A DNA stretch of 64,000 nt. It comes from Candidatus Woesearchaeota archaeon (GTDB taxonomy: Archaea > Nanobdellota > Nanobdellia > Woesearchaeales > BM511). The stretch is taken from assembly GCA_018221135.1 (NCBI GenBank), contig JAAOYB010000050.1, positions 527-64,526 of the forward strand, in the 5' to 3' direction. The translations under genes and the position numbers were made by a program. The notes below the pieces were generated by a model that had not been told where the DNA came from, searched no databases, and saw nothing but the letters and a program-made list of their open reading frames with translations. Positions 1 through 64,000 of this stretch are shown here, one piece after another (positions within the stretch are counted from its first letter, which is position 1; each line of letters starts with the position of its first letter).

Positions 1-41
1 TGAGTAAAGTTTATTAATAAATAACTAAACAGTTTTTCTTA

Positions 42-284
42 ATGGTTAACCAAAGAGACACCTTAAAACGCCTTAATGAAGACAGAGAAGAAGAAGATAA
101 ATTAGTAAGCGATATTTATGGGTATCTTCAAGACTCATTAAATTACATAACTGATATGACTAGTAAAGAAAAAGAAATCGTGCACGAATACCTCGACACA
201 CTGATTAGTGACAGTATGAGGCACAGCAGCATGTTTAGCATGCTTATACAAGACGTGATGAATCATGGAGAAGATAACTACTAA
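42..284 (+). CDS. hypothetical small helical protein (possible N-terminal half of a ferritin-like four-helix protein; contains E-x-x-H)
   Basis: ORF track; 'EIVHEYL' E-x-x-H helix; overlaps the next ORF, which is in the +1 frame. Confidence 0.3.
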   Translation: MVNQRDTLKRLNEDREEEDKLVSDIYGYLQDSLNYITDMTSKEKEIVHEYLDTLISDSMRHSSMFSMLIQDVMNHGEDNY

Positions 285-480
285 AGCAGAACTCATTGAG
301 CGTTTAAAAGACGCCAAAGCCGTAGAGGAAAAAGTAAAAAAGAAGTATAGCGAAGACGCATCTGCTTTTACCAATTTTGATATTGTTAATAAGATTAGAG
401 AGATAAGAAACGATGAGATAAAACACATCGGGATGCTTACTGAACTTATCAAAATGCTCTCAAAACCGGATTCTAAGTAA
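265..480 (+). CDS. hypothetical small helical protein (possible C-terminal half of a ferritin-like protein; 'DEIKHIGML' E-x-x-H)
   Basis: ORF track; second E-x-x-H helix pair; +1 frame relative to 42..284. Confidence 0.3.
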   Translation: MEKITTKAELIERLKDAKAVEEKVKKKYSEDASAFTNFDIVNKIREIRNDEIKHIGMLTELIKMLSKPDSK

Positions 481-524
481 GAACCATCATTTTTTTATAT
501 TAAAAAAACATTTTGTATTAGTCT

Positions 525-656
525 ATGAAGATAATTGTTTGCCCGATTTGCACGTCAAAAAGCGTTGAATTAGTAGGTGATGGCGTTATTCGGTGCTCTG
601 TTTGCGGGTACTTAGGAGATTTGAGTGGTAAAGGATTATTCAAAAAAACCAAATAA
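525..656 (+). CDS. small zinc-ribbon protein (43 aa, CPIC...CSVC)
   Basis: Manual translation MKIIVCPICTSKSVELVGDGVIRCSVCGYLGDLSGKGLFKKTK; two CxxC pairs; below the ORF-track size cutoff. Confidence 0.3.
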   Translation: MKIIVCPICTSKSVELVGDGVIRCSVCGYLGDLSGKGLFKKTK

Positions 657-731
657 TCAAAAGTTTTCACTAAAGAATGGTTATTTAATAGAAAGATTTA
701 AAAGAAATAAAAAAACTCCTTAAGAATTAAG

Positions 732-2099
732 ATGGTAAAGAAACTGCTAGTCTTTGGGTTAATGTTGATATTATTCTCAACGTTCATCGTCTCTGATTCG
801 CACCTCAACTTAATTGAGAGTTACGAATTTGATTTCGAAGAAGAAAACATTACTTTAACAGTTGATAACACAAACAGTGTTGAAGATGTCACAACAATTA
901 CTTTCTCTTTTAGCGCAATGCCTGGATTATATAATATTAGTAGCGCTTTAGGAGATGTCTCAAATCAAGAAGAAGTACTTTTTGATGATTATCAAAACAG
1001 CTTCGTCGTAGAATACCAAGGCGTTCTACCTGGACAAAACGACTTAGTTGTTAAGATAACAAATGATCAAGGAGCTTTAGTTGCGTTCAAAAAATTTGAT
1101 GTCTTAGTAGAAACTGATATTGAAGTAAGCTATGATAAGCTAAGCGTAATAGTTGATGAAGACAAATTCTACGTTGTTCTTGACATAAACACCAATTTCG
1201 ATTTTAGTACTACAAGCCTTGAAATAATTAGTGGTAACGGCGTAGTGTACCAAAACATTGATTACAGCGTTACAAACGAAGGAAAACACCTATTCACATT
1301 CATGCCTTTAGAGAACTCAAAATACACTATTTTCAGTCTTAGCGTTGATGATTTTGTTCTCGAAGGAAAAACTGAGGAGTTCGGACCTTACGAGTTTGGT
1401 TTAATCACTGGTTTTAGCGAAGAAAAAACAGAAGAAGGCCTAATGATTAGCTTCGTTAATAAATGCGATGATGATTGCTTAGTTGAAGTTTTTGTTTTCA
1501 GCACGTCAAACGAGTACGTGTACAACACGACAAGCTTTGATGGAGACGCAGTCTTAATACCAAGCGAAACCATTACGGCTTCGATGATTAGTGCTCCCTA
1601 CAAAATCGTGTTCGTAACAAGTGAAGACTTAGTTTATGAGTACTTAACTCAAGAATATGACTACGCTAGCTTCGAAGAAGAAATAGTCGAAGAAGTCATC
1701 GTTGAAGAAGTAGTCGATGAACAAACAACCACTAGTAATGGCGGTGGCAGTATCGATGTCAATATCAGCATCGTAGAAGAAACTAATGAGACAACTACTG
1801 AAGAAGTCATCGTTGAAGAAGTAGCTGATGATGAAGTTCTTATTGACATAGAAGAAGTCAACATCACAGAAGACGTAGTGATAAGCCCTGAAGACTTCCA
1901 ACTCGACAAAGACTTAGAAAGTAATAAGACAAGCGTCTTTACTAACCTAGCGACGGGTTTTGCCAATATTAAAATCCCTGGAGTAGGCGGTCTTAGCAAG
2001 GAATTAGCAGGATTATTTGCTTTATTAGTAGTCATAGTCGGCGTCTTAATCTTTGTTTATATCAGGCAACAAAAAAAGTTTTCTATGTACGAAATGTAG
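732..2099 (+). CDS. secreted/cell-surface protein with acidic EEV/VEE repeats and C-terminal transmembrane anchor
   Basis: N-terminal signal-like hydrophobic segment; repeated 'EEVIVEEV' motifs; C-terminal TM 'LAGLFALLVVIVGVLIFVYI' followed by basic RQQKK. Confidence 0.55.
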   Translation: MVKKLLVFGLMLILFSTFIVSDSHLNLIESYEFDFEEENITLTVDNTNSVEDVTTITFSFSAMPGLYNISSALGDVSNQEEVLFDDYQNSFVVEYQGVLPGQNDLVVKITNDQGALVAFKKFDVLVETDIEVSYDKLSVIVDEDKFYVVLDINTNFDFSTTSLEIISGNGVVYQNIDYSVTNEGKHLFTFMPLENSKYTIFSLSVDDFVLEGKTEEFGPYEFGLITGFSEEKTEEGLMISFVNKCDDDCLVEVFVFSTSNEYVYNTTSFDGDAVLIPSETITASMISAPYKIVFVTSEDLVYEYLTQEYDYASFEEEIVEEVIVEEVVDEQTTTSNGGGSIDVNISIVEETNETTTEEVIVEEVADDEVLIDIEEVNITEDVVISPEDFQLDKDLESNKTSVFTNLATGFANIKIPGVGGLSKELAGLFALLVVIVGVLIFVYIRQQKKFSMYEM

Positions 2100-2140
2100 G
2101 AAAAGCTTTAATAAAAACCTTTTTTTTCTTATTATTTATT

Positions 2141-3142
2141 ATGAAAAAAATAGATGAGAATCTGCTTCCTTTTGAAAAGATAAAAAGAGAGGTCTTCACC
2201 AAAAAAGATGTGGTGACTAATCCTAAGTACGGCAAGAAGCCTGAGAAGAGAAGCGTTGATGAACTTCTTGATTTTGGAATAATCAACATTGACAAACCAG
2301 CTGGGCCGACCAGTCATCAAGTAAGCGCGTACGTAAAAGACATCATCGGAATAAAAAAAGCTGGTCACAGCGGAACACTTGATCCTAACGTGACAGGCTC
2401 TTTGCCAGTAGCGCTTGGTAGAGGCACAAGAGTATTAGAAGCTTTGCTTACCAGCGGAAAAGAATACGTTTGTTTAATGCACGTTCACAAAGAAATCCCA
2501 AATTCTAAGATAAAAGAAGTCATGAATAGTTTTTTGGGCAAGATAAAACAGCTTCCCCCTGTTAAGAGCGCTGTTAAGCGTGATTGGAGATACAGAAAAA
2601 TATATTACTTAGAAATCTTGGAAATAGAAGGACAAGACGTGCTTTTTAGGGTGGGCACCCAAGCAGGGACTTATATTAGGAAACTCGTTCATGACATAGG
2701 AGTCGAACTTGGTTGCGGCGCGCACATGGCCGAGCTTAGACGCTCAAAAACCGGTCCTTTTAGAGAAGACACTCTTTGTAGTTTGCAAGAACTAAGCGAC
2801 ACATTACATTTCTATAAAGAAAACGGCGAAGAAGAAGGTATTAGGCGTTGCGTTCTCCCAATAGAGTTCGGCGTTGACCACCTACCTAAAGTCTGGGTTC
2901 TAGACACCACAGTCAACACACTATGCCACGGAGTTAATCTCAAAGTGCCAGGGATAGCGAAAGTTGAGTCTGAGATCCAAATCGATGAAGACGTAGCCAT
3001 CATGACACTAAAAGACGAATTAGTAGGTGTTGGGAAGCTTAAGATGCTTCCAAAAAACATAATCTCTAAAGATAAAGGTGTAGCTGTACAAACCAAAAAA
3101 GTGTTTATGGAACCCGGGACGTACCCAAAAATCGAGAAGTAA
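2141..3142 (+). CDS. cbf5: tRNA/rRNA pseudouridine synthase Cbf5 (H/ACA RNP catalytic subunit, TruB family with PUA domain)
   Basis: TruB motifs 'IDKPAGPTSH' and 'HSGTLDP'; length and C-terminal PUA-like region typical of archaeal Cbf5. Confidence 0.9.
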   Translation: MKKIDENLLPFEKIKREVFTKKDVVTNPKYGKKPEKRSVDELLDFGIINIDKPAGPTSHQVSAYVKDIIGIKKAGHSGTLDPNVTGSLPVALGRGTRVLEALLTSGKEYVCLMHVHKEIPNSKIKEVMNSFLGKIKQLPPVKSAVKRDWRYRKIYYLEILEIEGQDVLFRVGTQAGTYIRKLVHDIGVELGCGAHMAELRRSKTGPFREDTLCSLQELSDTLHFYKENGEEEGIRRCVLPIEFGVDHLPKVWVLDTTVNTLCHGVNLKVPGIAKVESEIQIDEDVAIMTLKDELVGVGKLKMLPKNIISKDKGVAVQTKKVFMEPGTYPKIEK

Positions 3143-3155
3143 CCCTTCTATTTTT

Positions 3156-3449
3156 TTATTCGTCATCTACTGTGAATAACGTGCTATCTTTTACCTTGAA
3201 AAGTTTTATCCTGGCTCCTGCGTCTAGCCATCCATGAGCGTAGTTAAGAGCCGCGAACGCGGTGACGATTTCTCCTTTTTCTTCAAAGTGTTTGGCGTCG
3301 TCAAAGTAGCGCTGCGCCATGTCCAAGAAATCAACGGCTTCGTCCGTCCTTGTATTATCGAATCCTTTTTCTAAGACCATATCAAGAGCTTTTTTAGTAA
3401 CAGAGAAATATTTAGCGAGCTTTTCTTTTGAGACGACGTCTTTTCTCAT
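3156..3449 (-). CDS. small conserved archaeal protein (DUF357-like)
   Basis: 97 aa, 'AFAALNYAHGWLDAG' core; a 4-nt overlap with the upstream ORF suggests co-transcription. Confidence 0.45.
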   Translation of the reverse strand: MRKDVVSKEKLAKYFSVTKKALDMVLEKGFDNTRTDEAVDFLDMAQRYFDDAKHFEEKGEIVTAFAALNYAHGWLDAGARIKLFKVKDSTLFTVDDE

Positions 3450-3922
3450 ACTTCTAAAGTTTTTATCTTATCCTTTATTAACCTTATTTTTTCTTCAACG
3501 CGAAAAAGCAACGCTTTATCTTGATTTGGACTGCTCTTTAAACCGCTATGTTTTTCTTCTAAACTTCTTAGTACTTGTTTTGCTTCTAAAACAACATCCT
3601 TTTTGTTGCCACCAATATTTTTGATACTCATGTTTAACTCGTCATGCCTCTCTTTTTTTTTCTCCTCGAAGAACTCCTGGCTTTTCTTATCTCTTAATTC
3701 CTTGTTCTGATCCGCTCTTTTTCTTAGTTTGTGCTTGATTCGTATTATTTCTCTCTCAAGATTCGTGCCACCCCCGATTTTGTGATTTGCACGTATCAAG
3801 AACTTAATCATCTTTTTTAGCGCGGAAACACTGAGTTTCTGAGAAGAAGGAACCCTCTTTTCTTTTTGGGCTATAGCTGGATTACCGTGATTAACAAGTT
3901 TATTATTTGATTCATCAACCAT
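3446..3922 (-). CDS. hypothetical highly basic coiled-coil protein
   Basis: K/R/E-rich heptad-like sequence; ATGA overlap with 3156..3449. Confidence 0.5.
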   Translation of the reverse strand: MVDESNNKLVNHGNPAIAQKEKRVPSSQKLSVSALKKMIKFLIRANHKIGGGTNLEREIIRIKHKLRKRADQNKELRDKKSQEFFEEKKKERHDELNMSIKNIGGNKKDVVLEAKQVLRSLEEKHSGLKSSPNQDKALLFRVEEKIRLIKDKIKTLEV

Positions 3923-3964
3923 TTTATTGTATGATAACCCCCTAAAAAAGTGATATGAAAATAA

Positions 3965-4543
3965 TTATTTTCGCCCGAATAATCCTTTCTTTTTCTCACC
4001 ACCCTCCATTGAAGGCATCTGGTTTGCGGGTAAAGGCTTAAACCCACCGCTCTCAGGCGGAGGCATCTGAGGAGGACCGCTAGGTGGAACTCCTAAGTCT
4101 TGTGGGGGGTTTGCTAAGTAATCCGGGACTTGCGGATTCGTCATCCCAAGATTTGAAGGAGGAGGTCCTTGCACATTTGAAACACCCATTTGTGAAGAAG
4201 TATTCTTTTGCATCTCATTCTTTACTTCTTTTACCATATCAGCAACTGCGACTATCCCTTTTGCTATCTTCTCGTTTTGCTTGCCTAATTCTTCAACTCT
4301 ATCAAGCATGGGACCAAGTTTCTCGCTTACAAGCGCGGAGTCATGCTCTTCTTGTTTTAATTCCTCTGTAGCGGTGTTAAACAAGTTAACAAGGCTTGAA
4401 AGACTATCATTTAAGTCTTTTAGGTTTCTTAGCATTTCCTGACCTTCTTTTGATTGCCCGAAAGGATTGTTTTTTATGTTATCCACGTCCTTTTTTAACT
4501 TAGAGAAATCGTTTTCTGGAACTATGGCGTAATCATTACTCAT
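3965..4543 (-). CDS. hypothetical protein, N-terminal coiled coil and Pro/Gly-rich C-terminal region
   Basis: ORF track; 'GPPPSNLGMTNPQVPDYLANPPQDLGVPPSGPPQMPPPESGG' low-complexity tail. Confidence 0.45.
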   Translation of the reverse strand: MSNDYAIVPENDFSKLKKDVDNIKNNPFGQSKEGQEMLRNLKDLNDSLSSLVNLFNTATEELKQEEHDSALVSEKLGPMLDRVEELGKQNEKIAKGIVAVADMVKEVKNEMQKNTSSQMGVSNVQGPPPSNLGMTNPQVPDYLANPPQDLGVPPSGPPQMPPPESGGFKPLPANQMPSMEGGEKKKGLFGRK

Positions 4544-4714
4544 TTTTTTGTCAACCTCTCATAATTACAAATACTTCTACTACAAACTTTTATTAGTAGA
4601 GAACTTTAAATAATTTTCTATTAATCAAAAAACAACTTTTAAATATTATTTACAAAAAATATTTAAAGAAAACAAATAAAATAAAAAATTAATATAAGTT
4701 TTGGGTGAGAAGAA

Positions 4715-6616
4715 TTGGTTTTTATACAAAAAGCGCTTTACATAGATGCTAATAATAAGAGTTCTAAAACAAAAAAAATAGATGCTCCAGAAATCATGGG
4801 CCCAGTCGATTTTGGGGTTAGAGAATACGAAAAAGACAAATCAGTTTTTTGCTTTGGAACCGGGATTCTTTCAGGAAGCATAATCCCAGGTACTAGGCGT
4901 TTGGTGTTCACAGGTCTTAGCCCATTATGGAAAAATTTCTATATCAGTACTATGGGCGGCGCTGCTTACGTCTTTCATCGTTTGGGCATAAACTATGTGA
5001 GTATAAAAGGAAAAACTCCCAATCTTAGCGTCTTAGAAATAAACAGGAAAAAAGGAAAATTAAGCGTTTCTTTCCACGACATAAGCCCTGATAAGATATG
5101 GGAGGGTTACAAAAAAGAAATCGGTGTTTACGCGCTCCAACAATACATATATGATAATTACGCAAAGAATTTCAAAGATGATTGCAGGATACTAATAACT
5201 GGTCCTGCGTCTCAAAGAACTAATTACGGCGCCATCGCTAGCGCTCCTATCGGACGTGACGGCGTGATAAGCCACGTTGATTGCTGGGCTGGCAGAGGCG
5301 GGTTTGGAAGCAAATTATTACAAGACCACAATGTTGTAGGCATCATTTACGGAGGAGACTTCGAAGAAGACAAATCCTCACCGCTAAAAGACGTTAAACT
5401 AATAGATTCAGTCTTCGAAGAAGGCATGGGTAAGAGGATGATGGCAGCTGATATGGACGCAACCACTAAGTATCGCTACGACCCTAGTTTTAAGAGCGGA
5501 GGAACCCTCGGCGTTAATTTTAGCAGGCTTAAGAGTTGGATGTTTAGTTTTAATTACGGCTCGGTTAAGTTCTCAGAAGGGCAACGCTTAGAATTATGGG
5601 AAGAATTCATACAAAACCATTACTTAAAACAATTCAACGAAGAAACAATACAGACAAAACAACAAAAGCATTGCGGGGAGCCTTGCCCCGCGGTTTGCAA
5701 GAAGATGAATGATAAATACAAAAAAGATTACGAGCCATACGAAGCGCTCGGACCTAACATGGGCGTTTTTGACCAGCGAGCCGCTGAGAAGCTTAATCGC
5801 TTTGCTGACGCGATGGGTTTTGACGCTATACAAATAGGAAGCGTTATTAGCTTCGTAGCCGAAGCGATAAACCAAGCATTAATACCTAAAGAAGACTTAG
5901 GTCTTAGTATCACTCCTAATTTCTCAAAAGAAAACTTTGACGTATTAACAGATAGTATGAACAACGCCGACTTCGGAGTGGAACTCATCAAAAAAATAGT
6001 TTATGACCATGAATGTGTTAGTCTTAGAAAAGGCTTGCGAGTCGCTGCAAAAGAATTAGACCAAAAATACCCCGGGGTTCTCAACCTAGCGGTTTACAAC
6101 GCTTTCGGAGAGGATGGCTGCATAGTTCCTAACCAGTACTGGGTTCCAGGAATGTTCAGCCCCATGCCTATAATGGGTAAGTACTTTGAGTATTACGGAG
6201 CTAATTATTTACCGCCAAGAGAGCTTGGCAAAAAAAACGTTGAGCGTATGATCCTCGAATTATATAGTGATAACGGAGGGATTTGCAGGTTTCACCGAGA
6301 ATGGGTTGAGAAATTATTAGAGCCATTAGTAAAAAAAGTATTAAAAGTAGATGTTGCGTATCGAATCAAAGATTATCATAGCCATCATAAAAGATTAGCT
6401 CAACTCATCAACCTAGGTAACAAGCCCGTTTTTTGGGAGACTGAGCGCGTAGTTGACATAATAAAGGCTTACTTAGAAAAAGTCTACGAATGCGAAGAAG
6501 AACACAAAGAAGAAGTACGAGCTTGGGTTGAGAAGTTCGAAGCTGATAAGTGGGAAGCAGCCAAGTTGTACTGGGAAGAATTAAAAGATGGTATGAACGA
6601 AGCATTCAGCGACTAA
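4715..6616 (+). CDS. aldehyde:ferredoxin oxidoreductase (AOR) family protein, tungsten/molybdopterin type
   Basis: AOR N-domain-like 'GRGGFGSKLLQD'; central 'CGEPCPAVCKK ... EPYEALGPNMGVFD' resembles the AOR 4Fe-4S Cys motif followed by GPEYE...G.N.G..D; ~630 aa. Confidence 0.55.
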   Translation: MVFIQKALYIDANNKSSKTKKIDAPEIMGPVDFGVREYEKDKSVFCFGTGILSGSIIPGTRRLVFTGLSPLWKNFYISTMGGAAYVFHRLGINYVSIKGKTPNLSVLEINRKKGKLSVSFHDISPDKIWEGYKKEIGVYALQQYIYDNYAKNFKDDCRILITGPASQRTNYGAIASAPIGRDGVISHVDCWAGRGGFGSKLLQDHNVVGIIYGGDFEEDKSSPLKDVKLIDSVFEEGMGKRMMAADMDATTKYRYDPSFKSGGTLGVNFSRLKSWMFSFNYGSVKFSEGQRLELWEEFIQNHYLKQFNEETIQTKQQKHCGEPCPAVCKKMNDKYKKDYEPYEALGPNMGVFDQRAAEKLNRFADAMGFDAIQIGSVISFVAEAINQALIPKEDLGLSITPNFSKENFDVLTDSMNNADFGVELIKKIVYDHECVSLRKGLRVAAKELDQKYPGVLNLAVYNAFGEDGCIVPNQYWVPGMFSPMPIMGKYFEYYGANYLPPRELGKKNVERMILELYSDNGGICRFHREWVEKLLEPLVKKVLKVDVAYRIKDYHSHHKRLAQLINLGNKPVFWETERVVDIIKAYLEKVYECEEEHKEEVRAWVEKFEADKWEAAKLYWEELKDGMNEAFSD

Positions 6617-6618
6617 TC

Positions 6619-8022
6619 TTATTCATTGTTTAGTTTTCTTATCTTGTGCCCCAACCAAATAATTGCTACTATATTAGCGGTTGCTCCGCCTATCACCATT
6701 GACCAAGCAACGCTTAGATACCCAAAGCCTAGTACGAAAACAAATATGTAACCAAGAGGTATCGCGACTAACACCGTTCTTACCAAGTTTATTATAAGTC
6801 CTGGCAAACCATACCCCATTCCTTGCATCGCGCGACTAATAATCATGCCAACAGCCATTAAAGGAAAAGTCAAGGTGTCTATCCTAAGATAAGGAGCTCC
6901 TAAGCTTAGGAGGTTTTGGTCTGGTGTGAATATTCTAAGAAACAGTTTAGGAAACAAAAAGAAAACAACACCTATCAGCGTTGTGAAAAGAACTGCTCTG
7001 CTAATAGCAAACCACACAATGCTTTTTAACAAGTCGTAGCGTTTAGCTCCAAAAAACATACCCACTAGTGTAAGTGTTCCTATACTAAAAGCGACTATTG
7101 GCATTATAGCTACGCTCTCAAGGCGAAAAGCCATACCTGCCGCGGCTACGTAATCAACCCCGAAATGGGAGAGGTACCTATTCAAAAATATTATGTATAA
7201 ACTCATCAAAAGCATCATAACCGTTGCCGGCGCTCCTACTGTGAACATCTCCTTTATTATTTTTGGACTAAAACTAAAACTCTTAGTTGTTAGTTTCAGA
7301 TAAGACTTCTTCCTAAGAGTGTATATGTATATTACTAAGCCGATAAAAAAACTGATGACTGTTGCCATAGCGGCGCCTCTAACACCAAAACCCAAGTAGT
7401 ATATGAATATTGGGTCGAGTATGATGTTTATGACAAGGCTCGTTATTTGTATCTTCATAGGAGTCTTGGTGTCTCCTTGAGAGATAAAAAAGTGATTTAT
7501 CATAAATGAGGGGAACATAAAAAATACGCCGATGAGTATTATCCTCATGTACCCTACTGATAATGGAAGGACTTCTTTTGTGGCTCCAAACAAATTAAAC
7601 ATTGGCTCCATAACCAGGTTCCCTACTAAGAAAATTATTAGTGCTAAGCCAATACTAATAAATAATCCGTGAATCGCCGTGTTCTCTGCGTCATCTTTTT
7701 TCTTTGCGCCTAAAAACCTGCTGATAAGGCTTCCCATACCAGCTCCGAGACCGCTGTTAAGAGCGATTAAAATAAAGAATAATGGGAAGCTAAATGTTAG
7801 AGCTGCAATTGCTTCTGCGCCGAGTCTTCCAACAAAAGCCGTGTCTACTATGTTGTACGCGGTTTGGACCATCATCGCGATGATTATTGGAAGCGCGATT
7901 GTGAACAAAGCTTTTTTTGGATTCTTAATGAACTCATCAACTCTGTTCTTCTCAGTCATCCTATGAAGTTTTGGCAGATGCCTTATAAGTTTTTGGTTTA
8001 AGCCAAAGCTTTTTAAATTCAT
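6619..8022 (-). CDS. MATE/MOP-superfamily efflux transporter
   Basis: 12-TM-like hydrophobic profile; N-terminal MATE signature 'ALPIIIAMMVQTAYNIVDTAFVGRLGAEAIAAL'. Confidence 0.65.
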   Translation of the reverse strand: MNLKSFGLNQKLIRHLPKLHRMTEKNRVDEFIKNPKKALFTIALPIIIAMMVQTAYNIVDTAFVGRLGAEAIAALTFSFPLFFILIALNSGLGAGMGSLISRFLGAKKKDDAENTAIHGLFISIGLALIIFLVGNLVMEPMFNLFGATKEVLPLSVGYMRIILIGVFFMFPSFMINHFFISQGDTKTPMKIQITSLVINIILDPIFIYYLGFGVRGAAMATVISFFIGLVIYIYTLRKKSYLKLTTKSFSFSPKIIKEMFTVGAPATVMMLLMSLYIIFLNRYLSHFGVDYVAAAGMAFRLESVAIMPIVAFSIGTLTLVGMFFGAKRYDLLKSIVWFAISRAVLFTTLIGVVFFLFPKLFLRIFTPDQNLLSLGAPYLRIDTLTFPLMAVGMIISRAMQGMGYGLPGLIINLVRTVLVAIPLGYIFVFVLGFGYLSVAWSMVIGGATANIVAIIWLGHKIRKLNNE

Positions 8023-8043
8023 TATTATTTTCTTTTATTTTAT

Positions 8044-8547
8044 ATGAAGAACAAAATAGCGGGTTACATAATAATTGGGATAGCACTCCTTTTTGGCTTG
8101 ATGATTTGGATGTTTAACAACGCCTTATCAACTATTGTGAGCGTTGCTTGCACTCACGGCCCAGATTGCCCTATGTGGAGAACTATCAATGTGCAAACCA
8201 GTATTGGTTTGGCAATAATGATTTTCATAATCTTAATAGGTGTTTACTTAATCTTTTTTGGCTTCGAAGAAAAAATCGTGACAAAGACGAGAACGGTTCA
8301 CAGACAAGTCAACCCGAATAAGCCAAGCAAAAAAAACTACGAGAAAATTATGAACAAATTAAGCGTTGACCAAAAAAAAGTTCTTGAAAAAATTATTTCT
8401 TCGCAAGGCAGCATGTTCCAATCAGAGATTGTTAGTTCAACAAAGCTTAGCAAAGTAAAAGTTACACGCATCCTTGACCGCTTAGAAGGACTGGGCTTAG
8501 TTGATAGGAAGCGGCGCGGCATGACTAACATAGTTATTCTTAAGTGA
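8044..8547 (+). CDS. membrane-anchored winged-helix (MarR/TrmB-like) transcription regulator with extracytoplasmic Cys/His/Met loop
   Basis: Two N-terminal TM helices flanking 'CTHGPDCPMW'; C-terminal wHTH 'LSVDQKKVLEKII...VTRILDRLEGLGLVDRKRRG'. Confidence 0.55.
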   Translation: MKNKIAGYIIIGIALLFGLMIWMFNNALSTIVSVACTHGPDCPMWRTINVQTSIGLAIMIFIILIGVYLIFFGFEEKIVTKTRTVHRQVNPNKPSKKNYEKIMNKLSVDQKKVLEKIISSQGSMFQSEIVSSTKLSKVKVTRILDRLEGLGLVDRKRRGMTNIVILK

Positions 8548-8646
8548 AACTAGTTTCACAACATCTTTTATAAGGCGTTTCTAATTAACAAATTTCTATA
8601 ACAAGCATAATTGTTAAAAATTACGTTTGGGTGGTGATGTGAAAAA

Positions 8647-8856
8647 ATGGTTGTTACAAAACTAAAAACACAAAGCATGCATTGCGTTAGTTGTGAAGCA
8701 ATGATAAAAGACGCGCTCATGGATTTAAAAGGAGTGTACAGTGCTAAGGCCAATCATAAGAGGGGATTGATCAAAGTTAATTATGATGATTCAATAATAG
8801 AAAAAGAAAACCTCAAAAAAACTATAGAAAAAGCAGGTTATAAAATAAGAGAATAA
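8647..8856 (+). CDS. copZ: copper chaperone CopZ (heavy-metal-associated domain protein)
   Basis: 69 aa HMA fold with 'MHCVSCE' MxCxxC motif. Confidence 0.8.
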   Translation: MVVTKLKTQSMHCVSCEAMIKDALMDLKGVYSAKANHKRGLIKVNYDDSIIEKENLKKTIEKAGYKIRE

Positions 8857-8861
8857 AAAAA

Positions 8862-10346
8862 ATGGTTTACGAAAAAGAAACAATAAAAGTAAAAGGTATG
8901 ACTTGTACTAGTTGCGAAGACATAATAAAAAAAGAAGTAACAAAAAATAAAGGCGTAAAAAGTTTTGAGATTGATTACGCAACCCAGATAGGCCTAGTAA
9001 GTTTTGACCCAGAAAAAACAAGTATGAAAAAAATACTGGGAATAATTGAAGAAGCTGGTTACAACCCAAAGATTATAGGGGGGAAAGCTGAAAAAGATTT
9101 TAGTGGTTCCTATGCTATTAACAAAAAAGTAGTAGGGTACGCTATAGGAATAGTTGGGTTTTTATTAATCGCGTATTTCGTTTTTGGAATAGTTGATACA
9201 GTAAGGCTTCCTCAAATAAGCCAGAACATGGGTTACGGCTTGTTATTATTAGTGGGGTTACTCACTGGTTTTCATTGTGTTAGTATGTGTGGAGGATTCG
9301 TTCTCGGATACACCACAAAGAACTCTAAAGAAGGAAAAAGCAATTATAATGATCATTTCATGTACGGAGCAGGGAAAACAATATCGTACACAATAATAGG
9401 GGCGGGGTTTGGATTACTGGGTTCAATATTTGCTTTCACACCTCTCATGAGAGGAGTAGCAGGCATCTTAGCAGGATTATTTTTAATAATTTTTGGTCTT
9501 AACATGCTCGGATTCTTATCGCCTCTTAGACGTCTCAGACTAAGAACACCAAAGTTCGTATCACGTTTTGTTCGAACCGAATCCACTAAGCACAAAAGCC
9601 CACTTGTTATTGGTTTGCTTAACGGATTAATGATTGCGTGCGGACCACTCCAAGCAATTTATATCATGGCCGCAGGAACCGGGAGCGCGTTAGAAGGCGC
9701 AAAAGTGTTGTTCTTATTCGGTTTAGGAACATTGCCTGTCATGCTCGGTTTTGGTTTCTTAGCGAGTTTTCTGAGCAACAAAGCCACCAATAAAATACTA
9801 AAAGCGAGCGGTTTTGTAGTCATACTACTTGGTGTCATAATGGTTAATAGAGGCTTGGCTCTTAGCGGTACCGGATTTGATACTAACACCTTAGTTGCTA
9901 ACGTATTAGCTAGTAACGACGCATCTTTAACAGATGAAGGAAGCGCTTTAGAATTCGAAGATGGTTACCAAATTATTAGGATGACTGTTAATAGGTATGG
10001 TTGGGAACCAGACAAATTCGTACTAAAAAAAGGTGTTCCTACCAAGTGGATTATTGATGGCGTAGAGATTAATGGTTGTAACAACGCAATCCAAGTACCA
10101 AAATACAACTTAAAATTCGACGTTGAGTACGGCGAGCAAGTAATTGAGTTCACACCAACAAAAGAAGGAGTGATTAGTTGGAGTTGTTGGATGGGCATGA
10201 TACCTGGAGTCTTCGTTGTAAAAGAAGATATTGATTTAAGCGATGCTTCCGCGGTGCAAGGCGCTCTTGAAGAAGTAGTCGTCCCAAGCGGGGGAAGCTG
10301 TGGCGGCGGAGGCGGCGGTGGTTGTGGCTGCGGAGGAGGAAGATGA
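8862..10346 (+). CDS. HMA domain / DsbD_2 (TauE-like) membrane permease / cupredoxin-like domain fusion with C-terminal Gly-Cys-rich tail
   Basis: N-terminal 'GMTCTSCE' HMA; TM core with 'GFHCVSMCGGFVLGY' and 'ACGPLQAIYIMAAG'; C-terminal beta-rich 'WSCWMGMIPGVFVV' cupredoxin_1-like; tail 'SCGGGGGGGCGCGGG'. Confidence 0.65.
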   Translation: MVYEKETIKVKGMTCTSCEDIIKKEVTKNKGVKSFEIDYATQIGLVSFDPEKTSMKKILGIIEEAGYNPKIIGGKAEKDFSGSYAINKKVVGYAIGIVGFLLIAYFVFGIVDTVRLPQISQNMGYGLLLLVGLLTGFHCVSMCGGFVLGYTTKNSKEGKSNYNDHFMYGAGKTISYTIIGAGFGLLGSIFAFTPLMRGVAGILAGLFLIIFGLNMLGFLSPLRRLRLRTPKFVSRFVRTESTKHKSPLVIGLLNGLMIACGPLQAIYIMAAGTGSALEGAKVLFLFGLGTLPVMLGFGFLASFLSNKATNKILKASGFVVILLGVIMVNRGLALSGTGFDTNTLVANVLASNDASLTDEGSALEFEDGYQIIRMTVNRYGWEPDKFVLKKGVPTKWIIDGVEINGCNNAIQVPKYNLKFDVEYGEQVIEFTPTKEGVISWSCWMGMIPGVFVVKEDIDLSDASAVQGALEEVVVPSGGSCGGGGGGGCGCGGGR

Positions 10347-10807
10347 GAAAAGAACTCCTTTTTTTAATTATTATAAGCGCGTCCTTAATTATTACTGGGT
10401 GCACATCAAGTAACAGCGATGGTCTAAGCGGAAAAGTAGCCAGTGACTTAGGAAGCTCAGGAGATGGTTTTGTTAGTATTCCTCTAAGCGACTTATCAAG
10501 TACTTCTAAGTTCTACGAATACGAAGTCGGAGGAGTTAAAGTAAAGTACTTCGCTGTTCTTGGAAGCGACGGAGCGCCAAGAACTGCTTTTGATGCTTGC
10601 GATGTGTGCGGAGGAAGCAAAGGATACCAACAAATAGGAAGCGATATTCGATGCAGAAACTGCGGAAGAGTGTTCAGCATTGACGGCTTAGGAAGCAAAA
10701 ATAAAGGTTATGGTTGTTGGCCTAGTTACTTACCACACCAAGTAGTAGGTGATGACGTCTTATTAAACATAAACGATATAAAAGCAGGCAGTTACAGATT
10801 CGCCTAA
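10343..10807 (+). CDS. Cys-rich lipoprotein (zinc-ribbon-like 'CDVCGG...CRNCG' metal-binding domain)
   Basis: Start ATG overlaps upstream stop (ATGA); lipobox-like 'LIITGC'; four Cys in two CxxC pairs. Confidence 0.5.
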   Translation: MRKELLFLIIISASLIITGCTSSNSDGLSGKVASDLGSSGDGFVSIPLSDLSSTSKFYEYEVGGVKVKYFAVLGSDGAPRTAFDACDVCGGSKGYQQIGSDIRCRNCGRVFSIDGLGSKNKGYGCWPSYLPHQVVGDDVLLNINDIKAGSYRFA

Positions 10808-10946
10808 AAAAAAGATATTGATATGAGGTAAAAAAATAAAATGGTAAAAGATGATGAGTACCTAAAAATAAACAAAGTGGTTTTGTGGCAAGGCGCTACA
10901 GCAATATTAGGAATTCTTTTGATAATCTCAGTTTACACCGGGGGTT

Positions 10947-11624
10947 TTGGAGGAAAAAATGATTCTGCTTCTTGGTAGAGTAGTTGATGATCAAAAAAAC
11001 TTAGAAGCGGCTAAGCCGGCTCAGCCAAGCCAGCCTAGCCCTTCGCCCATCCCTACTCCAAGTCCCAGCGCGGCTCCTACTCCGAGTCCGAATCTTTATA
11101 TGAAGACATTAATCGATGACGACGCAGTAAAAGGGGATCCTAACGCGGTGGTGACTATTGTTGAGTGGAGCGATTTTGAATGCCCGTTCTGTGCTAGGTT
11201 TTATTCAGAGACGCTAGGACAAATACTTAGTGAGTACGTCGATACTGGCAAAGTTAAGTTTGTGTATAGGGATTACCCTCTTAGTTTCCATCCTCAAGCT
11301 CAAAAAGCCGCTGAGGCTGCGGAGTGCGCAGGTGAACAAGATAAGTATTTTGAGATGCATGACTTATTATTTGAGAAAGGCGTAAAAGGAGGCGTTGCTA
11401 GTTTTAAGCAGTTCGCGTCTGACATAGGTCTTGACACAGCGAAGTTTAATACTTGTCTGGATACTGGTGCTATGGCGTCTGAAGTAGCTAAGGATATGAG
11501 AGATGGTCAAAGCCTTGGTATTCGAGGAACACCCGGCTTCATCATTAATGGTCAACTAGTTAGCGGGGCTCAGCCTTTCAGCGCGTTTAAACAAGTAATC
11601 GATGCCAAACTAGCACAAGGATAA
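10947..11624 (+). CDS. DsbA-family thiol:disulfide oxidoreductase (thioredoxin fold, 'CPFC'); N-terminal TM anchor appears to lie in another frame (10841..10978)
   Basis: 'WSDFECPFCARFY' active site; Pro/Ser-rich linker; upstream 45-aa TM-containing ORF 10841..10978 in -1 frame joined across an A6 run. Confidence 0.7.
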   Translation: MEEKMILLLGRVVDDQKNLEAAKPAQPSQPSPSPIPTPSPSAAPTPSPNLYMKTLIDDDAVKGDPNAVVTIVEWSDFECPFCARFYSETLGQILSEYVDTGKVKFVYRDYPLSFHPQAQKAAEAAECAGEQDKYFEMHDLLFEKGVKGGVASFKQFASDIGLDTAKFNTCLDTGAMASEVAKDMRDGQSLGIRGTPGFIINGQLVSGAQPFSAFKQVIDAKLAQG

Positions 11625-11631
11625 AAAAAAC

Positions 11632-11666
11632 TTTTTGTTTTTTTTTCTCTTATTTTTTTGATTTTG
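11632..11666 (+). terminator. oligo-T tract after dsbA-like gene, putative terminator
   Basis: T-rich 35-nt run following stop at 11624. Confidence 0.3.
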
Positions 11667-11693
11667 CAGGAAGTTTCAGATTCACTTAAACGT

Positions 11694-11710
11694 AACATTT
11701 AAATATTTGA
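11694..11710 (+). promoter_or_regulatory. putative archaeal TATA box / palindromic operator 'ATTTAAATATTT' upstream of arsR (leaderless arrangement)
   Basis: TATA-like palindrome ~25 nt upstream of ATG 11728. Confidence 0.35.
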
Positions 11711-11727
11711 ACAACTATTCAACTATT

Positions 11728-12072
11728 ATGGATGTGGAAACAATAAAAAAAATTAAGCAGTTTTTTACTGCGCTATCAGATGAAACTCGTCTAAAAATTT
11801 TATTAGAGCTTATAAAAAGTCCAAAGAATGTAAATGAGATTCATAAAGCAATTCCAAACATAACTCTTTCAGCTGTTTCACATCAACTAAAACAAATGAA
11901 AGATATAGACATAATTTTTTATGAAAGAAAAGGAAGAGAAAAAATTTATTCTTTATCTGAAAAATTTTGTTGGTGTATACTTCGTGATGCTACAAATCAT
12001 TTTAAAAGAGGCGGAAAAAACTGTCCTCATTGCATAGAAATGCAAAAAGAGCATATTAAAAAAAGTAAATGA
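11728..12072 (+). CDS. ArsR/SmtB-family metal-responsive transcriptional regulator
   Basis: HTH 'LSDETRLKILLELIKSPKNVNEI...LSAVSHQLKQMKD'; C-terminal 'CPHC'; ATG at 11728 preferred over track TTG at 11707; gene is markedly more AT-rich than its neighbours. Confidence 0.75.
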   Translation: MDVETIKKIKQFFTALSDETRLKILLELIKSPKNVNEIHKAIPNITLSAVSHQLKQMKDIDIIFYERKGREKIYSLSEKFCWCILRDATNHFKRGGKNCPHCIEMQKEHIKKSK

Positions 12073-12088
12073 GTGTTGAGGTTTTCAA

Positions 12089-14293
12089 ATGAGTAAAAAA
12101 AGTGTTAATATTAAGGGTATGCACTGCGCTAGTTGCGTTTTTAGAGTAGAAAAAGCTATTAAGACAGTTGAAGGAGTCAGCAATGCTAATGTTAACTTAG
12201 CAACTCACAAAGCAAGTTTTGATCTAAGCGATGAAGCTAACCTTGAAAAAGTGGCGGTTGCTATCAAAAAATCTGGGTACGACGCGCAAATAGCGCAAGA
12301 AGCAAAAACAAATGATGATTCTGAAAAATTAGAAAGAGAAAAAGAAATCAACACACTTAAGACAAAAACTTATACTGCTTTGCTATTAAGTATTCCTCTT
12401 CTTTACTTCGCCATGGGAGCTCACGTCGGCCTACCAACTTTTTTTAGTGGTAAAACCATGGCGTTAGTACAATTCTTGATAACTACTCCTATAATACTTG
12501 TTGGTTACGAGTTTTACACTAAAGGTTTTATGAGCGTATATAAAGCCAAGACTGCTAATATGGACACCTTAGTAGCGGTTGGCACTGGAAGCGCGTATGT
12601 TTACAGCGTGGCCTCTAGTATCATCGGAAATTATGACAGCTTGTTTTTTGAAACCGCTGGAATCCTTATAGCATTCATACTCCTAGGCAGGTATTTAGAG
12701 GCTAACGCCAAGGGTAAGACTAGTGAAAGCATCAAGAAATTGATGGGTTTAAAAGCCAAGACAGCCATTGTTATCAGGGGCAAAAAAGAGTTAGAAATCC
12801 CAATTGATGAAGTAGTAGTAGGAGACATCGTACTTGTAAAACCAGGTCAAAAAATCCCTGTTGACGGCGTAGTCATAAACGGTCACTCATCAGTTGATGA
12901 ATCCATGATTAGTGGAGAGAGCATCCCTGTTGAGAAAACTAAAGGCGACAAAGTAGTTGGGGCAACGATTAACAAAACAGGGAGTTTTAAGTTTAAAGCA
13001 ACTGGGGTTGGAAGCGACACAGTCCTAGCTCAGATAATAAAATTAGTAGAAGAAGCACAAGGAAGCAAAGCCCCCATTCAAAAACTTGCTGATGTCATAG
13101 CAGCTTATTTTGTGCCAGTAGTTATTAGCATAGCAATTATTAGTAGCGGAATATATTTTTTTGTTAACGGATTCGCTTTTGCTCTCTCAATATTCGTGGC
13201 TGTCTTAATCATTGCGTGTCCGTGTGCTTTAGGTCTTGCTACGCCAACAGCGATAATCGTTGGCACAGGACTAGGAGCAGAGAACGGAGTGCTTTTTAAG
13301 AGCGCTGAGAGCCTTCAAGAAACAAGAAAGATAAGCGCTTTAGTCTTTGACAAAACAGGCACTATCACAAAAGGAGAACCAGAAGTAACAGACGTGATTA
13401 ATTTTAATAAGTTTAGTGATAGAGAAGTCTTAAGATTCGCAGGCATAGCTGAGAAGAACTCCGAGCACCCTTTAGCCGACGCGGTTCTAAAAGCTACTAA
13501 GAAGAAAAAAATAAGTGTTGTCAGCCCATCTAGTTTTAATAGCATCACAGGAAAAGGCGTGGTTGCCAACCTAAAAAAAGACAAGATAATCATAGGTAAA
13601 ATCTCCTTATTAAAAGAGCACTCAATAAGCACTAAAAAAGCAGAAGACTCTGTTTCAAAACTTGAAAGCCAAGGAAAAACTGTTATCTTAGTAGGCAAGA
13701 ACAAAGAATTAATTGGGGTGATAGGAGTAGCAGATACTTTAAAACCTCATAGCAAAGAAGCAATACAAACAATTAACTCTTTAGGAATCGATACTTTCAT
13801 GATAACAGGAGATAATAATAAGACCGCTAACGCAATCGCTAAACAAGTAGGCATCAAAAATGTAATCGCTGAGGTGATGCCAAACCAGAAAGCCTCCGAG
13901 ATTAGAGGTCTTCAAGAAAGCTATCTAAGCGTTGGGATGGTAGGTGACGGGATCAACGACGCCCCTGCATTATCCCAATCAGACGTGGGCTTCGCAGTTG
14001 GTAGCGGGACAGACGTAGCAATTGAATCTGGAGACGTCGTATTAGTAAGAGATGACCTTCGAAGCGTGCTTACCAGCATCGAATTATCAAAGTATACTTT
14101 TAGAAAAATAAAACAGAACTTGTTCTGGGCGTTTTTTTATAACGTGCTTGGAATCCCCTTAGCAGCAGGTGTTCTTTACCCTTTCACCGGGTTTTTATTA
14201 AATCCCATCATCGCTGGTGGAGCCATGGCGTTTAGCAGTGTGAGCGTTGTTAGTAACACATTACTTATGAAGAATTACAAAGCCAAGTTTTAA
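12089..14293 (+). CDS. copA: copper-translocating P1B-type ATPase CopA
   Basis: N-terminal HMA 'GMHCASCV'; 'CPC' in TM6 '[11 protein letters not shown]'; 'DKTGTIT'; 'GDGINDAP'; 734 aa. Confidence 0.92.
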
Positions 14294-14296
14294 AGG

Positions 14297-15826
14297 TTGT
14301 TTTTATCGAGGAAAAAGTTTATAAAGGCAAAAACACATATTTTTCTCTTAATGCCTGCTAGTAAAAAAAAAGAGGAATTATTTAAAGAACTAAGCTACAA
14401 AGGCTACCACCCGAAAGGAGAAGCTCCTGATGAGGAATTATGGGAGTTTCAAAGCCTCGTAGACGCAGGACCCTCAGGGTACCCTCAACCAATCAGGCAC
14501 TACGAGCTTCTCATTGAGAGACAAGGGGAGAACTTAGAGAGCGCTTATTACTTCTTATATCAACTAATCGGCGTCGATATAGGTCATAGAATAGAAAAAA
14601 TAATTGATACTTACGCTGCGAGTCAAGCTTCTTCCCAATTCGGAAACCTCCAAGCAAGGCTTAGCATGCAGCAAGGCCAGATAAGCCAATACTTAAAAGG
14701 CATCAGCGACATGGTAAAAGGATTGTTTCAGCTTGTTCGAGAACTTCGAATAATCGAGGAGAGATTGCAGTTTTACTTTGACACCTACGATGATGAGAGC
14801 GGAAACAAAGACTCAAGCGAAATCGTCCTAAAAGGCTTGTGGGTTGACCAAGTAGAAGGAGGAGCCAAGAATCCCTCGAGCGTGTATGGATTAGCAGCTA
14901 ATGTCGGCTTTACAATACTGCCTGACTTATTTTTTAGGATAAGAGTAAAAAACGCTAAGCGCATAGACGAAAGAGTTGATGAGTTAAAGTTCAACGAGAA
15001 AGTAAAAGAGATCCTTAAAAGAAAACTAAGACAATACCATGAGTGGAAAAAAAGAACTTTTAGCGAGTTAAAAACAAGAAAGCAATTCTTAATAAAATAT
15101 TTGCGTCAACATTACGAATCAATACAACTCTATATTAGTTGGATAAAACCATATCTTAGAAACGTCAAAAACTTACAAATGGCTAAGAAGTTAGAGAGTA
15201 ACAACGAACTCATCAGTAGTTTTGAGAGTAACATCTCAGAAATAGAATTCTTAGGAATAAAAAAAGGGAAAGGGGGTTATAACAGCGTAGCTGTTGTTAA
15301 CATGCTCCACAGAAGCCGCCCCGAACTTAATTATCACGCTCAAGAATACCAAAACAAAGGCCCCACCCACACAGGTAAGCTACGACTCAACATCCGGGGT
15401 TATGCTTGGACTGATAAACAAATCGAGGATTACAAAGAATACAAGCTTAACGAAGACTTAGAATTATTAAGCACTGTTGATGAAAGCATCCAAGCAGCTA
15501 TGGACGCACTTGGAGACGACTTAAAAAAGTATTTGAAAACAAAAGGAGAAGAAATAGACAAACCCATTACTTCTAAGAAGAAAAAAGTTAGGCAGCCAGG
15601 AGCAGCGGATCCTTTCCTTAGCGTGTTTAAGGGCTTCGCCGAGCTTGGGAGAAGTTTTTTCCCCGCCAAACCAAAAAGTGATGGGAGCGGTGAGAAGAAA
15701 CCAACCAAAAAGGATGTGTGGCAGAGTAAAAAAGACATTGTTGGTTCTGTTAAGACCGCTGAGGTAGTGACTTGGCTCGCGTTTAAGAATTTCAAAAAAG
15801 GCAATGGCATGCTTACGTGGTGGTAA
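14297..15826 (+). CDS. large hypothetical protein with no recognisable domain (start uncertain; TTG at 14297 or ATG at 14351)
   Basis: Long ORF 4 nt after copA stop and 3 nt before next ORF; real amino-acid composition; no motifs recognised. Confidence 0.45.
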   Translation: MFLSRKKFIKAKTHIFLLMPASKKKEELFKELSYKGYHPKGEAPDEELWEFQSLVDAGPSGYPQPIRHYELLIERQGENLESAYYFLYQLIGVDIGHRIEKIIDTYAASQASSQFGNLQARLSMQQGQISQYLKGISDMVKGLFQLVRELRIIEERLQFYFDTYDDESGNKDSSEIVLKGLWVDQVEGGAKNPSSVYGLAANVGFTILPDLFFRIRVKNAKRIDERVDELKFNEKVKEILKRKLRQYHEWKKRTFSELKTRKQFLIKYLRQHYESIQLYISWIKPYLRNVKNLQMAKKLESNNELISSFESNISEIEFLGIKKGKGGYNSVAVVNMLHRSRPELNYHAQEYQNKGPTHTGKLRLNIRGYAWTDKQIEDYKEYKLNEDLELLSTVDESIQAAMDALGDDLKKYLKTKGEEIDKPITSKKKKVRQPGAADPFLSVFKGFAELGRSFFPAKPKSDGSGEKKPTKKDVWQSKKDIVGSVKTAEVVTWLAFKNFKKGNGMLTWW

Positions 15827-15829
15827 GAA

Positions 15830-17761
15830 ATGGCTGGTGAATATCATAGCGTTATGGACAAAGAATTCGCGCCTAACATCCAAGAAATAGGCGCTAGTAC
15901 TAATCCTTTCCAACACCAAACCGAAGCTCTAAAAGCAAGGATTTTTCATGGTGCTAACAAAGTCGAATTTTCTTTTTTTGGACAAGGAAAAACCAATAAG
16001 GAACAACCCGGCCCCGAAACGTTTGGAAGTCGTGAGAGAGAAGACATGAAAGCCATGGCTGAGTTTAACAAAGTCCAAACCAGCACTCACGCAACAGTTG
16101 GTATTAATGGTCTTAGCGGTTTTAATTTCCAAAACAACAGTTTTAGCAGCGAACAACAACAACAAAGCCTGGACGAATTAAAAAAAGCCATTGATTTCGC
16201 CTCAGAAGCAAGCACTGGCGGAGCCGTTGTTTTCCACACAGGCGAAGGCCCCAGAAGTATGTGGAGTACGTTTAACAAAGAATTCCAACTTCATGACAAA
16301 GAAGAAAAAGAAGAAGTACATTACTTAGTTGACAAAGACGACAAAAGAATTATCGGCGCTGTTAAAGAAGACGCGTACATCTTTGAGCCCCAACAAAAAA
16401 TCGGTAAAGACGGCGATAAAGAGTGGGTTACAAAAACTGATGGGACTTGCGAAATAGACGAATTAACCGGAGGGAAAATCCCTGTTTATGAACAGACAAA
16501 ACAAGGAGACATCGATGTTAAAAAAATAACTTTTAAGGAATGGCGTCAAAGAGAAGAAGAAAAAATGGGAAAAAGTGGTTTGAATCCTCACACTTTTGAT
16601 AATAGAAAGAAGATAACCAAAGATTTTTTTAAGGAACAACAAGAAGCCCAGATCCAGTATCAACTAGGGCAATCCAGGATTTATATTGATCATTATAAAA
16701 AGGGTTTAAAGCAAAGAGAGAAACTAAAAGAAGCCCTAGAGCATTACAAGAAAATGAAAGGTGCTATGAGCGATGAAGACTGGAAGAATAAACATACAAT
16801 GTGGGACCCTGAGACTAGGAGTTTTGAGGGCTTAACACTACCTGACTACACAGATCCTATCAAACACCTAGAAAACAAGATAAAAGATAATGTTAGAGAG
16901 ATAGGGTACGGGCGAGAAATCGCTCTTGGGGGTATCAGAGCTGCAAAAGAAGCTTATGAAAAAGTAAAAAACGCTGAGTTCATAGAAGAATTCGCTCTTG
17001 AACAAGCAAGTAATCAAATGGCGGAAGCCGCGGTTTACGCCCATGAAAAAACCAAGCAAAGAATAGCTAAAGGAGACACGTCCTTAGAGAAGAACCCTTT
17101 GTTTATAAGCCCTGAAGGTTGGAGACCAGAAGATTTCGGAAGCCACCCTGAGGAGCTCAGAAAACTAATAAATAATGCAAGGAAGAAAACCAGTGATACT
17201 TTAGTCAAACAAAAAGGGTACTCAGAGACTAAAGCTGAAAAAGTAGCAGAGCAAAGTATTAAAGCAACCATCGATATAGGTCACATGAATACTTGGCGCA
17301 AGTTCTTTGTAAAAAAAAGCGGTGAGAGCGACGAAGCGTATCATAAGCGTTTTGATAATTGGCTTATTAGAGAAACTGATAAATTAGCTAAAGAAGGCCT
17401 CATCGGTCACGTTCACCTAAGCGATAACTACGGATATAACGATGAACACTTAGCTATCGGTGATGGTAACGCTCCGATTAAGGATTTCATGGCTGTTATG
17501 AGAAAAAACGGAGTTGACGATTTCATAGTTGAAGCAGGCAGTTTTAACCCTATGAGCGCGCTTCCCGATGCTTGGGAGCATTTGGGAAGCCCTGTTTACA
17601 GGGTCGGAACCCCAACCGCTGGGACACCAGGGGATAGTTGGGGTTATTTTCATCAAGGTTACTTCGGAGGAACTGAAGGTCCTCGCTTCGTCGTTGGCGA
17701 TTACTCTCCAAGCGATGATTATAAGGGTTCACCATTTTATACCGGGACTCCTTTAGAGTAA
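15830..17761 (+). CDS. xylose-isomerase-like TIM-barrel (AP-endonuclease-2 fold) protein with ~300-aa charged K/E-rich insertion
   Basis: 'AIDFASEASTGGAVVFHTGE' and C-terminal 'GHVHLSDNYGYNDEHLAIGDGNAPIKDFMAVMRKNGVDDFIVEAG' match the XI-like barrel signature; central coiled-coil-like insert. Confidence 0.5.
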   Translation: MAGEYHSVMDKEFAPNIQEIGASTNPFQHQTEALKARIFHGANKVEFSFFGQGKTNKEQPGPETFGSREREDMKAMAEFNKVQTSTHATVGINGLSGFNFQNNSFSSEQQQQSLDELKKAIDFASEASTGGAVVFHTGEGPRSMWSTFNKEFQLHDKEEKEEVHYLVDKDDKRIIGAVKEDAYIFEPQQKIGKDGDKEWVTKTDGTCEIDELTGGKIPVYEQTKQGDIDVKKITFKEWRQREEEKMGKSGLNPHTFDNRKKITKDFFKEQQEAQIQYQLGQSRIYIDHYKKGLKQREKLKEALEHYKKMKGAMSDEDWKNKHTMWDPETRSFEGLTLPDYTDPIKHLENKIKDNVREIGYGREIALGGIRAAKEAYEKVKNAEFIEEFALEQASNQMAEAAVYAHEKTKQRIAKGDTSLEKNPLFISPEGWRPEDFGSHPEELRKLINNARKKTSDTLVKQKGYSETKAEKVAEQSIKATIDIGHMNTWRKFFVKKSGESDEAYHKRFDNWLIRETDKLAKEGLIGHVHLSDNYGYNDEHLAIGDGNAPIKDFMAVMRKNGVDDFIVEAGSFNPMSALPDAWEHLGSPVYRVGTPTAGTPGDSWGYFHQGYFGGTEGPRFVVGDYSPSDDYKGSPFYTGTPLE

Positions 17762-17771
17762 AGTAATAAGT

Positions 17772-17781
17772 TTTATATAAA
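17772..17781 (+). promoter_or_regulatory. putative TATA box 'TTTTATATAA'
   Basis: AT-rich box ~50 nt upstream of 17829 start. Confidence 0.3.
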
Positions 17782-17828
17782 ACAAAACAAAAAAATGTTT
17801 TTGTACATAAATTAGAGGTTGACTAGAA

Positions 17829-18656
17829 TTGATAAGCGATATTGATAAGCGCGAGAATCCTAATAAAAAGAATTATCCTAAAGAAGAAATCGACGTCGCG
17901 TATAAGTTTAGTTCTAAGATTTATAAGGAGATGGGTGATTACATAAAAGCAATCGTGCTTTTTGGCAGCACTGCGCGCAAGACTAAGACAAAAGGCGACA
18001 TTGACATCCTCATAGTATTAGATGATGTAAGCATTGTTCTTAGCCCAGAACTGATGGAGGCGTACAAAGTCATCAGCCAAAAAATAATAGGGGAGATTAG
18101 TCGACGGCTTCACGTAACAACTCTTAAGTACAGCACTTTTTTTGAGTTATCAAAAGCAGGGGATCCTATAGCCATTAATATTTTGCGAGACGGCGTACCA
18201 CTATTAGACACCGGTTTTTTTGAGCCATATCAATCTTTGCTGTCTCAGGGGCGCATCAGGCCTACTAGGGAGAGCGTCATGGTTTACCATAACAAAGCTA
18301 GCAACACTGTTGAGAACAGCAAGAGACACTTATTAAGCGCTGTTATGGATTTGTACTGGGCTGTTGTTGACTCTGCGCACGCCGCTCTTATGAGCGTTGG
18401 AGAAATCCCTCCTAGCCCTATGCACATCGCTGACTTAGTCGAAGAAAAATTTGTTAAGCCAGGACACCTCGATAAGAAATACGCTAGTATTGTCAGAAAT
18501 TTTTATAAGTTATCTAAGATGATTACTTATCGTGAGCTTCGAGAAGTAAAGGGTTCTGAGTACGATAACCATTTAAGAGACGCTTTGGAATTCTTAGAAA
18601 AAATGGATGAGTTCGTCCTTGACAAAAAAAAGAAGAGCGCTAGTAAGAAAAAATAA
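17829..18656 (+). CDS. minimal nucleotidyltransferase (Pol-beta superfamily) fused to HEPN-like domain
   Basis: 'LFGSTARKTKTKGDIDILIVLDD' NTase motif; C-terminal helical 'LLSAVMDLYWAVVDSAHAALM'; TTG start. Confidence 0.6.
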   Translation: MISDIDKRENPNKKNYPKEEIDVAYKFSSKIYKEMGDYIKAIVLFGSTARKTKTKGDIDILIVLDDVSIVLSPELMEAYKVISQKIIGEISRRLHVTTLKYSTFFELSKAGDPIAINILRDGVPLLDTGFFEPYQSLLSQGRIRPTRESVMVYHNKASNTVENSKRHLLSAVMDLYWAVVDSAHAALMSVGEIPPSPMHIADLVEEKFVKPGHLDKKYASIVRNFYKLSKMITYRELREVKGSEYDNHLRDALEFLEKMDEFVLDKKKKSASKKK

Positions 18657-18658
18657 TT

Positions 18659-19066
18659 TTAGTGTTTAGTGCTTCCTTGTTTTATGTTTGGTACTTCTTT
18701 TCTTACTACTAAGTCTATGAAGTAATCAGTTATGCTAAAACAGTCTTTTGTTCTTTGCGTTAATTGCGGATTCTCGTCGTAGAACAATAAGTTGTTTTGG
18801 TAGTCAAATAGCCTATAACCTTTTGTTGGGCTTATCTCAAGTATTAGTTCTTCGCACATTATCTCGAAATCTTTTTTTTCTCTTGCTAAAATATCTTCTA
18901 AGAGTAAAGGGAGTAATTCTTTTGAGTGCAAGTAGTATTTGTGAAAAATCTCTGGACTCAGAATCATCTCATTCCTATCACTATTAACCTCGCTCCAAAC
19001 ATGGTGGTCATAGAAGAGCACCCTATAATTATGTAAGTTTAACTCATAATCTAATCGCATAATCAT
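18659..19066 (-). CDS. hypothetical protein (AT-rich island)
   Basis: ORF track; low GC relative to flanks. Confidence 0.4.
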   Translation of the reverse strand: MIMRLDYELNLHNYRVLFYDHHVWSEVNSDRNEMILSPEIFHKYYLHSKELLPLLLEDILAREKKDFEIMCEELILEISPTKGYRLFDYQNNLLFYDENPQLTQRTKDCFSITDYFIDLVVRKEVPNIKQGSTKH

Positions 19067-19079
19067 AAATAAAAAGTTC

Positions 19080-20552
19080 TTATTCTTTTTTTGGCCTAGG
19101 AAGCTTACGAAGATTATTTTTTATTGTTTGTTCTAACTTAGTTATTGGTTTTGCTGCTGTTTCTTTAAGTAGCTTTTCCATGTTAACATCCACTCTACTG
19201 CTATTAATAAATGAATGTTCAATCAATTCACTTGCTTGTTCTTGATCAAAACTAGTAATATAAATTGATAGTGCTGCTAGCCTTGCTTTATCTTTTTGAC
19301 TAATTTCTCTAAAAAGAGTGCTTCTAAGATTATGATATCCTGATTCTATACTAAAATTTCTTGAAGTATGTCTTAATTTTTGTAATTCACTCCACTTATA
19401 ATTTTTTAGTTCTGAAAAAATTAGAGGTATTTGTTCAGGTTCAATTTCAGATAAGCTAAGCATGCTTGTTGCTAAACCTTCAATTGTAAGAATATTGAAT
19501 AATTCCGGATTGGATAATGAGTATGCTAGTAGTCTTTCTCCTTCTGGACCAAAGTGTCCTGTTAATTCTAAGAGTTTTGGTATGCCTTGTGCGTAAAGAA
19601 TGCTTTTTGAGGCTCCTTGGTTAATCATGGCCTCGCTTATCTCTCTGCACATCTTTATATCGTAGCCATACTCTTTTAGTTTGGCAAATACTTCTTTTGC
19701 ACCTTTCATTAATGTCTTGTGAAGAGTAAGTGCTTCTCCCCGCATAAAATGTTCATCAGTTTTTTCTATGCTATCAGCTAAGGAGTACCCAAGATTTATA
19801 TGGTAAAAACTAGCTAGGCTTTTGAAGGCGCCAATAACTTCTTTTTTTGATTGAGTAGTGCTTTTTAGAATCGTCCATTTAGTGTCTTTTGTCAAGCTTA
19901 ACAAGTACTCTGCTGCGGTGTCACTAATTCTATGAACCCCTAATAAATAATCTTTTGGAGACATATCACTTCTAATAAATTGGCGATGATACTCATTTAC
20001 TAATCCTCCCAAATCTTTTAATAATGCGACTTCGCTTGTTTTTTGTTCCCCTATTTGTTCTGAGCGTAGATAATCAAAGAGTCCTCTTCCAAGGACTAGG
20101 CTTGCTTCTGAGATTATTCTTCCTATAGCTTTTTGTTCGGGTGTGTAATTACTAGATGAAAAAAGGTTTCTGAGATGTCCATCAAAATCACCGGCTGCAA
20201 ATATTTCTATTGCGAAAGCCCCTCCTTCCTCACTAAGCAATTTGCCTTCCAAATCTGGGTTTGTGTGTGTTATTTCGTGAAGAAGCGCGGCGTAGTCTCC
20301 TGGTCTAAAATAGATGTCCCCTGTGCTTAGGTCTGCTCTTCCAAAAAAAGTTGAGCCACCAATGTTTCTTAGTTTTTCTCCTACTTCTACTACTTTTCCT
20401 TTGAAGTCTTCTTTGTTTGGAAATAAATCTTCTATACCTAAGTAATTTAGCCAAGAATAAACGTTTCTAATATATTCTTCTCCTACGCTTTTAACATAGA
20501 AGTTCTGGCCGATGACGTTGTTATCAAATCGTTTCTTTACTATTCCCCCCAT
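19080..20552 (-). CDS. hypothetical 490-aa protein with HExxH zincin-like motif ('LLHEITHT')
   Basis: Single HExxH; no other recognised domain; AT-rich. Confidence 0.45.
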   Translation of the reverse strand: MGGIVKKRFDNNVIGQNFYVKSVGEEYIRNVYSWLNYLGIEDLFPNKEDFKGKVVEVGEKLRNIGGSTFFGRADLSTGDIYFRPGDYAALLHEITHTNPDLEGKLLSEEGGAFAIEIFAAGDFDGHLRNLFSSSNYTPEQKAIGRIISEASLVLGRGLFDYLRSEQIGEQKTSEVALLKDLGGLVNEYHRQFIRSDMSPKDYLLGVHRISDTAAEYLLSLTKDTKWTILKSTTQSKKEVIGAFKSLASFYHINLGYSLADSIEKTDEHFMRGEALTLHKTLMKGAKEVFAKLKEYGYDIKMCREISEAMINQGASKSILYAQGIPKLLELTGHFGPEGERLLAYSLSNPELFNILTIEGLATSMLSLSEIEPEQIPLIFSELKNYKWSELQKLRHTSRNFSIESGYHNLRSTLFREISQKDKARLAALSIYITSFDQEQASELIEHSFINSSRVDVNMEKLLKETAAKPITKLEQTIKNNLRKLPRPKKE

Positions 20553-20631
20553 AACATAGCGTAGTTATGAATTAATATTTAAAATATGTGGAAAATTACT
20601 ATAAGATAGTAGTAAGTTTTATAACTTTGTT

Positions 20632-21075
20632 GTGGATACTTCTTTTTTTATGAAAGAAGGAGAAGTCAAATATTATTTGGATTTTCTTATTTATGGAGAG
20701 CCCTTTAAAGGTGTTATTCATTTAATCCCTGACGTGCCAGCGGCGTGGGAAACCCTAAGAAAAAACAGAGGTTTCGAAGGTAAAAATTTTACTTATGTTA
20801 GAAGAGAAGCGTTTCTTAACCCGAATAAGTTTGTTAGTGATTACAAAGAAAACCTCTCGTTTAGCGGTTTAGATGTTAAAAGTATTTTCTATTTTTTTTC
20901 TCCACCCATGGCCTCCATAGAAGTGCTTGTTGAAGATGAGGATGTTCTTCGTGAAAACCTTGACTTTGTAGATTATTACGGAGCTAAGACGAGGAGTTTA
21001 GAAGACGTTTTCGAAGCTGCTCTTAGACAATCACTAACTAATACTTTCAAAGAACACACACAAAGAAATTTTTAA
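20632..21075 (+). CDS. hypothetical protein
   Basis: ORF track only. Confidence 0.35.
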   Translation: MDTSFFMKEGEVKYYLDFLIYGEPFKGVIHLIPDVPAAWETLRKNRGFEGKNFTYVRREAFLNPNKFVSDYKENLSFSGLDVKSIFYFFSPPMASIEVLVEDEDVLRENLDFVDYYGAKTRSLEDVFEAALRQSLTNTFKEHTQRNF

Positions 21076-21085
21076 TAAAATAATT

Positions 21086-21667
21086 TTAGTGCAGGTATTG
21101 GATTAGGTTTTCTTCTGACTTCTTTTCTTTTCTTGTTTCTTCATCGAGTCCTGAGCTTAACTTCTTTGGGTTTACTGCGTTGTTATCATGAACGAATTTC
21201 GCTGCTGCTATCATTGCGTCGCTCCAAATAGCTTCGTTTTCGATTTTTCCTGTTTCCAGATTTCTTCTTGATATCCTGAATTGCTTATCCGATTTCGAGT
21301 AATATATTATGTTATCAATCGCGTCATAAATTCTTATACCGCCCGAAGAAAACGGTCTTGGCAAGTATAATGAATAGTGTTCTGTGTCTATGCTTAGGTC
21401 TCGTCCTCCAACCCGATTTCTTATCCTGTTTACTAAGAAGGGAAAAATCTTTGATTCATCATTTCTAAACAATTCGCTATTCACGCGCATCCTAGCCTCA
21501 AAAATATTCTTATTACCCTCCCATACGTGCAGCCTTAATAAGTCAAAGAAATCAGGGGTTAGAACTTTGTCATATATTGATTTCCCACTATAAAGAGCGA
21601 CTTTAAAAATATTAACCCAATAAGTTTCATCAGGGAAGTCCTTAAGTGATTCTTCTAAGCGCCCCAT
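21086..21667 (-). CDS. hypothetical protein
   Basis: ORF track only. Confidence 0.4.
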   Translation of the reverse strand: MGRLEESLKDFPDETYWVNIFKVALYSGKSIYDKVLTPDFFDLLRLHVWEGNKNIFEARMRVNSELFRNDESKIFPFLVNRIRNRVGGRDLSIDTEHYSLYLPRPFSSGGIRIYDAIDNIIYYSKSDKQFRISRRNLETGKIENEAIWSDAMIAAAKFVHDNNAVNPKKLSSGLDEETRKEKKSEENLIQYLH

Positions 21668-21807
21668 TAAAAAAGAGAAAGACGTTATTATTTATTAACT
21701 TAATTCTTGGGTGTCTAATACTTCTCTTGGTTGCAGGCTAAGAAGTTCTAAATCATTAATATTTGCTGGTTTGGTGTCTCCTTTGTATTGCTGAGCAAAA
21801 AAAGGCT

Positions 21808-22377
21808 TCAAGCTTTTTTTATTAATTCATAGAACTTTTTTAGTTTTTCTCGACTAGTCTCTAAGTTCTTATTTCCAATTTTTAATAGTAATTCAAAGTA
21901 TTCTTTTGACACCATGATTTTGTCATCGTAATATACCGGCGCAGTTATTTGGTTTGTTCCAAGGATCTCCATCATTATCCTCTTATTAGCACTTATTATC
22001 CCACCCCTCTTAAAACCAGCTTCTCTAGCCTTGTTTATGAGTTTGTTAGCGGAGTCTAGGTTCCTTGCGCAGAGGTGTATTATGAAGCTTTCCTGCTTGA
22101 AAAAAGCTGGGTGAGAAGAGAAATTCAATTCTTCTAAGTTTAGTTCTTTTACTGCTTCGTGGCTTGTGAACAACCACTTCGCCTCGTTCTTCTTACCGTT
22201 TATAGGGAGTTCTATTATTACTATCCTACCCGCACAGCTACTAGTAGTATAATAATCACGAAGGTTGTTTATCTCGTCTACTACGTACTTGATTTGGTCG
22301 TCAACTGATCCTTTCCTACTATTATCATGTTTGTACAACGCGTCTAAATATTTCTTTTTTTCTTTATCAAAAACCAT
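21808..22377 (-). CDS. tRNA wybutosine/wyosine biosynthesis methyltransferase Taw3 (TYW3 family)
   Basis: ~190 aa with 'YTTSSCAGRI' resembling the TYW3 'SSC[SA]GRI' signature. Confidence 0.55.
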   Translation of the reverse strand: MVFDKEKKKYLDALYKHDNSRKGSVDDQIKYVVDEINNLRDYYTTSSCAGRIVIIELPINGKKNEAKWLFTSHEAVKELNLEELNFSSHPAFFKQESFIIHLCARNLDSANKLINKAREAGFKRGGIISANKRIMMEILGTNQITAPVYYDDKIMVSKEYFELLLKIGNKNLETSREKLKKFYELIKKA

Positions 22378-22440
22378 TCTTCTTAATAATTATGGAACTA
22401 AGTGTTTATTTAAAAAAGTATAAGAAAAAAAAGAAAAATT

Positions 22441-23796
22441 TTAGTAGTGTTCTTTTTTGTTGTTAATTGCGTTTAAGAGCATTAGTACTCCACCGATTAA
22501 CACGATGTTTGCCAGTACTAATACCAGGATTATCTCTAGTCCTTCACCACTAAAAAGACTTGTTTTTTGGCTTTTTTGCGTTGCGAAAACCGCGCCTGTT
22601 GGAATACTAGGAGTACTTATTGGTGTATCAATGATTATAGTTGAGGAATCATCATCGTCACCAGTTGTTGGTGGCGTGCTTGACTTGCAACTAATAACTT
22701 CAAGAGTTACGATGTCAGTGTCGCTCTTATCACTTGTGCTGCCACTGTAGTATGAGTTTACGTTGAATAAGTAGTTTCCTTCTGGGATGTCCTCAGGAAC
22801 GCTTAGTCTGAAACTTACTCTTTTGGTGTCTGATTCATCGATTACTATGTTTCTTAAGTACTCAGTTATTTCCCAGTCAGGATCGTCTGCTTTGATTAAT
22901 ACCATTGCTTCTTCTAAATCCCTGCTACCACTGTTTTTTATCTCTACGTTAAGAGTTGTTCTCCTATCACAACTGATAACACTTGGGGTGAAGCTTAGTT
23001 CTCTTATTAGTACTTCTCTTGATTTGACTTCTACGTCGATGTCGAATGTGAATGTGTATTCGTGGTATGTTCCTTCATCATCGTATCCGAACACCATGAT
23101 TTCTACTTCTTCTCTTCCTTCATCTTGGTCTTCTTCGATTATAAAAGTTAATTCTACTTTTTCGTCTTCTCCACTGTCAACGTCTACTTCGTCGTCTTCG
23201 TCAGCGTCTAAGCCATCGCTTGTCACTACTACTTCGATGTCTTCGATGTCGATGTTTGAGCTTCTTGAAAACTTGTTTTCTACTTCGATTTCGAGAGTTA
23301 CGCTATCTCCTCTTTTTGCTTCTATTCTCTCTCCTTCTTTTACGTCTTCTGTGTCTCCTTCTACGTCGATGTTAACATCTGATATTTGTAGTCTTGACTC
23401 GATAACTAAGTTCACATCGCTGCTTGCTTGTACTGCGCTGCTTGTTGAGTTCTCACCAGATACTATGATTTCTCCTATTTTGTGACTGTCAAAATTTGTT
23501 GATTCGCTTGTTGGGATTGTTATTTGGAATCTGTAAGTAGCTGTTTCGCTTGGGTCAAGTTCTGTGTCACTCAAGTCAGTTATGGTTGTAAAATCAAAGT
23601 CTGAGAATCCTGTTGTGGTAACATCCAGGTTGCTAATAGTATCGCTTCCTGTGTTTGTTATCGTAATCGTTGCGCTTAGTGTGTCCTTTATCATTCCTTC
23701 TAGGTTTGTTTGAGTCACGCTTAAGCTGCTGGCTGTTGCGCTTATACTTAGAATTATTAAGATTAGTAGTGTTGTTATGATTTTTGTTGTTTTCAT
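22441..23796 (-). CDS. secreted acidic cell-surface protein with C-terminal TM anchor
   Basis: Signal peptide 'LLILIILSISATASS'; D/E-rich repeats; C-terminal TM 'ILVLVLANIVLIGGVLMLL' followed by a short basic tail. Confidence 0.55.
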   Translation of the reverse strand: MKTTKIITTLLILIILSISATASSLSVTQTNLEGMIKDTLSATITITNTGSDTISNLDVTTTGFSDFDFTTITDLSDTELDPSETATYRFQITIPTSESTNFDSHKIGEIIVSGENSTSSAVQASSDVNLVIESRLQISDVNIDVEGDTEDVKEGERIEAKRGDSVTLEIEVENKFSRSSNIDIEDIEVVVTSDGLDADEDDEVDVDSGEDEKVELTFIIEEDQDEGREEVEIMVFGYDDEGTYHEYTFTFDIDVEVKSREVLIRELSFTPSVISCDRRTTLNVEIKNSGSRDLEEAMVLIKADDPDWEITEYLRNIVIDESDTKRVSFRLSVPEDIPEGNYLFNVNSYYSGSTSDKSDTDIVTLEVISCKSSTPPTTGDDDDSSTIIIDTPISTPSIPTGAVFATQKSQKTSLFSGEGLEIILVLVLANIVLIGGVLMLLNAINNKKEHY

Positions 23797-23972
23797 AATT
23801 GTTGTCCCCCGACGGAAAAAAATATTTAGTAGTTATTGGTGAGTAGTTAATAAACTCGTTTTATTTATAAACATTATTATAATACAAAATATATTTTAAA
23901 GTATTTAATATACTCGGTAAATAAAGGGTTACAAAACCCAAAAATATTCCTATAAGAATAAAACTTTCAAAA

Positions 23973-23984
23973 GAATATATAAAC
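23973..23984 (+). promoter_or_regulatory. putative TATA box upstream of metK
   Basis: 'ATATATAAA' ~55 nt upstream of ATG; 'GGAGGG' RBS-like 8 nt upstream of ATG. Confidence 0.3.
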
Positions 23985-24036
23985 CAATCATTCCTACATA
24001 AAAACAAAACAAAAATTTTTTGGAGGGAAAAACTTA

Positions 24037-25209
24037 ATGGTTGAAAAAATATTTTTTACAAGTGAAAGCGTCACAGAAGGACACCCAGACAAAGTCTGCG
24101 ACCAAATCTCAGACGCAATACTAGACGCAGTGTACGCCGAAGACCCAAACGCGAGAGTCGCAATCGAGACCCTAGTAAAAACAGGTTTCGTAATAGTCGC
24201 AGGAGAATTAACGACAACAGCGTATATCGAAATCCAAAACGTTGTACGAGACACCCTAAAAGAAATAGGTTACGACTCAGGCAAAGCTGGTTTTAACGGA
24301 GAAACTTGCGGAGTTCTATTAGCTATTAGCGAACAAAGCCCTGATATTAGCCAAGGAGTAAGCGAAGGAGAAGCACAAGGCAAAGAAGGAGCAGAACAAG
24401 GAGCAGGAGACCAAGGAATGATGTTTGGATACGCGACAAACGAAACCCCTGAACTCATGCCGCTACCTATAACACTAGCTCAAAAACTAACTATGAAACT
24501 TGCAGAGATAAGAAAAAAAGGTGAATTAAATTATCTTATGCCTGATGGTAAAAGCCAAGTAACCGTCGAGTATGATGATGGAAAACCAACCAGGGTAGAC
24601 GCTGTTGTTATCTCAACGCACCACGCAGAAAACGTAACTCAAGAACAAATAAGAGAAGACGTAATAGCAAAGATAATCAAACCAGTATGTGGTGATTACT
24701 TAGATTCGAACACCAAAATCTTTGTTAACCCAACAGGAAAATTCGTTGTTGGAGGACCAGTAGCAGACGCTGGAGTCACAGGTAGAAAAATCATTGTTGA
24801 CACCTATGGCGGGATGGGGCGTCACGGCGGAGGAGCGTTCTCAGGAAAAGACCCTTCAAAAGTAGATAGGAGCGCTGCTTACATGACTAGGTACATCGCA
24901 AAGAACATAGTCGCGGCAGGCCTTGCTGATAGGTGCGAAGTTCAACTAAGCTACGCTATCGGAGTCGCTGAGCCTGTAAGCGTATTAGTTGACACGTTTG
25001 GAACCGGCAAAATAAGTGAATCAGAGCTTAGCAAGTTAATCAGGGGAAACTTCGGATTAAAACCTGCAGAGATCATCGAAGCGCTTAATCTTAGACGACC
25101 AATCTATAAGAAAACAGCTTCGTACGGGCACTTTGGTCGCGAAGGAAACGAGTTTACTTGGGAGAAAACCGATAAAGTAGAAGCATTAAAAAACGCAGCT
25201 TCCAAATAA
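24037..25209 (+). CDS. metK: S-adenosylmethionine synthetase, bacterial/eukaryal MetK type
   Basis: '[24 protein letters not shown]', '[12 protein letters not shown]', '[19 protein letters not shown]' canonical MetK motifs. Confidence 0.92.
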
Positions 25210-25214
25210 GAATT

Positions 25215-25247
25215 CTTTTATTTTTTTCTTCTTTCTTCTTTTTTTTA
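25215..25247 (+). terminator. oligo-T tract, putative archaeal intrinsic terminator after metK
   Basis: T-rich 33-nt run immediately after stop. Confidence 0.35.
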
Positions 25248-25285
25248 GATAGTTTTAAAAAACAAACCCCCCTTCTAATAAAAGT

Positions 25286-25963
25286 GTGATTGACGCTAAA
25301 GAAATCATTGCAAAAACATTCAAGATAGAATTAATCATTAACGTATTTGTAAAACTAAGCATTATTGGCGTTTTAATACCCAGTATTTTTAGAGGTCAAT
25401 GGCTTCTTGTTTTCTTATCAAGTCTTTTCTTGCTTATCTCTTTTATCCCAACAATTGTTCAAAAAAAATTCAACATTTTCTTGCCTGCTGAGTTCGGCAT
25501 AATAATAAGTTTGTTCCTATATGCGACTTTCATATTAGGCGAACTTCAAAAATACTACTTAAAGTATTGGTGGTGGGACATATTCCTACACAGCTTCAGC
25601 GCGTTTATCTTGGGTCTTATCGGCTTTACTATCATGTACGCGTTTCATTACGTTGAAAAAATAAGTATTAGTCCTTGGCTATCCGCGCTTTTTAGCTTTA
25701 ACTTCGCAATCGCCATAGGAGTAATATGGGAGATTTTCGAGTTCGTAATGGACCAAGCACTTGGCTTAAACATGCAAAGAAGCGGCGTTGTTGATACAAT
25801 GACTGACTTAATCGTTGACTCCTTAGGAGCATTATTAGCAGCCGTCATCGGCTTTTTTTATCTTAAGGGCGGAGACAGCCACATTGTTAAGAGAATAGTT
25901 GAGCGATTCGTCAGGATTAATTTTAAGAATAAAAGAAGAACTAGCAATGACGAACTATTTTAA
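25286..25963 (+). CDS. hypothetical polytopic membrane protein
   Basis: 5-6 predicted TM helices; 'IWEIFEFVMD' motif. Confidence 0.5.
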   Translation: MIDAKEIIAKTFKIELIINVFVKLSIIGVLIPSIFRGQWLLVFLSSLFLLISFIPTIVQKKFNIFLPAEFGIIISLFLYATFILGELQKYYLKYWWWDIFLHSFSAFILGLIGFTIMYAFHYVEKISISPWLSALFSFNFAIAIGVIWEIFEFVMDQALGLNMQRSGVVDTMTDLIVDSLGALLAAVIGFFYLKGGDSHIVKRIVERFVRINFKNKRRTSNDELF

Positions 25964-26491
25964 CTTACTCTTCGTGGCTTTTTCTGAGATAATCGCGCTA
26001 TTCCCGCTTGGGTCTTCAAGTGTTATTTTAATGCTTTCTTGACCCCACATTATCTTCTGAATTTTTTTTAGCATGTTCTTTGCTCGTTTACGTTCATCTT
26101 TTTCTTCTGCGTTGTCTCGAGCGTTTTCTAATTGCACCTTGGCTCTGTTTAGGATTCCTTCAATATTAGTTATGTAACCATTACTCGCTGGTCCTGGCTC
26201 GATAGTCATGATCCGCGGGATTTTTATGGTTGCCTCACTGCTTTTAACTACTCTGATGTGCATGTCTTCTTCAGTGCTTAATTCTATTGTCCATTTAGTT
26301 GGCTCCCCTGCTTTCTCAGCTTCTATGTCTGCTTTGTGATAATTGCAATTACTGCAGCTCATACTAAATAAGTAGACTAAGCCAAAGTATGGCACTTCGC
26401 GTTCTGACTCCATCAAAGTCATGGTTTTCTTGTTGCACATAGGACATGGCTGCCCGCTTATAGTCATCGGTGCTTCTTCTTGTTTTGCCAT
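25955..26491 (-). CDS. ZPR1-type zinc-finger protein (archaeal ZPR1-related)
   Basis: 'CPMCNKKT...CSNCNY' C4 zinc ribbon followed by ZPR1-like beta domain; start taken at internal Met 'MAKQEE'. Confidence 0.5.
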   Translation of the reverse strand: MAKQEEAPMTISGQPCPMCNKKTMTLMESEREVPYFGLVYLFSMSCSNCNYHKADIEAEKAGEPTKWTIELSTEEDMHIRVVKSSEATIKIPRIMTIEPGPASNGYITNIEGILNRAKVQLENARDNAEEKDERKRAKNMLKKIQKIMWGQESIKITLEDPSGNSAIISEKATKSKLK

Positions 26492-26567
26492 ACTAATTTT
26501 TATGTGAAGAACTAGTTTTATAAAGATTTCTAAAAACAAAAATATAGAAATAAAAAATTATGTTTCT

Positions 26568-26777
26568 TTACTCTAATTCTACGCCGTACTCTTTTAATAG
26601 TTCTTTTATTTGGTTTGAGTATTCTTCTTCTTTGAACACGCCTTTTTTGATTAATAAATCTATTAGCGCGTCTACTTTGTCGTGTGCTCCTAGTGCTAGT
26701 TCCTCTGCTCCTAATACTTCGTGTTCACAGTTATCATCACATACATGGTTTTCTCCCATTTTAACATTTTCCTCCAA
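26568..26777 (-). CDS. small hypothetical protein
   Basis: Real amino-acid composition versus the Ser-rich opposite-strand ORF; RBS-like GGAGG upstream. Confidence 0.35.
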   Translation of the reverse strand: MEENVKMGENHVCDDNCEHEVLGAEELALGAHDKVDALIDLLIKKGVFKEEEYSNQIKELLKEYGVELE

Positions 26778-26926
26778 CTAATTTTTTGTTATTTGGGTTT
26801 GGTGTTTCTTATTTAAGCTTATCGAAAAAGAATAAAAAAGTTTTTGGAGGGAGTTCGTGTTTAGTATTTAAATTTTTTTAATAATTCTTTTAAATAAAGC
26901 AGTGTTTCCTATGAGTTAAGATAAAT

Positions 26927-27496
26927 ATGGAAGTAATAACTAAAGACGAATTCGCGCTTCAAAAAGAAGCGTTTATGAGCCGAGTAGAAGAAGGAGAACT
27001 ATTCATTTACCCAACCGACACTATCTACGGACTTGGATGCGACGCTACAAACGAAGTCGCCGTGTACAAATTAAGAAACGCCAAGAAAATACCTATGAGG
27101 CCTTTAAGTGTCATAGCACCTAGCAAAGAATGGATAATCGAGAACTTCGAGATAAATGATGAAGCAAAGCAATGGCTTAATAAACTCCCTGGACCATACA
27201 CTTTAATCCTAAAAATAAAGAATAAATCAGCGGTTAGCCATAACATCTCAGACACTGACAGCGTCGGTGTGAGAATGCCTGACCATATCATAACCGAATT
27301 CGTACAAGACCTAGGAATCCCTATCGTGACAACAAGTGCTAATATTACTAACAAGAGTTTCATGACTAACATAGACTACTTGGATGAAGAACTAAAAAAC
27401 AACGTTGGTTTCTTCATAGATGAAGGCGAGATAAGCGGGAGTCCTTCAAACATCATATTCTTAGATAAAAAAGAGGTAACAATTCGAAAAAGATGA
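26927..27496 (+). CDS. L-threonylcarbamoyladenylate synthase (TsaC/Sua5/YrdC domain)
   Basis: 'YPTDTIYGLGCDA', 'SVGVRMPDH', 'IVTTSAN' YrdC motifs. Confidence 0.85.
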   Translation: MEVITKDEFALQKEAFMSRVEEGELFIYPTDTIYGLGCDATNEVAVYKLRNAKKIPMRPLSVIAPSKEWIIENFEINDEAKQWLNKLPGPYTLILKIKNKSAVSHNISDTDSVGVRMPDHIITEFVQDLGIPIVTTSANITNKSFMTNIDYLDEELKNNVGFFIDEGEISGSPSNIIFLDKKEVTIRKR

Positions 27497-28095
27497 AGAT
27501 CTTAGCAGCAGGGGACTTACACGGAGACAGCATAGCAGCGCATAAACTAGCACGAAAAGCTCTCAAAGAAAAAGTCGACCTAGTAATACTCTCAGGGGAC
27601 TTAACAAACAACGACGAAGACTACGAGAACATCCTTGGAGAATTCAAAAAAGTAAACAAAAAAGTCTTGTTCATACCAGGAAACCATGATAGTTTCTCAA
27701 CAGCTGATTTCTTAGAAGACGCTTACGAATTCAAAAACATCCACAAAAAAGGAGTAAGATACAATGACATCGGATTCTTCGGGTGCGGAGGAAGCAATAT
27801 TGGGTTGTTCAGGCTAAGCGAAAAAGACATATTTGACTACTTGGATGCCTCGCACAAAAAAGTTGCTTATCTCCCTAGAAAAGTCATGGTCACACACAAC
27901 CACCCAACAGGCACATTAATGGAGCGCTTCAGCGATTTTGTCAAAGGAAGCAGCGGCGTTAGAGAAGCTGTTCTTAAACTAAAACCAGACTTCTTGATTT
28001 GCAGTCACGTCCACGAAGCTGAGGGCATCGAAGAAAAAATTGGGAAAACAAAAGTTTTAAATGTGGGCAAGAAAGGTAAAGTCATTGAACTTTAA
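27493..28095 (+). CDS. calcineurin-like metallophosphoesterase
   Basis: 'AAGDLHGD', 'LSGDLTN', 'GNHD' motifs; ATGA overlap with tsaC. Confidence 0.7.
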   Translation: MKILAAGDLHGDSIAAHKLARKALKEKVDLVILSGDLTNNDEDYENILGEFKKVNKKVLFIPGNHDSFSTADFLEDAYEFKNIHKKGVRYNDIGFFGCGGSNIGLFRLSEKDIFDYLDASHKKVAYLPRKVMVTHNHPTGTLMERFSDFVKGSSGVREAVLKLKPDFLICSHVHEAEGIEEKIGKTKVLNVGKKGKVIEL

Positions 28096-28667
28096 TGAGA
28101 CTTACAGCAATCCTTACAGCAGCCACTCTTAGTCTTGGTGTTTCTTCTTTAACTACGCAAAAAGCGTTTGCCAAAGAAGATATCTATAAAACAGTGAATG
28201 TCTACAACATATCAGAAGTAGACGCCATGTTAAACATGGTCATCCCTGAAGCAAGATTATATGAGCTTTCATTTAAATGGGGAGGCTACAATAGAGATTT
28301 TGAAAACCTAAACAACCAAGAAGTATACAATAAATTCTTAGGTCTCGGAGTAATATTAACGCAAAGGTTTAGAAAAATTAATGAAGATTACAGAGATAGC
28401 AAAAGAGTCTTTAATTCTATAAATGGAGTCAAACCAAAAGAAGTAGTTACTTACTTAGAAGGGTGGTTCAAAAAATATGGTGTTTTACTCTATGAGTTTG
28501 GAGAAACAATTCAAGAAATCGAGCGATTAAATAAAGAAAAGACCCATAATATTTCTATTGAAGAACTAATCATAGGAAGAAACCAGTTTGAAAAAAGGTT
28601 AAGACTAGATAATAAATACATTAACGACCTACTTAGTGAATTAGAAAACACGCTCACACCAAAATAA
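28095..28667 (+). CDS. hypothetical secreted protein
   Basis: N-terminal signal peptide 'LTAILTAATLSLGVSSL'. Confidence 0.4.
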   Translation: MRLTAILTAATLSLGVSSLTTQKAFAKEDIYKTVNVYNISEVDAMLNMVIPEARLYELSFKWGGYNRDFENLNNQEVYNKFLGLGVILTQRFRKINEDYRDSKRVFNSINGVKPKEVVTYLEGWFKKYGVLLYEFGETIQEIERLNKEKTHNISIEELIIGRNQFEKRLRLDNKYINDLLSELENTLTPK

Positions 28668-28677
28668 TCAAAGATAT

Positions 28678-30108
28678 TCATCCCTTAATAACACCTAAGG
28701 GTCGTACTCTTGCGACTAGTTCTGCGATTCCTGCTTTATCACTGACTCTTACTACTTCGTCAATATCTTTGTACGCGCCGGGTGCTTCTTCAACAATTCC
28801 TTTCTTGCTTGCGCTTCGAATCAAGATATTATTTTTTTCTAACTCGCTAATGACTTGTTCAGAACTATATTTTTTCATGGCAGCGAATCGTCCCATGCTT
28901 CTACCAGCTCCGTGAGCAGTGCTGCCAAAGCTTAGTTCCATAGCTTTCTCTGCGCCTTTAAGTAAGTAACTAGCCGTTCCCATACTCCCAGGCAAAATAA
29001 CTGGTTGACCAACTCCTACATAGTTTTTTGGTAATTCCGTTCTTCCTGGAGGAAAAGCTCTAGTAGCTCCTTTTCTATGAACAATAAGTTCTTTTTCTAC
29101 GCCGTCAACAATGTGTTTTTCTAGTTTTGCAATGTTGTGCGCTACGTCGTAGATAGTTCTTAACTCAGTTTTTTCTCCGAAGACTTCTTTGAAGCCTTGT
29201 CTTACGAAATGCGCGATTACGTGACGATTAGCCCACGCGTAGTTCGCGCTTCCAATCATCGCGCTATAATAATCCTGACCTAATCTTGAGTTAAACGGGG
29301 CGTATATCAAGTCTTTTTCAGGAAGGGACTCTATTATTTTTGGGTATTCATCTTCGAATTTCCTGATGTAATCACTGCAAACCTGGTGACCCAAACCTCG
29401 ACTACCACAATGTATCATGATTACTACTTGGCCTTTTTTGTTAATACCAAATGTTTTAGCTGTTTCTTCGTCGTATATCTCGTCTACTACTTGTACTTCA
29501 AGAAAATGGTTTCCTGCGCCGAGAGTTCCTAGTTGACGCCTCCCCCTACCTTTTGCTTTCATACTAACAGTTTTTGGATCACAACCCTTCATAGAGCCTT
29601 CTTCTTCGGCGTGGGTGACGTCTTCTTGTGTTCCGTATCCTTTCTTCGCTGCGAACTTACTCCCATTAACTAATACGTCGTCGAGTTCATCATCTGTTAA
29701 TCTTATTTTTGATTCGCTACCAACCCCACAAGGAACTAACTCGAATAATTTATCAAGTAATATTTTCATCTTCGGCGTGACTTCTTCCTTATTTAGGTTG
29801 GTTGCTAGCATCCTAACACCGCAGTTAATATCAAATCCTATACCTCCCGGCGTTATTATACCCTTTTCTTTGTCGAACGCGGCGACGCCTCCTATTGGAA
29901 ATCCATATCCTTTGTGCGCGTCGCTCATCATGAAACTTGCTTTTTGAATTCCCTCAAAACTACTTGCTACGTTTATTCCTTGCTGCAACGCTCCGTCATC
30001 CTCGATGGCTTTTATTAGTTTGTCACTAGCAAAGATTTTCACGGGTACTTTCATATTCCCCGTTTTGGGGATTTCGTACAAGTAATCATTAATTTTCTTG
30101 GCTTTCAT
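28678..30108 (-). CDS. rtcB: RNA-splicing ligase RtcB
   Basis: 476 aa; characteristic RtcB motifs 'GAGNHF', 'HCGSRGLG', 'TAHGAGR'. Confidence 0.93.
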   Translation of the reverse strand: MKAKKINDYLYEIPKTGNMKVPVKIFASDKLIKAIEDDGALQQGINVASSFEGIQKASFMMSDAHKGYGFPIGGVAAFDKEKGIITPGGIGFDINCGVRMLATNLNKEEVTPKMKILLDKLFELVPCGVGSESKIRLTDDELDDVLVNGSKFAAKKGYGTQEDVTHAEEEGSMKGCDPKTVSMKAKGRGRRQLGTLGAGNHFLEVQVVDEIYDEETAKTFGINKKGQVVIMIHCGSRGLGHQVCSDYIRKFEDEYPKIIESLPEKDLIYAPFNSRLGQDYYSAMIGSANYAWANRHVIAHFVRQGFKEVFGEKTELRTIYDVAHNIAKLEKHIVDGVEKELIVHRKGATRAFPPGRTELPKNYVGVGQPVILPGSMGTASYLLKGAEKAMELSFGSTAHGAGRSMGRFAAMKKYSSEQVISELEKNNILIRSASKKGIVEEAPGAYKDIDEVVRVSDKAGIAELVARVRPLGVIKG

Positions 30109-30515
30109 AAGTCCATCACCATGACTACATAGTTCTTTGTGTATTCAAAATCGTTGTACGTAACTGCTTTTATGTGACCTCTAATCTCGTACCCTTGATA
30201 TTTGTCGCCTGTCACCGTTGCTTTTAAGGTGTTTTCTTCTATAACTACCTTCTTTACTTTTGCAAGTACGAAACCTTCAACGTCATGCAAATAGAGTAAT
30301 TCATCTAAGAAGTCATATAGTAACCCCCTAAGATTTTTTGCTTTGATCTCTAATGTGTGCATCTCGACTTCTCGTATCTTCTCTGTGTTTATCACGATGT
30401 TAAACATTGCCAGAGCAGCGTTCTCAAATCTTTCCTCGTCGGTTTTCCCATATGCTTTGAACTTCGCATCAGCTGTGTGCTCCAAGTACTCAAAACGCTT
30501 TTTTTTCCTCACCAT
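30105..30515 (-). CDS. archease (RtcB cofactor)
   Basis: 'YLEHTADAKF' archease signature; 4-nt overlap with rtcB start. Confidence 0.85.
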   Translation of the reverse strand: MVRKKKRFEYLEHTADAKFKAYGKTDEERFENAALAMFNIVINTEKIREVEMHTLEIKAKNLRGLLYDFLDELLYLHDVEGFVLAKVKKVVIEENTLKATVTGDKYQGYEIRGHIKAVTYNDFEYTKNYVVMVMDL

Positions 30516-30587
30516 AATAAAAGTAAGATAACAAATTAGTATTTAAAAAGAGTAGTTTTTTTAAGTAAGAAAAACAGTTAGTTTCAA

Positions 30588-31106
30588 ATGAAATTTTTTT
30601 TGAGCTTGACAATAGTGTTATCATTACTCTTTGTTGGTTGCTCAAAAAATTATGAGGTAATAGAAATGAGTGATTTCAAAATTACGAGTCCATCTTTTAA
30701 TAATAATGAATTAATACCCAAAAAGTATTCGTGCGATGGAGAAGACGTAAACCCAGAACTAATAATAAGCGGCACCCCAGAAGACACGACTAGCTTAGTC
30801 TTAATAGTAAACGACCCCGACGCACCGATGGGGACGTGGGTTCACTTCGTTGTCTGGAATATTAAGCCAACAGAAAGCATAGAAGAAGACAGCGTTCCAG
30901 GAGTAGTGGGACTAAACGATTTTGGGCGGCGCAGCTGGGGAGGTCCTTGCCCGCCAAGCGGGACACACAGATACTACTTCAAACTATACGCATTAAGCGA
31001 AGAATTAAGCATAGATGTTAACTCACAAAAAAAAGATGTGGAGAAAGCCATGCAAGGATTAATCATAGCAAAAACTGAGCTTGTAGGTTTGTATGAAAAG
31101 AGTTAG
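30588..31106 (+). CDS. PEBP/YbhB-family lipoprotein (phosphatidylethanolamine-binding protein-like)
   Basis: 'DPDAP', 'GPCPPSGTHRYYFKLYAL' PEBP motifs; lipobox 'FVGCS'. Confidence 0.7.
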   Translation: MKFFLSLTIVLSLLFVGCSKNYEVIEMSDFKITSPSFNNNELIPKKYSCDGEDVNPELIISGTPEDTTSLVLIVNDPDAPMGTWVHFVVWNIKPTESIEEDSVPGVVGLNDFGRRSWGGPCPPSGTHRYYFKLYALSEELSIDVNSQKKDVEKAMQGLIIAKTELVGLYEKS

Positions 31107-32206
31107 AGCTTGGTTATCTCGATTGGAAAAGCATCTTTTGTAGGGTATTCTTCTACTATGTAAACATGCCACTTCTTATCTTTTAATGCTTCTGCGTACT
31201 TAATCGCGATTTTTGAAGAAGTCAAAACCCTCCCAAAATCTTTATCCAAATAAACTTTTTTTTCTTTTACGCCTAAACTTATTAGAAAATCGCTTATCTC
31301 ATCAATTTTTTGCAAGGTGTCCTTTGAAGGTTTTTGATGAATGACAAAAGGCTTGTGATAAATCGCTGCTCTTACAATCATGCCTTCCTTGGTGAGTTTA
31401 TCAAAGCTTTTCTTAATGCTTTTACCTCTTTTTTTTATTCTGTTGGCTAATTGGTATTTGTCTTTTAGAGTCGCAGTGCAATAATGAATGTTCTTAACTC
31501 CTAGTTTCGCGGCGTGTCTCATTATGTGATACGCGGTGTTTTGGCTTCCTTTAACAGCGTAGGATAATTCGTTTTTTGCTTCGTAATCCCTGCCAAGCGT
31601 GCTGAAACTATTATCTGCTAGTTCTAACTCATTAATGTTTAAGTAATCAATCCACTCAGCGGTTGTCTCAATTAACTTTTTTATCTGTGAATACTTTTTT
31701 GGAATAGCGGGTATTTCGAGTGTGACTTTCCATTTATATTTAGAGGCTATGCCGATTTTCTCCCATTCCCTTTCCTTGTTTAGGTCTGGGTGGAAGCGTA
31801 TCTCATCTAAGCCTGCATTAAAAAGCTTTGTTAGTTTCTCATCATCTATTAAGCTAAGAGTAGTGTATAAGTGTACGTGGAATCTTCTCCCAAAAGTTTT
31901 CTTTAGTAATTTTATGAACTTAGTGGTCCTAGCAAAAGAAACAAGCGGGTCCCCGCCGGTTATCCCAACTCCTCGTGATTTGCAAAGCTTTATTTCTTTT
32001 ATTACTTCTCGCTCGTTTCTTGTTTCCCACTCATTGATGAATGTGACATCACTGTTTTTCTTATCATCACTAAGCGGGCAGTAGTTGCATCGCCTTGGGC
32101 AAAGACCTGTAATGAAAAAAACGCTTTTTTTTCCTTTTGCGCATTGCTTGCAAGCTTTAGAAACCCTGCCTATCTTATAGGATTCATGCTTTGTTTTCTT
32201 AATCAT
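31103..32206 (-). CDS. radical SAM protein (PflA-like activase family, COG2108-like)
   Basis: 'CPRRCNYC' CX3CX2C, 'GGDPL' SAM-binding motif. Confidence 0.65.
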   Translation of the reverse strand: MIKKTKHESYKIGRVSKACKQCAKGKKSVFFITGLCPRRCNYCPLSDDKKNSDVTFINEWETRNEREVIKEIKLCKSRGVGITGGDPLVSFARTTKFIKLLKKTFGRRFHVHLYTTLSLIDDEKLTKLFNAGLDEIRFHPDLNKEREWEKIGIASKYKWKVTLEIPAIPKKYSQIKKLIETTAEWIDYLNINELELADNSFSTLGRDYEAKNELSYAVKGSQNTAYHIMRHAAKLGVKNIHYCTATLKDKYQLANRIKKRGKSIKKSFDKLTKEGMIVRAAIYHKPFVIHQKPSKDTLQKIDEISDFLISLGVKEKKVYLDKDFGRVLTSSKIAIKYAEALKDKKWHVYIVEEYPTKDAFPIEITKL

Positions 32207-32261
32207 AACAAAGAAAAGGAACTGTTTCTTTGTTTATAACATTAACCCTCTTTTAATTTTT

Positions 32262-33485
32262 TTATATGAGAACTCTTTTCTGTGATAACTTATTTATCAG
32301 GTAGGGTTTTAGTTCTCTAAAAATTTGGGCTTGTCTAAGAATGAGTCTTTCTGCTTCTTCACAACCCAGATTTATGGTTTGGTTGATGAAACTAAGACTC
32401 CTACCAAAATATAACGGTTTTAGTAACTCAACTATTCTTAGCTTATCATCTTCTTCTGTGCTCATACTGAAACTTGCTAAGAAGTCATATACTATCATAG
32501 CCCATTGAGACTCGCTAATACTAATCTCTTTTTCTATGAACATTTTTTGTAGTTCTTCAAATAAATCAGGGCTTAATATTTGTTGTATTCCAAGTTTGTA
32601 ATCAGTAAACAGAGTTGTCGCGTTTTTCTCCATGGCTTCTAAGTCTATTCCTATGTCTTCTAAGCTAAGCTCTTTTGGCGTGCTCATTTGTATTCCGTAA
32701 CGCTGGGTTTCTTCGGTGACGGTGCTTTTCTCCCAATCTTCTTGGTTTCGAAGTAGGTTCTCAAACAAGGTGTCTATTACTTGCAAGAACATCGGTCCGA
32801 GTTTCGGCGCGCTTGGCTTATGGTCTTTTGAGCCAAGCCCTGTTTGGCAAACCTTAAAATCCGCTATTAATGCGTGTAGGGTCATGAAGTTGTCTATTCC
32901 GTACATGTGCGTTGATTCCTTCCATTCTTGACTCAGCCAATGACTGGCTAGTTTTGTTGAGAAAGCAAAGTCTCCTCCTATTGGTTGTCTGATGTTTTTT
33001 CCAAGAAGACTAAACACAAGAGGGTATACTAAGTGGTTAGTGATTGTCCCGTCATATTTGTGACGCAGGTATAATGGGCTTACAAAATCGTATTCTCGCT
33101 CCATTACTTGGCCGCCTAGGTGCTTAATCCACTCTGGGGTTATGCTTGTGAGATCCGCGTCTACGACGATTACTCCTTTAGCGCCTAGTTTCTGTGTTAA
33201 TAAAAATAAGTTGTAGAAGTTTCTTCCTTTTCCCTTTAGGCCGGGGGGGGTTGAGACGTAATATTTTTGGTTATTCGTAGGGGTTTCTAAAAAGACTCGT
33301 CTCGTGCCATCAGGGCTGTCATTATCACAGTTTACTATTAAGGTTTTATGATTAGGAAAATATTTTGTTAGTCCTTTATCTACTTGTTCTACGACGTATC
33401 TTATAGAATCAGCTTCGCAATAACTCGGTATTCCTACTATTAAGTCTGCCCCCAATCCCTGTAGTTTTTTTTGTTCTTGTGTCAC
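32262..33485 (-). CDS. GT-A fold glycosyltransferase (family 2-like), soluble
   Basis: 'IVGIPSY', DXD 'VDADL'; no TM helices; ~400 aa. Confidence 0.5.
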   Translation of the reverse strand: MTQEQKKLQGLGADLIVGIPSYCEADSIRYVVEQVDKGLTKYFPNHKTLIVNCDNDSPDGTRRVFLETPTNNQKYYVSTPPGLKGKGRNFYNLFLLTQKLGAKGVIVVDADLTSITPEWIKHLGGQVMEREYDFVSPLYLRHKYDGTITNHLVYPLVFSLLGKNIRQPIGGDFAFSTKLASHWLSQEWKESTHMYGIDNFMTLHALIADFKVCQTGLGSKDHKPSAPKLGPMFLQVIDTLFENLLRNQEDWEKSTVTEETQRYGIQMSTPKELSLEDIGIDLEAMEKNATTLFTDYKLGIQQILSPDLFEELQKMFIEKEISISESQWAMIVYDFLASFSMSTEEDDKLRIVELLKPLYFGRSLSFINQTINLGCEEAERLILRQAQIFRELKPYLINKLSQKRVLI

Positions 33486-33595
33486 TTAGCGCCTCTAAGT
33501 AATAAAAAAAACTTTGAACTTTGTAATAAGGTAGTAGTTATGGTTTTATTGCCTTATATACTTTTCTAATACTTTTCTAAAAAAAATGAGAATTC

Positions 33596-33883
33596 TTAGT
33601 AGGGTATTATTTTTAGGTCTTCGGAGTCTTCTTTTTCTTCTTCGTTTACTTCTTCTTGGTTTAGGTCTCCGACTGTTATGTCTGGGTCGCTAAACATATC
33701 ATTACTAGGAGGTGAGTCATTACTTGTCTCGTCTGAGAACATATCGCTGAAATTAGAAGGTGTGGGCGTGTTTGACTCTGCTACTTCTAAACTACTAGTG
33801 TCTCCTATAATGTTTCTTAGTAGTTTAATTACTTCTCTTATGTGTTCTTGACTGTCTTTTTCTGTGTCGATTCGAATCTCCAT
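33596..33883 (-). CDS. hypothetical acidic protein
   Basis: ORF track; D/E/S-rich. Confidence 0.35.
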   Translation of the reverse strand: MEIRIDTEKDSQEHIREVIKLLRNIIGDTSSLEVAESNTPTPSNFSDMFSDETSNDSPPSNDMFSDPDITVGDLNQEEVNEEEKEDSEDLKIIPY

Positions 33884-34014
33884 AATACTATAAGTGTTTT
33901 TGAGAATTTATATACTTTTTTGTTAATAAGGGGGGAAAATGATAAGTTTTATAAAAAAACAAAAAAAACTTCTCAAAAACAATAATTTTTAAAAAATATT
34001 TTAGGTGAGGATTT

Positions 34015-34437
34015 ATGAGTATTATAGGTTTTAATTTTACAAAAATAAGTGTTGAGAAGAAAAAGCCAAAAGCGGGCGGGAAAGTTGAGATCTCCAATAA
34101 TGTAATGATAAAAAACGTTGAGGAATCAGATCTTAAGCTAAGCTCAAAAGAACAAATAGCTGTTAGGTACGAGTTCGAGTTTGAGACTAAGTACCAACCA
34201 GAGTACGGACACATCAATCTTAGCGGTAACTTGATAAGTCTTGAGAAAAAAGACGCTGCAAGAAAAGCTATTAAGGAATGGTCTAAGACTAAGAAGATGA
34301 ATCCTGAGATGATGAAGAGTATTCTAAACACTCTTCTTGCTAAGTGCCACGTCCAAGCACTAGTCTTATCAAGGGATGTTAATCTGCCAAGCCCTGTGCC
34401 GCTTCCAAAAGTTAATGTTAAAGAAGACAAAAAATAA
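34015..34437 (+). CDS. hypothetical protein
   Basis: Balanced composition versus the low-complexity antisense ORF; followed by an oligo-T tract. Confidence 0.4.
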   Translation: MSIIGFNFTKISVEKKKPKAGGKVEISNNVMIKNVEESDLKLSSKEQIAVRYEFEFETKYQPEYGHINLSGNLISLEKKDAARKAIKEWSKTKKMNPEMMKSILNTLLAKCHVQALVLSRDVNLPSPVPLPKVNVKEDKK

Positions 34438-34441
34438 TTGT

Positions 34442-34469
34442 TTTTTCTTCTTTTCTTCTCTTTTTTTCA
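34442..34469 (+). terminator. oligo-T tract, putative terminator
   Basis: T/C-rich 28 nt directly after stop. Confidence 0.3.
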
Positions 34470-34573
34470 AAACTTTTATCAATAAAGAGCGTATTCTTTA
34501 AAACAAAAATTTAAAAATAAGCGTGTTATCGCTTTTTGACAATAACAAATAATGGAGGGGTTTTCATCAAATT

Positions 34574-37099
34574 ATGAGTTCGGAACCAGAGATCAAATTA
34601 AAAGTTGTTGAAGCAATACAAGACGACTTGTACAAAGGAATCATCAGGATAGACACTAATTACATGCACCAAATAGGTGTACGACCCGGTGACGTAGTCG
34701 AAATAATGGGTGACCGCAAAACAGTGGGTGTTGTTGAGAGAGCTTACCCTGGAGATATAGGTCTTAACATCATCAGAATGGATGGTTTGATGAGGCGAAA
34801 CGCCAAGACCGGTATCGGAGAGTTCGTAAAGATAAAAAAAGCCAGTTTTAAGCTTGCAAAAAAAGTTGTTATCGCCCCTGCAAAAAAAGGTATCGTGATA
34901 AAAGCTAGCCCCGAGATTTTTAAGCAAGGACTCTTAGGCAGACCCGTCGTAAAAGATGATCTTATTAGTCTTGGTGGTCCTAGACGTAAGAGAAGTTTTA
35001 ATGACAGCCCAATATTTGATGATGTTTTTAACATGCTTGATGAAAGCTTGATGAGCTTCGGCCTTGGCGACTTAAAATTTGTTGTTGTTGACACAACCCC
35101 TAAAGAAGCCGTTGTCATCGATGAAGAAACAGAAGTCACTTTTAACCCTGAAGCCGTAGAGTTAAAAGAACAAAAAACCATGGAGGTCACCTATGAAGAT
35201 ATTGGTGGCTTGGATGAAGAAGTAAAAAAAGTTCGTGAAATGGTAGAACTACCACTTAAACGCCCCGAGATTTTTGAAAGGTTAGGTATCGAGCCTCCAA
35301 AAGGAGTATTACTGCACGGACCTCCGGGCACGGGAAAAACGCTTCTTGCTAAAGCAGTAGCTAATGAAACTGATAGTAATTTCTCGTTGATTAACGGCCC
35401 TGAGATTATGAGCAAGTACTACGGGCAGTCCGAGGAGAACTTGAGAAAGAAGTTTGAGGACGCTGAGAAAAACGCTCCTAGCATCATTTTCATTGACGAA
35501 ATCGACGCTATCGCTTCTAAAAGAGAAGAGAGCAAAGGAGAAGTAGAAAGACGAGTCGTAGCTCAGCTCTTAGCTTTGATGGATGGCTTAAAGACTCGCG
35601 GAAAAGTAGTGGTGATGGCAGCAAGTAATATTCCTAACGCGCTTGACCCTGCTCTTAGGAGACCTGGCAGGTTTGATAGAGAAATCGAGTTAGGCGTACC
35701 CTCAAAAACTGGCAGAAGAAAAGTTTTGCAGATTCATACTAGGAGGATGCCTCTTTATAGTTATGATGATAGCTTAGTTGAGCTTCGAGGTGAAGACCCA
35801 AAACTTGTCAGTGATGACTTGGCTGAGTTCTTGTATTATTTGTTTAGAAATAATAGAGATAAAACGAGTTTTAGTGTTAAGATAGTTGAGATCAATCTTC
35901 AAAAATATTTAAAAGATCGCCCAGAAAAAAACAAGGCTGCTAGTAGTTTTGATGAGAAAGAAATCAAGAAAATTCTTGACAGAATCACTCATAACAAGAG
36001 CGTGGTCGCCCTTGACGAGATCGCTAGTATTACTCATGGCTTCGTAGGAGCAGACTTAGCTGCTCTTAGCAAAGAAGCCGCGATGATTTTACTTAGGAGG
36101 ATTCAGCCAGAACTTAAGCTTCACGAAAAAGAAGAAGAACCCATCCCTCAAGAAATACTAGACAAAATTAAGATTACTCAAAAAGATTTTATTGATGCGC
36201 TCAAAGTTGTTAGGCCAAGCGCTTTAAGAGAAGTCCTAGTAGAAATCCCTAATGTTAAGTGGGCTGATATAGGAGGCTTAGAAAACGTGCATCAAGAACT
36301 AATCGAAGCAGTGGAATGGCCGCTTAAGAACCCACAAATTTTTAGTCGTCTTGGAATAACGCCGCCAAAAGGAGTATTATTATACGGGCCTCCAGGCACG
36401 GGCAAGACCTTGCTTGCTAAAGCGGTTGCTAATGAATCCGAAGCTAACTTTATTAGTGTTAAGGGCCCAGAAATGCTTAGTAAGTGGGTGGGTGAGAGTG
36501 AAAAAGCTGTTCGCGAAATCTTCAACAAGGCAAGGCAAGCCAGCCCTACTATCATCTTCTTTGATGAGCTTGACGCAATTGCTCCTAGGCGAGGAGCTAG
36601 TAGTGATAGCAACGTTACTGCGCGAGTCGTCAATCAATTACTCACCGAGATGGATGGTCTTGAAGCTTTGCATGACATCGTTGTCATAGCTGCTACTAAC
36701 CGACCTGACATAGTAGACACAGCTTTGCTTCGACCTGGTCGATTTGACAGAATTGTTTTGGTTGGCGCTCCTAATGAGAAGGCTAGACACCAAATCTTTA
36801 AGGTTCACACACAAAACATGAAGATATCTAAAGACGTTGACATTATTGACTTATCTAAGAAGACTGAGGGATACGCAGGCGCTGATATTGAGAGTGTTTG
36901 CAGAGAAGCCGCTATCTTAGCGCTTAGAGATAACATTAATGTAAAAGAGGTTAGCGATAAGTACTTCGATGATGCTTTAAAGAAAGTACGACCTAGTATT
37001 AGTAAGGATGTCGAAAACATCTACGAGTCTTTAAAAGACCAATTCAGTAGCGCTAAGGCAAAAGAAATGAAAGAAGAAAAACCCTCATACTACGGATAA
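34574..37099 (+). CDS. cdc48: Cdc48/VCP-like AAA+ ATPase (two AAA domains)
   Basis: Two Walker A 'GPPGTGKT', two Walker B 'IIFIDEIDA'/'IIFFDELDA', N-terminal double-psi barrel region. Confidence 0.93.
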
Positions 37100-37100
37100 A

Positions 37101-37853
37101 ATGGCTTCTCTCCTAGCAATTACTCGTTTCTTAAACAAATTACTCGACATAAGAAATATTCCTGATAATAGTAGGAATGGCATGCAAGTAAATTGCAGAA
37201 ACGATGTGAAAAGAATTGGCTTCTGCGTGGATGCTAGCTTAGAAGTCTTTGAGTTAGCCAAAAAAAAGAAGTGTGATTTGATAATCGCTCACCATGGTAT
37301 TTTGTGGAAGCCACAACGATACAAGAAAAATCTTGAGAAAAGAATTAGTTACTTGAAAAAAAACAAGATAAGCCTTTACGGAGCGCACCTCCCATTAGAT
37401 AAGCATGACAAGTATGGTAATAATATATTATTAGCTAATTTTCTTGGTTTAAAAAACATAAAAGAATTCGGAAAGTATAACAGAGTCGCGGTTGGTTTCA
37501 TGGGTGTTTTCCCAAAGCCAATCAGCCTAGTTAGTATTAAGCGCTTACTTGATAAAAAACTAAGAACAAATAGTTACATCAAAAAAAACAATGACAAATT
37601 AGTAAAAACCATCGGCATTATTAGTGGAGGAGGAAACTCTGTTATTGAAGAAGCTATTGATAAAAGACTTGATTGTTTCTTAACTGGTGATAAGCTTCAC
37701 CAAGTTTATGGTTATGCAAAGGAATCAAAATTAAACGTGGTAAGCGCTGGTCATTACGCTACTGAGACTGTTGGTGTTAAGGCTTTGATGCCCTTATTAA
37801 AAGAGCGTTTCGGTGTCGAAACCGTTTTTTTAGACGCGCCAACTAATTTGTGA
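37101..37853 (+). CDS. Nif3-family dinuclear metal-centre protein
   Basis: 'IIAHHGILWKP', 'SAGHYATE' Nif3 motifs. Confidence 0.75.
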   Translation: MASLLAITRFLNKLLDIRNIPDNSRNGMQVNCRNDVKRIGFCVDASLEVFELAKKKKCDLIIAHHGILWKPQRYKKNLEKRISYLKKNKISLYGAHLPLDKHDKYGNNILLANFLGLKNIKEFGKYNRVAVGFMGVFPKPISLVSIKRLLDKKLRTNSYIKKNNDKLVKTIGIISGGGNSVIEEAIDKRLDCFLTGDKLHQVYGYAKESKLNVVSAGHYATETVGVKALMPLLKERFGVETVFLDAPTNL

Positions 37854-37866
37854 GGAGGAGAAAAAA

Positions 37867-38334
37867 ATGGTTTTAAAAAAGTTAAGTGAAGAGTTTGAGA
37901 AAACAAGAAAAGAGTTAGGCTTCAAATCAAGCCTTGACGAACTAAACCAAGTTTTTTTTATCAAGGACTACATAGAAAAGGAGGGTTTTGTAAGTCAAGA
38001 CTTCTCGCGGCAGCTCTGCTCAAGAATAGTAGACACTTACAATCAATGGTACGGCTACTTACACACTTTAGTAGTTCCGAATCCTCACAGCATGTTTAAC
38101 ATGACAGAAAGCCAATTCTTTGGTGATGAAGAAAAAGAAAAAATAATGTTGTTAATGGATGAGTTAATGAATCACTCAAGCAAAAACACCATAATCGGAC
38201 TTGAAAAAAACAAAAAAGAAGAAGCAATCTTCATCGACGACTCACTTAGCTTATGGGATAAGAAGATAAAACCAGAGTTATTAAAATTATTAAAAAAAAT
38301 TGCTAAGGGTTGGGAAAACAAAAAAAACTCGTAA
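37867..38334 (+). CDS. hypothetical protein
   Basis: ORF track. Confidence 0.4.
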   Translation: MVLKKLSEEFEKTRKELGFKSSLDELNQVFFIKDYIEKEGFVSQDFSRQLCSRIVDTYNQWYGYLHTLVVPNPHSMFNMTESQFFGDEEKEKIMLLMDELMNHSSKNTIIGLEKNKKEEAIFIDDSLSLWDKKIKPELLKLLKKIAKGWENKKNS

Positions 38335-38368
38335 CATTTTTATACTTATAAAAAAAGTTTTTTGTTAT

Positions 38369-39172
38369 ATGCTTAAGAGAATAAATATTTTGATAATCTT
38401 GTTTTCTTTCATACTAGCTATATACGTTGGTTTCTTCCCCAGCTTAGTACTGAACCTAAGATTCGTTTACTTACTACTAATAATTCTAGGTAGCTTCGCT
38501 GGGCTCTTCAACGTCTTTGGTGAGAAGAACAAAGAGTTCTTAATAGCAAACGTCGCTTTTATTATAAGTGCCACAGCGATTAATAACATCTTAGAAAATT
38601 ATTTCTTGCTAAACTACTTATCACACACTCTTAACAATCTAGTCTTATTCTTAGCACCAGCGACTATCGTCGTTGCTTTCAAACCTATCTTGGAGTTTCT
38701 TAGTGACTCAAAATTAATCTTTGACATAAAAGATGATAAAAAGAAAAAAGGGTACACTCCTTGGGACATAGTTATACTTTACACCGTCGCCATAGTATTA
38801 ATAACTCTCGTGATAGAATTGTTCTTTGACGTCTCAGATTTCGAAGGAGTACTAAACACGATAAACTGGATAATCTTTGTTATCTTCTTACTTGACCTTG
38901 GTGTTTTGTATCAAAGAAGTAAAGGAATAAAAGATTTCGCTAAGAGTTATTGGCTTGACGTAATAGCAACGGTTCCCTTAGGACAAGTGTTTAAGTTGGC
39001 TAAGTTCTTTAGGTTCGTAAGAATTGTAAAAATATTATCTAAGACAGGAAAAGCTTCTAAGATTATTAAAGCTGAGAGGCTCACAAAATTCAGCGAGTTA
39101 CTCAAATTCTTTTCTAATAAGAGCGGGCTTGAACCTTTCGAGAAAGACGAAGCTGTTAAGAAGAAAAAATAG
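38369..39172 (+). CDS. membrane protein with C-terminal voltage-sensor-like S1-S4 domain (S4 'FRFVRIVKIL') and no pore domain
   Basis: 8 predicted TM; S3-S4-like 'YWLDVIATVPLGQVFKLAKFFRFVRIVKILSK' with basic residues every third position; ATG 38369 preferred over TTG 38300. Confidence 0.5.
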   Translation: MLKRINILIILFSFILAIYVGFFPSLVLNLRFVYLLLIILGSFAGLFNVFGEKNKEFLIANVAFIISATAINNILENYFLLNYLSHTLNNLVLFLAPATIVVAFKPILEFLSDSKLIFDIKDDKKKKGYTPWDIVILYTVAIVLITLVIELFFDVSDFEGVLNTINWIIFVIFLLDLGVLYQRSKGIKDFAKSYWLDVIATVPLGQVFKLAKFFRFVRIVKILSKTGKASKIIKAERLTKFSELLKFFSNKSGLEPFEKDEAVKKKK

Positions 39173-39238
39173 GTTGGTTTTTTCTTTGTCCAAAAGGTAT
39201 ATAAATAAATAAAAAGGTATTTTCTTAAACACAATAAA

Positions 39239-40540
39239 ATGGTTAAGCAAAGCTATAGCGCAGGGGACATAGTAAAAGTAACTACAACTGATGAAGTAGT
39301 TGAAGGTATGATACTCCCAAGACCTGATATTCTAGAAGGAGACTTTCTTGTCTTAAAACTAAGCTCTGGCTACAACATCGGAATCGATGAAAAAAAGATA
39401 AAAAAAGTAGAAGTAACCAAAAAATATTCTGCACCAAATCAAAAAAAGAAGAAATTATCTTATAAAAAAGGGTTGAGTAATGTTAGCGTTATAAGCGCGG
39501 GGGGCACGATTAGTAGCAAAGTTGATTACAGAACTGGTGGAACCGTGGCGGATTACACAGCAGAAGACTTTGTTGAGATGATGCCAGAACTAGAAAACTT
39601 GGCCAATATCAAAGCGATAAAAAGCCTCAATATTATGAGTGAGGACATGAATAATACTCACTGGGAAAAAATCGCAAAAGATATACAAAAAGAGTTAAAC
39701 TCAGACGCTGATGGTGTGGTTTTATCTCAAGGTACAGATACATTGCAGTACTCAGCAGCTGCTTTGTCATTCTTCTTTCATGACGTGAAAAAACCAATTA
39801 TTATAACGGCTTCGCAAAGAAGCATTGATAGAGGTAGCAGTGATGCTTACCAAAACTTGGTTTGCGCTATTAACGCAGCAGCGAACCTAAACGGAGCAGG
39901 AGTGTATGTTTGTATGCACGCTAATTCAAGTGATGATTATTGCTACTTGATAAAAGCTTCAAAAGTTAGGAAGATGCATACTAGTAGGAGAGACGCTTTT
40001 AGACCTATAAACACTTCTGCTTCGGCAGAGGTTTACATGGATAAAAAAATAAAGGTTGTAAAAAGTGATTTTAACAAGCGAGATAATAAAAGTAAAACAA
40101 AGCTTCATTTGTTTTTCGAAGAAAAAATAGGTTTTATACAAGCAAACCCACTTATTGATTCTAAACTCATTGATTTCTTTGTTGAAAATAAGTACAAAGG
40201 ATTAGTTATCAGCGGGACCGGTCTTGGGCACATACCCTTAGAGGGTAAAAATAGTGTTAGGAAAAGTCTTGAGAACGCTAGGAAAAAAGGTTTAGTAGTG
40301 GTTATTGCTTCTCAGTGCCTTTATGGAAGAGTCAATCCTTATGTTTATAGTAACGCAAGAGAGCTCTTATTTAATTTTGATCTCATCTACGCAGAGGATA
40401 TGTTGCCAGAAACCGCTTTTGTTAAACTAGGATGGGTTCTTGGACAAACTAAGGATTACAATAAAGTTAAAGAGTTAATGCTAACAAGCATCGCTGGCGA
40501 GATTAATAAGAACCTTGATGATGAGAGCTTTCTATACTAA
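39239..40540 (+). CDS. gatD: Glu-tRNA(Gln) amidotransferase subunit D (asparaginase-like)
   Basis: Asparaginase-fold motifs 'GGTISS', 'HGTDTL'; adjacent to gatE. Confidence 0.9.
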   Translation: MVKQSYSAGDIVKVTTTDEVVEGMILPRPDILEGDFLVLKLSSGYNIGIDEKKIKKVEVTKKYSAPNQKKKKLSYKKGLSNVSVISAGGTISSKVDYRTGGTVADYTAEDFVEMMPELENLANIKAIKSLNIMSEDMNNTHWEKIAKDIQKELNSDADGVVLSQGTDTLQYSAAALSFFFHDVKKPIIITASQRSIDRGSSDAYQNLVCAINAAANLNGAGVYVCMHANSSDDYCYLIKASKVRKMHTSRRDAFRPINTSASAEVYMDKKIKVVKSDFNKRDNKSKTKLHLFFEEKIGFIQANPLIDSKLIDFFVENKYKGLVISGTGLGHIPLEGKNSVRKSLENARKKGLVVVIASQCLYGRVNPYVYSNARELLFNFDLIYAEDMLPETAFVKLGWVLGQTKDYNKVKELMLTSIAGEINKNLDDESFLY

Positions 40541-40546
40541 AAAAAA

Positions 40547-42328
40547 ATGGATTATAAGAAGTTAGGTTTGAAGTGCGGGATTGAAATCCATCAACAACTA
40601 GACACCAAGAAATTATTCTGTGATTGTAACAGCGTCATAGTTGATGGAAAACCAGACTTTGAAGTTGAGCGAGAACTACGAGCAGTTATTGGGGAAACCG
40701 GGGAGATAGACCAAGCCGCGCTTCACGAACAAAAAAAGCAAAAAAGATATGTTTATCATGGTTTCAAAGGCAGCTCCTGTCTTGTTGAGCTCGATGAAGA
40801 ACCACCTCATATCATGAATAAAGTTGCTTTAGAAATCACGTTGCAAGCAAGCCTGTTGCTTAATGCTAGGATAGTTGACGAAGTTCAAGTCATGAGAAAA
40901 ACAGTTGTTGATGGCAGTAACACCGCTGGTTTTCAAAGAACCGCGCTAGTCGCAAGAAACGGTTTTGTAGAAACAAGCAATGGCAAAGTCAAGATTCCTA
41001 ACATCTCAATCGAAGAAGACGCTTGCAAGATTGTTAAGCGAACAAAAGATCACGACATTTATAATTTGTCAAGACTCGGAATACCCTTAATAGAGATAGG
41101 GACAGACCCTGATATCAAGACTCCGTTGCAAGCAAGGGAAACCGCTGAGAAGCTTGGGATGATTCTTAGAAGCACCAGCAAAGTGAAACGTGGATTAGGA
41201 ACTATTAGACAAGACGTAAACGTCTCAATTAAGGGCGGTGTCAGAGTTGAGATAAAAGGAGCTCAGGACCTTAGAGGAATCCCAAAACTAGTAGATAACG
41301 AAGTACTAAGACAACAAAACTTGCTAGGATTCCCAAAGAATGTTAAGACAGGAGAAATAATTAATTTATCAAAAACGCTAACAAAAACTAAAAGCAAGAT
41401 ATTAAGAAGCAGCCTTGATAATAAAGGTGGGGTATTTGGGTTAAGAATTATTGGTTTTGGTGGTAAGCTAAAAGAACACATCAATCCTGGCAAGAGGCTA
41501 GGAGCGGAACTAAGCGATTTTGCTAAGGCAACAGCTGGAGTCGGCGGATTATTCCACTCAGATGAACTCCCTAATTATGGTATTACTCAAAAAGAAGTAG
41601 GAAACATAAACAAAGCTCTTAAACTAAAAAACGGTGATGCGTTCGTACTCGTAGCGGATAACAAAAGCGTTGCTAATAAAGCTTTGGAGATGGTACGCCA
41701 CAGATTGAAGAATCCTTTGGTAAAAGAAGTTAGGCGCGCTAATGAAGACGCCACAACCACTTATCTTCGTCCCATGCCTGGCGCGGCGCGTATGTATCCA
41801 GAAACAGACACCGTCCCAATAATTACTGATATCAAAAAAATAAAATTACCAGAAATAATAGAGGACAAAATAAAGAGGTACGAGAAGAATTACAAATTAT
41901 CTAATGATTTAGCAACGCTTATTGTAAAAAGCGGGTTTGAGTTTGAGAAAATAGTCAAGAAATACAAAGAAATTCAACCATTATTCTTAGCAGACACCTT
42001 GATAAACGCTCCTAAAGAGATAAAGAAGCGCTACGATAAAGATTTAGAAATAGAAGAACACCTAGATGAAGTGTTCTCAAAACTAAACAATGATGAAATC
42101 CCTAAAGGCGCAGTTTTCGAAATCCTAGTGGAATTGGCTTCTAACAAAAAAGTTGATTACTCCAAGTACAAAGGAGTAAGCGACGACGAAATCCTAAAAG
42201 TCCTAAAAAAAGTTGTAAACAAAAATAGAGGGGCTCCGATGGGCGCGTTGATGGGAGAAGCCATGAAGCTCTTAAGAGGCAAGGCTGATGGTAAAAAAAT
42301 AAGTGAGTTACTAAGAAAACTAGTTTGA
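40547..42328 (+). CDS. gatE: Glu-tRNA(Gln) amidotransferase subunit E
   Basis: GatB/E fold; ~590 aa with C-terminal YqeY-like domain; archaeal-specific partner of GatD. Confidence 0.9.
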   Translation: MDYKKLGLKCGIEIHQQLDTKKLFCDCNSVIVDGKPDFEVERELRAVIGETGEIDQAALHEQKKQKRYVYHGFKGSSCLVELDEEPPHIMNKVALEITLQASLLLNARIVDEVQVMRKTVVDGSNTAGFQRTALVARNGFVETSNGKVKIPNISIEEDACKIVKRTKDHDIYNLSRLGIPLIEIGTDPDIKTPLQARETAEKLGMILRSTSKVKRGLGTIRQDVNVSIKGGVRVEIKGAQDLRGIPKLVDNEVLRQQNLLGFPKNVKTGEIINLSKTLTKTKSKILRSSLDNKGGVFGLRIIGFGGKLKEHINPGKRLGAELSDFAKATAGVGGLFHSDELPNYGITQKEVGNINKALKLKNGDAFVLVADNKSVANKALEMVRHRLKNPLVKEVRRANEDATTTYLRPMPGAARMYPETDTVPIITDIKKIKLPEIIEDKIKRYEKNYKLSNDLATLIVKSGFEFEKIVKKYKEIQPLFLADTLINAPKEIKKRYDKDLEIEEHLDEVFSKLNNDEIPKGAVFEILVELASNKKVDYSKYKGVSDDEILKVLKKVVNKNRGAPMGALMGEAMKLLRGKADGKKISELLRKLV

Positions 42329-43414
42329 TTAATCTTCTTGGTTTCTTTTCAAGAACCAAAATAAGCTTTTCTTTTTTGTCATGTCTTTTAACTTGAAACT
42401 CTTATAGAACAACAAACTCATCCCTATTAGGCTCACCAGTATATCTCTTGAACGAATCAAGAAACTCAATGCTAGACTCTTAGAAATACTTATGTTTAAG
42501 AACCTAAAAATACTTGCTTGGCTCAACTCCAAAGACCCAAGAGCCGCCGGAATAGGAATAATATAAGCGAATCCAACAACGGTGATTATCAAGAATAACT
42601 CTGTGATGCTCGCATTGTACCCCAGCATTAAAAGCGCAGTTTTGAATTCTAAGAACATCAAAGCCCACAAAACAAAACTGATAAGAATGCTTGTTCTGAA
42701 TTCTTTTTTGTTCTTAGTAAAAAATCCGAATACGTTGTCTCGCACACTTCTTATTTCTCTCAAATACTTTTTTAGGAACACTACTCTTTTTAGTTTTTTT
42801 AAGAATTCATCAAAGCCTCTCCGCCTATTAGAGATTTTCATGTAAAGCCGAATCAAGAAAAACGCGCTTATAACTAGTGCTATTCCTAGTAGTGTGAATC
42901 CTCCGTAGCTCATCTTATAACTAAATAATACTAATAATAATCCTAGCATTGCAAAAAAGGAGTTCATACTAATCTCTATGCTCTTATCAATTAATACCGT
43001 GCTTATAGCCGTGGTGAAAGGGACATTGTATCTTTTTAGAAGTATTGCTCTTACTGGCTCGCCTCCTATGTGCGCTGCGGGGGTGAAATAATTAATTCCG
43101 TACCCTATTATTCTGTAAGCCCATAACTTCCTAAACGGGATGTCGTAACCTGTAGTCTTGATTATTATCTTCCAGCGAACTACTAAAAATAATTGTATTG
43201 TTAAGCTGATTAGGATGTATAATAAGAATAGTCGAAGACTCGTGTACGCGAAGTTAGAGAATACGTCAATGACGCCTTTGTAATAATATAACAAAGAGAG
43301 TACTAGTACACCCATAGTTATTGATAAGAGTATGAACCATTTGTCTTTGTTAAGCCTAAAGAAGAGTTTTTTTATTGGTTCTTCTTTTTTCCTCATAATA
43401 AAAGGAATCCTCAT
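42329..43414 (-). CDS. polytopic membrane protein (UPF0104/flippase-like, MprF TM-domain family)
   Basis: ~8 TM; architecture reminiscent of TIGR00374. Confidence 0.4.
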   Translation of the reverse strand: MRIPFIMRKKEEPIKKLFFRLNKDKWFILLSITMGVLVLSLLYYYKGVIDVFSNFAYTSLRLFLLYILISLTIQLFLVVRWKIIIKTTGYDIPFRKLWAYRIIGYGINYFTPAAHIGGEPVRAILLKRYNVPFTTAISTVLIDKSIEISMNSFFAMLGLLLVLFSYKMSYGGFTLLGIALVISAFFLIRLYMKISNRRRGFDEFLKKLKRVVFLKKYLREIRSVRDNVFGFFTKNKKEFRTSILISFVLWALMFLEFKTALLMLGYNASITELFLIITVVGFAYIIPIPAALGSLELSQASIFRFLNISISKSLALSFLIRSRDILVSLIGMSLLFYKSFKLKDMTKKKSLFWFLKRNQED

Positions 43415-43504
43415 AATACACTATTATTTTTTTGGTGCCTTAAATAATTTTTTAATTTTTTTATAGTTAAATATATAAAATGATTTCTTCATAAATAAAG
43501 GGTA

Positions 43505-44449
43505 ATGAGAGGTTTTGACATTGTTTGTGTTGGTAGCGCTACTAGCGACGTCTTTTGTGATACTAATTGCGAAGTTGTAAATATTAAGAAAAAAGGGGTG
43601 AGTGAAGAAGTCTTAGCTTATCCTGTAGGCTCAAAAATATTGATTAATGACATCTCTTTTGAGATCGGCGGCGGCGGGACTAACACGGCCGTGGCGGCGT
43701 CGAGGCTTGGGCTTAGAGCTGCGTATCTTGGTAACATCGGAGAAGATGATAACGGCAAAAAAGTGTTGAGTTTATTAAGAAAAGAAAAGGTTAGTTTTGT
43801 TGGCACCAAAACTGATGATATGACTAATATGAGCGTTGTTCTTGATAGCGTAGAAGATGACAGAACAATCCTTGTGTATAAGGGTGCGAGTAATAAGTTA
43901 AGATTTGATAAAGTTAATAAGACTCGGCTTAAGGCTAAGTGGTTTTATCTTTGCGCCATGGTTGGCGACGCTTATGTGGAGCTTGAAAAAATTGCTTTGT
44001 TTGCTAAGAGCAAAGGATCAAAGATAGCTTTTAATCCTAGTAGTTACTTAGCGCTGAAAGGCGGCGAGTATTTGAAGAAAGTTTTGAAGATAACAGATTT
44101 CTTAATTCTTAACAAAGAAGAAGCCGAGTTATTAGTAGGAAAGAACGAGAGTTGTGAAGCGCTAGCTAGGAAGCTCTCAATTATTGGTCCTACTAACGTT
44201 GCTATCACCGAGGGTAAGAAACCTATCACTGTTCTCTATCAGGGTAAAATAGATGTTTTTAAGCCTAACCTGATTAAGAGCAAAGAAACCACGGGGGCAG
44301 GCGACGCGTTTGGAAGCACGCTGATAAGCAGTCTTATACTAAATAAGGATATAGAAGCCTCGGTTAAAGCAGCGATTAGTAATAGTGAGAACGTGATTCA
44401 AAGCTTAGGAGCAAAGAACGGCTTATTAACAAGAAAAGACTTATTCTGA
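43505..44449 (+). CDS. PfkB-family carbohydrate kinase (ribokinase-like)
   Basis: 'GGGGTNTAVAASRLG' and 'TGAGDAFGSTLI' PfkB signatures. Confidence 0.8.
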   Translation: MRGFDIVCVGSATSDVFCDTNCEVVNIKKKGVSEEVLAYPVGSKILINDISFEIGGGGTNTAVAASRLGLRAAYLGNIGEDDNGKKVLSLLRKEKVSFVGTKTDDMTNMSVVLDSVEDDRTILVYKGASNKLRFDKVNKTRLKAKWFYLCAMVGDAYVELEKIALFAKSKGSKIAFNPSSYLALKGGEYLKKVLKITDFLILNKEEAELLVGKNESCEALARKLSIIGPTNVAITEGKKPITVLYQGKIDVFKPNLIKSKETTGAGDAFGSTLISSLILNKDIEASVKAAISNSENVIQSLGAKNGLLTRKDLF

Positions 44450-44702
44450 ATTTTTTTTTGAGCGAAACCTTTTTATACCAATTGAAGACTTCCTATTCAT
44501 TAAAGTGATGCAGTACGACAGAAGCATTATAAGGCCGAGACTACATAAGAAAACGGTGAAACACGATCATCATAACATGATAATCACAGAGAACTTAACA
44601 TATCTTTTCAGAATGTTTCTGATAAGCATGGTCTTTGTTGTATTAATCCTTTCTTTCTCAACGTAAGGCTTATAAATAATTGAGAATAAATCATTAAGTG
44701 TT

Positions 44703-45626
44703 ATGGGACTAACTAGTAATCTTTCTCTGCAAAGAAAAGCACAAACTAAGAAGTACGCGGTGGGGGCTTTTAACATAAGTAACATCGAAATCTTACAAAG
44801 CGTATTAAGCGTTGCGACCAGACTTAAGAGCCCTGTAATTATAAGCACGACGCCAAGCGCGATAAGCTACGCAGGACTACAAAACATTTCTTGTGTCGTG
44901 AGAAACGAAGCGAAGAAAAGCGGTGTTCCTGTTAGTCTTCACTTAGACCATGGGAAAAGCTTTGATGATGTTAAGATGTGTGTAGACGCGGGTTATAGTA
45001 GTGTCATGATCGACGCGTCTGATAAGAGTTTTCTGCAAAACATTAAGTTAACAAAAAAAGTTGTGAGTCTTGCTCATAAAAAAGGTGTTAGTGTCGAGTC
45101 AGAACTAGGAGTTCTTTGCGGCGTAGAAGACAACGTGAACGCCTCAGAGAATGTTTGCACAGTCCCAGCGCAAGCAAAGGAATTCGTAGAGCGAACAGGG
45201 ACAGACACCTTAGCTGTCGCGATTGGTACTAGTCACGGCGCTTATAAGTTCAAAGCGACTCCTAAGCTTCGTTTTGATATCTTAAAAGAGATAAGAAGCC
45301 TCGTTAAAACACCATTAGTTCTTCACGGAGCCAGCGGGGTACCAAGCAACCTATTAACAAAACTCAAAAGTGTGGGTGTTGGGCTTGGCAAAGCCAAGGG
45401 CGTACCAGATGCACAGATAAGAAAAGCCATTTTGGAAGGCGTCACTAAGGTTAACATCGACACAGATATTAGATTAGCGTTTACTTATGGTGTTAAGAAG
45501 TTTTTAGGTGATAACAAAAAAGTTTTTGATCCAAGAAAGATTCTTGGAAACGCAAAAAAAGAAATGGAGAAGATAGTAGAACAAAAAATGTTGCTTTTTG
45601 GTTCGAAAAACCAAGCAACAAACTAA
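44703..45626 (+). CDS. fba: class II (metal-dependent) fructose/tagatose-bisphosphate aldolase
   Basis: 'YAVGAFN', 'HLDHG', 'SVMIDAS', 'GTSHGAYK', 'LVLHGASG' motifs. Confidence 0.85.
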   Translation: MGLTSNLSLQRKAQTKKYAVGAFNISNIEILQSVLSVATRLKSPVIISTTPSAISYAGLQNISCVVRNEAKKSGVPVSLHLDHGKSFDDVKMCVDAGYSSVMIDASDKSFLQNIKLTKKVVSLAHKKGVSVESELGVLCGVEDNVNASENVCTVPAQAKEFVERTGTDTLAVAIGTSHGAYKFKATPKLRFDILKEIRSLVKTPLVLHGASGVPSNLLTKLKSVGVGLGKAKGVPDAQIRKAILEGVTKVNIDTDIRLAFTYGVKKFLGDNKKVFDPRKILGNAKKEMEKIVEQKMLLFGSKNQATN

Positions 45627-45657
45627 AAATGTTTATGTGGTTGGGAGGAATAATTTT

Positions 45658-47649
45658 ATGAGTCACACTTTACTTTTTTCAAATATCGACGAAGAGAACA
45701 GGGCTTTTGTTGGGGAGAAAGCGTATAATCTTAGCCTTGCTAAAAAATACGTCGAGGTCCCTAACGGATTTGTCATCACCTCTGAGGCTATGAAGTATTT
45801 CTTAGAGCATAATAATTTGGTTGAGACGATAAAGACCTATCTTGATAGTTTGATGAGTGAGAACGAGAACATAATGGCGGTTGTTAACGCTGTTCAAAAA
45901 AGTGTTATCCAAGCAAAAATCCCTGATGATTTGGGTGATGAGATAAGAGAATTATATGAAGGCTTAGCTTATGATAAGGAGGACAGCCCTGAGAATTTAT
46001 TAAAGCCTAAAGAGGGAGAAGAAGTCTTGGTTTGCGCTCGTCACGGTGATTGGAGTGAGCAAAACGACAATGTTTATTTGCTTAACGTTCGAGGTGAGAG
46101 TAAGCTTTTCGATGCTGTTAAGGTGTTGTTTGCTAGTAATTTTATTAGTACTAAAATAATTAATAGTAAGAAAGAAGGCTTGGATGTTTTCAAAAACGCT
46201 GCTCAGCCAGTCATAATTCAAAAAATGATTAATGTTCATAGAAGTGGTGTTAGTAGTAGTTTTAACATCAAGAACAATAAGATGCATCAAGTAACCATCG
46301 CTGCTCATTTTGGTCTTGGAATCGCAAAAGATGATGAGAAACTGGGTTTTGATGAGTACGTTCTTAACGAAGACTTTGACATCTTAGACTCTAAGGTTGG
46401 TGAGCAAGCGTACGCTTATGAAAAAGATTTGGATAGCGACGCCACTGTCAAGTATGATTTAAAGGATAATAGTAAAAAAGAAAAAATCAGTGCGTCTCAT
46501 GCTAATATGATTGGGAGAACCACTAAGAAACTCGCTAGGATTCTTGAATCCGCCGTTGTTTTGGAATGGGGGTTCTACAAAAATTTTTTGTACATCTTTG
46601 ATGTTAAGCCAGTAATTGTAGAAGAGGATTCTGATCAGCAAAGAATAGATGAATACGAGGAAGAAGTAGAAAGTAGTACTCAAGAAGAAGGTGTGTTAAG
46701 AGAAGAAGAATCTGAAACGTTTGAGAGACGCGACGAGGAAGAAGTAGGAGTAGTTGATGAGAGCATCACTGTTAGTGACTACCAAGATAGCGACCTTGAT
46801 GAGGACTTGGAGATTCTTAGAGACTTAGAAAAAGAAAACCTTGTCTATGATGATGAAACCAGCAAGAAACCAGCAGCAGCAGAAAAAGGTAGTTTTTTTG
46901 ATGTTGATTCATTTGTTGGCACAGAAGACGAAAACGAAACAGAAACCACACAAGAAGAAAATGTTAAAAATGATGAGGGTTTTGCTTATGACTTCTTAGA
47001 AGGAGACCTCCCTGATGATAGGATAACTGTTGTTGACGAAGAAGAAAGTTCTGAAGAATTAGGACAAGACGAAGACAAAGGCGACGATGACGATGAAGGA
47101 GACGCTGATTTGCTTGTTGATGGCGATGATAATTTTTTTGAGAGCGCTTCTGAAAAAATAATTGAGAAAGACGCCCAAGAAGAAGAGGGAGTGAAGGGTG
47201 ACGATGACGTTTTTCTTAGTGGTTTAGAAGTAGAAGACGATGGAGACTTTATTTTTTCAAAAGAAGAAGAAAGTGGAGGAGAAAATGTAGAAGAATCTTC
47301 GTTTCTTGATGAAAGCGTAAGCCCTGTTGATACGGATTTACTAAAAAAAAGTGAAGAAGAAGAAAATGATTTTATTAGTTTAGGCGAAGAAGAAAGTATT
47401 AGCGAGTTTGACAACCGGATTTTTAGTGCTCTAAGAAGCAAGTACTCCGAATTATTTGAGAGGAGCCCTCCTAGTGACTTTGCTTATTTGTTAGAAGAAT
47501 TAAAAACAAGAATCCGGGTTCCTTTTGAAGAAGATATTAAGAGGGTTTATGAGATAAAGCAAAGCTACGACTCCGACTCGGATAGTGTTAATCTTTCGGA
47601 CTTAGAGTTTTCTAGAGACACAACTAGTAGGTTCTTAGAAGAATTCTAA
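45658..47649 (+). CDS. PEP-synthase/PPDK N-terminal (ATP-grasp nucleotide-binding) domain protein with ~350-aa hyper-acidic C-terminal tail
   Basis: 'FVGEKAYNLSL...GFVITSEAM' and 'VCARHGDWSEQNDNVYLLNVRGE...VIIQKMINVHRSGV' match PPDK_N; no phosphohistidine or PEP-utilising domains; tail >40% D/E; ATG 45658 with GGAGG RBS preferred. Confidence 0.6.
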   Translation: MSHTLLFSNIDEENRAFVGEKAYNLSLAKKYVEVPNGFVITSEAMKYFLEHNNLVETIKTYLDSLMSENENIMAVVNAVQKSVIQAKIPDDLGDEIRELYEGLAYDKEDSPENLLKPKEGEEVLVCARHGDWSEQNDNVYLLNVRGESKLFDAVKVLFASNFISTKIINSKKEGLDVFKNAAQPVIIQKMINVHRSGVSSSFNIKNNKMHQVTIAAHFGLGIAKDDEKLGFDEYVLNEDFDILDSKVGEQAYAYEKDLDSDATVKYDLKDNSKKEKISASHANMIGRTTKKLARILESAVVLEWGFYKNFLYIFDVKPVIVEEDSDQQRIDEYEEEVESSTQEEGVLREEESETFERRDEEEVGVVDESITVSDYQDSDLDEDLEILRDLEKENLVYDDETSKKPAAAEKGSFFDVDSFVGTEDENETETTQEENVKNDEGFAYDFLEGDLPDDRITVVDEEESSEELGQDEDKGDDDDEGDADLLVDGDDNFFESASEKIIEKDAQEEEGVKGDDDVFLSGLEVEDDGDFIFSKEEESGGENVEESSFLDESVSPVDTDLLKKSEEEENDFISLGEEESISEFDNRIFSALRSKYSELFERSPPSDFAYLLEELKTRIRVPFEEDIKRVYEIKQSYDSDSDSVNLSDLEFSRDTTSRFLEEF

Positions 47650-47652
47650 AAA

Positions 47653-48591
47653 TTATTTTTTGAGTACCAATACTTTTTTTGATAATGATTTGTGAAGGTA
47701 TACTTCGAACTCGTTTTTGACTTTCCAAGGACCTATTAATTTTTTGTAATCCAAAAAATTTGGGAGTCCAACAATCATCGTCTTAGATAAAGAGTAGTAC
47801 TTGTTGAAGAATTCTAAAAAAAGTGTGTTTAGTTCTTGGCTTGCCTTACTGTTCCTCGCGTATGGGAGGTCGCTTACTACTAAGCTAAACCTTTTTTTGT
47901 TATCAAGTGCGCTTTTGTTGATTAACTCGTACTTTCTTATTTTGTAATAGTCTAAGTTTATCTTGCTTCTGTTAATCATTATCTTATCAATATCAAAGCC
48001 GACTGGCTTGTATCCTAGTAGTCCTGATTCTAAGAGGATGCCTCCGCTTCCACAAAAAGGGTCGCATAATACTCCTTTTGTTTCTCCGCCTAGGTTTATC
48101 ATCGCGCGTGCAATCCGTGGGCTTAGACTCGTGGGGTGAGGCTCGGGTTTAAGATGGCTTTTCCTATTCTTCCATGACGTACTAATCTTTTTTTCTAAGA
48201 CGCAAATAAAGGCTTTTTCTTCTCGAATAAATACTTGTATTAGCGTGTCTGGTCTTCTTAGGTCCACAACTGGTTTTTTTAGGTTTCTGTAAATATTTGC
48301 TGCGTGGCTTCTCTCACTTTTTTTGTCATCGCTTCTAAAAGCATAACTACCACTTATTACTTTCTCCCAATTAACTTTTCTTAGTTCTTCTTCTAATAAC
48401 TCTTTTTTTGTTATGTTTATGACTTCGTAGATTTCTTTTGTTAGGCTGAGTCTCTCAGCGTAACTTTTTTTTGTTTTGAAGACTAGTATGTCACCTATTA
48501 ACTCGTGTTTTTTTGGTTTGTATAACGCTAAGACTTCTTGTTTTGAGAAGCTTACATCTTCTTTTATTAACAAAAATAGTTTATAACTCAT
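47653..48591 (-). CDS. tRNA (guanine-N2) methyltransferase, Trm11/TrmG10 family (THUMP + class I MTase)
   Basis: 'DPFCGSGGILLE' SAM-binding, 'SDLPY' catalytic motif. Confidence 0.65.
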   Translation of the reverse strand: MSYKLFLLIKEDVSFSKQEVLALYKPKKHELIGDILVFKTKKSYAERLSLTKEIYEVINITKKELLEEELRKVNWEKVISGSYAFRSDDKKSERSHAANIYRNLKKPVVDLRRPDTLIQVFIREEKAFICVLEKKISTSWKNRKSHLKPEPHPTSLSPRIARAMINLGGETKGVLCDPFCGSGGILLESGLLGYKPVGFDIDKIMINRSKINLDYYKIRKYELINKSALDNKKRFSLVVSDLPYARNSKASQELNTLFLEFFNKYYSLSKTMIVGLPNFLDYKKLIGPWKVKNEFEVYLHKSLSKKVLVLKK

Positions 48592-48636
48592 TTTCCATTA
48601 ATTATTTAAAGCATTATATATAAAAAAGGTATTATT

Positions 48637-48954
48637 ATGAAACGGGGTAAGGGGCGCCCTAGGGGTAGCGGGATTCGTGACAACATCATAGAGATTCTTT
48701 ACTTTTTAAAAAAAGGTTATGGTTACGAGATTCACAAAATTTACTCCGCGGTTTTTGGCAAGGTTACTCAGAGAAGCATTTATTACAACTTACAAAAAGG
48801 CCTCAGCATAGGCGAATTCGAATTAGTTGAGGTAAAAAAAGAAAAAGGAGATTATAGTTGGGGAGAAACCACGACAAAGAACATTTACAAACTCGGCAAG
48901 AACAGCAACCCAAGAATAGATGTTCGTGTCAAAAAATATTTAGAAAAAAAGTAA
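48637..48954 (+). CDS. winged-helix DNA-binding protein (PadR-like)
   Basis: 'GYGYEIHK...YYNLQKGLSIGEFELVEV' wHTH-like. Confidence 0.4.
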   Translation: MKRGKGRPRGSGIRDNIIEILYFLKKGYGYEIHKIYSAVFGKVTQRSIYYNLQKGLSIGEFELVEVKKEKGDYSWGETTTKNIYKLGKNSNPRIDVRVKKYLEKK

Positions 48955-48962
48955 TTCTTTTT

Positions 48963-49988
48963 TTATTTTTTCCAGAGCTTTGTTAACTTCTGATCATTAG
49001 TCTTCTTTTTTCCTAGAACTGGGTGTTTTGATAAGTCAGGGCTGTGCTTACTCGCCAACGTTTTTTTGCCTAGTGCTTCAGCCATCGCTCTAACATGGTG
49101 TGGGGCTCCGCCACAACACACCCCTACGTAGTTTATGCCCAGTTTCTTGGCTTTTTTTGCGAACCTGGCCATTTCAAAGCGAGTAGCGACGAAAGGATCT
49201 AGTCCTAAGGGAAAGACTTTCTTCTTTTTTTCTTCTAAGCCAAGCATGTTCTGATGTGTCTTATTGGTTCTGTAAGCTACTGGGAGGGCGGCTATGTAGC
49301 CTTTGCAAGTTTTTCTTATCTTCTTTAACAACGGCATCATAGTCATCGGTCCTTTTGCGCAGTTCAACCCCACGACTAACGCTCCGTCTTCTTCTAGTTT
49401 CTTGCAAGCTTCTTCTAATGGGACTCCATCAAAAGTCTTATTTGATAACGCTGAGAATGTTATCACCGCGGGTAAGCCATATGATTTTATGACTTCCAAC
49501 GCTATTTTTGCCTCTGCGTAGTACCCAAGAGTTTCGGCTATGACATAATCGACTCCTAACTGCTTAGCCCAGCTTACTTGCTCAGAATAAATCCCTTTAA
49601 TTTTTTTTGTTGACTCCTCTGCTTTTTCTGAGTTGTAAGCCCACGTATTAGAAATGTTCCCAGCAACTAACGCGTTGAAAACATCGGCTTGTTTTTTTGC
49701 TATCCTTATCGCTTCTTTGTTTAGTTTCTCTGTGCTACTTGATTGTTTTACGCTGCTCATCTTTTTTTTATCAGCGTAATAAGTAAGCGCCACTACGACG
49801 TCTGAGCCGCAAAGCAAGAACTCCTTTGTAAGCTCAGCTACTGCGTCTGGGTGTTCTAAGACTACTTGTGGGACGTAAGAACCAGCTGTTACGTACCCTC
49901 TTCTTTCAAGCTCGAAAACGTATCCTTCAGCGCATAGAACAACTCCTTTTCTTAAGTGCTCTAACAACCCATTTTTTTGTTTTGCCAC
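48963..49988 (-). CDS. homocysteine S-methyltransferase family protein
   Basis: Pfam S-methyl_trans-like 'GLNCAKGP', 'VGVCCGGAPHH' Zn-binding Cys motifs. Confidence 0.7.
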   Translation of the reverse strand: MAKQKNGLLEHLRKGVVLCAEGYVFELERRGYVTAGSYVPQVVLEHPDAVAELTKEFLLCGSDVVVALTYYADKKKMSSVKQSSSTEKLNKEAIRIAKKQADVFNALVAGNISNTWAYNSEKAEESTKKIKGIYSEQVSWAKQLGVDYVIAETLGYYAEAKIALEVIKSYGLPAVITFSALSNKTFDGVPLEEACKKLEEDGALVVGLNCAKGPMTMMPLLKKIRKTCKGYIAALPVAYRTNKTHQNMLGLEEKKKKVFPLGLDPFVATRFEMARFAKKAKKLGINYVGVCCGGAPHHVRAMAEALGKKTLASKHSPDLSKHPVLGKKKTNDQKLTKLWKK

Positions 49989-50025
49989 AAAACTCTTTTG
50001 TGGACTTATTCTTATTTAAGTTATT

Positions 50026-50721
50026 CTATTTCTTGATTTTTTTGAAGAAGCCGATAAGAGCTATTAATTCCCTCTTACTCGGTGTTGCTCTCATAATTAT
50101 TTTTTTTAACGTCTTATAAGCAGTGTTCTTCTTAGTCGGAGTCACAAAACTCAACCGGGTAAGAGCGTTATTTATTTCTTTATCCAAAACTTTTTTTTCC
50201 TCGATAACAGGAGGTTTTATGTGGCTTGTTATCGTTGTGTCAAGAAATGCTTTGCTAGCCTCGTACAATATTATCGTCACGGCGTGGCTTATGTTCATAA
50301 CCGCGTAATCCTTGCTTGTAGGGATGCTAATCAAAAAATCGCATTGCTTGATCTCGCTGTTTGTGAGTCCGTGTTCTTCCCTGCCAAATACTAATGCTAA
50401 TTTCTTGTTCTTAACGCGTTTAAAAACTTTGTTTGACTCGTGACTTGATAAAGGCGTTCTTGGAATATTATAATCACTTCCCAGTTTGCCTGTTGTTCCT
50501 ATGACTACGTCATAGCTTTCTAAGAAATCAATGTTTTTCTCTACTACCGCGTTTTCAAGGATTTCTTTTGAGTGCTTAGCGCGTCTAAACGCGTCGTCAA
50601 CTAAGTGATCTCCTACAGGGTTTACTAAGACTAATTTTTCAAACCCAAAATTCTTCATCGCCCTACATACCGCTCCGATGTTCCCTTGGTTTTTAGGCTC
50701 AATTAGAACTACGCTTAACAT
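50026..50721 (-). CDS. SpoU/TrmH-family RNA 2'-O-methyltransferase (TrmJ-like)
   Basis: 'VVLIEPKNQGNIGAVCRAMKNFGFEKLVLVNP' SPOUT N-terminal motif. Confidence 0.7.
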   Translation of the reverse strand: MLSVVLIEPKNQGNIGAVCRAMKNFGFEKLVLVNPVGDHLVDDAFRRAKHSKEILENAVVEKNIDFLESYDVVIGTTGKLGSDYNIPRTPLSSHESNKVFKRVKNKKLALVFGREEHGLTNSEIKQCDFLISIPTSKDYAVMNISHAVTIILYEASKAFLDTTITSHIKPPVIEEKKVLDKEINNALTRLSFVTPTKKNTAYKTLKKIIMRATPSKRELIALIGFFKKIKK

Positions 50722-50775
50722 AATAAAAGAAAAATAAAGAGTGCTTATATAAAAAAGTAATGCAACCCAAAAAAA

Positions 50776-51963
50776 TTAGAATCCTAAGATTTTTTTAAGA
50801 ATCGGTGAGAATATCAACACTAATAATATGAGTAGGGTGGCGTAGCTTATCTTTGCCCATATAAAATCTGCTTTTTTGTCCTCTCCAATTACTTTTCGAG
50901 TAGCTGTTTGAAGCATCCTACCACCATCAACTGGGCCGAGAGGTAATAGGTTAGCCAAGCCAATACCTAAGCTTAAGACATAAATCCAAAAAAATTGTTC
51001 TCCCAACATTTTCAGAAAGCCATAAAAGAATCTGAAAAAGAAGTTATCACTTTTTAATTCAACTTTAGTCATTATCCCACTAACACCAAGATACCCCCTA
51101 GAAGAGTCGTCTGGGTTAGTGCTTAGCGCCAAATCAAATTTGTCTCCTTGATTTGTGATTAGAGTAATTGATTCATTAGGCCTATACCTTCCTAACTCAG
51201 CCATAAAACTATCTGAGTCAAGGACTTCAACATCGTTAAAACCAGTTATTATCACGCTATTATTAAGACTCGCCACGCTAGCCGGGGTGTCGTTTAAGAT
51301 GTTAGTAAAATAAACACCTGAACTAACACTCATAGCACCACTTAAAGGATTAAGGACGAACATCACCGCTAATAATACGAGAGCCGCGGTTAAGACATTA
51401 CTAAAAGGCCCCGCTGCGAAGATACTATATTGTACCACATCACTTTTTGTTTTCAATTGCTCCTCATCAGGTTCTACAAAAGCCCCGATTAATGGTCCAA
51501 AAAAAACTATTCCTGTATTCTTAATTCTTAAGCCGTGAGCCGCTGCTACTATTCCATGGCTGAACTCATGAATTGTTACTACTGTAAATAATCCTATGAT
51601 ACCATACCATAAAGGAATGAAGAAATCAAAGCCAGGAATCCTAACACCCGGTATTACTGGTTGAACCGCTGGGGGAGCGCTAGGATTAATCAGCAATTCC
51701 CACAAAGCGTGTAACATGACAAAACTAATAGTTACCATGCCAACAAAACCGATACCGATACCGATGTATCCAAGTATTTTTACTAGTTCTTTGTTCTTAT
51801 TAGCGAAACTATGAATTTTTTTGACACCAAAACTAGTTCTGTACAAAGCTATTATCTTTGCTTGTATCTCAAATTTTCTTCGATTAGCATAAATTATTAA
51901 GATGACAGCTGCGTAGAAAATAATAACTGATTTGTATGTACCTAAAAAAGAAGCTAAACTCAT
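50776..51963 (-). CDS. site-2 protease (S2P/RseP-family zinc metalloprotease with PDZ domain)
   Basis: 'HEFSHG' HExxH in TM helix; 'LANLLPLGPVDGG' LDG motif. Confidence 0.8.
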   Translation of the reverse strand: MSLASFLGTYKSVIIFYAAVILIIYANRRKFEIQAKIIALYRTSFGVKKIHSFANKNKELVKILGYIGIGIGFVGMVTISFVMLHALWELLINPSAPPAVQPVIPGVRIPGFDFFIPLWYGIIGLFTVVTIHEFSHGIVAAAHGLRIKNTGIVFFGPLIGAFVEPDEEQLKTKSDVVQYSIFAAGPFSNVLTAALVLLAVMFVLNPLSGAMSVSSGVYFTNILNDTPASVASLNNSVIITGFNDVEVLDSDSFMAELGRYRPNESITLITNQGDKFDLALSTNPDDSSRGYLGVSGIMTKVELKSDNFFFRFFYGFLKMLGEQFFWIYVLSLGIGLANLLPLGPVDGGRMLQTATRKVIGEDKKADFIWAKISYATLLILLVLIFSPILKKILGF

Positions 51964-52121
51964 TTTTTACGAACAGTCCTCAGCGATTTAGAGTTGCAAC
52001 TTCTGCACTTTACTTTTCCTGATAAGACTTTCATATTTGGAGCTCGAACTTTGTTTTTGCACTTTCTGCAAATAAAAACGTTTTTAAAAATCCGAGTCTC
52101 TGCTTCTGGGAACTTAGCCAT
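51960..52121 (-). CDS. rpl40e: 50S ribosomal protein L40e
   Basis: 'MAKFPEAETRIF...CRKCKNKV...CRSCNS' matches L40e; the track's N-terminal extension (to 52169) overlaps aIF5A and is rejected. Confidence 0.75.
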   Translation of the reverse strand: MAKFPEAETRIFKNVFICRKCKNKVRAPNMKVLSGKVKCRSCNSKSLRTVRKK

Positions 52122-52123
52122 TT

Positions 52124-52522
52124 TTATTCTTTTATTTGTTTCATAACTTTGTCTTTTAAGATAATCCAATAAACAACTGTTGAGCCCTCAACGCACGAAT
52201 CTTTTAGTTCATCTGGTATTTCCAAATCAAAAGTCTCATAAGTCTCGGAGTCCATTACGTTAGCATCATTTCCAGCGATGCTTAGTACTTGAGCGTTTCT
52301 CTTATCAATTATTGGGACTTCGATGTTATCATGACCAGGCATTGTTATAACTCTTGTTTTACCATCAAGAATCCCTGATGCACTAAGACGTACTTTTGCA
52401 TGGCCATGCTTTCCTGGCCTACTAGTCTGAGTGTCTTTAACAATGCATGCTACTCCATCGATTACTACCCAGTTTCCTTTCTTTAAGCCGCCAACACTTG
52501 ATAACTTTATTTCTCCTTCCAT
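52124..52522 (-). CDS. eif5a: translation initiation factor 5A (aIF5A, hypusine-containing)
   Basis: Hypusination loop 'SRPGKHGHAK'; 132 aa. Confidence 0.9.
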   Translation of the reverse strand: MEGEIKLSSVGGLKKGNWVVIDGVACIVKDTQTSRPGKHGHAKVRLSASGILDGKTRVITMPGHDNIEVPIIDKRNAQVLSIAGNDANVMDSETYETFDLEIPDELKDSCVEGSTVVYWIILKDKVMKQIKE

Positions 52523-52594
52523 TTATGATATCACTCTATCTTAAAAGTTTATAAAAACCTATTTTTTGAAGGGATAATGTTTTATTTAAATAGT

Positions 52595-52996
52595 TTATGG
52601 TTTCCAATAGTACAGTTTTATGACGCCATCATCTAAGCTATTTGTTATGTTGCCTGTGATATACACGCTGTCCAAAAAAACTGTTTTCTTAGGTAAGCTT
52701 GGTCGTTCCCTGTTGCAAATAACAAAATCGTAATCCTCAAGTAAAGGCTTTGTGAGATTAACTAGGAGGGTGTTATTAGTTTTGTACTCACAATTATCAA
52801 CTAATGTAAAGATGTTGTTTCTAAACTCATCATCACCTAATAATTTTATTAGTGTCTGCTTGTTTTCTTCGTTCTTATTTGTGAGTTGAGGATTATAAGT
52901 ACTAGCTAAGAAACTAAAAGTTATGATCACAGCGATTAATGCTTCTAAACTCCTAAGATACGCAACTTTATTCATTTTCCTCATTTTTTTTACCAT
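52595..52996 (-). CDS. small pilin-like protein (possible class III/type IV prepilin signal)
   Basis: Basic N-terminus then hydrophobic 'LEALIAVIITFSFLA'; NxT/S sequons; 7-nt overlap with upstream pilin-like gene. Confidence 0.4.
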   Translation of the reverse strand: MVKKMRKMNKVAYLRSLEALIAVIITFSFLASTYNPQLTNKNEENKQTLIKLLGDDEFRNNIFTLVDNCEYKTNNTLLVNLTKPLLEDYDFVICNRERPSLPKKTVFLDSVYITGNITNSLDDGVIKLYYWKP

Positions 52997-54255
52997 ACCG
53001 TGACGTGAAGAGTCATCCTTTCTTGGTTTAAGTATTTGTCTTGTACTTTTACTATTTCATCTTTTGAATAAACAATTGTGTTCGGGTCGTAATAATATCC
53101 ACCTATACTAAGAAGCGTGTTATTTCTTCTTGTCTGCGTGTCTTTAATCGTGGTGTTATACAACCTTATCGCAAAGTTCTCATTGACGTTTGCAGAAGTT
53201 TTAATGCTTTGTTCTGTTAAGTTCCCCGCTCCTAATAGCATTATTTCATACTTAGTAATAGGGACTCCGAAAACCGTTTCGTATTCGGAGATGGTTTGAT
53301 TGGAAAAAATTGTTTGGTATTGCATGTTTTGGTTAATAAAAGTAAAACTAAGAAGTGCTTCGTAGTCTTCATAACAAATATTGATATCTACTTCTTTGTT
53401 AAAAACTATGCTCATAGACTCATTGTTCTCGTCGCTTAACATTATTTCTTTGTTATTGCTAACAACACATTTTTGTTGTGAGACATCTAATGAGTCGTAG
53501 TTGTCGTTGTCTATAAAGTAATCCGTGAAGCCCACCGCTTCGAAACTTATCGTCATGTTATGATTGTTTTGCGCGTCGTTTCTCTTGATTTTCGTCTTGT
53601 AATTATCACTTTCTAACACTATCTTAGTAGTAGAGGTAAAAGGTTGGAATTCTTCTACTAAATCTAAGAATACGTCTTTGTTAACACTCTCAAAGTTAAG
53701 ATTGCCGAGTTGTTCGCCTTCTTGAAAATACGCGAAATCTTTTATTCTTAGAACTTCACCGTAATAAACTTCGTCTATGGTATTACCATATTTTATTAGG
53801 AGTTTTGAATTAGGATTAACTATGTTATTCTCTTCGATTATTCCAAGAGCATTAGTATTGTTAGAAGGGTATGTTTGGTCTGATGAGACTAAGTAATAAA
53901 TCTTTGCGCCGCTTACTAAGTCGTCTAGTACGTAGAGTGTTTCGTCTAGGATTACGTATGGCTTACTAGTTTTTAAATACGTTTTTTCTCCTTCTAAAAA
54001 AGATATGTTTACCTCTAATAATTGTTTGTTCATTGATTGATTGCTAAAAACAAAGAAAGGTGTTGTTATTACTTCTTGGCTTAGTTCTTCTACTAATGAC
54101 GCTCTTATCTTCTCATACGATGGCACTAAGAGATTTGGCTCGATAATACTTGGTTTTACGTACATAAAAAACCATGCTAAGTACAATAAGAATATTGCTA
54201 GACTAACAGCCCAATCTACTTGTGAGAAGCCCCTCTTTTTTTTAAGCATGAACAA
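52990..54255 (-). CDS. large type IV pilin-like protein with class III signal peptide
   Basis: 'KKKRG|FSQVDWAVSLAIFLLYLAWFF' prepilin-peptidase-type site; many N-glycosylation sequons. Confidence 0.5.
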   Translation of the reverse strand: MFMLKKKRGFSQVDWAVSLAIFLLYLAWFFMYVKPSIIEPNLLVPSYEKIRASLVEELSQEVITTPFFVFSNQSMNKQLLEVNISFLEGEKTYLKTSKPYVILDETLYVLDDLVSGAKIYYLVSSDQTYPSNNTNALGIIEENNIVNPNSKLLIKYGNTIDEVYYGEVLRIKDFAYFQEGEQLGNLNFESVNKDVFLDLVEEFQPFTSTTKIVLESDNYKTKIKRNDAQNNHNMTISFEAVGFTDYFIDNDNYDSLDVSQQKCVVSNNKEIMLSDENNESMSIVFNKEVDINICYEDYEALLSFTFINQNMQYQTIFSNQTISEYETVFGVPITKYEIMLLGAGNLTEQSIKTSANVNENFAIRLYNTTIKDTQTRRNNTLLSIGGYYYDPNTIVYSKDEIVKVQDKYLNQERMTLHVTVW

Positions 54256-54285
54256 ACATGGTTTTTGGGGTATTAAAAGTTTTTG

Positions 54286-54963
54286 TTATTCTATACTTGT
54301 ACCAATAAAACTCTTGTTTTCAAGTATTCTCTCAAGGTTATCTAAGTTTTTTCCGTGCGCTACTATGACTCTTAACTTGTTCTTTTGAGATTCAATCACT
54401 GCTTTGGAATCTATTGGGGCGTGTAGTCCTGGTTTCCAATCACCTCCTACGTTTCTTCGAAGATCATCCCACCCTATTTTTTTTATTGGTTTTGCATCTT
54501 TGTGTTTTTTTGGGTCTTTATCATAGATATATTCTACGTTTGTTAAGATTATGAGTTTTTTTTCTTGGAATTGTTCTGCTATGAGGCACGAGACGTAATC
54601 AGTACTCCAACCTGGTTTGTACCCCGCAACAACTATTATTTCTTGGTTTTTAGGCAGTGGTTTTGTGGGGTCAGTTATTATGTGCTTATAACTTTTTTTT
54701 TCAAATTTTAGTTTTAGTAAGTTCGCGTTTAGCTCTGTTGCGTGTATCCCTATCCAGTCTATGACTTCTTTTGGGGGGTTGCTTATCTTAGTTATCGCGT
54801 CTTGATATTTTCTTGCGATGTACCCCCCACCTACTACTATAACAAACTTTTTTTGTTTTTTGGTCTGCCTTATTATTAGGTCTTTGAACTTTTTTAGAAA
54901 ATCGATGTCGAATTCTTGTGGCGCGAAGATGCTTCCGCCAAGTTTTAAAATAATTGTCTCCAT
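54286..54963 (-). CDS. pyrH: uridylate (UMP) kinase, archaeal type
   Basis: Amino-acid-kinase fold 'LKLGGS', 'VVGGG', 'IGIHATELNANLL', 'TNVEYIYDKDPKK'. Confidence 0.75.
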   Translation of the reverse strand: METIILKLGGSIFAPQEFDIDFLKKFKDLIIRQTKKQKKFVIVVGGGYIARKYQDAITKISNPPKEVIDWIGIHATELNANLLKLKFEKKSYKHIITDPTKPLPKNQEIIVVAGYKPGWSTDYVSCLIAEQFQEKKLIILTNVEYIYDKDPKKHKDAKPIKKIGWDDLRRNVGGDWKPGLHAPIDSKAVIESQKNKLRVIVAHGKNLDNLERILENKSFIGTSIE

Positions 54964-55002
54964 AAACTAAAAAAATAGGTGGGGTCTTATTAATAAATTT
55001 TT

Positions 55003-55779
55003 TTATTCGAATAACTTCTTGTAGTTTAAGTATATGTTGTTCTCAACTTCTCTTGCATCCATTCCTTTTATCTCAGCGATTTTCTTGATAGTCTCAGCAA
55101 CATATGCTGGTTCGTTTAACTTATCTTGGTACGGGCTCAGGTAAGGAGCGTCTGTCTCAGTTAATAACCTTGTTATTGGTACCATCTCAACAAGTCTTTG
55201 GAAGTGATCGCTTTTAACAATGTTTGTTGGCACACTAAAAAAATAATTTTTTTCAACGCCGCTTCGTATCAAGTGTTTTCTGCCACTAAAACAATGCAAC
55301 ACTATTTTTTTGTGTTTGTAATCTTCTAAGAATTCGAGGAGTTCACGCTCCGCTTTTCTACTGTGCAAAATGATTGGTTTATCTTGTTTTATAGCTAATC
55401 GCATAATCTTTGATAAGATCTCTTTTTGCATCTTGACATCTTTGCCGTTGTATAAGTCAAGGCCGACTTCTCCAAAACTAATAAAGTCGTTTGGGTGAGA
55501 GTTCATAAACTCGATTTCTTCATCGATATCAAAAGGTTTCAACTCAAAGCCTTCGACGTCGCATTCGCGATCCAAGGCGTCAGGGGGGTAAATCCCTAGA
55601 GAAGCCTTAACAATATCGTGTTTTCTTGCTAACTCCAAGCTTATACGATTAGTTTCTTTATTAATTCCATTAGTAACAACTGCGACGACCCCTGCTTTTT
55701 TAGCTCTACTAATAATAGCGTCGATATCTTTATAGATTGCGTGGTGATCGAGGTGTGCGTGTATATCAACTAGTACCAT
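55003..55779 (-). CDS. tatD: TatD-family metal-dependent hydrolase/DNase
   Basis: 'VDIHAHLD' start and TatD His/Glu/Asp motifs. Confidence 0.85.
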   Translation of the reverse strand: MVLVDIHAHLDHHAIYKDIDAIISRAKKAGVVAVVTNGINKETNRISLELARKHDIVKASLGIYPPDALDRECDVEGFELKPFDIDEEIEFMNSHPNDFISFGEVGLDLYNGKDVKMQKEILSKIMRLAIKQDKPIILHSRKAERELLEFLEDYKHKKIVLHCFSGRKHLIRSGVEKNYFFSVPTNIVKSDHFQRLVEMVPITRLLTETDAPYLSPYQDKLNEPAYVAETIKKIAEIKGMDAREVENNIYLNYKKLFE

Positions 55780-55802
55780 TATAAGATATGGGAGAACCTC
55801 TT

Positions 55803-56897
55803 CTATTTTTTAATCTTTTTTATTTGTTCAAAAACGTCTTCGACTTCGTCATCGCTTATCTTGTCGAGTTTCTCAAAAATCTGCTTTTTTTGTGCTACTC
55901 CGCTTCTTTGCTCCTCAAGATTTTTTCTAAGCTGATTTTTTAATTCTCGTCTTTTATGAAGGTAATCCAGGACTTCTTTTCTTGTTTTCCTCTCTTGGAG
56001 AACACTTAATTCTTCTCCTTTTACCTCCTTGTCAAAGTAGTCAAAGAAATCTTTTACTTCGTTCTCCCTTTTTTGTTGGCCGAGTTTTCGAAGAAGTGAC
56101 TCCGGGCTCCCTCTTGTTTCTTTTGCATAGAACGGGATGTTTTTCTTAGAACTTTTTTCTTCTTCCTTTACTTTTTGTTCTTGTGCCACCTTTTGTTCTT
56201 CTTCTATTTTTTCTTGGGTTTTCTTTTTGAATTTGCTGTTTGGGCCAAGCAAAGAAAAATAAGCTTTTTCAAATATGCTTATCGTGTTTTGATAAGTTTT
56301 TTCTAAGAACTGGTTTATTTTGTTCAAGTCAACCCCTTTTAGGTTTATCTTAAAACCGACTTTTTTTTGTGGTGTTTTTATTTCTTCTTGCATGAGTTCT
56401 TCTTTTTCTTGTTCTTGATTTTGCATGATTTCTTGTTTCTTTTTTGTTTCTTGCATTATTTCCTTGTCTTTTTTTCTGCTAACCAAGAAATACACGAATA
56501 AGAGAACTGCTAATAAGACGCTAAGAACAGGTATTAAGATGTTTATAGAAGTCTGAAAATTAATCGGGCTATACTTATTATTTGGGTTTGTCCCAAGCTC
56601 GTTTTCTTTTTTATCATTGTATCCGTCCCCATCACTGTCTGGATTGGTCGGGTTTGTGCCAAGAGTTGCTTCTTGAAGGTCTAATAAGCCATCATTATCA
56701 GTATCGAGTTGGGAATTGCTAAGTTGGGGGTTGAGACCGTTTTCTTTTTCGTATTCGTCGCTTAATCCGTCGTTGTCAAAGTCGTATTTATACTTGTCTT
56801 TCTCATCTGGTATCCCATCACGATCACTATCTAAACCTAGTGCTACACTTGAGAACAAAAATACTAATATTAGTAATATGCCGACCTCTTTTTTCAT
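55803..56897 (-). CDS. membrane protein with extracellular thrombospondin-type-3-like Ca-binding repeats and cytoplasmic K/E-rich coiled coil
   Basis: Signal peptide; repeated 'D.D.DG..D' ('DSDRDGIPD', 'DFDNDGLSD', 'DTDNDGLLD', 'DSDGDGYND'); single TM; charged tail. Confidence 0.5.
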
Positions 56898-56937
56898 AAC
56901 AAAGAAAATAAGTGTTTTTTTATGTATAAAAAGGTTT

Positions 56938-57867
56938 CTAGAACTTCTTTTCTAATTCTAGTCTTAGTTCTTCTGCTATTAAGTCTCCTTTAAAATAATC
57001 AACTTTTGCGCAAATACTTAGTTTATCCGCTAGTGCCCTAGCTGCTTTCCCCCTATTTTTCCGAAGCGTTTTTTGTATTATCGGATGATTTATTATCACT
57101 CCGTGCTTTGGGGGTTTAGCCTTGGTTTTTAAGTGCCTAAAAAGTGCGGTTTCCGCGCCTAGTGTCTGAACCGTTGAGGCAGGCATTAAAGAGAGTTGCC
57201 TTATCCCTCCTGCTAAGCTTATTAGTTTGCTTCCAATCATCGCACCTGCGAGAATTAATAGATTCGGCGTGGTTTTCTTCATTAATTCTTTAATGTAGGA
57301 TTCTTTGGCTTTTCTTTCTTCGTATAGTTTTTGAGTTGTTCTTGCCAGTCTTAGTATTTGTTCTACGTCTTTTTTATCCAAGTTTGCTCCCATTGATTCT
57401 TTTGTTTTCAATTCTTTTAGCAGTGTTTTCTTGTCTTTTTTTAGAATCGCGGATACAAAACCTTCGTTATCACCTATTTTCTTAGATACTTCTGGTGCGT
57501 AGAGCGAGTACCACTCCCTTATCCTCTTTGCTAAGGTATTGCTTATTTTTTCTAGTTCTTCTATTAACGAGACGCTTTGGATGATGAGAGTGTCTACTCC
57601 TACTGCTTCACTAATCTTTTTCTTAGTGGTTTTCTCGTCTGTTTCTTTGAAGCTCTTGGCGTCTTCTTTGAAGCTTTGTAGTATTAAGCTTAGCTCTTTA
57701 GCGCTGGGTGTTTCTCCTTTTAAGCTCTGCTTAACACTACTTATTCCTTTTTCTAAGACTTGTTCTTTTTGTTTACTAGAAAAGAGTTTTTTTTCTACTA
57801 GGACTGCTTTGTTTTTCTTTATTTCAAAAACGTATTCTCCTAGTGAATTAACAAAGTAAAGCTTCAT
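56938..57867 (-). CDS. nop5: box C/D snoRNP protein Nop5 (Nop56/58 homologue)
   Basis: NOP domain '[26 protein letters not shown]...[19 protein letters not shown]'. Confidence 0.8.
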
Positions 57868-57918
57868 AGTTTAGAGTGAAACAAGAAATTTATTTATAAA
57901 GTTATTTAATCGTGCTAC

Positions 57919-58620
57919 TTAATCACGAATATTAAGGTGGTCTAAGCTTCTAAGATTATTTATTAATTCATCAAAGTATTCCTTGCCGTAAAAGATTAGG
58001 ACTCCATCTATCTCTGTTCCATTTTGATATCTCTTATTAAAGTATCTTATATCTCCGTTTTTGTACAAATTCATTCCTGAAGGAAGTGAACTATCAACAT
58101 CTCTAAGTACTAATGCCTCTGCGAGTTTTCCTCTAATAACTGATAGTTTCTCTTCTGATTCACTATTTGTTATTAATTCGTGAAGCTCATCACTATTAGC
58201 ATCTAATAATATTTTTTCGAGTCTTTGTCTTTTTCCTCTGTTAACACTGCTAACTAGTTCTTCTTTTTCTTCTTCTGTGAAATTATTAATTATTCCCTGA
58301 GGAGTTGATGAATAAAAAATCTCTGCGTCTATCCCGTTTTTTCTCCCTCCTAAGTAAAGGGTTTGTTCTGAATCGTAGTGAACGACTATTCTGTAAACAT
58401 CAGGGATCCAAGTTATCCCTTTTTCTTCTCTGTAAACATCACCCCAATACTTTAAGAACAACTCTTTTTTGTCTGCTGCTTGCCTCTTTTTCTTGCTTGG
58501 TTTACAACCTACTTCTATGAATCCTATGTCTAAGAAGTCTCCATTTAGTTTTAGTGGTATGCCTTTGATAGGTGACCCAGGGAGTTCAAAGAAAACTTTT
58601 GTTTCCAAATCTGAGCCCAT
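57919..58620 (-). CDS. hypothetical protein
   Basis: ORF track. Confidence 0.4.
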   Translation of the reverse strand: MGSDLETKVFFELPGSPIKGIPLKLNGDFLDIGFIEVGCKPSKKKRQAADKKELFLKYWGDVYREEKGITWIPDVYRIVVHYDSEQTLYLGGRKNGIDAEIFYSSTPQGIINNFTEEEKEELVSSVNRGKRQRLEKILLDANSDELHELITNSESEEKLSVIRGKLAEALVLRDVDSSLPSGMNLYKNGDIRYFNKRYQNGTEIDGVLIFYGKEYFDELINNLRSLDHLNIRD

Positions 58621-58678
58621 CTAATTAGCAGAACATTGGTTTAGACATTTATAAAAATTGTTGTGGTGTAATGCACTA

Positions 58679-58690
58679 ATTATATAAATA
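58679..58690 (+). promoter_or_regulatory. putative TATA box 'TTATATAAATAG' upstream of aRF1
   Basis: ~27-35 nt upstream of ATG, leaderless-like spacing. Confidence 0.35.
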
Positions 58691-58714
58691 GCTCACGACT
58701 CCTAAGGGTTTGTT

Positions 58715-59836
58715 ATGAGTGATAAAAGCAAAGAAATTCAGATGAACGCAAAACAGCGACATAAACTTAAAAGTTTCATTAAAGAACTTGAGAATTTTAA
58801 GGGAAGACACACCGAGCTTGTCAGCGTGTACGTACCCTCAGGCTACGACATGAATAAGATAATCTCTCACCTAAGTGACGAGCAAGGAACAGCGACGAAT
58901 ATTAAAAGTAAACACACCAAGGATAATGTCATTGCGGCTCTGGAGAAGATGATTCAACACCTAAGACTATATGATCGAACGCCTCCTCATGGAGTAGTCG
59001 TCTTTGCGGGTAACGTCAGTGAACGTGAAGGCCAACAAGATTATCAAGTTTGGAGTTTGGAGCCCCCTGTGGCTATGAATCAACGTCTTTACAGGTGTGA
59101 TAAGGCGTTCGTACTCGACCCGCTTCGAGACTTAGCCGAAGACAAAAATCTTTACGGATTAGTTGTCATGGATAAAAGAGAAGGAAACGTCGCTTTACTT
59201 AAGGGCAAAGTTATTATTCCTCTTACTAACACTACAAGCGCTGTTCCTGGAAAGACAAGGGCGGGTGGGCAGTCAGCTCAGCGTTACGAGAGGATTAGAG
59301 AAGGCGCCGCTGTGGAGTTCTATAAAAGAATAGCTGATTACATGAATACTAACTTCTTAGATGTGTTAAGCGATTTAAAAGGAATCATTATTGGTGGGCC
59401 TGGGCATACCAAAAACGAGTTTGTTGATGGAGATTACATCAATGACCAATTAAAGCGTAAAATTATTGGTTTGCAAGACTTGAGTTACACCGGCGATTTT
59501 GGGTTGCAAGAACTCCTTGAGAAAAGCAGTGATTTATTATCTGAAGAGGATGTAATAGAAGAAAAGAAGTTGATGGGAGATTTCTTTGAGAAATTATCTA
59601 AACACGAAAACATGGTCTCCTATGGTAAAGATCAAGTAAAGAGAGTTACTGAGATGGGAGCAGTTGAGAAATTATTATTAAGTGAGAGCTTAGCTGATAG
59701 CCTCATAGAAGAATTTGAAGGATTAGCAGAGCCGCTTGGCTCGAAAACTTTTATTATTAGTGTTGATACTAGAGAAGGAGTACAATTAAGAGATATGGGT
59801 GGCGTAGCAGCCATTCTAAGGTACCCAGTTGAGTAG
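58715..59836 (+). CDS. prf1: peptide chain release factor aRF1
   Basis: 'TATNIKSK' NIKS motif and 'GGQSAQR' GGQ motif. Confidence 0.92.
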   Translation: MSDKSKEIQMNAKQRHKLKSFIKELENFKGRHTELVSVYVPSGYDMNKIISHLSDEQGTATNIKSKHTKDNVIAALEKMIQHLRLYDRTPPHGVVVFAGNVSEREGQQDYQVWSLEPPVAMNQRLYRCDKAFVLDPLRDLAEDKNLYGLVVMDKREGNVALLKGKVIIPLTNTTSAVPGKTRAGGQSAQRYERIREGAAVEFYKRIADYMNTNFLDVLSDLKGIIIGGPGHTKNEFVDGDYINDQLKRKIIGLQDLSYTGDFGLQELLEKSSDLLSEEDVIEEKKLMGDFFEKLSKHENMVSYGKDQVKRVTEMGAVEKLLLSESLADSLIEEFEGLAEPLGSKTFIISVDTREGVQLRDMGGVAAILRYPVE

Positions 59837-59888
59837 ATTGTTACTATCATAAAATTTATATATTTTAAAGCCCCTACTATTTGGGATT

Positions 59889-60362
59889 ATGGAACACGTG
59901 GGACCATTAGTTAGGGAAGGATTGAATATTACTTCTTTTAGTGAGGATTCATTAGAAACTATTTTGTCAAATCCTCCTAACGAATTTAGTGCTGTGTACA
60001 TGTTTGGTAATAAAAAAGAAATAGCTGAATATGTTGGTCAGAGTGAAAGAAAACTAAAAGCTATTAATACTGCGGGAATAACTCAATCAGGTATTGCTAT
60101 TGGCTTAGTTGTTACTGCTTATCTAACAAGCATGATTTCTCTTTTAGCTACTGGGGTCGTATTGGGGCTTGGCCCTAGTATAAGATATCGTAATTTTAAG
60201 AAGTCAGAAAGAGATGGTTCTCAGATTAAGATAGATTCAAAATATGATTTTACCTATAGTGTTTCTCCGTTTGCAGAACCTGGCGTTTTTGGTAGCATAA
60301 GACAAAAACATAATAATTTTTTTGATAAAGATAATGATAAAGACCCTGATGCTTTTGCGTAA
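59889..60362 (+). CDS. hypothetical membrane protein
   Basis: ORF track; central hydrophobic segments. Confidence 0.35.
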   Translation: MEHVGPLVREGLNITSFSEDSLETILSNPPNEFSAVYMFGNKKEIAEYVGQSERKLKAINTAGITQSGIAIGLVVTAYLTSMISLLATGVVLGLGPSIRYRNFKKSERDGSQIKIDSKYDFTYSVSPFAEPGVFGSIRQKHNNFFDKDNDKDPDAFA

Positions 60363-60398
60363 AAAAGCTTATAACAAAGTTTTCCTTTCTCTTTTTTC

Positions 60399-61031
60399 AT
60401 GGAATATATGAGGCGTGATTGGTTTTACAACGCAATAACTTTTCTTACAGGCGCAACAGCTACTAGTTATTTTAGGGTAGAGTACGAAGGCTTTGAAAAA
60501 ATTCCAAGAAAAGGCGCCGCGATAGTATTAGCTAAGCATCATAGCAACATCGACATAGTATTAGAAGCAGACAGCGTTGCTCTTCTTAATAATAGGTATT
60601 GTAATTGGGTTATGAAAGCAAGCCTTCCAAAAGTCTTGGAGTGGGGAGGGGGTGTGAGGATTAACAGGCCAGGAAAAGAAATCAGCAAAGATCTTAGCGA
60701 AGAACAAAAAAGTTTGTTAATAGAAGAAAATGAGAAAGCTTTCAAATACCTTACAGACTTACTTGATAACCGCGAATTAATAGTTAGTCACCCTGAAGGA
60801 AGCCGTTATTTTGGTAAGATGGGCCCTGTTAAAACAGGTGTTGTTAAGCACTTAAGAAATCACAGCGAAGAAAAAGGTTACGACGTACCCGTGTTTCCTC
60901 TGGGGATTAGTTATAGTTCGAAGAAGCCTTTTGCAAAAGTGGTGCTTCGAGTTGGTGAGCCAATAAGTATTCACCAAGAAGGCTTAATTGAAGTTGTTAA
61001 AGAAGAAATAACTAGGCTTAGCGGTTTCTAA
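60399..61031 (+). CDS. PlsC/LPLAT-family acyltransferase (1-acyl-sn-glycerol-3-phosphate acyltransferase-like)
   Basis: 'AKHHSNIDIV' HX4D motif and 'SHPEGSRY' block III. Confidence 0.65.
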   Translation: MEYMRRDWFYNAITFLTGATATSYFRVEYEGFEKIPRKGAAIVLAKHHSNIDIVLEADSVALLNNRYCNWVMKASLPKVLEWGGGVRINRPGKEISKDLSEEQKSLLIEENEKAFKYLTDLLDNRELIVSHPEGSRYFGKMGPVKTGVVKHLRNHSEEKGYDVPVFPLGISYSSKKPFAKVVLRVGEPISIHQEGLIEVVKEEITRLSGF

Positions 61032-61103
61032 AACCCTTCTTTTTAGTAAGTTTTAAGTACTTAACACTCCATAAATAGGTTTTAAAAGGGTTTTTTGTAA
61101 AAG

Positions 61104-61553
61104 ATGGTGCGATCACATAGTAGGATATTGCCAAATTATGAAAAGTACTTAGCAGCCACTACCTCATTAGTTTATGATATGCAAAAAAAACTTGTTTCTA
61201 GCTTAAAAGTTAGTGGTTTGTTAACAAAGAGTAGAGGAACATATCCACCCCAACAACAAGATGTTACTTTAGTCTTTTCTACTACAGAGTCTCCAACTGT
61301 TAGTGCTAATGGAAAACATAACAGTATTTGTGATATGATAGGCGTACTAAGCCAAGCCTTACCAGAAATATATAATGGTAATGGAGACTATTCCGGGATT
61401 ACTAGTAGGTCTTCTAAGTACAAAGAAATGTTAAAACAAAAAATTGCTCCTGTGCACGTAAAAGAATTACTTCTTTTTGTAGAAGAAACTATTAGGCGGC
61501 TTAGACTAGGCGAATACGAAGAAGATGCTGGTTTGGCTAGGATATTAAATTAA
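61104..61553 (+). CDS. hypothetical protein
   Basis: ORF track. Confidence 0.35.
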   Translation: MVRSHSRILPNYEKYLAATTSLVYDMQKKLVSSLKVSGLLTKSRGTYPPQQQDVTLVFSTTESPTVSANGKHNSICDMIGVLSQALPEIYNGNGDYSGITSRSSKYKEMLKQKIAPVHVKELLLFVEETIRRLRLGEYEEDAGLARILN

Positions 61554-61586
61554 TTATATAAATAGTAATAGTAACTCGTTTTCTTT

Positions 61587-62252
61587 ATGGGCAGAAGCGT
61601 TTCTTTTATAGTAAAAGCGTATGAGGACTTAATTGGTGAAGAGCCTAGTATTAATTTTCTGGTTCGTTACAGTAAAGCTTTTCAGCCGTACAACGCAAAC
61701 GTCAAGTATACTAGTAAAGAAATGACTTTTAGTCTTAGTCACTTATGGAAGCAAGCTTCACAAGAGATAAAAATAGGATTAATACAATCATTGATGATAA
61801 AGGTTTTCAAACCAGAAAAGAAAAAAACTCTTAATACTGACTTGTATCATTTATTTATCAAAAACGCTCATATAGGCGAAGTAGAAAAAGTAGTTGACCC
61901 AATACTAAAAGTCTCTTTTGATAGGCTTAATAATCTGTATTTTAATGGGATGCTTGACTCTCCTAACATTAAGTGGGGGGAGAAGAGTTTCAGCCAATTA
62001 GGTCGATACGCGTACGCCAGTGACACAATAACTATTAGTCAAGTACTAAGAAAAGACCAAGTATTATTAGAGTACGTCTTGTATCATGAAATGCTTCACA
62101 AAAAACTAAAGTATAAACACAACAAGACTCGTAGTTTTCATCACACCAAAGAATTCAAAGATAAAGAGAAATTATTCTACGAAAAAGACGTTGAAGAGAA
62201 ACTAAAAGCCTTCCTGAGAAAAGAAAGAGTCAAAAACTTCTTCGGATTCTAG
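61587..62252 (+). CDS. SprT-like/DUF45-type zinc metallopeptidase-fold protein
   Basis: 'LYHEMLHKK' HExxH plus downstream 'HHTKEF'. Confidence 0.45.
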   Translation: MGRSVSFIVKAYEDLIGEEPSINFLVRYSKAFQPYNANVKYTSKEMTFSLSHLWKQASQEIKIGLIQSLMIKVFKPEKKKTLNTDLYHLFIKNAHIGEVEKVVDPILKVSFDRLNNLYFNGMLDSPNIKWGEKSFSQLGRYAYASDTITISQVLRKDQVLLEYVLYHEMLHKKLKYKHNKTRSFHHTKEFKDKEKLFYEKDVEEKLKAFLRKERVKNFFGF

Positions 62253-62299
62253 AATAATAAAAAGTTTTATATAGGAGTCTAGAACACTATTTTCTTTAT

Positions 62300-62926
62300 A
62301 TGATTAAGAAGATTTTTAGTAAATTCTTTGGTGGGATATTTCGCAAAAGAAAAGCTTTCAAGCTAGGATTATACGGTCCTCCAAACGGTGGGAAGACAAC
62401 TCTTGCTAACAAGATTTGTCAAGATTGGTTAGGTGAAGAGATGGGTAAAGTCTCAAACGTAGCGCACGAAACTAGAGAGATTCAGATAAAAGAACAAATC
62501 GTTCTAAAAAATAAGGGAAAAGAATTAACATTTAACTTAGTAGACACCCCTGGTATCGCTACAAAAATTGATTACGAGGACTTCTTAAAATTTGGGCTTA
62601 AAGAAAAAGAAGCAAAAGAACGAGCTAAAGAAGCCACTAAAGGAATAATTGACAGTATTAAGTGGCTTGATGACATGGACGCAGTAGTCGTGGTCTTAGA
62701 CGCGACAAAAGACCCGTACACCCAAGTAAACATCACAATTATTGGGAACCTACAAGCAAGAGACATACCAGTTCTTATTATTGGTAACAAAACCGACCTT
62801 AAAAAAGCCGATATTAAAAAAGTCGAATCAGCTTTTCCTCAATACAAAGTAATTGGGATAAGCGCAAAAAAAGGAGATAACGTTGATAAGTTTTATGATG
62901 AATTATTTAAGGTATCAAAAAAATAA
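62300..62926 (+). CDS. small GTPase (archaeal COG2229-like) with N-terminal amphipathic helix
   Basis: G1 'GPPNGGKTT', G3 'DTPG', G4 'NKTD', G5 'SAK'. Confidence 0.7.
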   Translation: MIKKIFSKFFGGIFRKRKAFKLGLYGPPNGGKTTLANKICQDWLGEEMGKVSNVAHETREIQIKEQIVLKNKGKELTFNLVDTPGIATKIDYEDFLKFGLKEKEAKERAKEATKGIIDSIKWLDDMDAVVVVLDATKDPYTQVNITIIGNLQARDIPVLIIGNKTDLKKADIKKVESAFPQYKVIGISAKKGDNVDKFYDELFKVSKK

Positions 62927-62950
62927 ATAAGAAAAAGAGGAAATTATAAG

Positions 62951-63349
62951 ATGTTAACACTTCAATTCGTGCCGTATTCAAGCATCGCTGATCTAAGCAG
63001 TATTGGAAGGATTAAAAAGCTTCTTAAGATGGCTAAAGAAGACAAGATAGTCTTATTAGAGGGTCGTCTTAGAAAAGAAGAAGAAGCAGAGCTTATCAAA
63101 ACCACAATGGAAGAAATCGATGATGAGTTTAAAGGTATAGAATTAGCTGTTATTGATCCTGAGACTAGCAACCAAAAAGGCTTAGACAAATTCAGAGCAA
63201 TCCTTGCAAAGACTCTTCTTGGAGACCGTCAAGGCATGACCATTATTGGCCCTGCGAGTATTATTAAAGAAATAAAACTTGACCCTAACAAAATCCAGTT
63301 ATTCACTCAAGAAGCACAGAAAAAAATAACTAAGAAAAAAAAGAAATAA
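62951..63349 (+). CDS. conserved archaeal protein co-occurring with the GTPase (DUF2073-like)
   Basis: Position in the GTPase triad; ~130 aa. Confidence 0.4.
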   Translation: MLTLQFVPYSSIADLSSIGRIKKLLKMAKEDKIVLLEGRLRKEEEAELIKTTMEEIDDEFKGIELAVIDPETSNQKGLDKFRAILAKTLLGDRQGMTIIGPASIIKEIKLDPNKIQLFTQEAQKKITKKKKK

Positions 63350-63402
63350 AAACCTTTTTTTAGATAGTTTTTTATAATCTCTTAATTTATTTTGTTCTTA
63401 AT

Positions 63403-63777
63403 ATGCCTCACCAATGCGTTAGATGTAACACGTTCTATGATGATGGAGCTCAAGAAATACTAAAAGGTTGTAGTTGTGGTGCTAAACTCTTCTTTTATGT
63501 TAAAAAAGAAAAGATGCAAAAAGCGCTCGATATGGTTGAGCAATTAACCAAGGAAGAGAAGTCTCAGATGGAACACGACGTCTTTGACATAATTGGTGAA
63601 AAAGAAAAAGAAGAAAAACCTGTAGTTCTTGATTTCGAAGCAGTAAACGTAGTAAAACCTGGGAAGTACGAAATTGATATAGTTAAAGTCATGAAACAAG
63701 ACCCGCTCATCTACAGAGTCGGAGAAGGAAAATATATGATTGACTTAAAAGAAGCCTTCAAAGACAAAAAAGAATAA
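63403..63777 (+). CDS. zinc-ribbon protein (DUF2072-like), third member of the GTPase triad
   Basis: 'CVRCN...CSCG' N-terminal Zn ribbon; ~124 aa. Confidence 0.45.
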   Translation: MPHQCVRCNTFYDDGAQEILKGCSCGAKLFFYVKKEKMQKALDMVEQLTKEEKSQMEHDVFDIIGEKEKEEKPVVLDFEAVNVVKPGKYEIDIVKVMKQDPLIYRVGEGKYMIDLKEAFKDKKE

Positions 63778-63999
63778 TTAAAACCAGTCAAAAATACTAT
63801 CTTCTTTTTTCTTTCGTGTTGTCTTTTTCTTGGTTGTTTTCTTTTTAGTAGGTTTTTTCTTTGAAACTGTAACCGTAACCATCTTATAGATAGGTTCTCC
63901 AAAAATAGTTTCACCTACTTTTCTTTTCACTTTTTTTGGTTTAGATGCTTCTTTTTTCTCTTTTAATTTACCATATTTTTCTGGATATGTTTGCTTTAA
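63778..63999 (-). CDS. partial (3' end) Lys-rich hypothetical protein; gene continues beyond window end
   Basis: Manual translation of minus strand: ...GETIFGEPIYKMVTVTVSKKKPTKKKTTKKK...DSIFDWF*; convergent with 63403..63777. Confidence 0.3.
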   Translation of the reverse strand, partial: LKQTYPEKYGKLKEKKEASKPKKVKRKVGETIFGEPIYKMVTVTVSKKKPTKKKTTKKKTTRKKKEDSIFDWF

Positions 64000-64000
64000 A

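Follow-up and report, generated by a model that had tools for sequence, protein, structure and literature searches.

Organization of the Locus

The gene under study lies at positions 38369-39172 of the plus strand, stop codon included, of the window, i.e., the whole stretch of 64,000 nucleotides that was analyzed. According to the list of open reading frames and the sequence itself, it encodes a membrane protein of 267 aa with eight transmembrane (TM) helices, and the identical NCBI counterpart is annotated as "hypothetical protein GOV05_04985" of Candidatus Woesearchaeota. The frame is open between a TTG at 38300 and the stop codon at 39170-39172. The ATG at 38369 was taken as the start, which yields 267 aa and agrees with the NCBI protein and the N-termini of all homologues. 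By the positive-inside rule, the eight TM helices are predicted to adopt an N-in/C-in topology. A TATA-like element upstream of the ATG is possibly an archaeal promoter, in which case the transcript would be leaderless. The following features were assigned:

38339 to 38344, plus strand: TATA-like TTTATA, ~25 nt 5' of the ATG (read from the sequence)
38369 to 39172, plus strand: whole gene, consisting of a 4-TM N-terminal domain, an S1-S4 voltage sensor and a basic tail (open reading frame list, full-length homologues)
38369 to 38710, plus strand: N-terminal 4-TM domain, residues 1-114 (AF2, HMM, hhalign)
38711 to 38758, plus strand: Lys-rich cytoplasmic linker, residues 115-130 (AF2, alignment)
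38759 to 38824, plus strand: S1, residues 131-152, near its start the invariant W132 (AF2 helix 131-152, PF00520 match)
38834 to 38917, plus strand: S2, residues 156-183, with the charge-transfer center F173-x-x-D176 (column counts)
38927 to 38980, plus strand: S3, residues 187-204 (AF2 helices 187-193 and 195-201, column counts)
38981 to 39043, plus strand: S4, residues 205-225 (K/R column counts, KvAP register)
39044 to 39103, plus strand: polybasic helix after S4, residues 226-245, of variable length (AF2, column counts)
39104 to 39133, plus strand: C-terminal motif K-F-F-S-x-x-S-G-(F/L)-(N), residues 246-255 (column counts)
39134 to 39169, plus strand: short charged tail ending in KKKK (sequences and alignment)

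The C-terminal Voltage Sensor

A preliminary description of this DNA had likened the four C-terminal helices to the S1-S4 segments of voltage-gated ion-transport proteins. This view was borne out by profile matches to PF00520 and to KvAP and by the AF2 model, in which the sensor forms an antiparallel four-helix bundle that superposes on solved voltage-sensor domains (VSDs). The full-length protein gave no match in Pfam or NCBIfam, while its C-terminal 144 aa matched PF00520 with an E-value of 3.4e-7 and 30.2 bits (cut-off, 25 bits); composition filters are the probable reason why only the isolated half scores in Pfam. Of the 241 profile positions, the match covers 2-120, which comprise S1-S4 and nothing more. 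PF00520 was also matched by 15 of 47 full-length homologues, among which no second family recurs. A profile of the family matched the VSDs of KvAP, NavRh, Kv1.3, and NavMs with E-values from 5.7e-6 (KvAP) to 7e-3, and in the profile alignment the S4 positions 209/212/215/218 are in register with KvAP R117/R120/R123/R126. A single-sequence phmmer search of the PDB returned only matches with an E-value of ~2, to Kv1.2 and Kv3.1, and a Foldseek search of the PDB gave no significant match. In the structure searches, Hv1 ranked below the VSDs of Kv, Cav, and CatSper channels.

Conservation was determined in an alignment of the 47 full-length homologues, which share 25-41% identity with the target. 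In S1, W132 is found in 47/47 sequences, columns 134-149 hold hydrophobic or small residues, and position 150 at the outer end is the sole semi-conserved acid of this helix (E/D in 24/47). In S2, F173 and D176 are each present in all 47 homologues, while the outer position 166 is D/E in 41/47 and N166 in the target. The spacing from 166 to 173 to 176 (7, then 3 residues) matches that of Shaker E283/F290/E293. S3 contains the invariant D197 (47/47) and P203 (46/47), and the previously quoted string 'WLDVIATVPL' is indeed present at residues 195-204 (nt 38951-38980). Thus, the S2 and S3 countercharges, which the preliminary description had wished to see checked, proved invariant at F173, D176, and D197. 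The S4 string FKLAKFFRFVRIVKIL, quoted there for its basic residue at every third position, occupies residues 208-223 (nt 38990-39037) and carries K209, K212, R215, R218, and K221. This periodicity is conserved: K/R is found at position 209 in 31/47, at 218 in 43/47, and at 221 in 39/47 homologues, and K212 and R215 are invariant (47/47). The invariance of W132, F173, D176, D197, K212, and R215 at 25-41% identity indicates that the sensor is under selection. Taken with the PF00520 and KvAP matches, the conserved S4 periodicity puts the signal far above chance expectation. Judged by its residues, this half of the protein qualifies as a canonical S1-S4 VSD: S4 bears five charges, and the F-x-x-D/D charge-transfer center is intact.

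In the AF2 model, S4 runs on as a single helix comprising residues 205-248, with pLDDT values dropping below 50. A second run with K/R at every third position follows at 237/240/243/246 (39, 35, 39, and 45 of the 47 homologues, respectively) and leads into the C-terminal motif, which in the target reads KFFSNKSGLE and is conserved at K246 (45/47), F248 (42/47), S249 (43/47), S252 (41/47), F254 (34/47), and N255 (31/47). The KKKK tail grows to at most ~100 residues in homologues, where it is Lys-rich and of low complexity. Except for the KFFS motif, the target's 42-residue tail is likewise of low complexity, and it has no Pfam match.

Absence of a Pore

The sensor had been described as lacking a subsequent S5-P-S6 pore, with only ~35 residues remaining. 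The lack of a pore and the shortness of the remainder were confirmed, but the count was not, since 42 residues follow K225 at the end of S4. The next gene, gatD, begins at 39239, 66 nt past the stop codon, so that S5-P-S6 could not be accommodated in any reading frame. Neither an S4-S5 linker nor an S5-P-loop-S6 unit was detected in these 42 residues, in line with the end of the PF00520 match at position 120/241, and no pore remnant is present in the sequence 3' of the gene. A re-entrant pore helix or selectivity filter was not found anywhere in the protein, as judged from the AF2 helices and from an N-terminal domain that has no PDB or Pfam relative, and the T-x-G-[YF]-G signature is absent from every ORF of the window. 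The suggested search for an adjacent pore gene was likewise negative, both beside the gene and among the other membrane proteins of the window (MatE, DsbD, P-type ATPase, M50 protease and similar).

A truncation or frameshift artifact was considered and ruled out by the lack of downstream room together with the retention of the architecture in 52 of the best 150 cluster representatives.

The N-terminal 4-TM Domain

Four additional TM helices had been reported to precede the sensor, and the AF2 model places them at residues 2-22, 30-48, 54-75, and 82-113 (TM1 to TM4; pLDDT ~90-98). They are plain helices connected by loops of 5-7 residues. G41/G45 in TM2, N48, and N90 and P96 in TM4 are conserved, as is the acidic cytoplasmic TM2-TM3 loop. 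An HMM of stand-alone, ~110-aa 4-TM proteins of DPANN archaea matched target residues ~4-114 with an E-value of 2e-25, and hhalign of the domain against this family gave a probability of 99.7% (E 2e-26). The stand-alone proteins are characterized by the motifs LGxxVGxLN(I/V)(T/S)xxE..FL and FVxPAAxxVALK, from which the target keeps G41, G45, N48, F57-L58, N90, P96, and K104; the fused form in general retains G41, G45, N48, and N90. They constitute at least 2138 clusters in Woesearchaeota and Aenigmarchaeota, and tandem duplicates of the domain also occur (P0095, P0140, P0152). In the stand-alone proteins, the C-terminal residues are acidic, and the KFFSxxSGFN motif is missing. No relative of the domain was found in Pfam, NCBIfam, or the PDB.

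The earlier picture is thus refined in that the four extra helices represent a distinct, widespread DPANN domain family and not anonymous TM segments. By the criteria of profile and motif, the domain is an independent conserved unit of this large unannotated family. It is joined to the sensor by a linker (residues 115-130) whose length varies and which is gapped among homologues, with pLDDT values below 50 at residues 117-123.

Two other assignments of the N-terminal domain were considered. A second, degenerate VSD was rejected, as neither profile nor fold similarity to S1-S4 was detected. An HPP domain (PF04982), considered since HPP-VSD fusions exist, obtained an hhalign probability of ≤2%, a weak test, as just two sequences went into the HPP profile.

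Distribution and Gene Neighborhood

Word-indexed searches with the protein and with the family alignment returned essentially the target itself, and homologues were gathered by an exhaustive search of cluster representatives. The same pore-less fused architecture was found in 52 of the best 150 representatives, nearly all from DPANN archaea, while 68 of these 150 have a VSD-only layout. One VSD-only protein, L009, is a positional orthologue: it shares the gene order CDC48-NIF3-x-[gene]-gatD-gatE with the target, its VSD is 46% identical to that of the target, and it has no N-terminal domain. Judging from L009 and the 68 VSD-only representatives, the VSD and its tail can occur without being fused to a 4-TM module. 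Other proteins from DPANN/CPR genomes carry a related VSD fused to an APC permease (VSD-APC permease-methyltransferase) or to an HPP domain; the VSDs of these fusions and of the VSD-only proteins were recognized with HMM E-values of 1e-12 to 1e-41, and S4 is degenerate in the HPP-VSD proteins.

No conserved operon partner or adjoining pore gene was found in 32 genome and 19 metagenome loci, nor around the stand-alone N-domain genes. In a Rosetta-stone check of 57 loci, no VSD-only gene lay beside a stand-alone N-domain gene, and the reverse check around stand-alone N-domain genes revealed no VSD-only neighbor. No relatives were found on viral contigs.

As read from these alignments and loci, the pore-less layout is a conserved architecture and not a sporadic truncation, and the gene product is with high probability a genuine pore-less VSD fusion protein.

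Putative Function of the Sensor

A change in membrane potential would be expected to move S4 through the charge-transfer center, as in Kv/Nav channels, VSP, and SLC9C1. Since the protein has neither an S4-S5 linker nor a pore, this movement must be passed to another element. We propose that it is passed to the fused 4-TM module, by intramembrane contacts and/or by the long helix after S4, which would face that module's conserved acidic loop on the cytoplasmic side, between TM2 and TM3. A sensor joined to a module that can also function by itself is the classic sensor-effector arrangement. Since the 4-TM module makes up thousands of DPANN proteins by itself and is also found duplicated in tandem, it would be the regulated effector. 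It is probably a small oligomeric unit that conducts, transports, or organizes the membrane and that would otherwise be constitutively active; the relation of the target to the stand-alone 4-TM proteins would then be that of a Kv channel to a pore-only channel, or of SLC9C1 to an ordinary Na+/H+ exchanger. Regulation of the fused module by S4 movement is our leading reading, to which we assign a probability of roughly 0.4. As the AF2 model has a pTM of 0.57 and the linker between the domains is disordered and variable, no confident interface between the N-terminal domain and the VSD is predicted. Also counted against coupling were the absence of the N-terminal domain from L009, the 68 VSD-only proteins among the best 150 representatives, and the lack of side-by-side split genes.

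The features of the tail suggest a different output, which we consider unlikely overall. Movement of S4 might shift the polybasic helix, along with the KFFSxxSGFN motif, at the inner face of the membrane and so alter the binding of anionic lipids or of a cytoplasmic partner, comparable to the polybasic S4-phosphatase linker of VSP without the attached enzyme; the N-terminal bundle would then serve as an accessory anchor or oligomerization domain. The motif and the basic run accompany the VSD and not the N-terminal domain (K246 in 45/47, S249 in 43/47): a related K(I/F)FSK motif is kept by the VSD-only relatives, which make up 68 of the best 150 representatives, the syntenic orthologue L009 consists of VSD and tail without the N-terminal domain, and the stand-alone N-domain proteins have acidic ends and no motif. 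In addition, the modeled S4 extends as one long helix into the cytoplasm, as it does in SLC9C1 (PMC13095418). However, no partner can be identified, and the neighboring genes are not conserved across loci. The tail has pLDDT values below 50 and a variable length, its Lys-rich extensions may be mere low-complexity expansions in AT-rich genomes, and the fusion to the N-terminal domain in 52 of the best 150 representatives would be left unexplained.

It is also improbable that the VSD itself is the permeation pathway, i.e., that the S1-S4 bundle provides a voltage-gated proton or cation conductance resembling that of Hv1, omega/gating-pore currents, or the isolated Shaker VSD. Precedents exist, as conduction by a pore-less VSD is known from Hv1 and from the Shaker VSD when it is isolated by truncation behind S4 (PMC5092046, PMC12332018), and neither the family nor its VSD-only relatives contain another obvious conducting element. 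Position 209 (R1) is non-basic in 16/47 homologues, and the outer S2 acid is missing in the target (N166), which would favor such a pathway. On the other hand, no member has the RxWRxxR signature or a conserved mid-S1 acid, and the hydrophobic plug F173 is invariant together with every central charge, which is the pattern of non-conducting VSDs. Moreover, Hv1 ranked below the VSDs of Kv, Cav, and CatSper in the structure searches, and Hv channels are stated to be absent from bacteria and archaea in one review (PMC13095418).

A sensor subunit acting in trans, which would assemble in the membrane with a pore-only channel or transporter encoded by another gene and make it voltage-dependent, appears decidedly unlikely. 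VSDs are portable: fusion of the Ci-VSP VSD to Kcv yields a voltage-gated channel (PMC3581695), a 2026 preprint describes functional co-assembly of Kir2.1 with VSP VSDs (10.64898/2026.08.07.743441), and the fusions to APC permease or HPP in DPANN/CPR genomes point to diverse membrane partners. Nevertheless, no pore-type or transporter gene adjoins the gene or is conserved nearby at the loci examined, the other membrane proteins of the window are of the MatE, DsbD, P-type ATPase, and M50 protease kinds and similar, and an S4-S5-linker-like amphipathic element of conserved length is missing.

Finally, there is only a very slight chance that the protein is a degenerate, non-sensing relic of a channel that lost its pore, with S1-S4 left in a purely structural role in the membrane: CNG channels and certain further VSD proteins have a charged S4 yet virtually no voltage dependence (PMC6768053), and the protein is annotated as hypothetical only, but exactly the charge-transfer residues are invariant at 25-41% identity to the target, the architecture is kept in 52 of the best 150 representatives, and a downstream pore remnant is absent.

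Implications

Reviews up to 2025 list only Hv1, VSP, TMEM266, and SLC9C1 as VSD contexts outside channels, all four of them eukaryotic (PMC13095418, PMC12332018, PMC6052114). In the accepted view, voltage-gated channels arose when an independent 4-TM sensor became fused to a 2-TM pore; no prokaryotic example of such a sensor is available (PMC6768053). In the full-text literature covered, mostly outside subscription journals, pore-less VSD proteins of prokaryotes were nowhere described. There is somewhat less than an even chance that the present family and the related VSD-only proteins are the first non-channel voltage-sensing proteins from prokaryotes. They would then be S1-S4 modules of DPANN archaea, standing free or coupled to something besides a pore, that link membrane potential to a new 4-TM effector or to a cytoplasmic motif.

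If so, the gap in this account of channel origin would be filled by a conserved family of archaea whose intact sensor comes without a pore, in particular given the VSD-only relatives and the transporter fusions. The family would also provide the independent "4-TM sensor module" that has long been postulated and for which only the eukaryotic Hv1 and VSP have been cited until now. Together with the VSD-APC-permease and HPP-VSD fusions, it would establish the VSD as a general portable regulatory module in prokaryotes. With 267 aa, the protein would be a small, tractable system for studying what a voltage sensor controls besides a pore, and it would raise the question why the tiny, host-dependent DPANN cells sense membrane potential. 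The protein also gives a first functional lead for the very large, wholly unannotated DPANN 4-TM family.

Comparison with Known Systems

The sensor resembles the KvAP VSD (PDB 1ORS) and the N-terminal half of PF00520 in its four-helix bundle and in the basic residue at every third position of S4, and it shares with KvAP and other voltage-gated channels the charge-transfer center formed by the S2 aromatic-x-x-acid motif and the S3 acid. In contrast to voltage-gated cation channels, however, it is followed by neither an S4-S5 linker nor S5-P-S6, its extra TM helices precede the sensor and none come after it, and the polybasic extension and the KFFSxxSGFN motif are unique.

Hv1 and VSP had been named as comparisons in the preliminary description; they served there only as analogies, and the target belongs to neither family, as the S4 and S1 hallmarks of the former and the phosphatase of the latter are absent. 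Like Hv1, the target is a small protein containing a VSD without a separate pore domain. Its S4, FKLAKFFRFVRIVKIL, differs in lacking the RxWRxxR signature, and Trp is not among the commonest residues in columns 210 and 211 of the 47 homologues. The mid-S1 Asp that forms the selectivity filter (human D112) is also missing, the positions having been equated without an explicit Hv1 alignment. The target has five S4 charges compared to three in Hv1, and no C-terminal coiled coil is predicted. In contrast to Ci-VSP (PDB 4G7V), it lacks the PTEN-like phosphatase (CX5R) and the C2 domain, having just 42 residues after S4, and it is archaeal and carries an additional N-terminal 4-TM domain. TMEM266 (HVRP1) is likewise a pore-less S1-S4 protein with no assigned output (PMC6392501), but it is vertebrate-specific and lacks the N-terminal 4-TM domain, and only a generic VSD relationship to it was seen.

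In its architecture, a membrane module followed by a VSD, the target is similar to the sperm Na+/H+ exchanger SLC9C1 (PDB 8PCZ), the precedent for a VSD located C-terminal to a non-channel membrane module (PMC6052114, PMC13095418). SLC9C1 differs in being eukaryotic and in having a 13-14-TM NhaP-type exchanger domain and a CNBD, whereas the target has a 4-TM bundle and no CNBD; residues 1-123 gave no Pfam match at all, and hence none to the Na+/H+ exchanger domain PF00999. The HPP-VSD, VSD-APC permease, and VSD-only proteins have related VSDs, stem from DPANN/CPR-type genomes, and combine the sensor with a non-pore module or carry it alone, although the partner domains of the two fusions are unlike the 4-TM module of the target.

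Architecture of the gene and the encoded protein

The target gene GOV05_04985, annotated at NCBI as "hypothetical protein", is an intact open reading frame. The frame already opens at a TTG at position 38300, and the start at the ATG at 38369, which yields 267 residues, is supported by the length of the NCBI protein and by the agreement of the N-termini of all homologues in the alignment. A TATA-like TTTATA was read in the sequence at 38339-38344, about 25 nt 5' of this ATG, suggesting that the gene might be transcribed from a promoter of its own into a leaderless mRNA. Hydropathy and the AlphaFold2 model both indicated eight helices, four of which precede the sensor, as the preliminary description had proposed.

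Features of the target gene and protein (helices from hydropathy and AlphaFold2)
38369-39172 (+), open reading frame, 267 residues
Residues 2-22, 30-48, 54-75 and 82-113, four transmembrane helices ahead of the sensor
Residues 131-152, S1
Residues 156-183, S2
Residues 187-201, S3
Residues 205-248, S4 plus extension

The two strings from S3 and S4 that had been quoted as characteristic of voltage sensors, WLDVIATVPL and FKLAKFFRFVRIVKIL, were found at residues 195-204 and 208-223, respectively. Lys/Arg residues cluster at the N-terminus, in the TM2-TM3 loop, in the TM4-S1 linker, in the S2-S3 loop and at the C-terminus, while the remaining loops contain none. The positive-inside rule thus predicts an N-in/C-in topology, an orientation common to all known voltage-sensor domains (VSDs).

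The C-terminal half is a voltage-sensor domain

The full-length protein gave no match in Pfam or NCBIfam. Its C-terminal 144 residues matched PF00520 (Ion_trans) with an E-value of 3.4e-7 and 30.2 bits (gathering score 25), and the alignment spans profile positions 2-120 of 241, that is, S1-S4 and nothing of the pore. An exhaustive phmmer search with the target returned 342 cluster representatives at E <= 1e-3, 60 of them at E <= 1e-10, and conservation was analyzed in 47 full-length homologues with 25-41% identity to the target. PF00520 was matched individually by 15 of these 47, and no other family recurred. The family profile matched the VSD of the archaeal channel KvAP (1ORS; E 5.7e-6), pairing positions 209/212/215/218 with KvAP R117/R120/R123/R126, as well as the VSDs of NavRh, Kv1.3 and NavMs, and all of these matches fell within profile positions ~143-239. 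CatSper subunits were among the VSDs listed in the structure comparisons; Foldseek by itself found no significant match for the target model.

Seven columns are invariant in the 47 homologues: W132 at the start of S1, F173 and D176 in S2, F190, D197 in S3, and K212 and R215 in S4. The S2/S3 countercharges, D176 and D197, are thus present throughout. The outer acid of S2, at position 166, is D/E in 41/47 homologues and N in the target; the 166-173-176 spacing (7, then 3) equals that of Shaker E283/F290/E293. Basic residues occupy position 209 in 31, 212 in 47, 215 in 47, 218 in 43 and 221 in 39 of the 47 sequences. The preliminary description had named two outcomes that would speak against a voltage sensor, namely profile searches that fail to align the C-terminal helices and a basic periodicity that is not conserved; the helices do align and the periodicity is kept, and the proposal was not refuted. 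On every criterion that could be tested, the target belongs to the VSD superfamily.

The pore is absent

Only 42 residues follow K225 before the stop codon (39170-39172), and gatD (GatD_N and asparaginase domains) begins at 39239, followed by gatE. Together with the end of the PF00520 match at position 120, this confirms that no S5-P-S6 segment follows S4. Housekeeping genes surround the target: CDC48, NIF3 and an ORF of 155 residues on its upstream side, and gatD, gatE and the genes for an LPG_synthase_TM protein and a PfkB kinase on its downstream side. The 155-residue ORF (37867-38334, +), directly 5' of the target, encodes a soluble protein without a Pfam match and is not kept beside homologues. 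Other membrane proteins in the window are a MatE protein, a DsbD/HMA protein, a P-type ATPase, an M50 protease and an unassigned 225-residue multi-TM protein (25286-25963, +) without a Pfam match. No K+-channel signature was found in any ORF of the window, nor a second copy of either domain, and no pore gene lies among the neighbours, as had been noted before, or among these membrane proteins. What the analysis shows is a voltage sensor that is intact, under selection and devoid of a pore. This identity is solid, and the function is entirely inferred.

Distribution and domain architectures

Among the best 150 representatives, 52 combine the N-domain (residues 1-114) with a VSD; VSD-only proteins account for 68, N-domain-only proteins for 24, tandem N-domains for 2, and ordinary channels with VSD and pore for only 4. 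With 52 representatives sharing its architecture, the pore-less arrangement is more than a peculiarity of this contig. In species-representative genomes, full-length members occur almost only in Woesearchaeota, Nanoarchaeia and Nanobdellota MAGs, and none were found in viral contigs. They are named "hypothetical protein" or, via automatic Pfam transfer, "ion transporter". Several MAG records with family members carry other labels, 'uncultured Methanosarcinales' (L002, L010, L011, L019), 'Muiribacteriota' (L007) and 'Gammaproteobacteria' (L014); given the otherwise DPANN-restricted range, mis-binning or mislabelling is likely.

The second-closest relative of the target is P0028, a VSD-only protein of 144 residues (L009:7977-8411; Woesearchaeota BM511, PKTL01000043.1) with 46% identity to the target's VSD. 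Its locus has the order CDC48-NIF3-small ORF-[gene]-gatD-gatE, identical to that of the window at 34574-42328. Because P0028 occupies the slot of the target, the gene at this orthologous locus has either acquired or shed the N-domain.

Related VSDs were also found in two other fusions. Proteins of ~750-790 residues from several DPANN loci (L013, L015, L016 (7998-10244), L017, L019, L020, L022 (7953-10283), L044, L045, L046 and L052) start with a VSD, continue with an amino-acid permease of the APC type (PF13520, E 1e-42 to 1e-46) and end in a SAM-methyltransferase domain, which looks like an undescribed voltage-sensor/transporter fusion. Proteins of ~315 residues from a Nealsonbacteria MAG (L023:7449-8384) and one other MAG (L014:7662-8615), and also from locus L051, carry an N-terminal HPP transmembrane domain (PF04982) and then a VSD with a degenerate S4, after which a second Arg-rich segment (RFLRPLARFPRFAR) follows. 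They share the domain order of the target but have a different partner domain.

The N-terminal domain and the C-terminal extension

The N-domain was modelled by AlphaFold2 as a plain up-down four-helix transmembrane bundle (pLDDT ~90-98). It was matched at E 2e-25 by an HMM built from 23 stand-alone proteins of ~110 residues (P0072, P0166, P0167 and P0198 belong to this family), and profile-profile comparison of stand-alone and fused domains gave 99.7% (E 2e-26). A search with the stand-alone alignment returned at least 2138 clusters, all "hypothetical", the named ones from Woesearchaeota and Aenigmarchaeota. No Pfam/NCBIfam model or structural relative of this family was found, and loci L033-L038 offered no informative gene neighbourhood. 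Its motifs are a GxxxG-like LGxxVGxLN in TM2, a conserved, acidic N(I/V)(T/S)xxE..FL in the cytoplasmic TM2-TM3 loop, and FVxPAAxxVALK in TM4. Rare tandem duplicates (P0095, P0140, P0152) hint at an oligomeric function.

Beyond S4, the model extends the helix, with low confidence, into a polybasic segment whose length varies. A second run of K/R at every third position (237/240/243/246) leads into K246-F-F-S249-x-x-S252-G-F-N (K246 in 45/47, F248 in 42/47, S249 in 43/47, S252 in 41/47 and F254 in 34/47), and a Lys-rich tail of up to ~100 residues in some members comes last. As VSD-only relatives retain K(I/F)FSK, this element belongs to the sensor and not to the N-domain. In P0027, P0032 and P0035, the tails comprise 100-300 residues of Lys/Ala/Pro/Thr repeats, resembling histone-H1-like tails, and may be low-complexity expansions.

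Possible output of the sensor

The reading we favour, with a probability of about 0.4, is that S4 movement is passed to the fused four-helix module. S4 would respond to voltage by moving, as it does in every VSD studied, and its movement could reach the module via membrane contacts and/or the post-S4 helix, which would face the acidic cytoplasmic loop. A small membrane unit that is otherwise constitutive would thereby come under voltage control. The fusion and the stand-alone protein would then compare as do Kv and pore-only channels, or SLC9C1 and an ordinary exchanger. Against such coupling stand the low pTM (0.57) and disordered linker, the VSD-only state of the positional orthologue, the many VSD-only relatives and our complete ignorance of what the module does.

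A less probable course is output by way of the basic tail and the KFFS motif, as in VSP except that no enzyme is attached. We hold it equally doubtful that the VSD itself conducts; the lack of Hv1 hallmarks and an intact hydrophobic plug speak against this. Gating in trans of a pore or transporter that has a gene of its own seems improbable; across 32 genome and 19 metagenome loci, no neighbour gene was conserved and no VSD-only gene adjoined a stand-alone N-domain gene. A non-sensing relic is contradicted by the pattern of invariance and is very improbable.

Comparison with known systems

Reviews from 2018-2025 name only Hv1, VSP, TMEM266 and SLC9C1, all eukaryotic, as VSDs outside channels (PMC6052114, PMC13095418, PMC12332018), one of them stating that bacteria and archaea lack Hv. 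Hv1 and VSP are the only examples of independent sensor modules given in a 2019 paper on how VSDs evolved (PMC6768053). In the full-text literature, as far as it was covered, no description of the target's family was found, and an earlier mention elsewhere is possible. The preliminary interpretation as a pore-less voltage-sensor protein is upheld by the VSD profile matches and the missing pore: a known sensor domain is found in a new, conserved, pore-less archaeal architecture, with a putative effector. Such an identity would surprise channel specialists, and the family is relevant to how voltage-gated channels arose. The defining features of a voltage-gated channel, of Hv1, of VSP and of an SLC9C1 homologue were tested and not found in the target, and all four assignments were rejected. 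SLC9C1 and VSP come closest in their working principle, SLC9C1 in that a membrane module is followed by a VSD, as in the target, and VSP in a putative output via the basic post-S4 segment.

Follow-up and report, generated by a model that had tools for sequence, protein, structure and literature searches.

A pair of overlapping genes on the minus strand of the 64-kb window, i.e. the whole stretch of DNA that was analysed, probably encodes two co-translated, pilin-like proteins that serve a DPANN type IV pilus as accessory (minor) subunits. They would perhaps form a tip adhesin pair and most likely not a major-plus-minor filament pair. Both proteins belong to unannotated, DPANN-specific (Woesearchaeota/Nanoarchaeota) families, whose link to type IV pili is supported by gene context in related genomes, and a surface or adhesion role of the pair is plausible. 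The locus comprises the following elements:

52990..54249, minus strand: large gene, 419 aa from the ATG at 54249 (NCBI GOV05_05065, identical protein)
52595..52996, minus strand: small gene, 133 aa from its ATG, a member of the partner family
52990..52996, minus strand: ATGGTAA junction, at which the large-gene stop overlaps the small-gene start by 7 nt
54271..54279, minus strand: TATA-box-like element CTTTTAATA, ~26 nt upstream of the large-gene ATG, read from the sequence
52553..52557, minus strand: oligo-T run 3' of the small gene and before the aIF5A promoter, read from the sequence

The first-pass annotation had described a 421-aa protein whose end overlaps a 133-aa protein by 7 nt. The longer frame does exist (52990..54255, according to the ORF list and the sequence), with a TTG at 54255 as alternative start, but the ATG at 54249, from which the protein opens MLKKKRGFSQVDW, is the more likely one, since it agrees with the NCBI call and fits the N-termini of the family. 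The 7-nt overlap was found as described, on the minus strand, and such a stop/start overlap implies translational coupling of the two genes. At 69 of 78 related genome loci, the large-family gene has a small-family gene as its next neighbour on the same strand, and 36 of these 69 homologous pairs share the gap of -7 nt, with ATGGTAA, ATGGTAG or ATGGTGA junctions, i.e. NTGGT(A/G)(A/G). As judged from these junctions, the overlapping start of the 133-aa protein is kept across the family, although NCBI (GOV05_05060) has the gene begin seven codons later (M8, nt 52975, MNKVAY, 126 aa). The element CTTTTAATA is a putative promoter of the large-small transcript, and its distance from the ATG suggests a leaderless mRNA, an argument that draws on the TATA-to-start spacing of archaeal promoters in general. 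Conceivably, the oligo-T run serves as an archaeal terminator. Rfam and ARAGORN found no RNA genes in the window.

The two proteins share a common layout, in which a short N-terminal leader and a hydrophobic helix precede a globular domain:

54229..54249, minus strand: basic leader MLKKKRG of the large protein, ending in a putative prepilin-peptidase site (R at -2, G at -1)
54160..54228, minus strand: hydrophobic N-terminal helix FSQVDWAVSLAIFLLYLAWFFMYV of the large protein, residues 8-30, with D12-W13 at nt 54211-54216
52993..54081, minus strand: predicted beta-rich extracellular ectodomain of the large protein, residues 57-419, ~360 residues
52898..52996, minus strand: leader MVKKMRKMNKVA and helix YLRSLEALIAVIITFSFLAS of the small protein, putative cleavage A12/Y13
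52598..52897, minus strand: predicted ectodomain of the small protein, two helices on a four-stranded sheet, with a conserved ...LYYW at its end

The N-terminal motif of the large family is K[KR][GA]/xSQxDW (the slash marks the putative cleavage site), which the window copy presents as RG/FSQVDW in front of the hydrophobic helix. Across 187 homologues, position -1 is G (142) or A (29) in 171, position -2 is R (97) or K (68) in 165 and position -3 is K (169) or R (12) in 181, while D at +5 and W at +6 occur in every single one. The family alignment shows D12, W13, S16 and F20 as invariant and W26, F27 and F28 as near-invariant, and an AF2 model places a helix at residues 7-30. The prepilin-type site and hydrophobic helix ascribed earlier to the large protein are hence borne out by its homologues far beyond chance. 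A corresponding and equally conserved motif, KK[GA]/[YF]x[RK]TxE, characterizes the small family. Here, the -1 residue is G (34), A (32) or S (1) in 67 homologues, of which 52 carry K and 56 carry K or R at -2 and 55 carry Y or F at +1; an alignment of 47 sequences has E at +6 (E18 of the window protein, nt 52943-52945) throughout and T at +4 in at least 90%. The basic-hydrophobic N-terminus that had been noticed on the small protein is thus genuine, the window copy NKVA/YLRSLEAL being an atypical member of the conserved motif with V instead of K/R at -2. The AF2 helix of the small protein spans residues 5-33.

Both families therefore display the features of class III signal peptides: a basic leader, a small residue at -1 after K/R and a long N-terminal hydrophobic helix. 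For a plain signal-anchor, there would be no call for an invariant small residue behind the basic ones, which favours a peptidase site. The strict FlaFind rule might exclude the large family for its Q at +3 and the small family for its Y or F at +1. Within the large family, conservation is highest in the N-terminal helix, the ectodomain being only ~20-25% identical, and this profile of a conserved helix and a variable ectodomain is pilin-like and counts in favour of the accessory-pilin reading. A candidate explanation of the two families as paralogues was rejected, as hhalign returned a probability of 10.7% and homology was confined to the N-terminal helix.

An exhaustive search of representatives retrieved 136 cluster representatives of the large family at E<=1e-3, mostly 400-430 aa in length; a word-indexed homology search with the large protein matched only the protein itself. 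The profile search for the small family gave 159 homologues (cluster representatives). The large family occurs in 93 species-level genomes, nearly all labelled Woesearchaeota/Nanoarchaeota. One of the 93 is labelled Aenigmatarchaeota, and some TPA bins bear the label 'Methanosarcinales'. No Pfam or NCBIfam family was matched above threshold by the large window protein and 38 members of its family, and the same scans gave no match for the small window protein and 47 members. More specifically, neither family matches Pilin_N (PF07790), Class_III_signal (PF04021) or archaeal flagellin (PF01917) above threshold. The large protein aligns weakly, below threshold, with DUF7287 (residues 5-38 versus profile positions 2-34, E 0.0025), a haloarchaeal Pfam family of unknown function whose likeness is restricted to the N-terminus and which is matched by just 2 of 38 large-family members. 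The literature offered nothing specific on DUF7287-7289 or on pili of Woesearchaeota, and a PDB sequence search with the large-family profile gave nothing meaningful.

The connection to type IV pili emerges from related DPANN genomes, in which a short form of the pair constitutes the last two genes of pilus operons. In these operons, three to seven pilin-like genes of the [KR]G type precede the gene of a T2SSE ATPase (E 2e-32); a pair of T2SSF platform genes comes next, and the large and then the small gene close the series. In 9 genome loci and in 4/4 sampled long contigs, orthologues occupy the 3' end of such an operon or a place close to it, the complete genome CP066683.1 being among the genomes with this arrangement. 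In metagenomes, the same position was found in 38 of 47 decidable operons, and in 21 of these 38 the small gene begins no more than 1.2 kb from the second platform gene. Neither gene follows the operon in ~7 of the 47, which is what one would predict if the pair is provided by another locus in some genomes. In DPANN archaea, loci that combine two platform genes with accessory genes behind them have been described as system 1/subsystem 4A (bioRxiv 10.64898/2026.04.22.720090), and loci of this kind can be expected to contain minor pilins (PMC4858521).

These operons bear directly on the suggestion of the first-pass annotation that the cluster may encode a major plus a minor type IV pilin or an adhesion filament, taken here to mean that the large protein is the major and the small protein the minor pilin of one filament. 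The class III-like N-termini of both proteins agree with it, as does the fact that the window holds no other class III-like ORF. (A pilin-HMM match to a 451-aa protein at 22441-23796 was discarded, since this is a CARDB-like surface protein with a Sec signal and not a class III protein.) However, much better major-pilin candidates exist in the operons of the relatives, namely separate, multi-copy paralogues of 150-190 aa with RG/ISPLIATVL N-termini and a weak Pilin_N match, whereas the pair is present once per locus and at the operon end. Major pilins are small, often multi-paralogue subunits that pack into the shaft, a description that does not suit a single-copy protein of 419 aa; its 360-residue ectodomain far exceeds any known major pilin, and a pilin-family match is missing. 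The pilin-pair idea thus survives in its N-termini and its pilus-operon context, while the division into a major and a minor pilin does not and is highly improbable.

The place in the operon could also be read differently. Coming right after the platform genes and with one copy of each, the two proteins may be uncleaved membrane-anchored machinery at the pilus base, i.e. a stator, alignment or envelope-anchoring complex analogous to ArlF/ArlG or PilN/PilO, whose large domain would bind the glycosylated S-layer of the cell itself. We consider this possible, though clearly less probable than accessory pilins. Each protein is bitopic, its transmembrane helix leading by way of further helices to a globular domain; a filament shaft would hardly accommodate so bulky a domain, and a carbohydrate-binding-type fold could well bind S-layer glycans. 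In addition, the origin of the archaellum stator lies in a duplication of filament subunits (bioRxiv 10.64898/2026.04.22.720090). The invariant G/A after basic residues, on the other hand, suits a peptidase site in both families and not a simple anchor. ArlF/ArlG are not known to have such a site. Neither protein has a fold match to ArlF/ArlG, PilN/PilO or GspL/M, and the pair does not conform to an ArlF/ArlG stator, which would reside in an archaellum locus with ArlH/I/J and carry no cleavage motif; an ArlH-like gene is absent from the pilus operons of the relatives, whose pilins are of the Pilin_N type. Sister loci moreover accrete adhesin-type modules, which counts in favour of an exposed tip position over a place at the base: in L011, a 1225-aa beta-helix gene is inserted between the large and the small gene, in L013 a TSP3/Ig-like protein ends in the C-terminus of the large protein, and in L069 CARDB/PKD/DUF285 domains are joined to an N-terminus of the small family. 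Finally, a machinery part would be expected to remain in its operon, yet the form found in the window has moved away.

Indeed, the window holds neither an ATPase nor a platform protein of a pilus, and likewise no prepilin peptidase and no candidate for a major pilin. HMMs built from the T2SSE and T2SSF genes of the relatives found no match, nor did a reading of the window ORFs, in agreement with the earlier remark that an assembly ATPase and PilC are missing here. The same genes are absent within +/-10 kb of any of ~68 long-form loci, and a motif scan for PibD-like or Peptidase_A24-like proteins was negative in the window and in loci L001-L081 (82 sequences). An apparent ATPase match in locus L046 turned out to be an ABC transporter. 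Association with T2SSE and T2SSF was observed for short-form orthologues and was absent at every long-form locus checked; the latter sit amid housekeeping genes (TatD, UMP-kinase-like, archease, RtcB, aIF5A). These surroundings and the absence of pilus genes count against the accessory-pilin reading, and so do the missing match to a curated pilin family, the V at -2 of the small window protein, the strict FlaFind rule, and the want of solved pilin structures among the fold matches and of conserved ligand-binding residues. The two forms differ in the length of the large subunit (~420 aa in the long, ~250 aa in the short form), while the small partner has ~130 aa. Compared with short-form orthologues, the window protein has ~150-200 extra central residues, and residues ~125-300 are without counterpart there, the boundaries being taken from local domain coordinates because global hmmalign misplaced the short-form C-termini. 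Each recovered genome record has one locus of the family, and a tree cleanly parts the small partners of the short form from those of the long form; the long form accordingly looks like the orthologue of the operon component and not like a new paralogue. The best explanation is that, in the lineage of the window organism, the pair has left the pilus operon and the large subunit has gained these central residues.

This detachment invites the idea of a pilus-independent surface module, in which the class III N-terminus of the long form serves export or anchoring only and the two proteins form a glycan-binding or cell-contact complex of their own, much like the sugar-binding proteins of the Sulfolobus bindosome. 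Long-form pairs were never near pilus genes in the loci checked, and their housekeeping neighbours, the promoter-like element and the galactose-mutarotase-like fold of the large ectodomain would all fit. Nevertheless, we regard it as unlikely: the N-terminal helix, the part expected to contact the pilus machinery, is still the most conserved in long forms, the single locus per genome record and the tree split identify the long form as an orthologue of the operon component, conserved binding-site residues are absent, and the bindosome, too, requires a dedicated ATPase and platform. More tentatively, the long-form pair may now be independent of the pilus operon and its large subunit a new kind of archaeal modular pilin, with a conserved helix and C-terminal core and a swappable central cassette (galactose-mutarotase-like, glycan-binding) that sets the host or surface to which these small-genome DPANN archaea, many of them host-dependent, attach; we hold this to be rather unlikely. 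A bolder version would dispense with the pilus altogether and have the pair act alone as a complex for cell contact.

Structure prediction of the C-terminal domain of the large protein, a check that had been proposed with the initial reading, was carried out with AF2 and a fold search and confidently gave a galactose-mutarotase-like beta-supersandwich, whose two sheets are superposable on aldose 1-epimerase-type domains. The only family-invariant residues of the ectodomain are P64, G328 and the C-terminal W419, and C261 and C292 form a conserved, near-invariant Cys pair. An epimerase or glycosidase function was rejected, given that no catalytic His, Glu or Asp is conserved in the ectodomain. 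As the family alignment contains no conserved ligand-binding residues either, it is the fold class that suggests glycan binding. The small protein gave no significant match in structure comparison; the fold matches of the two proteins include no solved pilin, archaellin or minor-pilin structure, and the globular domains do not resemble those of solved pilins or archaellins. The large protein had also been described as packed with N-glycosylation sequons. It does carry nine, the small protein three, and the pair has the two highest densities in the window (~21-23 per 1000 aa versus a median of 4.3), but the counts are not significantly above shuffles of their own Asn-rich composition (p ~0.09 and ~0.23).

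Taken together, the accessory-pilin reading would imply the following course. The pair would be driven by its own promoter, with translation coupled through the ATGGTAA overlap, and each protein would reside in the membrane with its short basic leader inside and its large domain outside. A PibD-type prepilin peptidase could then cleave after the conserved G or A, and the N-terminal helices with their acidic residues (D at +5 of the large protein and E at +6 of its partner) would dock on the PilC-like platform or on other pilin helices. Both proteins may thereby be incorporated into the pilus in low copy number, most likely at the distal tip, given that a bulky beta ectodomain of ~360 residues would find place only at the tip or the base of a filament. 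At the tip, the large subunit may use its 40-kDa supersandwich domain to reach glycans of a partner cell or of a surface.

Direct contact with host cells is a necessity for many DPANN archaea, and little is known about the molecules by which it is made. The present analysis defines two unannotated DPANN families, with at least 136 and at least 159 cluster representatives, which their operon context connects with type IV pili. Owing to its modular build with a central cassette that varies, and to the gain of beta-helix, Ig-like, PKD and LRR modules at related loci, the large subunit is a concrete candidate for an attachment or specificity determinant. Family models could be built from the motifs and alignments, and the genes would then no longer be labelled 'hypothetical'; if the pair is merely a routine minor-pilin set, better annotation would be the main gain.

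Among known proteins, aldose 1-epimerase, GH38 C-terminal domains, LacZ domain 5 and YidC P1 share the fold with the large ectodomain at only 5-10% identity, and in distinction to these domains the supersandwich is joined here to a pilin-like N-terminal helix. ArlF/ArlG (FlaF/FlaG) resemble the pair as monotopic proteins with filament-subunit-like helices and beta-rich ectodomains that are encoded beside ATPase and platform genes, but the pair is not in an archaellum locus, keeps a cleavage-type motif and has no fold or sequence match to them. In Sulfolobus, UpsA/UpsB and AapA/AapB are likewise encoded by two pilin genes directly downstream of ATPase and platform genes. Both of these sets consist of small pilins that form the filament shaft, whereas the operons with our pair hold several further pilins and its members are very unequal in size. 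Another close kind are the archaeal minor or accessory pilins of clade 1/system 1 and subsystem 4A, for example Epd of Methanococcus maripaludis. They have a short basic leader, G/A at -1 and a hydrophobic helix in common with the pair, whose acidic residue near +5 recalls the QxSxE motif of EppA substrates, and the loci of both contain one ATPase, two platform genes and accessory genes downstream (PMC4858521; bioRxiv 10.64898/2026.04.22.720090). The pair differs in lacking a sequence-family match, in its motifs (xSQxDW and [YF]x[RK]TxE instead of QxSxE), in the detachment of the window copy from a pilus operon and in a large subunit far bigger than typical. Bacterial modular minor pilins, in which a bulky adhesion or lectin module is grafted onto a pilin-type N-terminal module, are conceived as fitting at the tip only (PMC8179133). 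There is no homology to them, the context here is that of archaeal class III proteins, and the module, predicted in our case from sequence, is a supersandwich instead of a vWA or lectin domain. What the pair has in common with Streptococcus sanguinis PilB/PilC, GspK, and PilY1 with its minor pilins is the modular concept and the partner minor pilins, and the variable central cassettes and adhesin-domain fusions among its relatives are much like those of bacterial modular tip pilins.

The putative pilin genes form a tandem on the minus strand:
52990..54255, minus strand: large gene, 421 aa when counted from a TTG
52595..52996, minus strand: small gene, 133 aa
Their shared heptanucleotide, read from the window sequence as ATGGTAA, bears out the 7-nt overlap of the first-pass annotation. 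In NCBI, the large protein is deposited as GOV05_05065 (419 aa, start ATG 54249) and the small one as GOV05_05060 (126 aa, starting at an internal Met). For the large gene, ATG appears to be a better start than TTG, because family members start 3–8 residues ahead of a conserved G and because a TATA-like element, CTTTTAATA, is located ~26 nt upstream of this ATG, a distance that would be expected of a leaderless archaeal mRNA. The ATG within the overlap likewise seems the better start of the small gene, since 36 of 69 homologous pairs share a −7 nt overlap and the junction NTGGT(A/G)(A/G) is preserved family-wide. The sequons with which the large protein was said to be packed (9, and 3 in the small protein) do represent the two top densities in the window, but do not significantly exceed what the Asn-rich composition of each protein predicts. 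The surrounding genes are of housekeeping type:
neighbours of the pair: UMP-kinase-like gene, TatD, Nop56/58, aIF5A, site-2 protease, SpoU methylase
neighbour of the pair: small zinc-ribbon protein, possibly ribosomal protein L40e (by-eye identification only)

For the large protein, 136 cluster representatives were retrieved by an exhaustive search, mostly with lengths of 400–430 aa. When one genome per species was scanned by pattern, 93 contained relatives; nearly all of these are labelled Woesearchaeota, Nanoarchaeota or Nanoarchaeia, with one Aenigmatarchaeota and a few TPA bins labelled 'Methanosarcinales'. The title 'uncultured Methanosarcinales archaeon' is carried by the pair-bearing records L005, L014, L018, L019, L034 and other TPA 'binchicken'/SRP bins; this label is probably wrong, since the gene pair is otherwise specific to Woesearchaeota and Nanoarchaeota. 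A profile search yielded 159 relatives of the small protein, every one 'hypothetical', and the small-family gene was the next same-strand gene after the large one in 69 of 78 cases. The closest pair (36% and 50% identity) resides on a Logan contig in a different neighbourhood, and the conserved unit is therefore the pair rather than the genes around it. Neither family matched Pfam or NCBIfam above threshold, the sole hit being a weak N-terminal one to DUF7287, and neither matched any curated pilin family; a PDB search returned no related sequence. The two families were also compared as possible paralogues, which was ruled out (hhalign probability 10.7%).

Both proteins carry the class III (prepilin-type) N-terminus proposed in the first-pass annotation, in the form of motifs conserved family-wide. 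Among 187 large-family sequences, position −3 is K/R in 181, −2 is R/K in 165 and −1 is G in 142 or A in 29, followed by mostly S/T at +2, mostly Q/H at +3 and, in 187/187, D at +5 and W at +6. The subsequent hydrophobic helix, SLxIFLLYLAWFF, is the most conserved stretch of the large protein. In the small family, −1 is G (34), A (32) or S (1), −2 is K in 52 and +1 is Y/F in 55, while +6 E is invariant and +4 is T in ≥90% of the aligned sequences; V at −2 occurs solely in the window's protein (K-V-A/Y, the slash marking the cleavage-type site). A small residue is thus fixed right behind basic residues in two unrelated families, which favours class III processing, as this is a requirement of a prepilin-peptidase site that a plain signal-anchor would not need. 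This is the chief sequence argument that both proteins may be cleaved.

The earlier statement that the window lacks an assembly ATPase and a PilC-like gene is correct: neither these nor a peptidase or further class III-like ORF was found in it, and the same holds within ±10 kb of all ~68 loci encoding the long form, i.e. large proteins of the window type. That the pair is a bindosome-like surface module working without a pilus is doubtful in our estimation. Orthologues of the pair occur in a pilus operon context: in nine genome loci, a short large-family member (238–295 aa) accompanies the small gene, and in most of these the pair lies directly 3′ of a pilus operon, the exceptions being L078, whose sequence is cut just upstream, and L080, in which the small gene was undetected. 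Along the operon come three or four pilins of 150–190 aa (RG/ISPLIATVL), another pilin-like gene, the ATPase, two platform genes, and then the large and small genes, with Pfam matches to T2SSE (2e-32, ATPase), two T2SSF (PilC-like platform proteins) and, weakly, Pilin_N for the pilins. The same operon was present at 4/4 small-family matches on long contigs, among them CP066683.1, a complete genome of 736,802 bp. Metagenomes were also scanned, with the second platform gene as seed, and 47 operons extended far enough downstream to decide; in 38 of them the small gene followed within four genes, with a recognisable large-family gene immediately ahead of it in 31. Its start was at most 1.2 kb from the platform gene in 21 of these 38, an extra gene intervening in the rest. 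About 7 of the 47 carried neither gene, as would be expected if some genomes, like that of the window, encode the pair elsewhere.

DPANN loci in which two platform genes are accompanied by accessory genes downstream have been described as system 1/subsystem 4A (bioRxiv 10.64898/2026.04.22.720090), and several minor pilins are expected in such loci (PMC4858521); the operon layout found here matches both. The first-pass proposal of a major plus minor type IV pilin is hardly credible: protein size and copy number speak against it, as do the separate pilins of Pilin_N type in the related operons. In L070 (8573–10195), as well as in L074, L077, L084 and L085, the operon and pair are followed by the origin-associated genes OapA (a GTPase), OapB and OapC, and these pilus loci may therefore be close to a replication origin. 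Some pilus ATPase ORFs of DPANN seem very long (1134–2123 aa), with Gln/Pro-rich N-terminal extensions that may partly be artefacts of mechanical calling from the first possible start (L073:2958–6425, L081:1051–4455 and L107, where the 2123-aa ORF lies immediately 5′ of the platform genes).

Short forms align to the long-form profile only at ~1–100 and ~300–421, so that the window protein contains ~150–200 additional central residues. In L107 (10945–12459), the operon-linked large protein is 504 aa long, and its centre is different and not homologous. Hence, the centre behaves as a variable cassette flanked by the conserved N-terminal part and a conserved C-terminal part of ~100 residues whose last residue, a Trp, is invariant. 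When the small proteins were placed in a neighbour-joining tree, the eight short-form partners grouped as one clade, which fits a single split coinciding with the loss of operon linkage. With both forms, archease is often encoded next after the pair (40 loci and L084:10460–10870); in the window, archease (30105–30515) and RtcB (28678–30108) lie together on the minus strand, ~22 kb from the pair. A member of a family of small acidic proteins (~118 aa, MKITIDTKEDSHEEIR...) without Pfam match is often encoded between the small gene and archease (L006:8089–8445 and 27 other long-form loci) and is absent from the window.

The large-protein model (38-sequence alignment; mean pLDDT 87.7, pTM 0.77) comprises a helix (7–30), a low-confidence Pro-rich break, a second helix (42–56) and a nearly all-beta ectodomain, with no pilin, archaellin or ArlF/G among its structural matches. 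Ectodomain conservation is limited to P64, G328, W419 and the near-invariant C261 and C292; with so few conserved residues, an enzyme is unlikely, while glycan binding is a putative function suggested by the fold class. The small protein (71 sequences, pLDDT 83.8) is modelled as a long N-terminal helix, two more helices and a four-stranded sheet, without significant structural neighbour.

Variant loci offer clues to what the pair does. In L011 (5419–9096), a gene for a 1225-aa right-handed beta-helix protein (NosD/Beta_helix) is inserted between the large and small genes; L013 (7359–10405) has a split large gene, and the C-terminal strands of the large family form the end of a 640-aa TSP3/Ig-like/CBM-like protein; and L069 (3961–6726) encodes a 921-aa CARDB/PKD/DUF285 protein to which a small-family N-terminus is fused. 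Adhesin-type modules have thus been gained at this locus repeatedly, which makes an exposed, tip-type role more likely than a basal one. These fusions, together with the conserved cleavage-type site, speak against uncleaved basal, stator or envelope-anchoring proteins, a reading that we regard as rather improbable. Instead, the two proteins are probably translationally coupled, pilin-like subunits that have a minor or accessory role in a DPANN type IV pilus and are encoded here away from the operon, the large one being a modular subunit and probable tip adhesin. We infer that both would be cleaved and incorporated into the filament, and that the pair would have a ligand.

Three further proteins of the window probably reside at the surface; they have Sec-type signals, and their anchors are C-terminal or internal:
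22441–23796, minus strand: 451-aa CARDB/NPCBM-associated-like protein, weakly matching the relatives' pilin HMM (E 4.7e-6)
732–2099, plus strand: 455-aa protein without Pfam match
55803–56897, minus strand: 364-aa protein containing bacterial TSP3 repeats; TatD and the UMP-kinase-like gene separate it from the large gene, relative to which it is the third gene upstream
Elsewhere on the plus strand, the PPDK_N domain (ATP-binding domain of pyruvate phosphate dikinase) of a 683-aa protein (45598–47649) precedes a ~330-residue acidic low-complexity tail. Two large adjacent genes (14297–17761) encode proteins of 509 and 643 aa; the former has no real match in Pfam, and the latter contains a xylose-isomerase-like TIM barrel, confined to its C-terminal part. 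Across the whole window (1–64000), ARAGORN detected no tRNA gene, though intron-containing or split DPANN tRNAs may escape it, and no Rfam family reached the gathering threshold; 64 kb is a long stretch without a recognised RNA gene.

Taken together, the pair is a concrete candidate for DPANN attachment. This kind of system was expected; the pair combines two DPANN families that lack annotation, a pilin-type helix bearing a supersandwich module, and the lost operon linkage. In gene order, the pair resembles UpsA/UpsB, and functionally it is similar to archaeal minor pilins. In concept, it is comparable to the modular minor pilins of bacteria, S. sanguinis PilB for example (PMC8179133).

Follow-up and report, generated by a model that had tools for sequence, protein, structure and literature searches.

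Identity and organization of the locus

Three consecutive genes in a Woesearchaeota DPANN MAG, encoding a small GTPase, a DUF2073-like protein and a zinc-ribbon protein, raise the question of what such a gene set does in the cell. They lie in a stretch of 64,000 nucleotides (64 kb), hereafter the window, and a sequence-only reading of it had assigned them to a conserved archaeal triad whose function remained unknown, while guessing at a GTPase switch that associates with the membrane and has partners regulating it. Judged by Pfam families, motif spacing, gene order and published taxon tables, the triad is the Woesearchaeota ortholog of the Haloferax volcanii HVO_3014/3013/3012 operon, which has been named OapABC (2019), ArvABC (2024, for vesicle formation) and DipABC/ArcoABC (two 2026 preprints); the Arv names are used here. 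The GTPase ArvA is recorded in 518 Nanoarchaeota genomes, 256 Woesearchaeales among them, in Dataset S10 of Mills et al. The finding is therefore real, but it was already known and explained from other archaea, and the description of the function as unknown is out of date, because a Min-like mechanism has been published for the orthologs, and the H. volcanii proteins have been studied by knockout, localisation and biochemistry. Those experiments agree with the earlier guess of a switch at the membrane with partners (PMC10927574; PMC13228585; 10.64898/2026.07.23.738820).

The ORF listing of the window places all three genes on the + strand, with exactly the coordinates originally proposed: arvA (dipA, arcoA, oapA) at 62300..62926, encoding a 208-aa small GTPase predicted to bind membranes; arvB (dipB, arcoB, oapB) at 62951..63349, encoding a DUF2073 protein of 132 aa whose alpha/beta core may weakly resemble SepF; and arvC (dipC, arcoC, oapC) at 63403..63777, encoding a 124-aa zinc-ribbon protein of the short, non-halobacterial form. 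The same three families occur in the same order in H. volcanii and A. fulgidus. The ORF coordinates leave spacers of 24 nt between arvA and arvB and 53 nt between arvB and arvC, compared with medians of 14 nt and approximately 4 nt in 80 relatives, which makes the B-C spacer unusually long.

Archaeal control signals were read by eye and with simple motif counts, in which the arvC starts of the 80 loci are approximate. A TATA-like box, TTTATATA, located 26 nt 5' of the arvA ATG (62266..62273, + strand), is a putative operon promoter that would yield a leaderless or near-leaderless transcript, and a TATA-like motif precedes arvA by 18-45 nt in 55/80 related loci. Within the 24-nt spacer a Shine-Dalgarno-like AGAGGA (62936..62941, + strand) lies 10 nt 5' of arvB, which is preceded by an SD-like motif in 64 of the 80 loci. 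The arvB-arvC spacer contains a run of seven T residues (63355-63361) and a TATA-like TTTTTTATAA (63368-63377), together occupying 63355..63377 of the + strand, and from the letters alone these may be an attenuating terminator followed by a second promoter for arvC.

Linkage of the three genes across related genomes

The proposal of a linked triad was examined in 80 species-level genomes, using a scan that was anchored on ArvA and that returned only Woesearchaeota/Nanoarchaeota-type loci. ArvB lies downstream of ArvA in every one of the 80 and is immediately adjacent in 79, and ArvC follows ArvB in 79/80 loci, the lone exception being a contig edge, so that linkage is essentially complete where its absence would have spoken against the triad. 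No other neighbor of the triad in the window recurs among the 80 related loci, and the commonest neighbor within 6 kb of the triad is found in 34 of them. A tblastn search of plasmids with ArvA and ArvC gave zero matches. Together with the Pfam matches described below, this linkage bears out the conserved archaeal GTPase/DUF2073/DUF2072 triad.

ArvA, a GTPase with an amphipathic N-terminus

The claim that the 208-aa GTPase carries all G motifs was borne out by motif reading, which located on the + strand G1/Walker A GPPNGGKT (residues 26-33; 62375..62398), G3/Walker B DTPG (residues 82-85; 62543..62554), the G4 guanine-specificity motif NKTD (residues 163-166; 62786..62797) and G5 SAK (residues 188-190; 62861..62869). 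G1, G3 and G5 are invariant in 47 homologs, as are N163, K164 and D166 of G4. The G1-to-G3 offset is 56 residues, equal to that of H. volcanii DipA (GPPNAGKT 31-38, DTPG 87-90; PMC13228585), and the GPPNxGKT/DTPG spacing of DipA/ArcoA is thus identical here. Mean column identity is 82% in the 47 homologs and median identity is 76% across the 80 species-level genomes, while the exact G1 or G3 peptide is common to at least 594 genomes; the protein itself is 100% identical to an NCBI entry annotated as "GTP-binding protein [Candidatus Woesearchaeota archaeon]".

Upstream of the G domain is a 20-residue basic and hydrophobic extension that starts MIKKIFSKFFGGIFRKRKAFK (residues 1-20; 62300..62359, + strand), which hydrophobic-moment analysis predicts to be a membrane-targeting amphipathic helix like that of DipA/ArcoA. 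The peak helical hydrophobic moment of the extension is 0.69, compared with 0.47 +/- 0.15 for shuffles, and since 9% of shuffles are as high, this single N-terminus gives only moderate support to the helix that had been proposed. The extension is present in the 47 homologs with a median moment of 0.76 and a net charge of +5 to +10, the property being kept while the sequence is variable. In H. volcanii, residues 1-20 of ArcoA are necessary for membrane binding and are sufficient for it in tandem (10.64898/2026.07.23.738820).

Placement of ArvA in the literature is inconsistent, as it has been called Arf-like, sister to SR-beta, or "Era-like". The best Pfam match is MMR_HSR1 (1.7e-14), and the Arf family (PF00025) gives a partial match covering only residues 123-171 at 19.4 bits (E 8e-4), below its cut-off of 22.3, so membership in that family was rejected; SRPRB is also under its Pfam cut-off (17.7 bits versus 25). 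Assignment as Era or Der itself was likewise rejected: the NCBIfam models score 54.5 bits versus a cut-off of 237 for Era and 56 versus 306.7 for Der, and ArvA is a single 208-aa G domain without a KH domain. In PDB profile matches Der (1.9e-8) is better than Arf (1.7e-4). By sequence, ArvA is nearer to Era/Der/TrmE-type GTPases than to Arf; like the members of both groups it is a P-loop GTPase with NKxD specificity, and it resembles Era and Der in the G1 and G3 motifs and in the top HMM matches, and Arf/Sar1 in its N-terminal amphipathic helix.

ArvB and ArvC

The middle protein is a member of Pfam PF09846 (OapB, equivalent to DUF2073), matched at 3.9e-19 and 69 bits, well over the cut-off of 27, as the DUF2073 assignment had anticipated. 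Its sequence includes an amphipathic linker helix that is variable (approximately residues 75-90), a block LLGDRQGxTIIGPA that is conserved, and a polybasic tail at the C-terminus. A roadblock/LC7 or longin fold had been suggested for this protein, and both were rejected, as its top structural neighbors are SepF domains, including 3ZIG, which was also the structural neighbor reported for H. volcanii ArvB (PMC10927574). This fold match is weak: Foldseek gave no significant SepF match, and neither the PDB profile search nor Pfam linked ArvB to SepF by sequence at E <= 10. IF3-C, Alba and Pop6 are among its lower-ranking fold matches. The orthologs DipB/ArcoB are likewise DUF2073 proteins of approximately 130 aa, and it is their SepF-like core that ArvB may share. 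ArvB differs from SepF in lacking its N-terminal membrane helix and in carrying an additional C-terminal beta-alpha unit with the conserved GxTIIGPA block. An internal basic amphipathic loop or helix of the B protein binds membranes in H. volcanii (85-99) and A. fulgidus (73-85), whereas the helix at the equivalent position in the Woesearchaeota clade is moderately amphipathic (moment 0.57) and non-basic, with a net charge of approximately 0, and it is the C-terminal tail that is polybasic (median +6).

The third protein belongs to Pfam PF09845 (OapC, equivalent to DUF2072), with an E-value of 8.7e-24 and 84.7 bits versus a cut-off of 23, in line with the DUF2072 zinc-ribbon assignment; its N-terminus reads MPHQCVRCN...GCSCG. 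The zinc-ribbon ligands C5, C8, C23 and C25 (63415..63477, + strand) lie inside an invariant MPHQCxxC...GCxCG, and their CxxC-x14-CxC spacing is found in 77/80 ArvC homologs. Comparison of homologs also defines a conserved C-terminal domain at residues 73-119 (PVVLDxE...PGKYExD...P...GxGKYxID; 63619..63759, + strand), and conservation along the protein (0.86/0.58/0.78) shows conserved termini and a variable center, as in DipC/ArcoC. The length of 124 aa compares with 131.5 +/- 19.6 aa reported for non-halobacterial DipC, which has the same pattern of termini and center (PMC13228585), whereas H. volcanii ArvC is approximately 330 aa long and contains an extended disordered region where the protein described here has a charged helical linker. 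Mills et al. proposed an ArfGAP zinc finger for ArvC; this was rejected on sequence grounds for the Woesearchaeota protein, which has no ArfGap match at E <= 10 and has a CxxC-x14-CxC arrangement, unlike the CxxC-x16-CxxC finger with its catalytic Arg.

A probable Min-like model for division-site positioning

The reading we consider probable is that the triad acts in Min-like division-site positioning, a mechanism carried over from experiments with proteins of H. volcanii and Archaeoglobus fulgidus. In this mechanism GTP-bound ArvA would use its basic amphipathic helix at the N-terminus to associate with the cytoplasmic membrane, and would recruit the zinc-ribbon ArvC, which would stop FtsZ1 polymerisation at the sites occupied by ArvA. 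A dimeric, SepF-like ArvB would bind ArvA, speed GTP hydrolysis and free ArvA from the membrane. Given membrane binding, ArvC recruitment and ArvB-driven release, ArvA and ArvB would constitute a self-organising Min-like reaction-diffusion pair that holds the FtsZ inhibitor off the future division site, and disturbing ArvABC would also alter the release of extracellular vesicles and minicells. The experimental basis includes phenotypes of knockout and overexpression for the H. volcanii orthologs (PMC10927574); oscillation of the Dip proteins, minicells, liposome binding that depends on GTP, and the stimulating and releasing action of DipB (PMC13228585); and inhibition of FtsZ1 by ArcoC, A-B and A-C binding, and mapped membrane helices (10.64898/2026.07.23.738820). 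The functional experiments were all made on Halobacteria and Archaeoglobi, and both oscillator papers are preprints. For the present locus we infer by orthology GTP-dependent membrane binding, GTPase activation and release by B, inhibition of FtsZ1 by C, and oscillation. None of the ORFs annotated in the 64-kb window encodes an FtsZ/tubulin family member.

The comparison with bacterial MinCDE, which is argued in the preprints, is one of functional analogy only, in which the nucleotide-dependent membrane binder MinD corresponds to ArvA, the releasing activator MinE to ArvB, and the passenger FtsZ inhibitor MinC to ArvC. There is no relationship between the two systems in sequence or fold: MinD is a ParA/MinD ATPase whereas ArvA belongs with the Ras/Era-like P-loop GTPases, and ArvB is weakly SepF-like, not MinE-like.

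The oscillation was seen in H. volcanii, whereas the host here is a sub-micron DPANN archaeon. An unlikely variant of the positioning model is that the Woesearchaeota module is a static or stochastic membrane-polarity switch, and not a pole-to-pole oscillator, that might pick a single site of division or budding, or the site of host contact or vesicle release. Such a switch would fit the minimal ArvC, which at 124 aa has no long disordered region, the replacement of a basic internal ArvB helix by a polybasic C-terminal tail, and the unusual constraint on ArvA that is evident in its median identity and widely shared G1 or G3 peptides.

Alternative functions

A different primary role, in extracellular-vesicle formation or budding, was the one originally put forward for ArvABC; it would make ArvA an Arf/Sar-like GTPase that deforms the membrane by inserting its helix, ArvB its activator and ArvC a negative regulator, and we give it a small but appreciable chance; it is compatible with the division-positioning model and not exclusive of it. 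In H. volcanii the arvA and arvB knockouts produce 2.9-fold and 3.1-fold fewer vesicles, arvA overexpression 3.5-fold more and the arvC knockout 1.65-fold more, and ArvA is enriched in the vesicles, but ArvB and ArvC were not detected in them (PMC10927574). Later work found FtsZ mis-placed and minicells formed in each of the three knockouts, and found that the proteins oscillate. The vesicle counts may in part reflect division defects. While the N-terminal amphipathic helix of the Woesearchaeota ArvA and the reliance of DPANN cells on membrane contact with hosts would suit a vesicle role, ArvA matches MMR_HSR1 and Der better than Arf, for which its Pfam score is under the cut-off, and ArvC gives no ArfGAP match.

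Public annotations as "50S ribosome-binding GTPase" and "nucleic acid-binding Zn-ribbon protein" point instead to an Era/Der-like module for ribosome assembly or some other RNA-associated function, with which the MMR_HSR1 top match, Der, Era and TrmE as the closest solved relatives by sequence, the IF3-C, Alba and Pop6 fold matches of ArvB and the very high conservation of ArvA are all consistent. The G1 and G3 peptides of ArvA (GPPNGGKT, DTPGI) are also similar to Era-type motifs. The annotation, however, only names a generic domain, and every NCBIfam equivalog model scores far under its cut-off; furthermore, the orthologs localize to the membrane and poles, their knockouts are viable with division phenotypes, and the near-complete and specific linkage is to OapB and OapC, not to ribosomal genes, all of which leaves this function very improbable. 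Least probable is a function associated with replication origins, which is what the Pfam names "Origin-associated protein OapB/OapC" imply. The H. volcanii operon adjoins oriC1 and orc1, as later papers cite from Wolters et al. 2019, and DipB binds DNA in vitro, but according to Mills et al. the H. volcanii mutant could not be given a replication function. The Woesearchaeota operon does not adjoin orc1: Orc1/Cdc6 is nowhere in the 64-kb window, the 80 related loci have no recurrent family of Orc1 size within 6 kb of the triad, and origin association was rejected for this lineage. The orc1/oriC adjacency is a haloarchaeal peculiarity and not a defining feature of the three-gene system.

Significance of the DPANN gene set

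The Woesearchaeota locus is a typical DPANN copy of this system and does not add a new kind of thing to it, though it allows the annotations "GTP-binding protein", "hypothetical protein" and "50S ribosome-binding GTPase" to be replaced by a specific name. The system itself is important: it is an apparent archaeal counterpart of bacterial Min that uses unrelated proteins, and connections have been drawn from it to vesicle formation and to how eukaryotic membrane GTPases arose. Structural and reconstitution work may profit from the DPANN versions, which are very compact and highly conserved and have a short ArvC, and they raise the question of how a geometry-sensing oscillator would operate in cells only a few hundred nanometres wide.

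Organization and conserved linkage of the arvABC triad

The three genes lie on the + strand, with the GTPase gene arvA at 62300-62926 (208 aa), arvB, which encodes the DUF2073 protein, at 62951-63349 (132 aa), and the zinc-ribbon gene arvC at 63403-63777 (124 aa); the ORF coordinates and sizes of the sequence-only reading were exact. ArvA and ArvC each have a 100% identical counterpart among the NCBI proteins of a Candidatus Woesearchaeota archaeon. The public gene call for ArvB (P0121) is a 126-aa protein with a GTG start at 62969, which is six codons too late and omits 62951-62968: the conserved LTLQF at residues 2-6 is covered by 80/80 aligned homologs, and the ATG at 62951 is preceded, at a distance of 10 nt, by an AGAGGA motif.

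When species were scanned, each represented by a single genome, with the peptides YGPPNGGK or LVDTPGIAT as signature, at least 594 genomes proved to have an ArvA relative carrying one of them, and the best 80 loci are without exception of Woesearchaeota/Nanoarchaeota type. In 79/80 loci arvB is immediately 3' of arvA, and in the one other locus a 223-nt gap separates the two, with no gene between them; arvC immediately follows arvB in 79/80, the sole exception being a contig end. The two downstream proteins, which the sequence-only reading allowed might prove unlinked to the GTPase, are clearly linked to it. ArvA is 74 to 84% identical over more than 120 clusters, with a mean column identity of 82% in a 47-sequence alignment, and ArvB and ArvC are less conserved (56% each). 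The window's other neighbors (SprT-like, acyltransferase, aRF1, and two unknowns) are present in 0/80 loci. Given the near-complete A-B-C linkage, the short spacers, and the absence of the window's other neighbors from the 80 loci, the triad forms a tightly coupled operon that stands on its own.

Among other flanking families, the one seen most often in the 80 loci is a YchF-like GTPase convergent to the triad (34/80), and two divergent unknown proteins of ~183 and ~230 aa (33/80 each) and a HerA-like ATPase of ~507 aa (25/80) are also found near it, these frequent neighbors sitting ~2.4 kb downstream and 0.8 to 2.5 kb upstream of arvA; none adjoins the triad in the window. There, an ORF of 152 aa, rich in Lys at its C-terminus and weakly matching HNH nucleases, is convergent to the triad and abuts the arvC stop (63778-64000, continuing outside the window; 6572-7030 in locus L001). 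Woesearchaeota-type arvABC with 72 to 78% identity to the window is also carried by MAGs titled "uncultured Methanosarcinales archaeon", "Acidobacteriota bacterium", and "Candidatus Aminicenantes bacterium" (loci L007, L010, L019, L020, L028, L030, and others; L014; and L027), and these species-representative bins look mislabeled or contaminated.

The spacers in the window are 24 nt (A-B) and 53 nt (B-C), compared with medians of 14 nt and ~4 nt in the 80 related loci, where the arvC starts are approximate; an SD-like motif precedes arvB in 64/80 of these loci and a TATA-like box lies upstream of arvA in 55/80. Within the unusually long arvB-arvC spacer of the window (63350-63402) lie a T7 run and a TATA-like box, which raise the possibility of a dedicated arvC promoter and of separate arvC transcription in this genome.

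ArvA is a complete small GTPase

All of G1 (GPPNGGKT, 26-33), G3 (DTPG, 82-85), G4 (NKTD, 163-166), and G5 (SAK, 188-190) are located in ArvA, confirming the complete small GTPase of the sequence-only reading. Residues 1-20 (MIKKIFSKFFGGIFRKRKAF) form a basic, hydrophobic extension whose peak helical hydrophobic moment is 0.69, compared with 0.47 ± 0.15 for permuted versions; since 9% of the permutations reach 0.69, the single ArvA sequence gives only moderate support for the amphipathic helix that had been proposed. Although the sequence of this extension differs among 47 homologs, its amphipathic and basic character is retained (median moment, 0.76; net charge, +5 to +10), as would be expected for a membrane-targeting helix.

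The published GTPase class is inconsistent, being Arf-like by HHpred in one study (Mills et al., PMC10927574), and in another sister to SR-beta in the tree yet "Era-like" in a figure legend (Zheng et al., 10.64898/2026.07.23.738820). The best Pfam model for ArvA is MMR_HSR1 (1.7e-14), with Arf (8e-4) and SRPRB (2.5e-3) both under their cut-offs, and ArvA is far under the cut-off of every NCBIfam equivalog. When the family profile was compared with solved structures, Der, Era, and TrmE ranked first (1.9e-8 to 3e-5), with weaker matches to Arf (1.7e-4) and Arl8A (8.7e-4). On these rankings we do not accept ArvA as a member of the Arf or Era family, but the analogy to an Arf- or MinD-type membrane switch is supported as a description of how it would work.

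ArvB and ArvC

ArvB matches Pfam PF09846 (OapB, formerly DUF2073; 3.9e-19) and ArvC matches PF09845 (OapC, formerly DUF2072; 8.7e-24), both far over the curated cut-offs; neither has a dedicated model in NCBIfam. The roadblock- or longin-like fold suggested for the middle protein is not supported: no roadblock/LC7, longin, or MglB-like structure is among the matches, and the beta-alpha-beta-alpha-beta-alpha-beta-alpha topology is a poor fit to such folds. Likeness to SepF is weak, with no significant Foldseek match (top probability 0.63, for 3zig_A) and no SepF signal in sequence-profile searches.

The membrane-binding loop of the ortholog was mapped to residues 85-99 in H. volcanii and 73-85 in A. 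fulgidus (10.64898/2026.07.23.738820; PMC13228585). That internal loop is basic in euryarchaeal DipB/ArcoB, whereas the equivalent helix in the window ArvB has a moderate moment (0.57), a net charge of ~0, and is not basic, and it is the C-terminal tail that is polybasic (KKITKKKKK; residues 119-132, 63304-63346, + strand). Among Woesearchaeota ArvB homologs the tail is poorly conserved and consistently polybasic, with a median net charge of +6, and it could stand in for the basic internal membrane/DNA-binding loop.

Other genes of the window

The remaining window holds ordinary archaeal housekeeping genes (aRF1, Nop5, aIF5A, GatD/E, Cdc48, RtcB, Cbf5, and others). FtsZ, SepF, and Orc1/Cdc6 were not found among the proteins of the 64 kb, and neither tRNA genes (ARAGORN) nor Rfam families at gathering score were found in 1-64000. 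Archaea usually have a distinct archaeal-type S-adenosylmethionine synthetase, and the bacterial/eukaryotic-type enzyme at 24037-25209 (all three domains of MetK matched, E 1e-43 to 1e-70) may therefore have been acquired horizontally. A metal/thiol cluster at 8862-14293 encodes an HMA-DsbD-like membrane protein, an FtrD-like protein, a DsbA-like thioredoxin, and an HMA P-type ATPase, and a 364-aa protein with bacterial thrombospondin type-3 calcium-binding repeats (55803-56897) is possibly a surface protein.

Relation to the published system

The H. volcanii genes HVO_3014/3013/3012 were named oapABC because they adjoin oriC1 (Wolters et al. 2019, as cited by later papers), were renamed arvABC by Mills et al. 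(PNAS 2024, PMC10927574), and became dipABC (He et al., PMC13228585) and arcoABC (Zheng et al., 10.64898/2026.07.23.738820) in two independent 2026 preprints. The window contains no orc1 gene near the operon, and the name "origin-associated" is therefore inappropriate for this lineage. Motif spacing is identical to that of H. volcanii DipA (GPPNAGKT 31-38, DTPG 87-90; PMC13228585), ArvB is 132 aa compared with 130 aa for DipB, and ArvC, with column identities of 0.86, 0.58, and 0.78 for its N-terminus, center, and C-terminus, shares the conserved ends and variable center of non-halobacterial DipC, which averages 131.5 ± 19.6 aa (PMC13228585). We are highly confident that the window triad is orthologous to this system.

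The function regarded as unknown in the sequence-only reading has since been addressed in orthologs, and its proposal of a membrane-associated GTPase switch with regulatory partners is essentially borne out by experiments on the H. volcanii and A. fulgidus proteins. Both preprints recast the genes as a Min-like oscillator, in which all three proteins oscillate from pole to pole and loss of any one gene leads to mis-placed FtsZ1 and minicells (PMC13228585; 10.64898/2026.07.23.738820). A. fulgidus DipA hydrolyzes GTP and its GTP form binds liposomes via the N-terminal helix, while DipB is a dimer that boosts the GTPase activity of DipA and detaches it from the membrane (PMC13228585); ArcoC attaches to ArcoA and prevents FtsZ1 from polymerizing (10.64898/2026.07.23.738820). 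Vesicle formation is an alternative role that does not exclude division-site positioning: in H. volcanii, vesicles were 2.9-fold fewer on arvA knockout and 3.5-fold more on its overexpression, 3.1-fold fewer on arvB knockout, and 1.65-fold more on arvC knockout (PMC10927574).

The same study reported 1,666 ArvA homologs, spread over 14 archaeal phyla; in 93% of cases ArvB is encoded immediately downstream. In its Dataset S10, Nanoarchaeota account for 518 genomes, and Woesearchaeales for 256 of these (PMC10927574). The system has been described before and its occurrence in this order catalogued, and the window locus is an unremarkable DPANN example of it. Division-site positioning, the role ascribed to its orthologs, probably operates in the window organism as well, although in sub-micron cells it may have to work differently.
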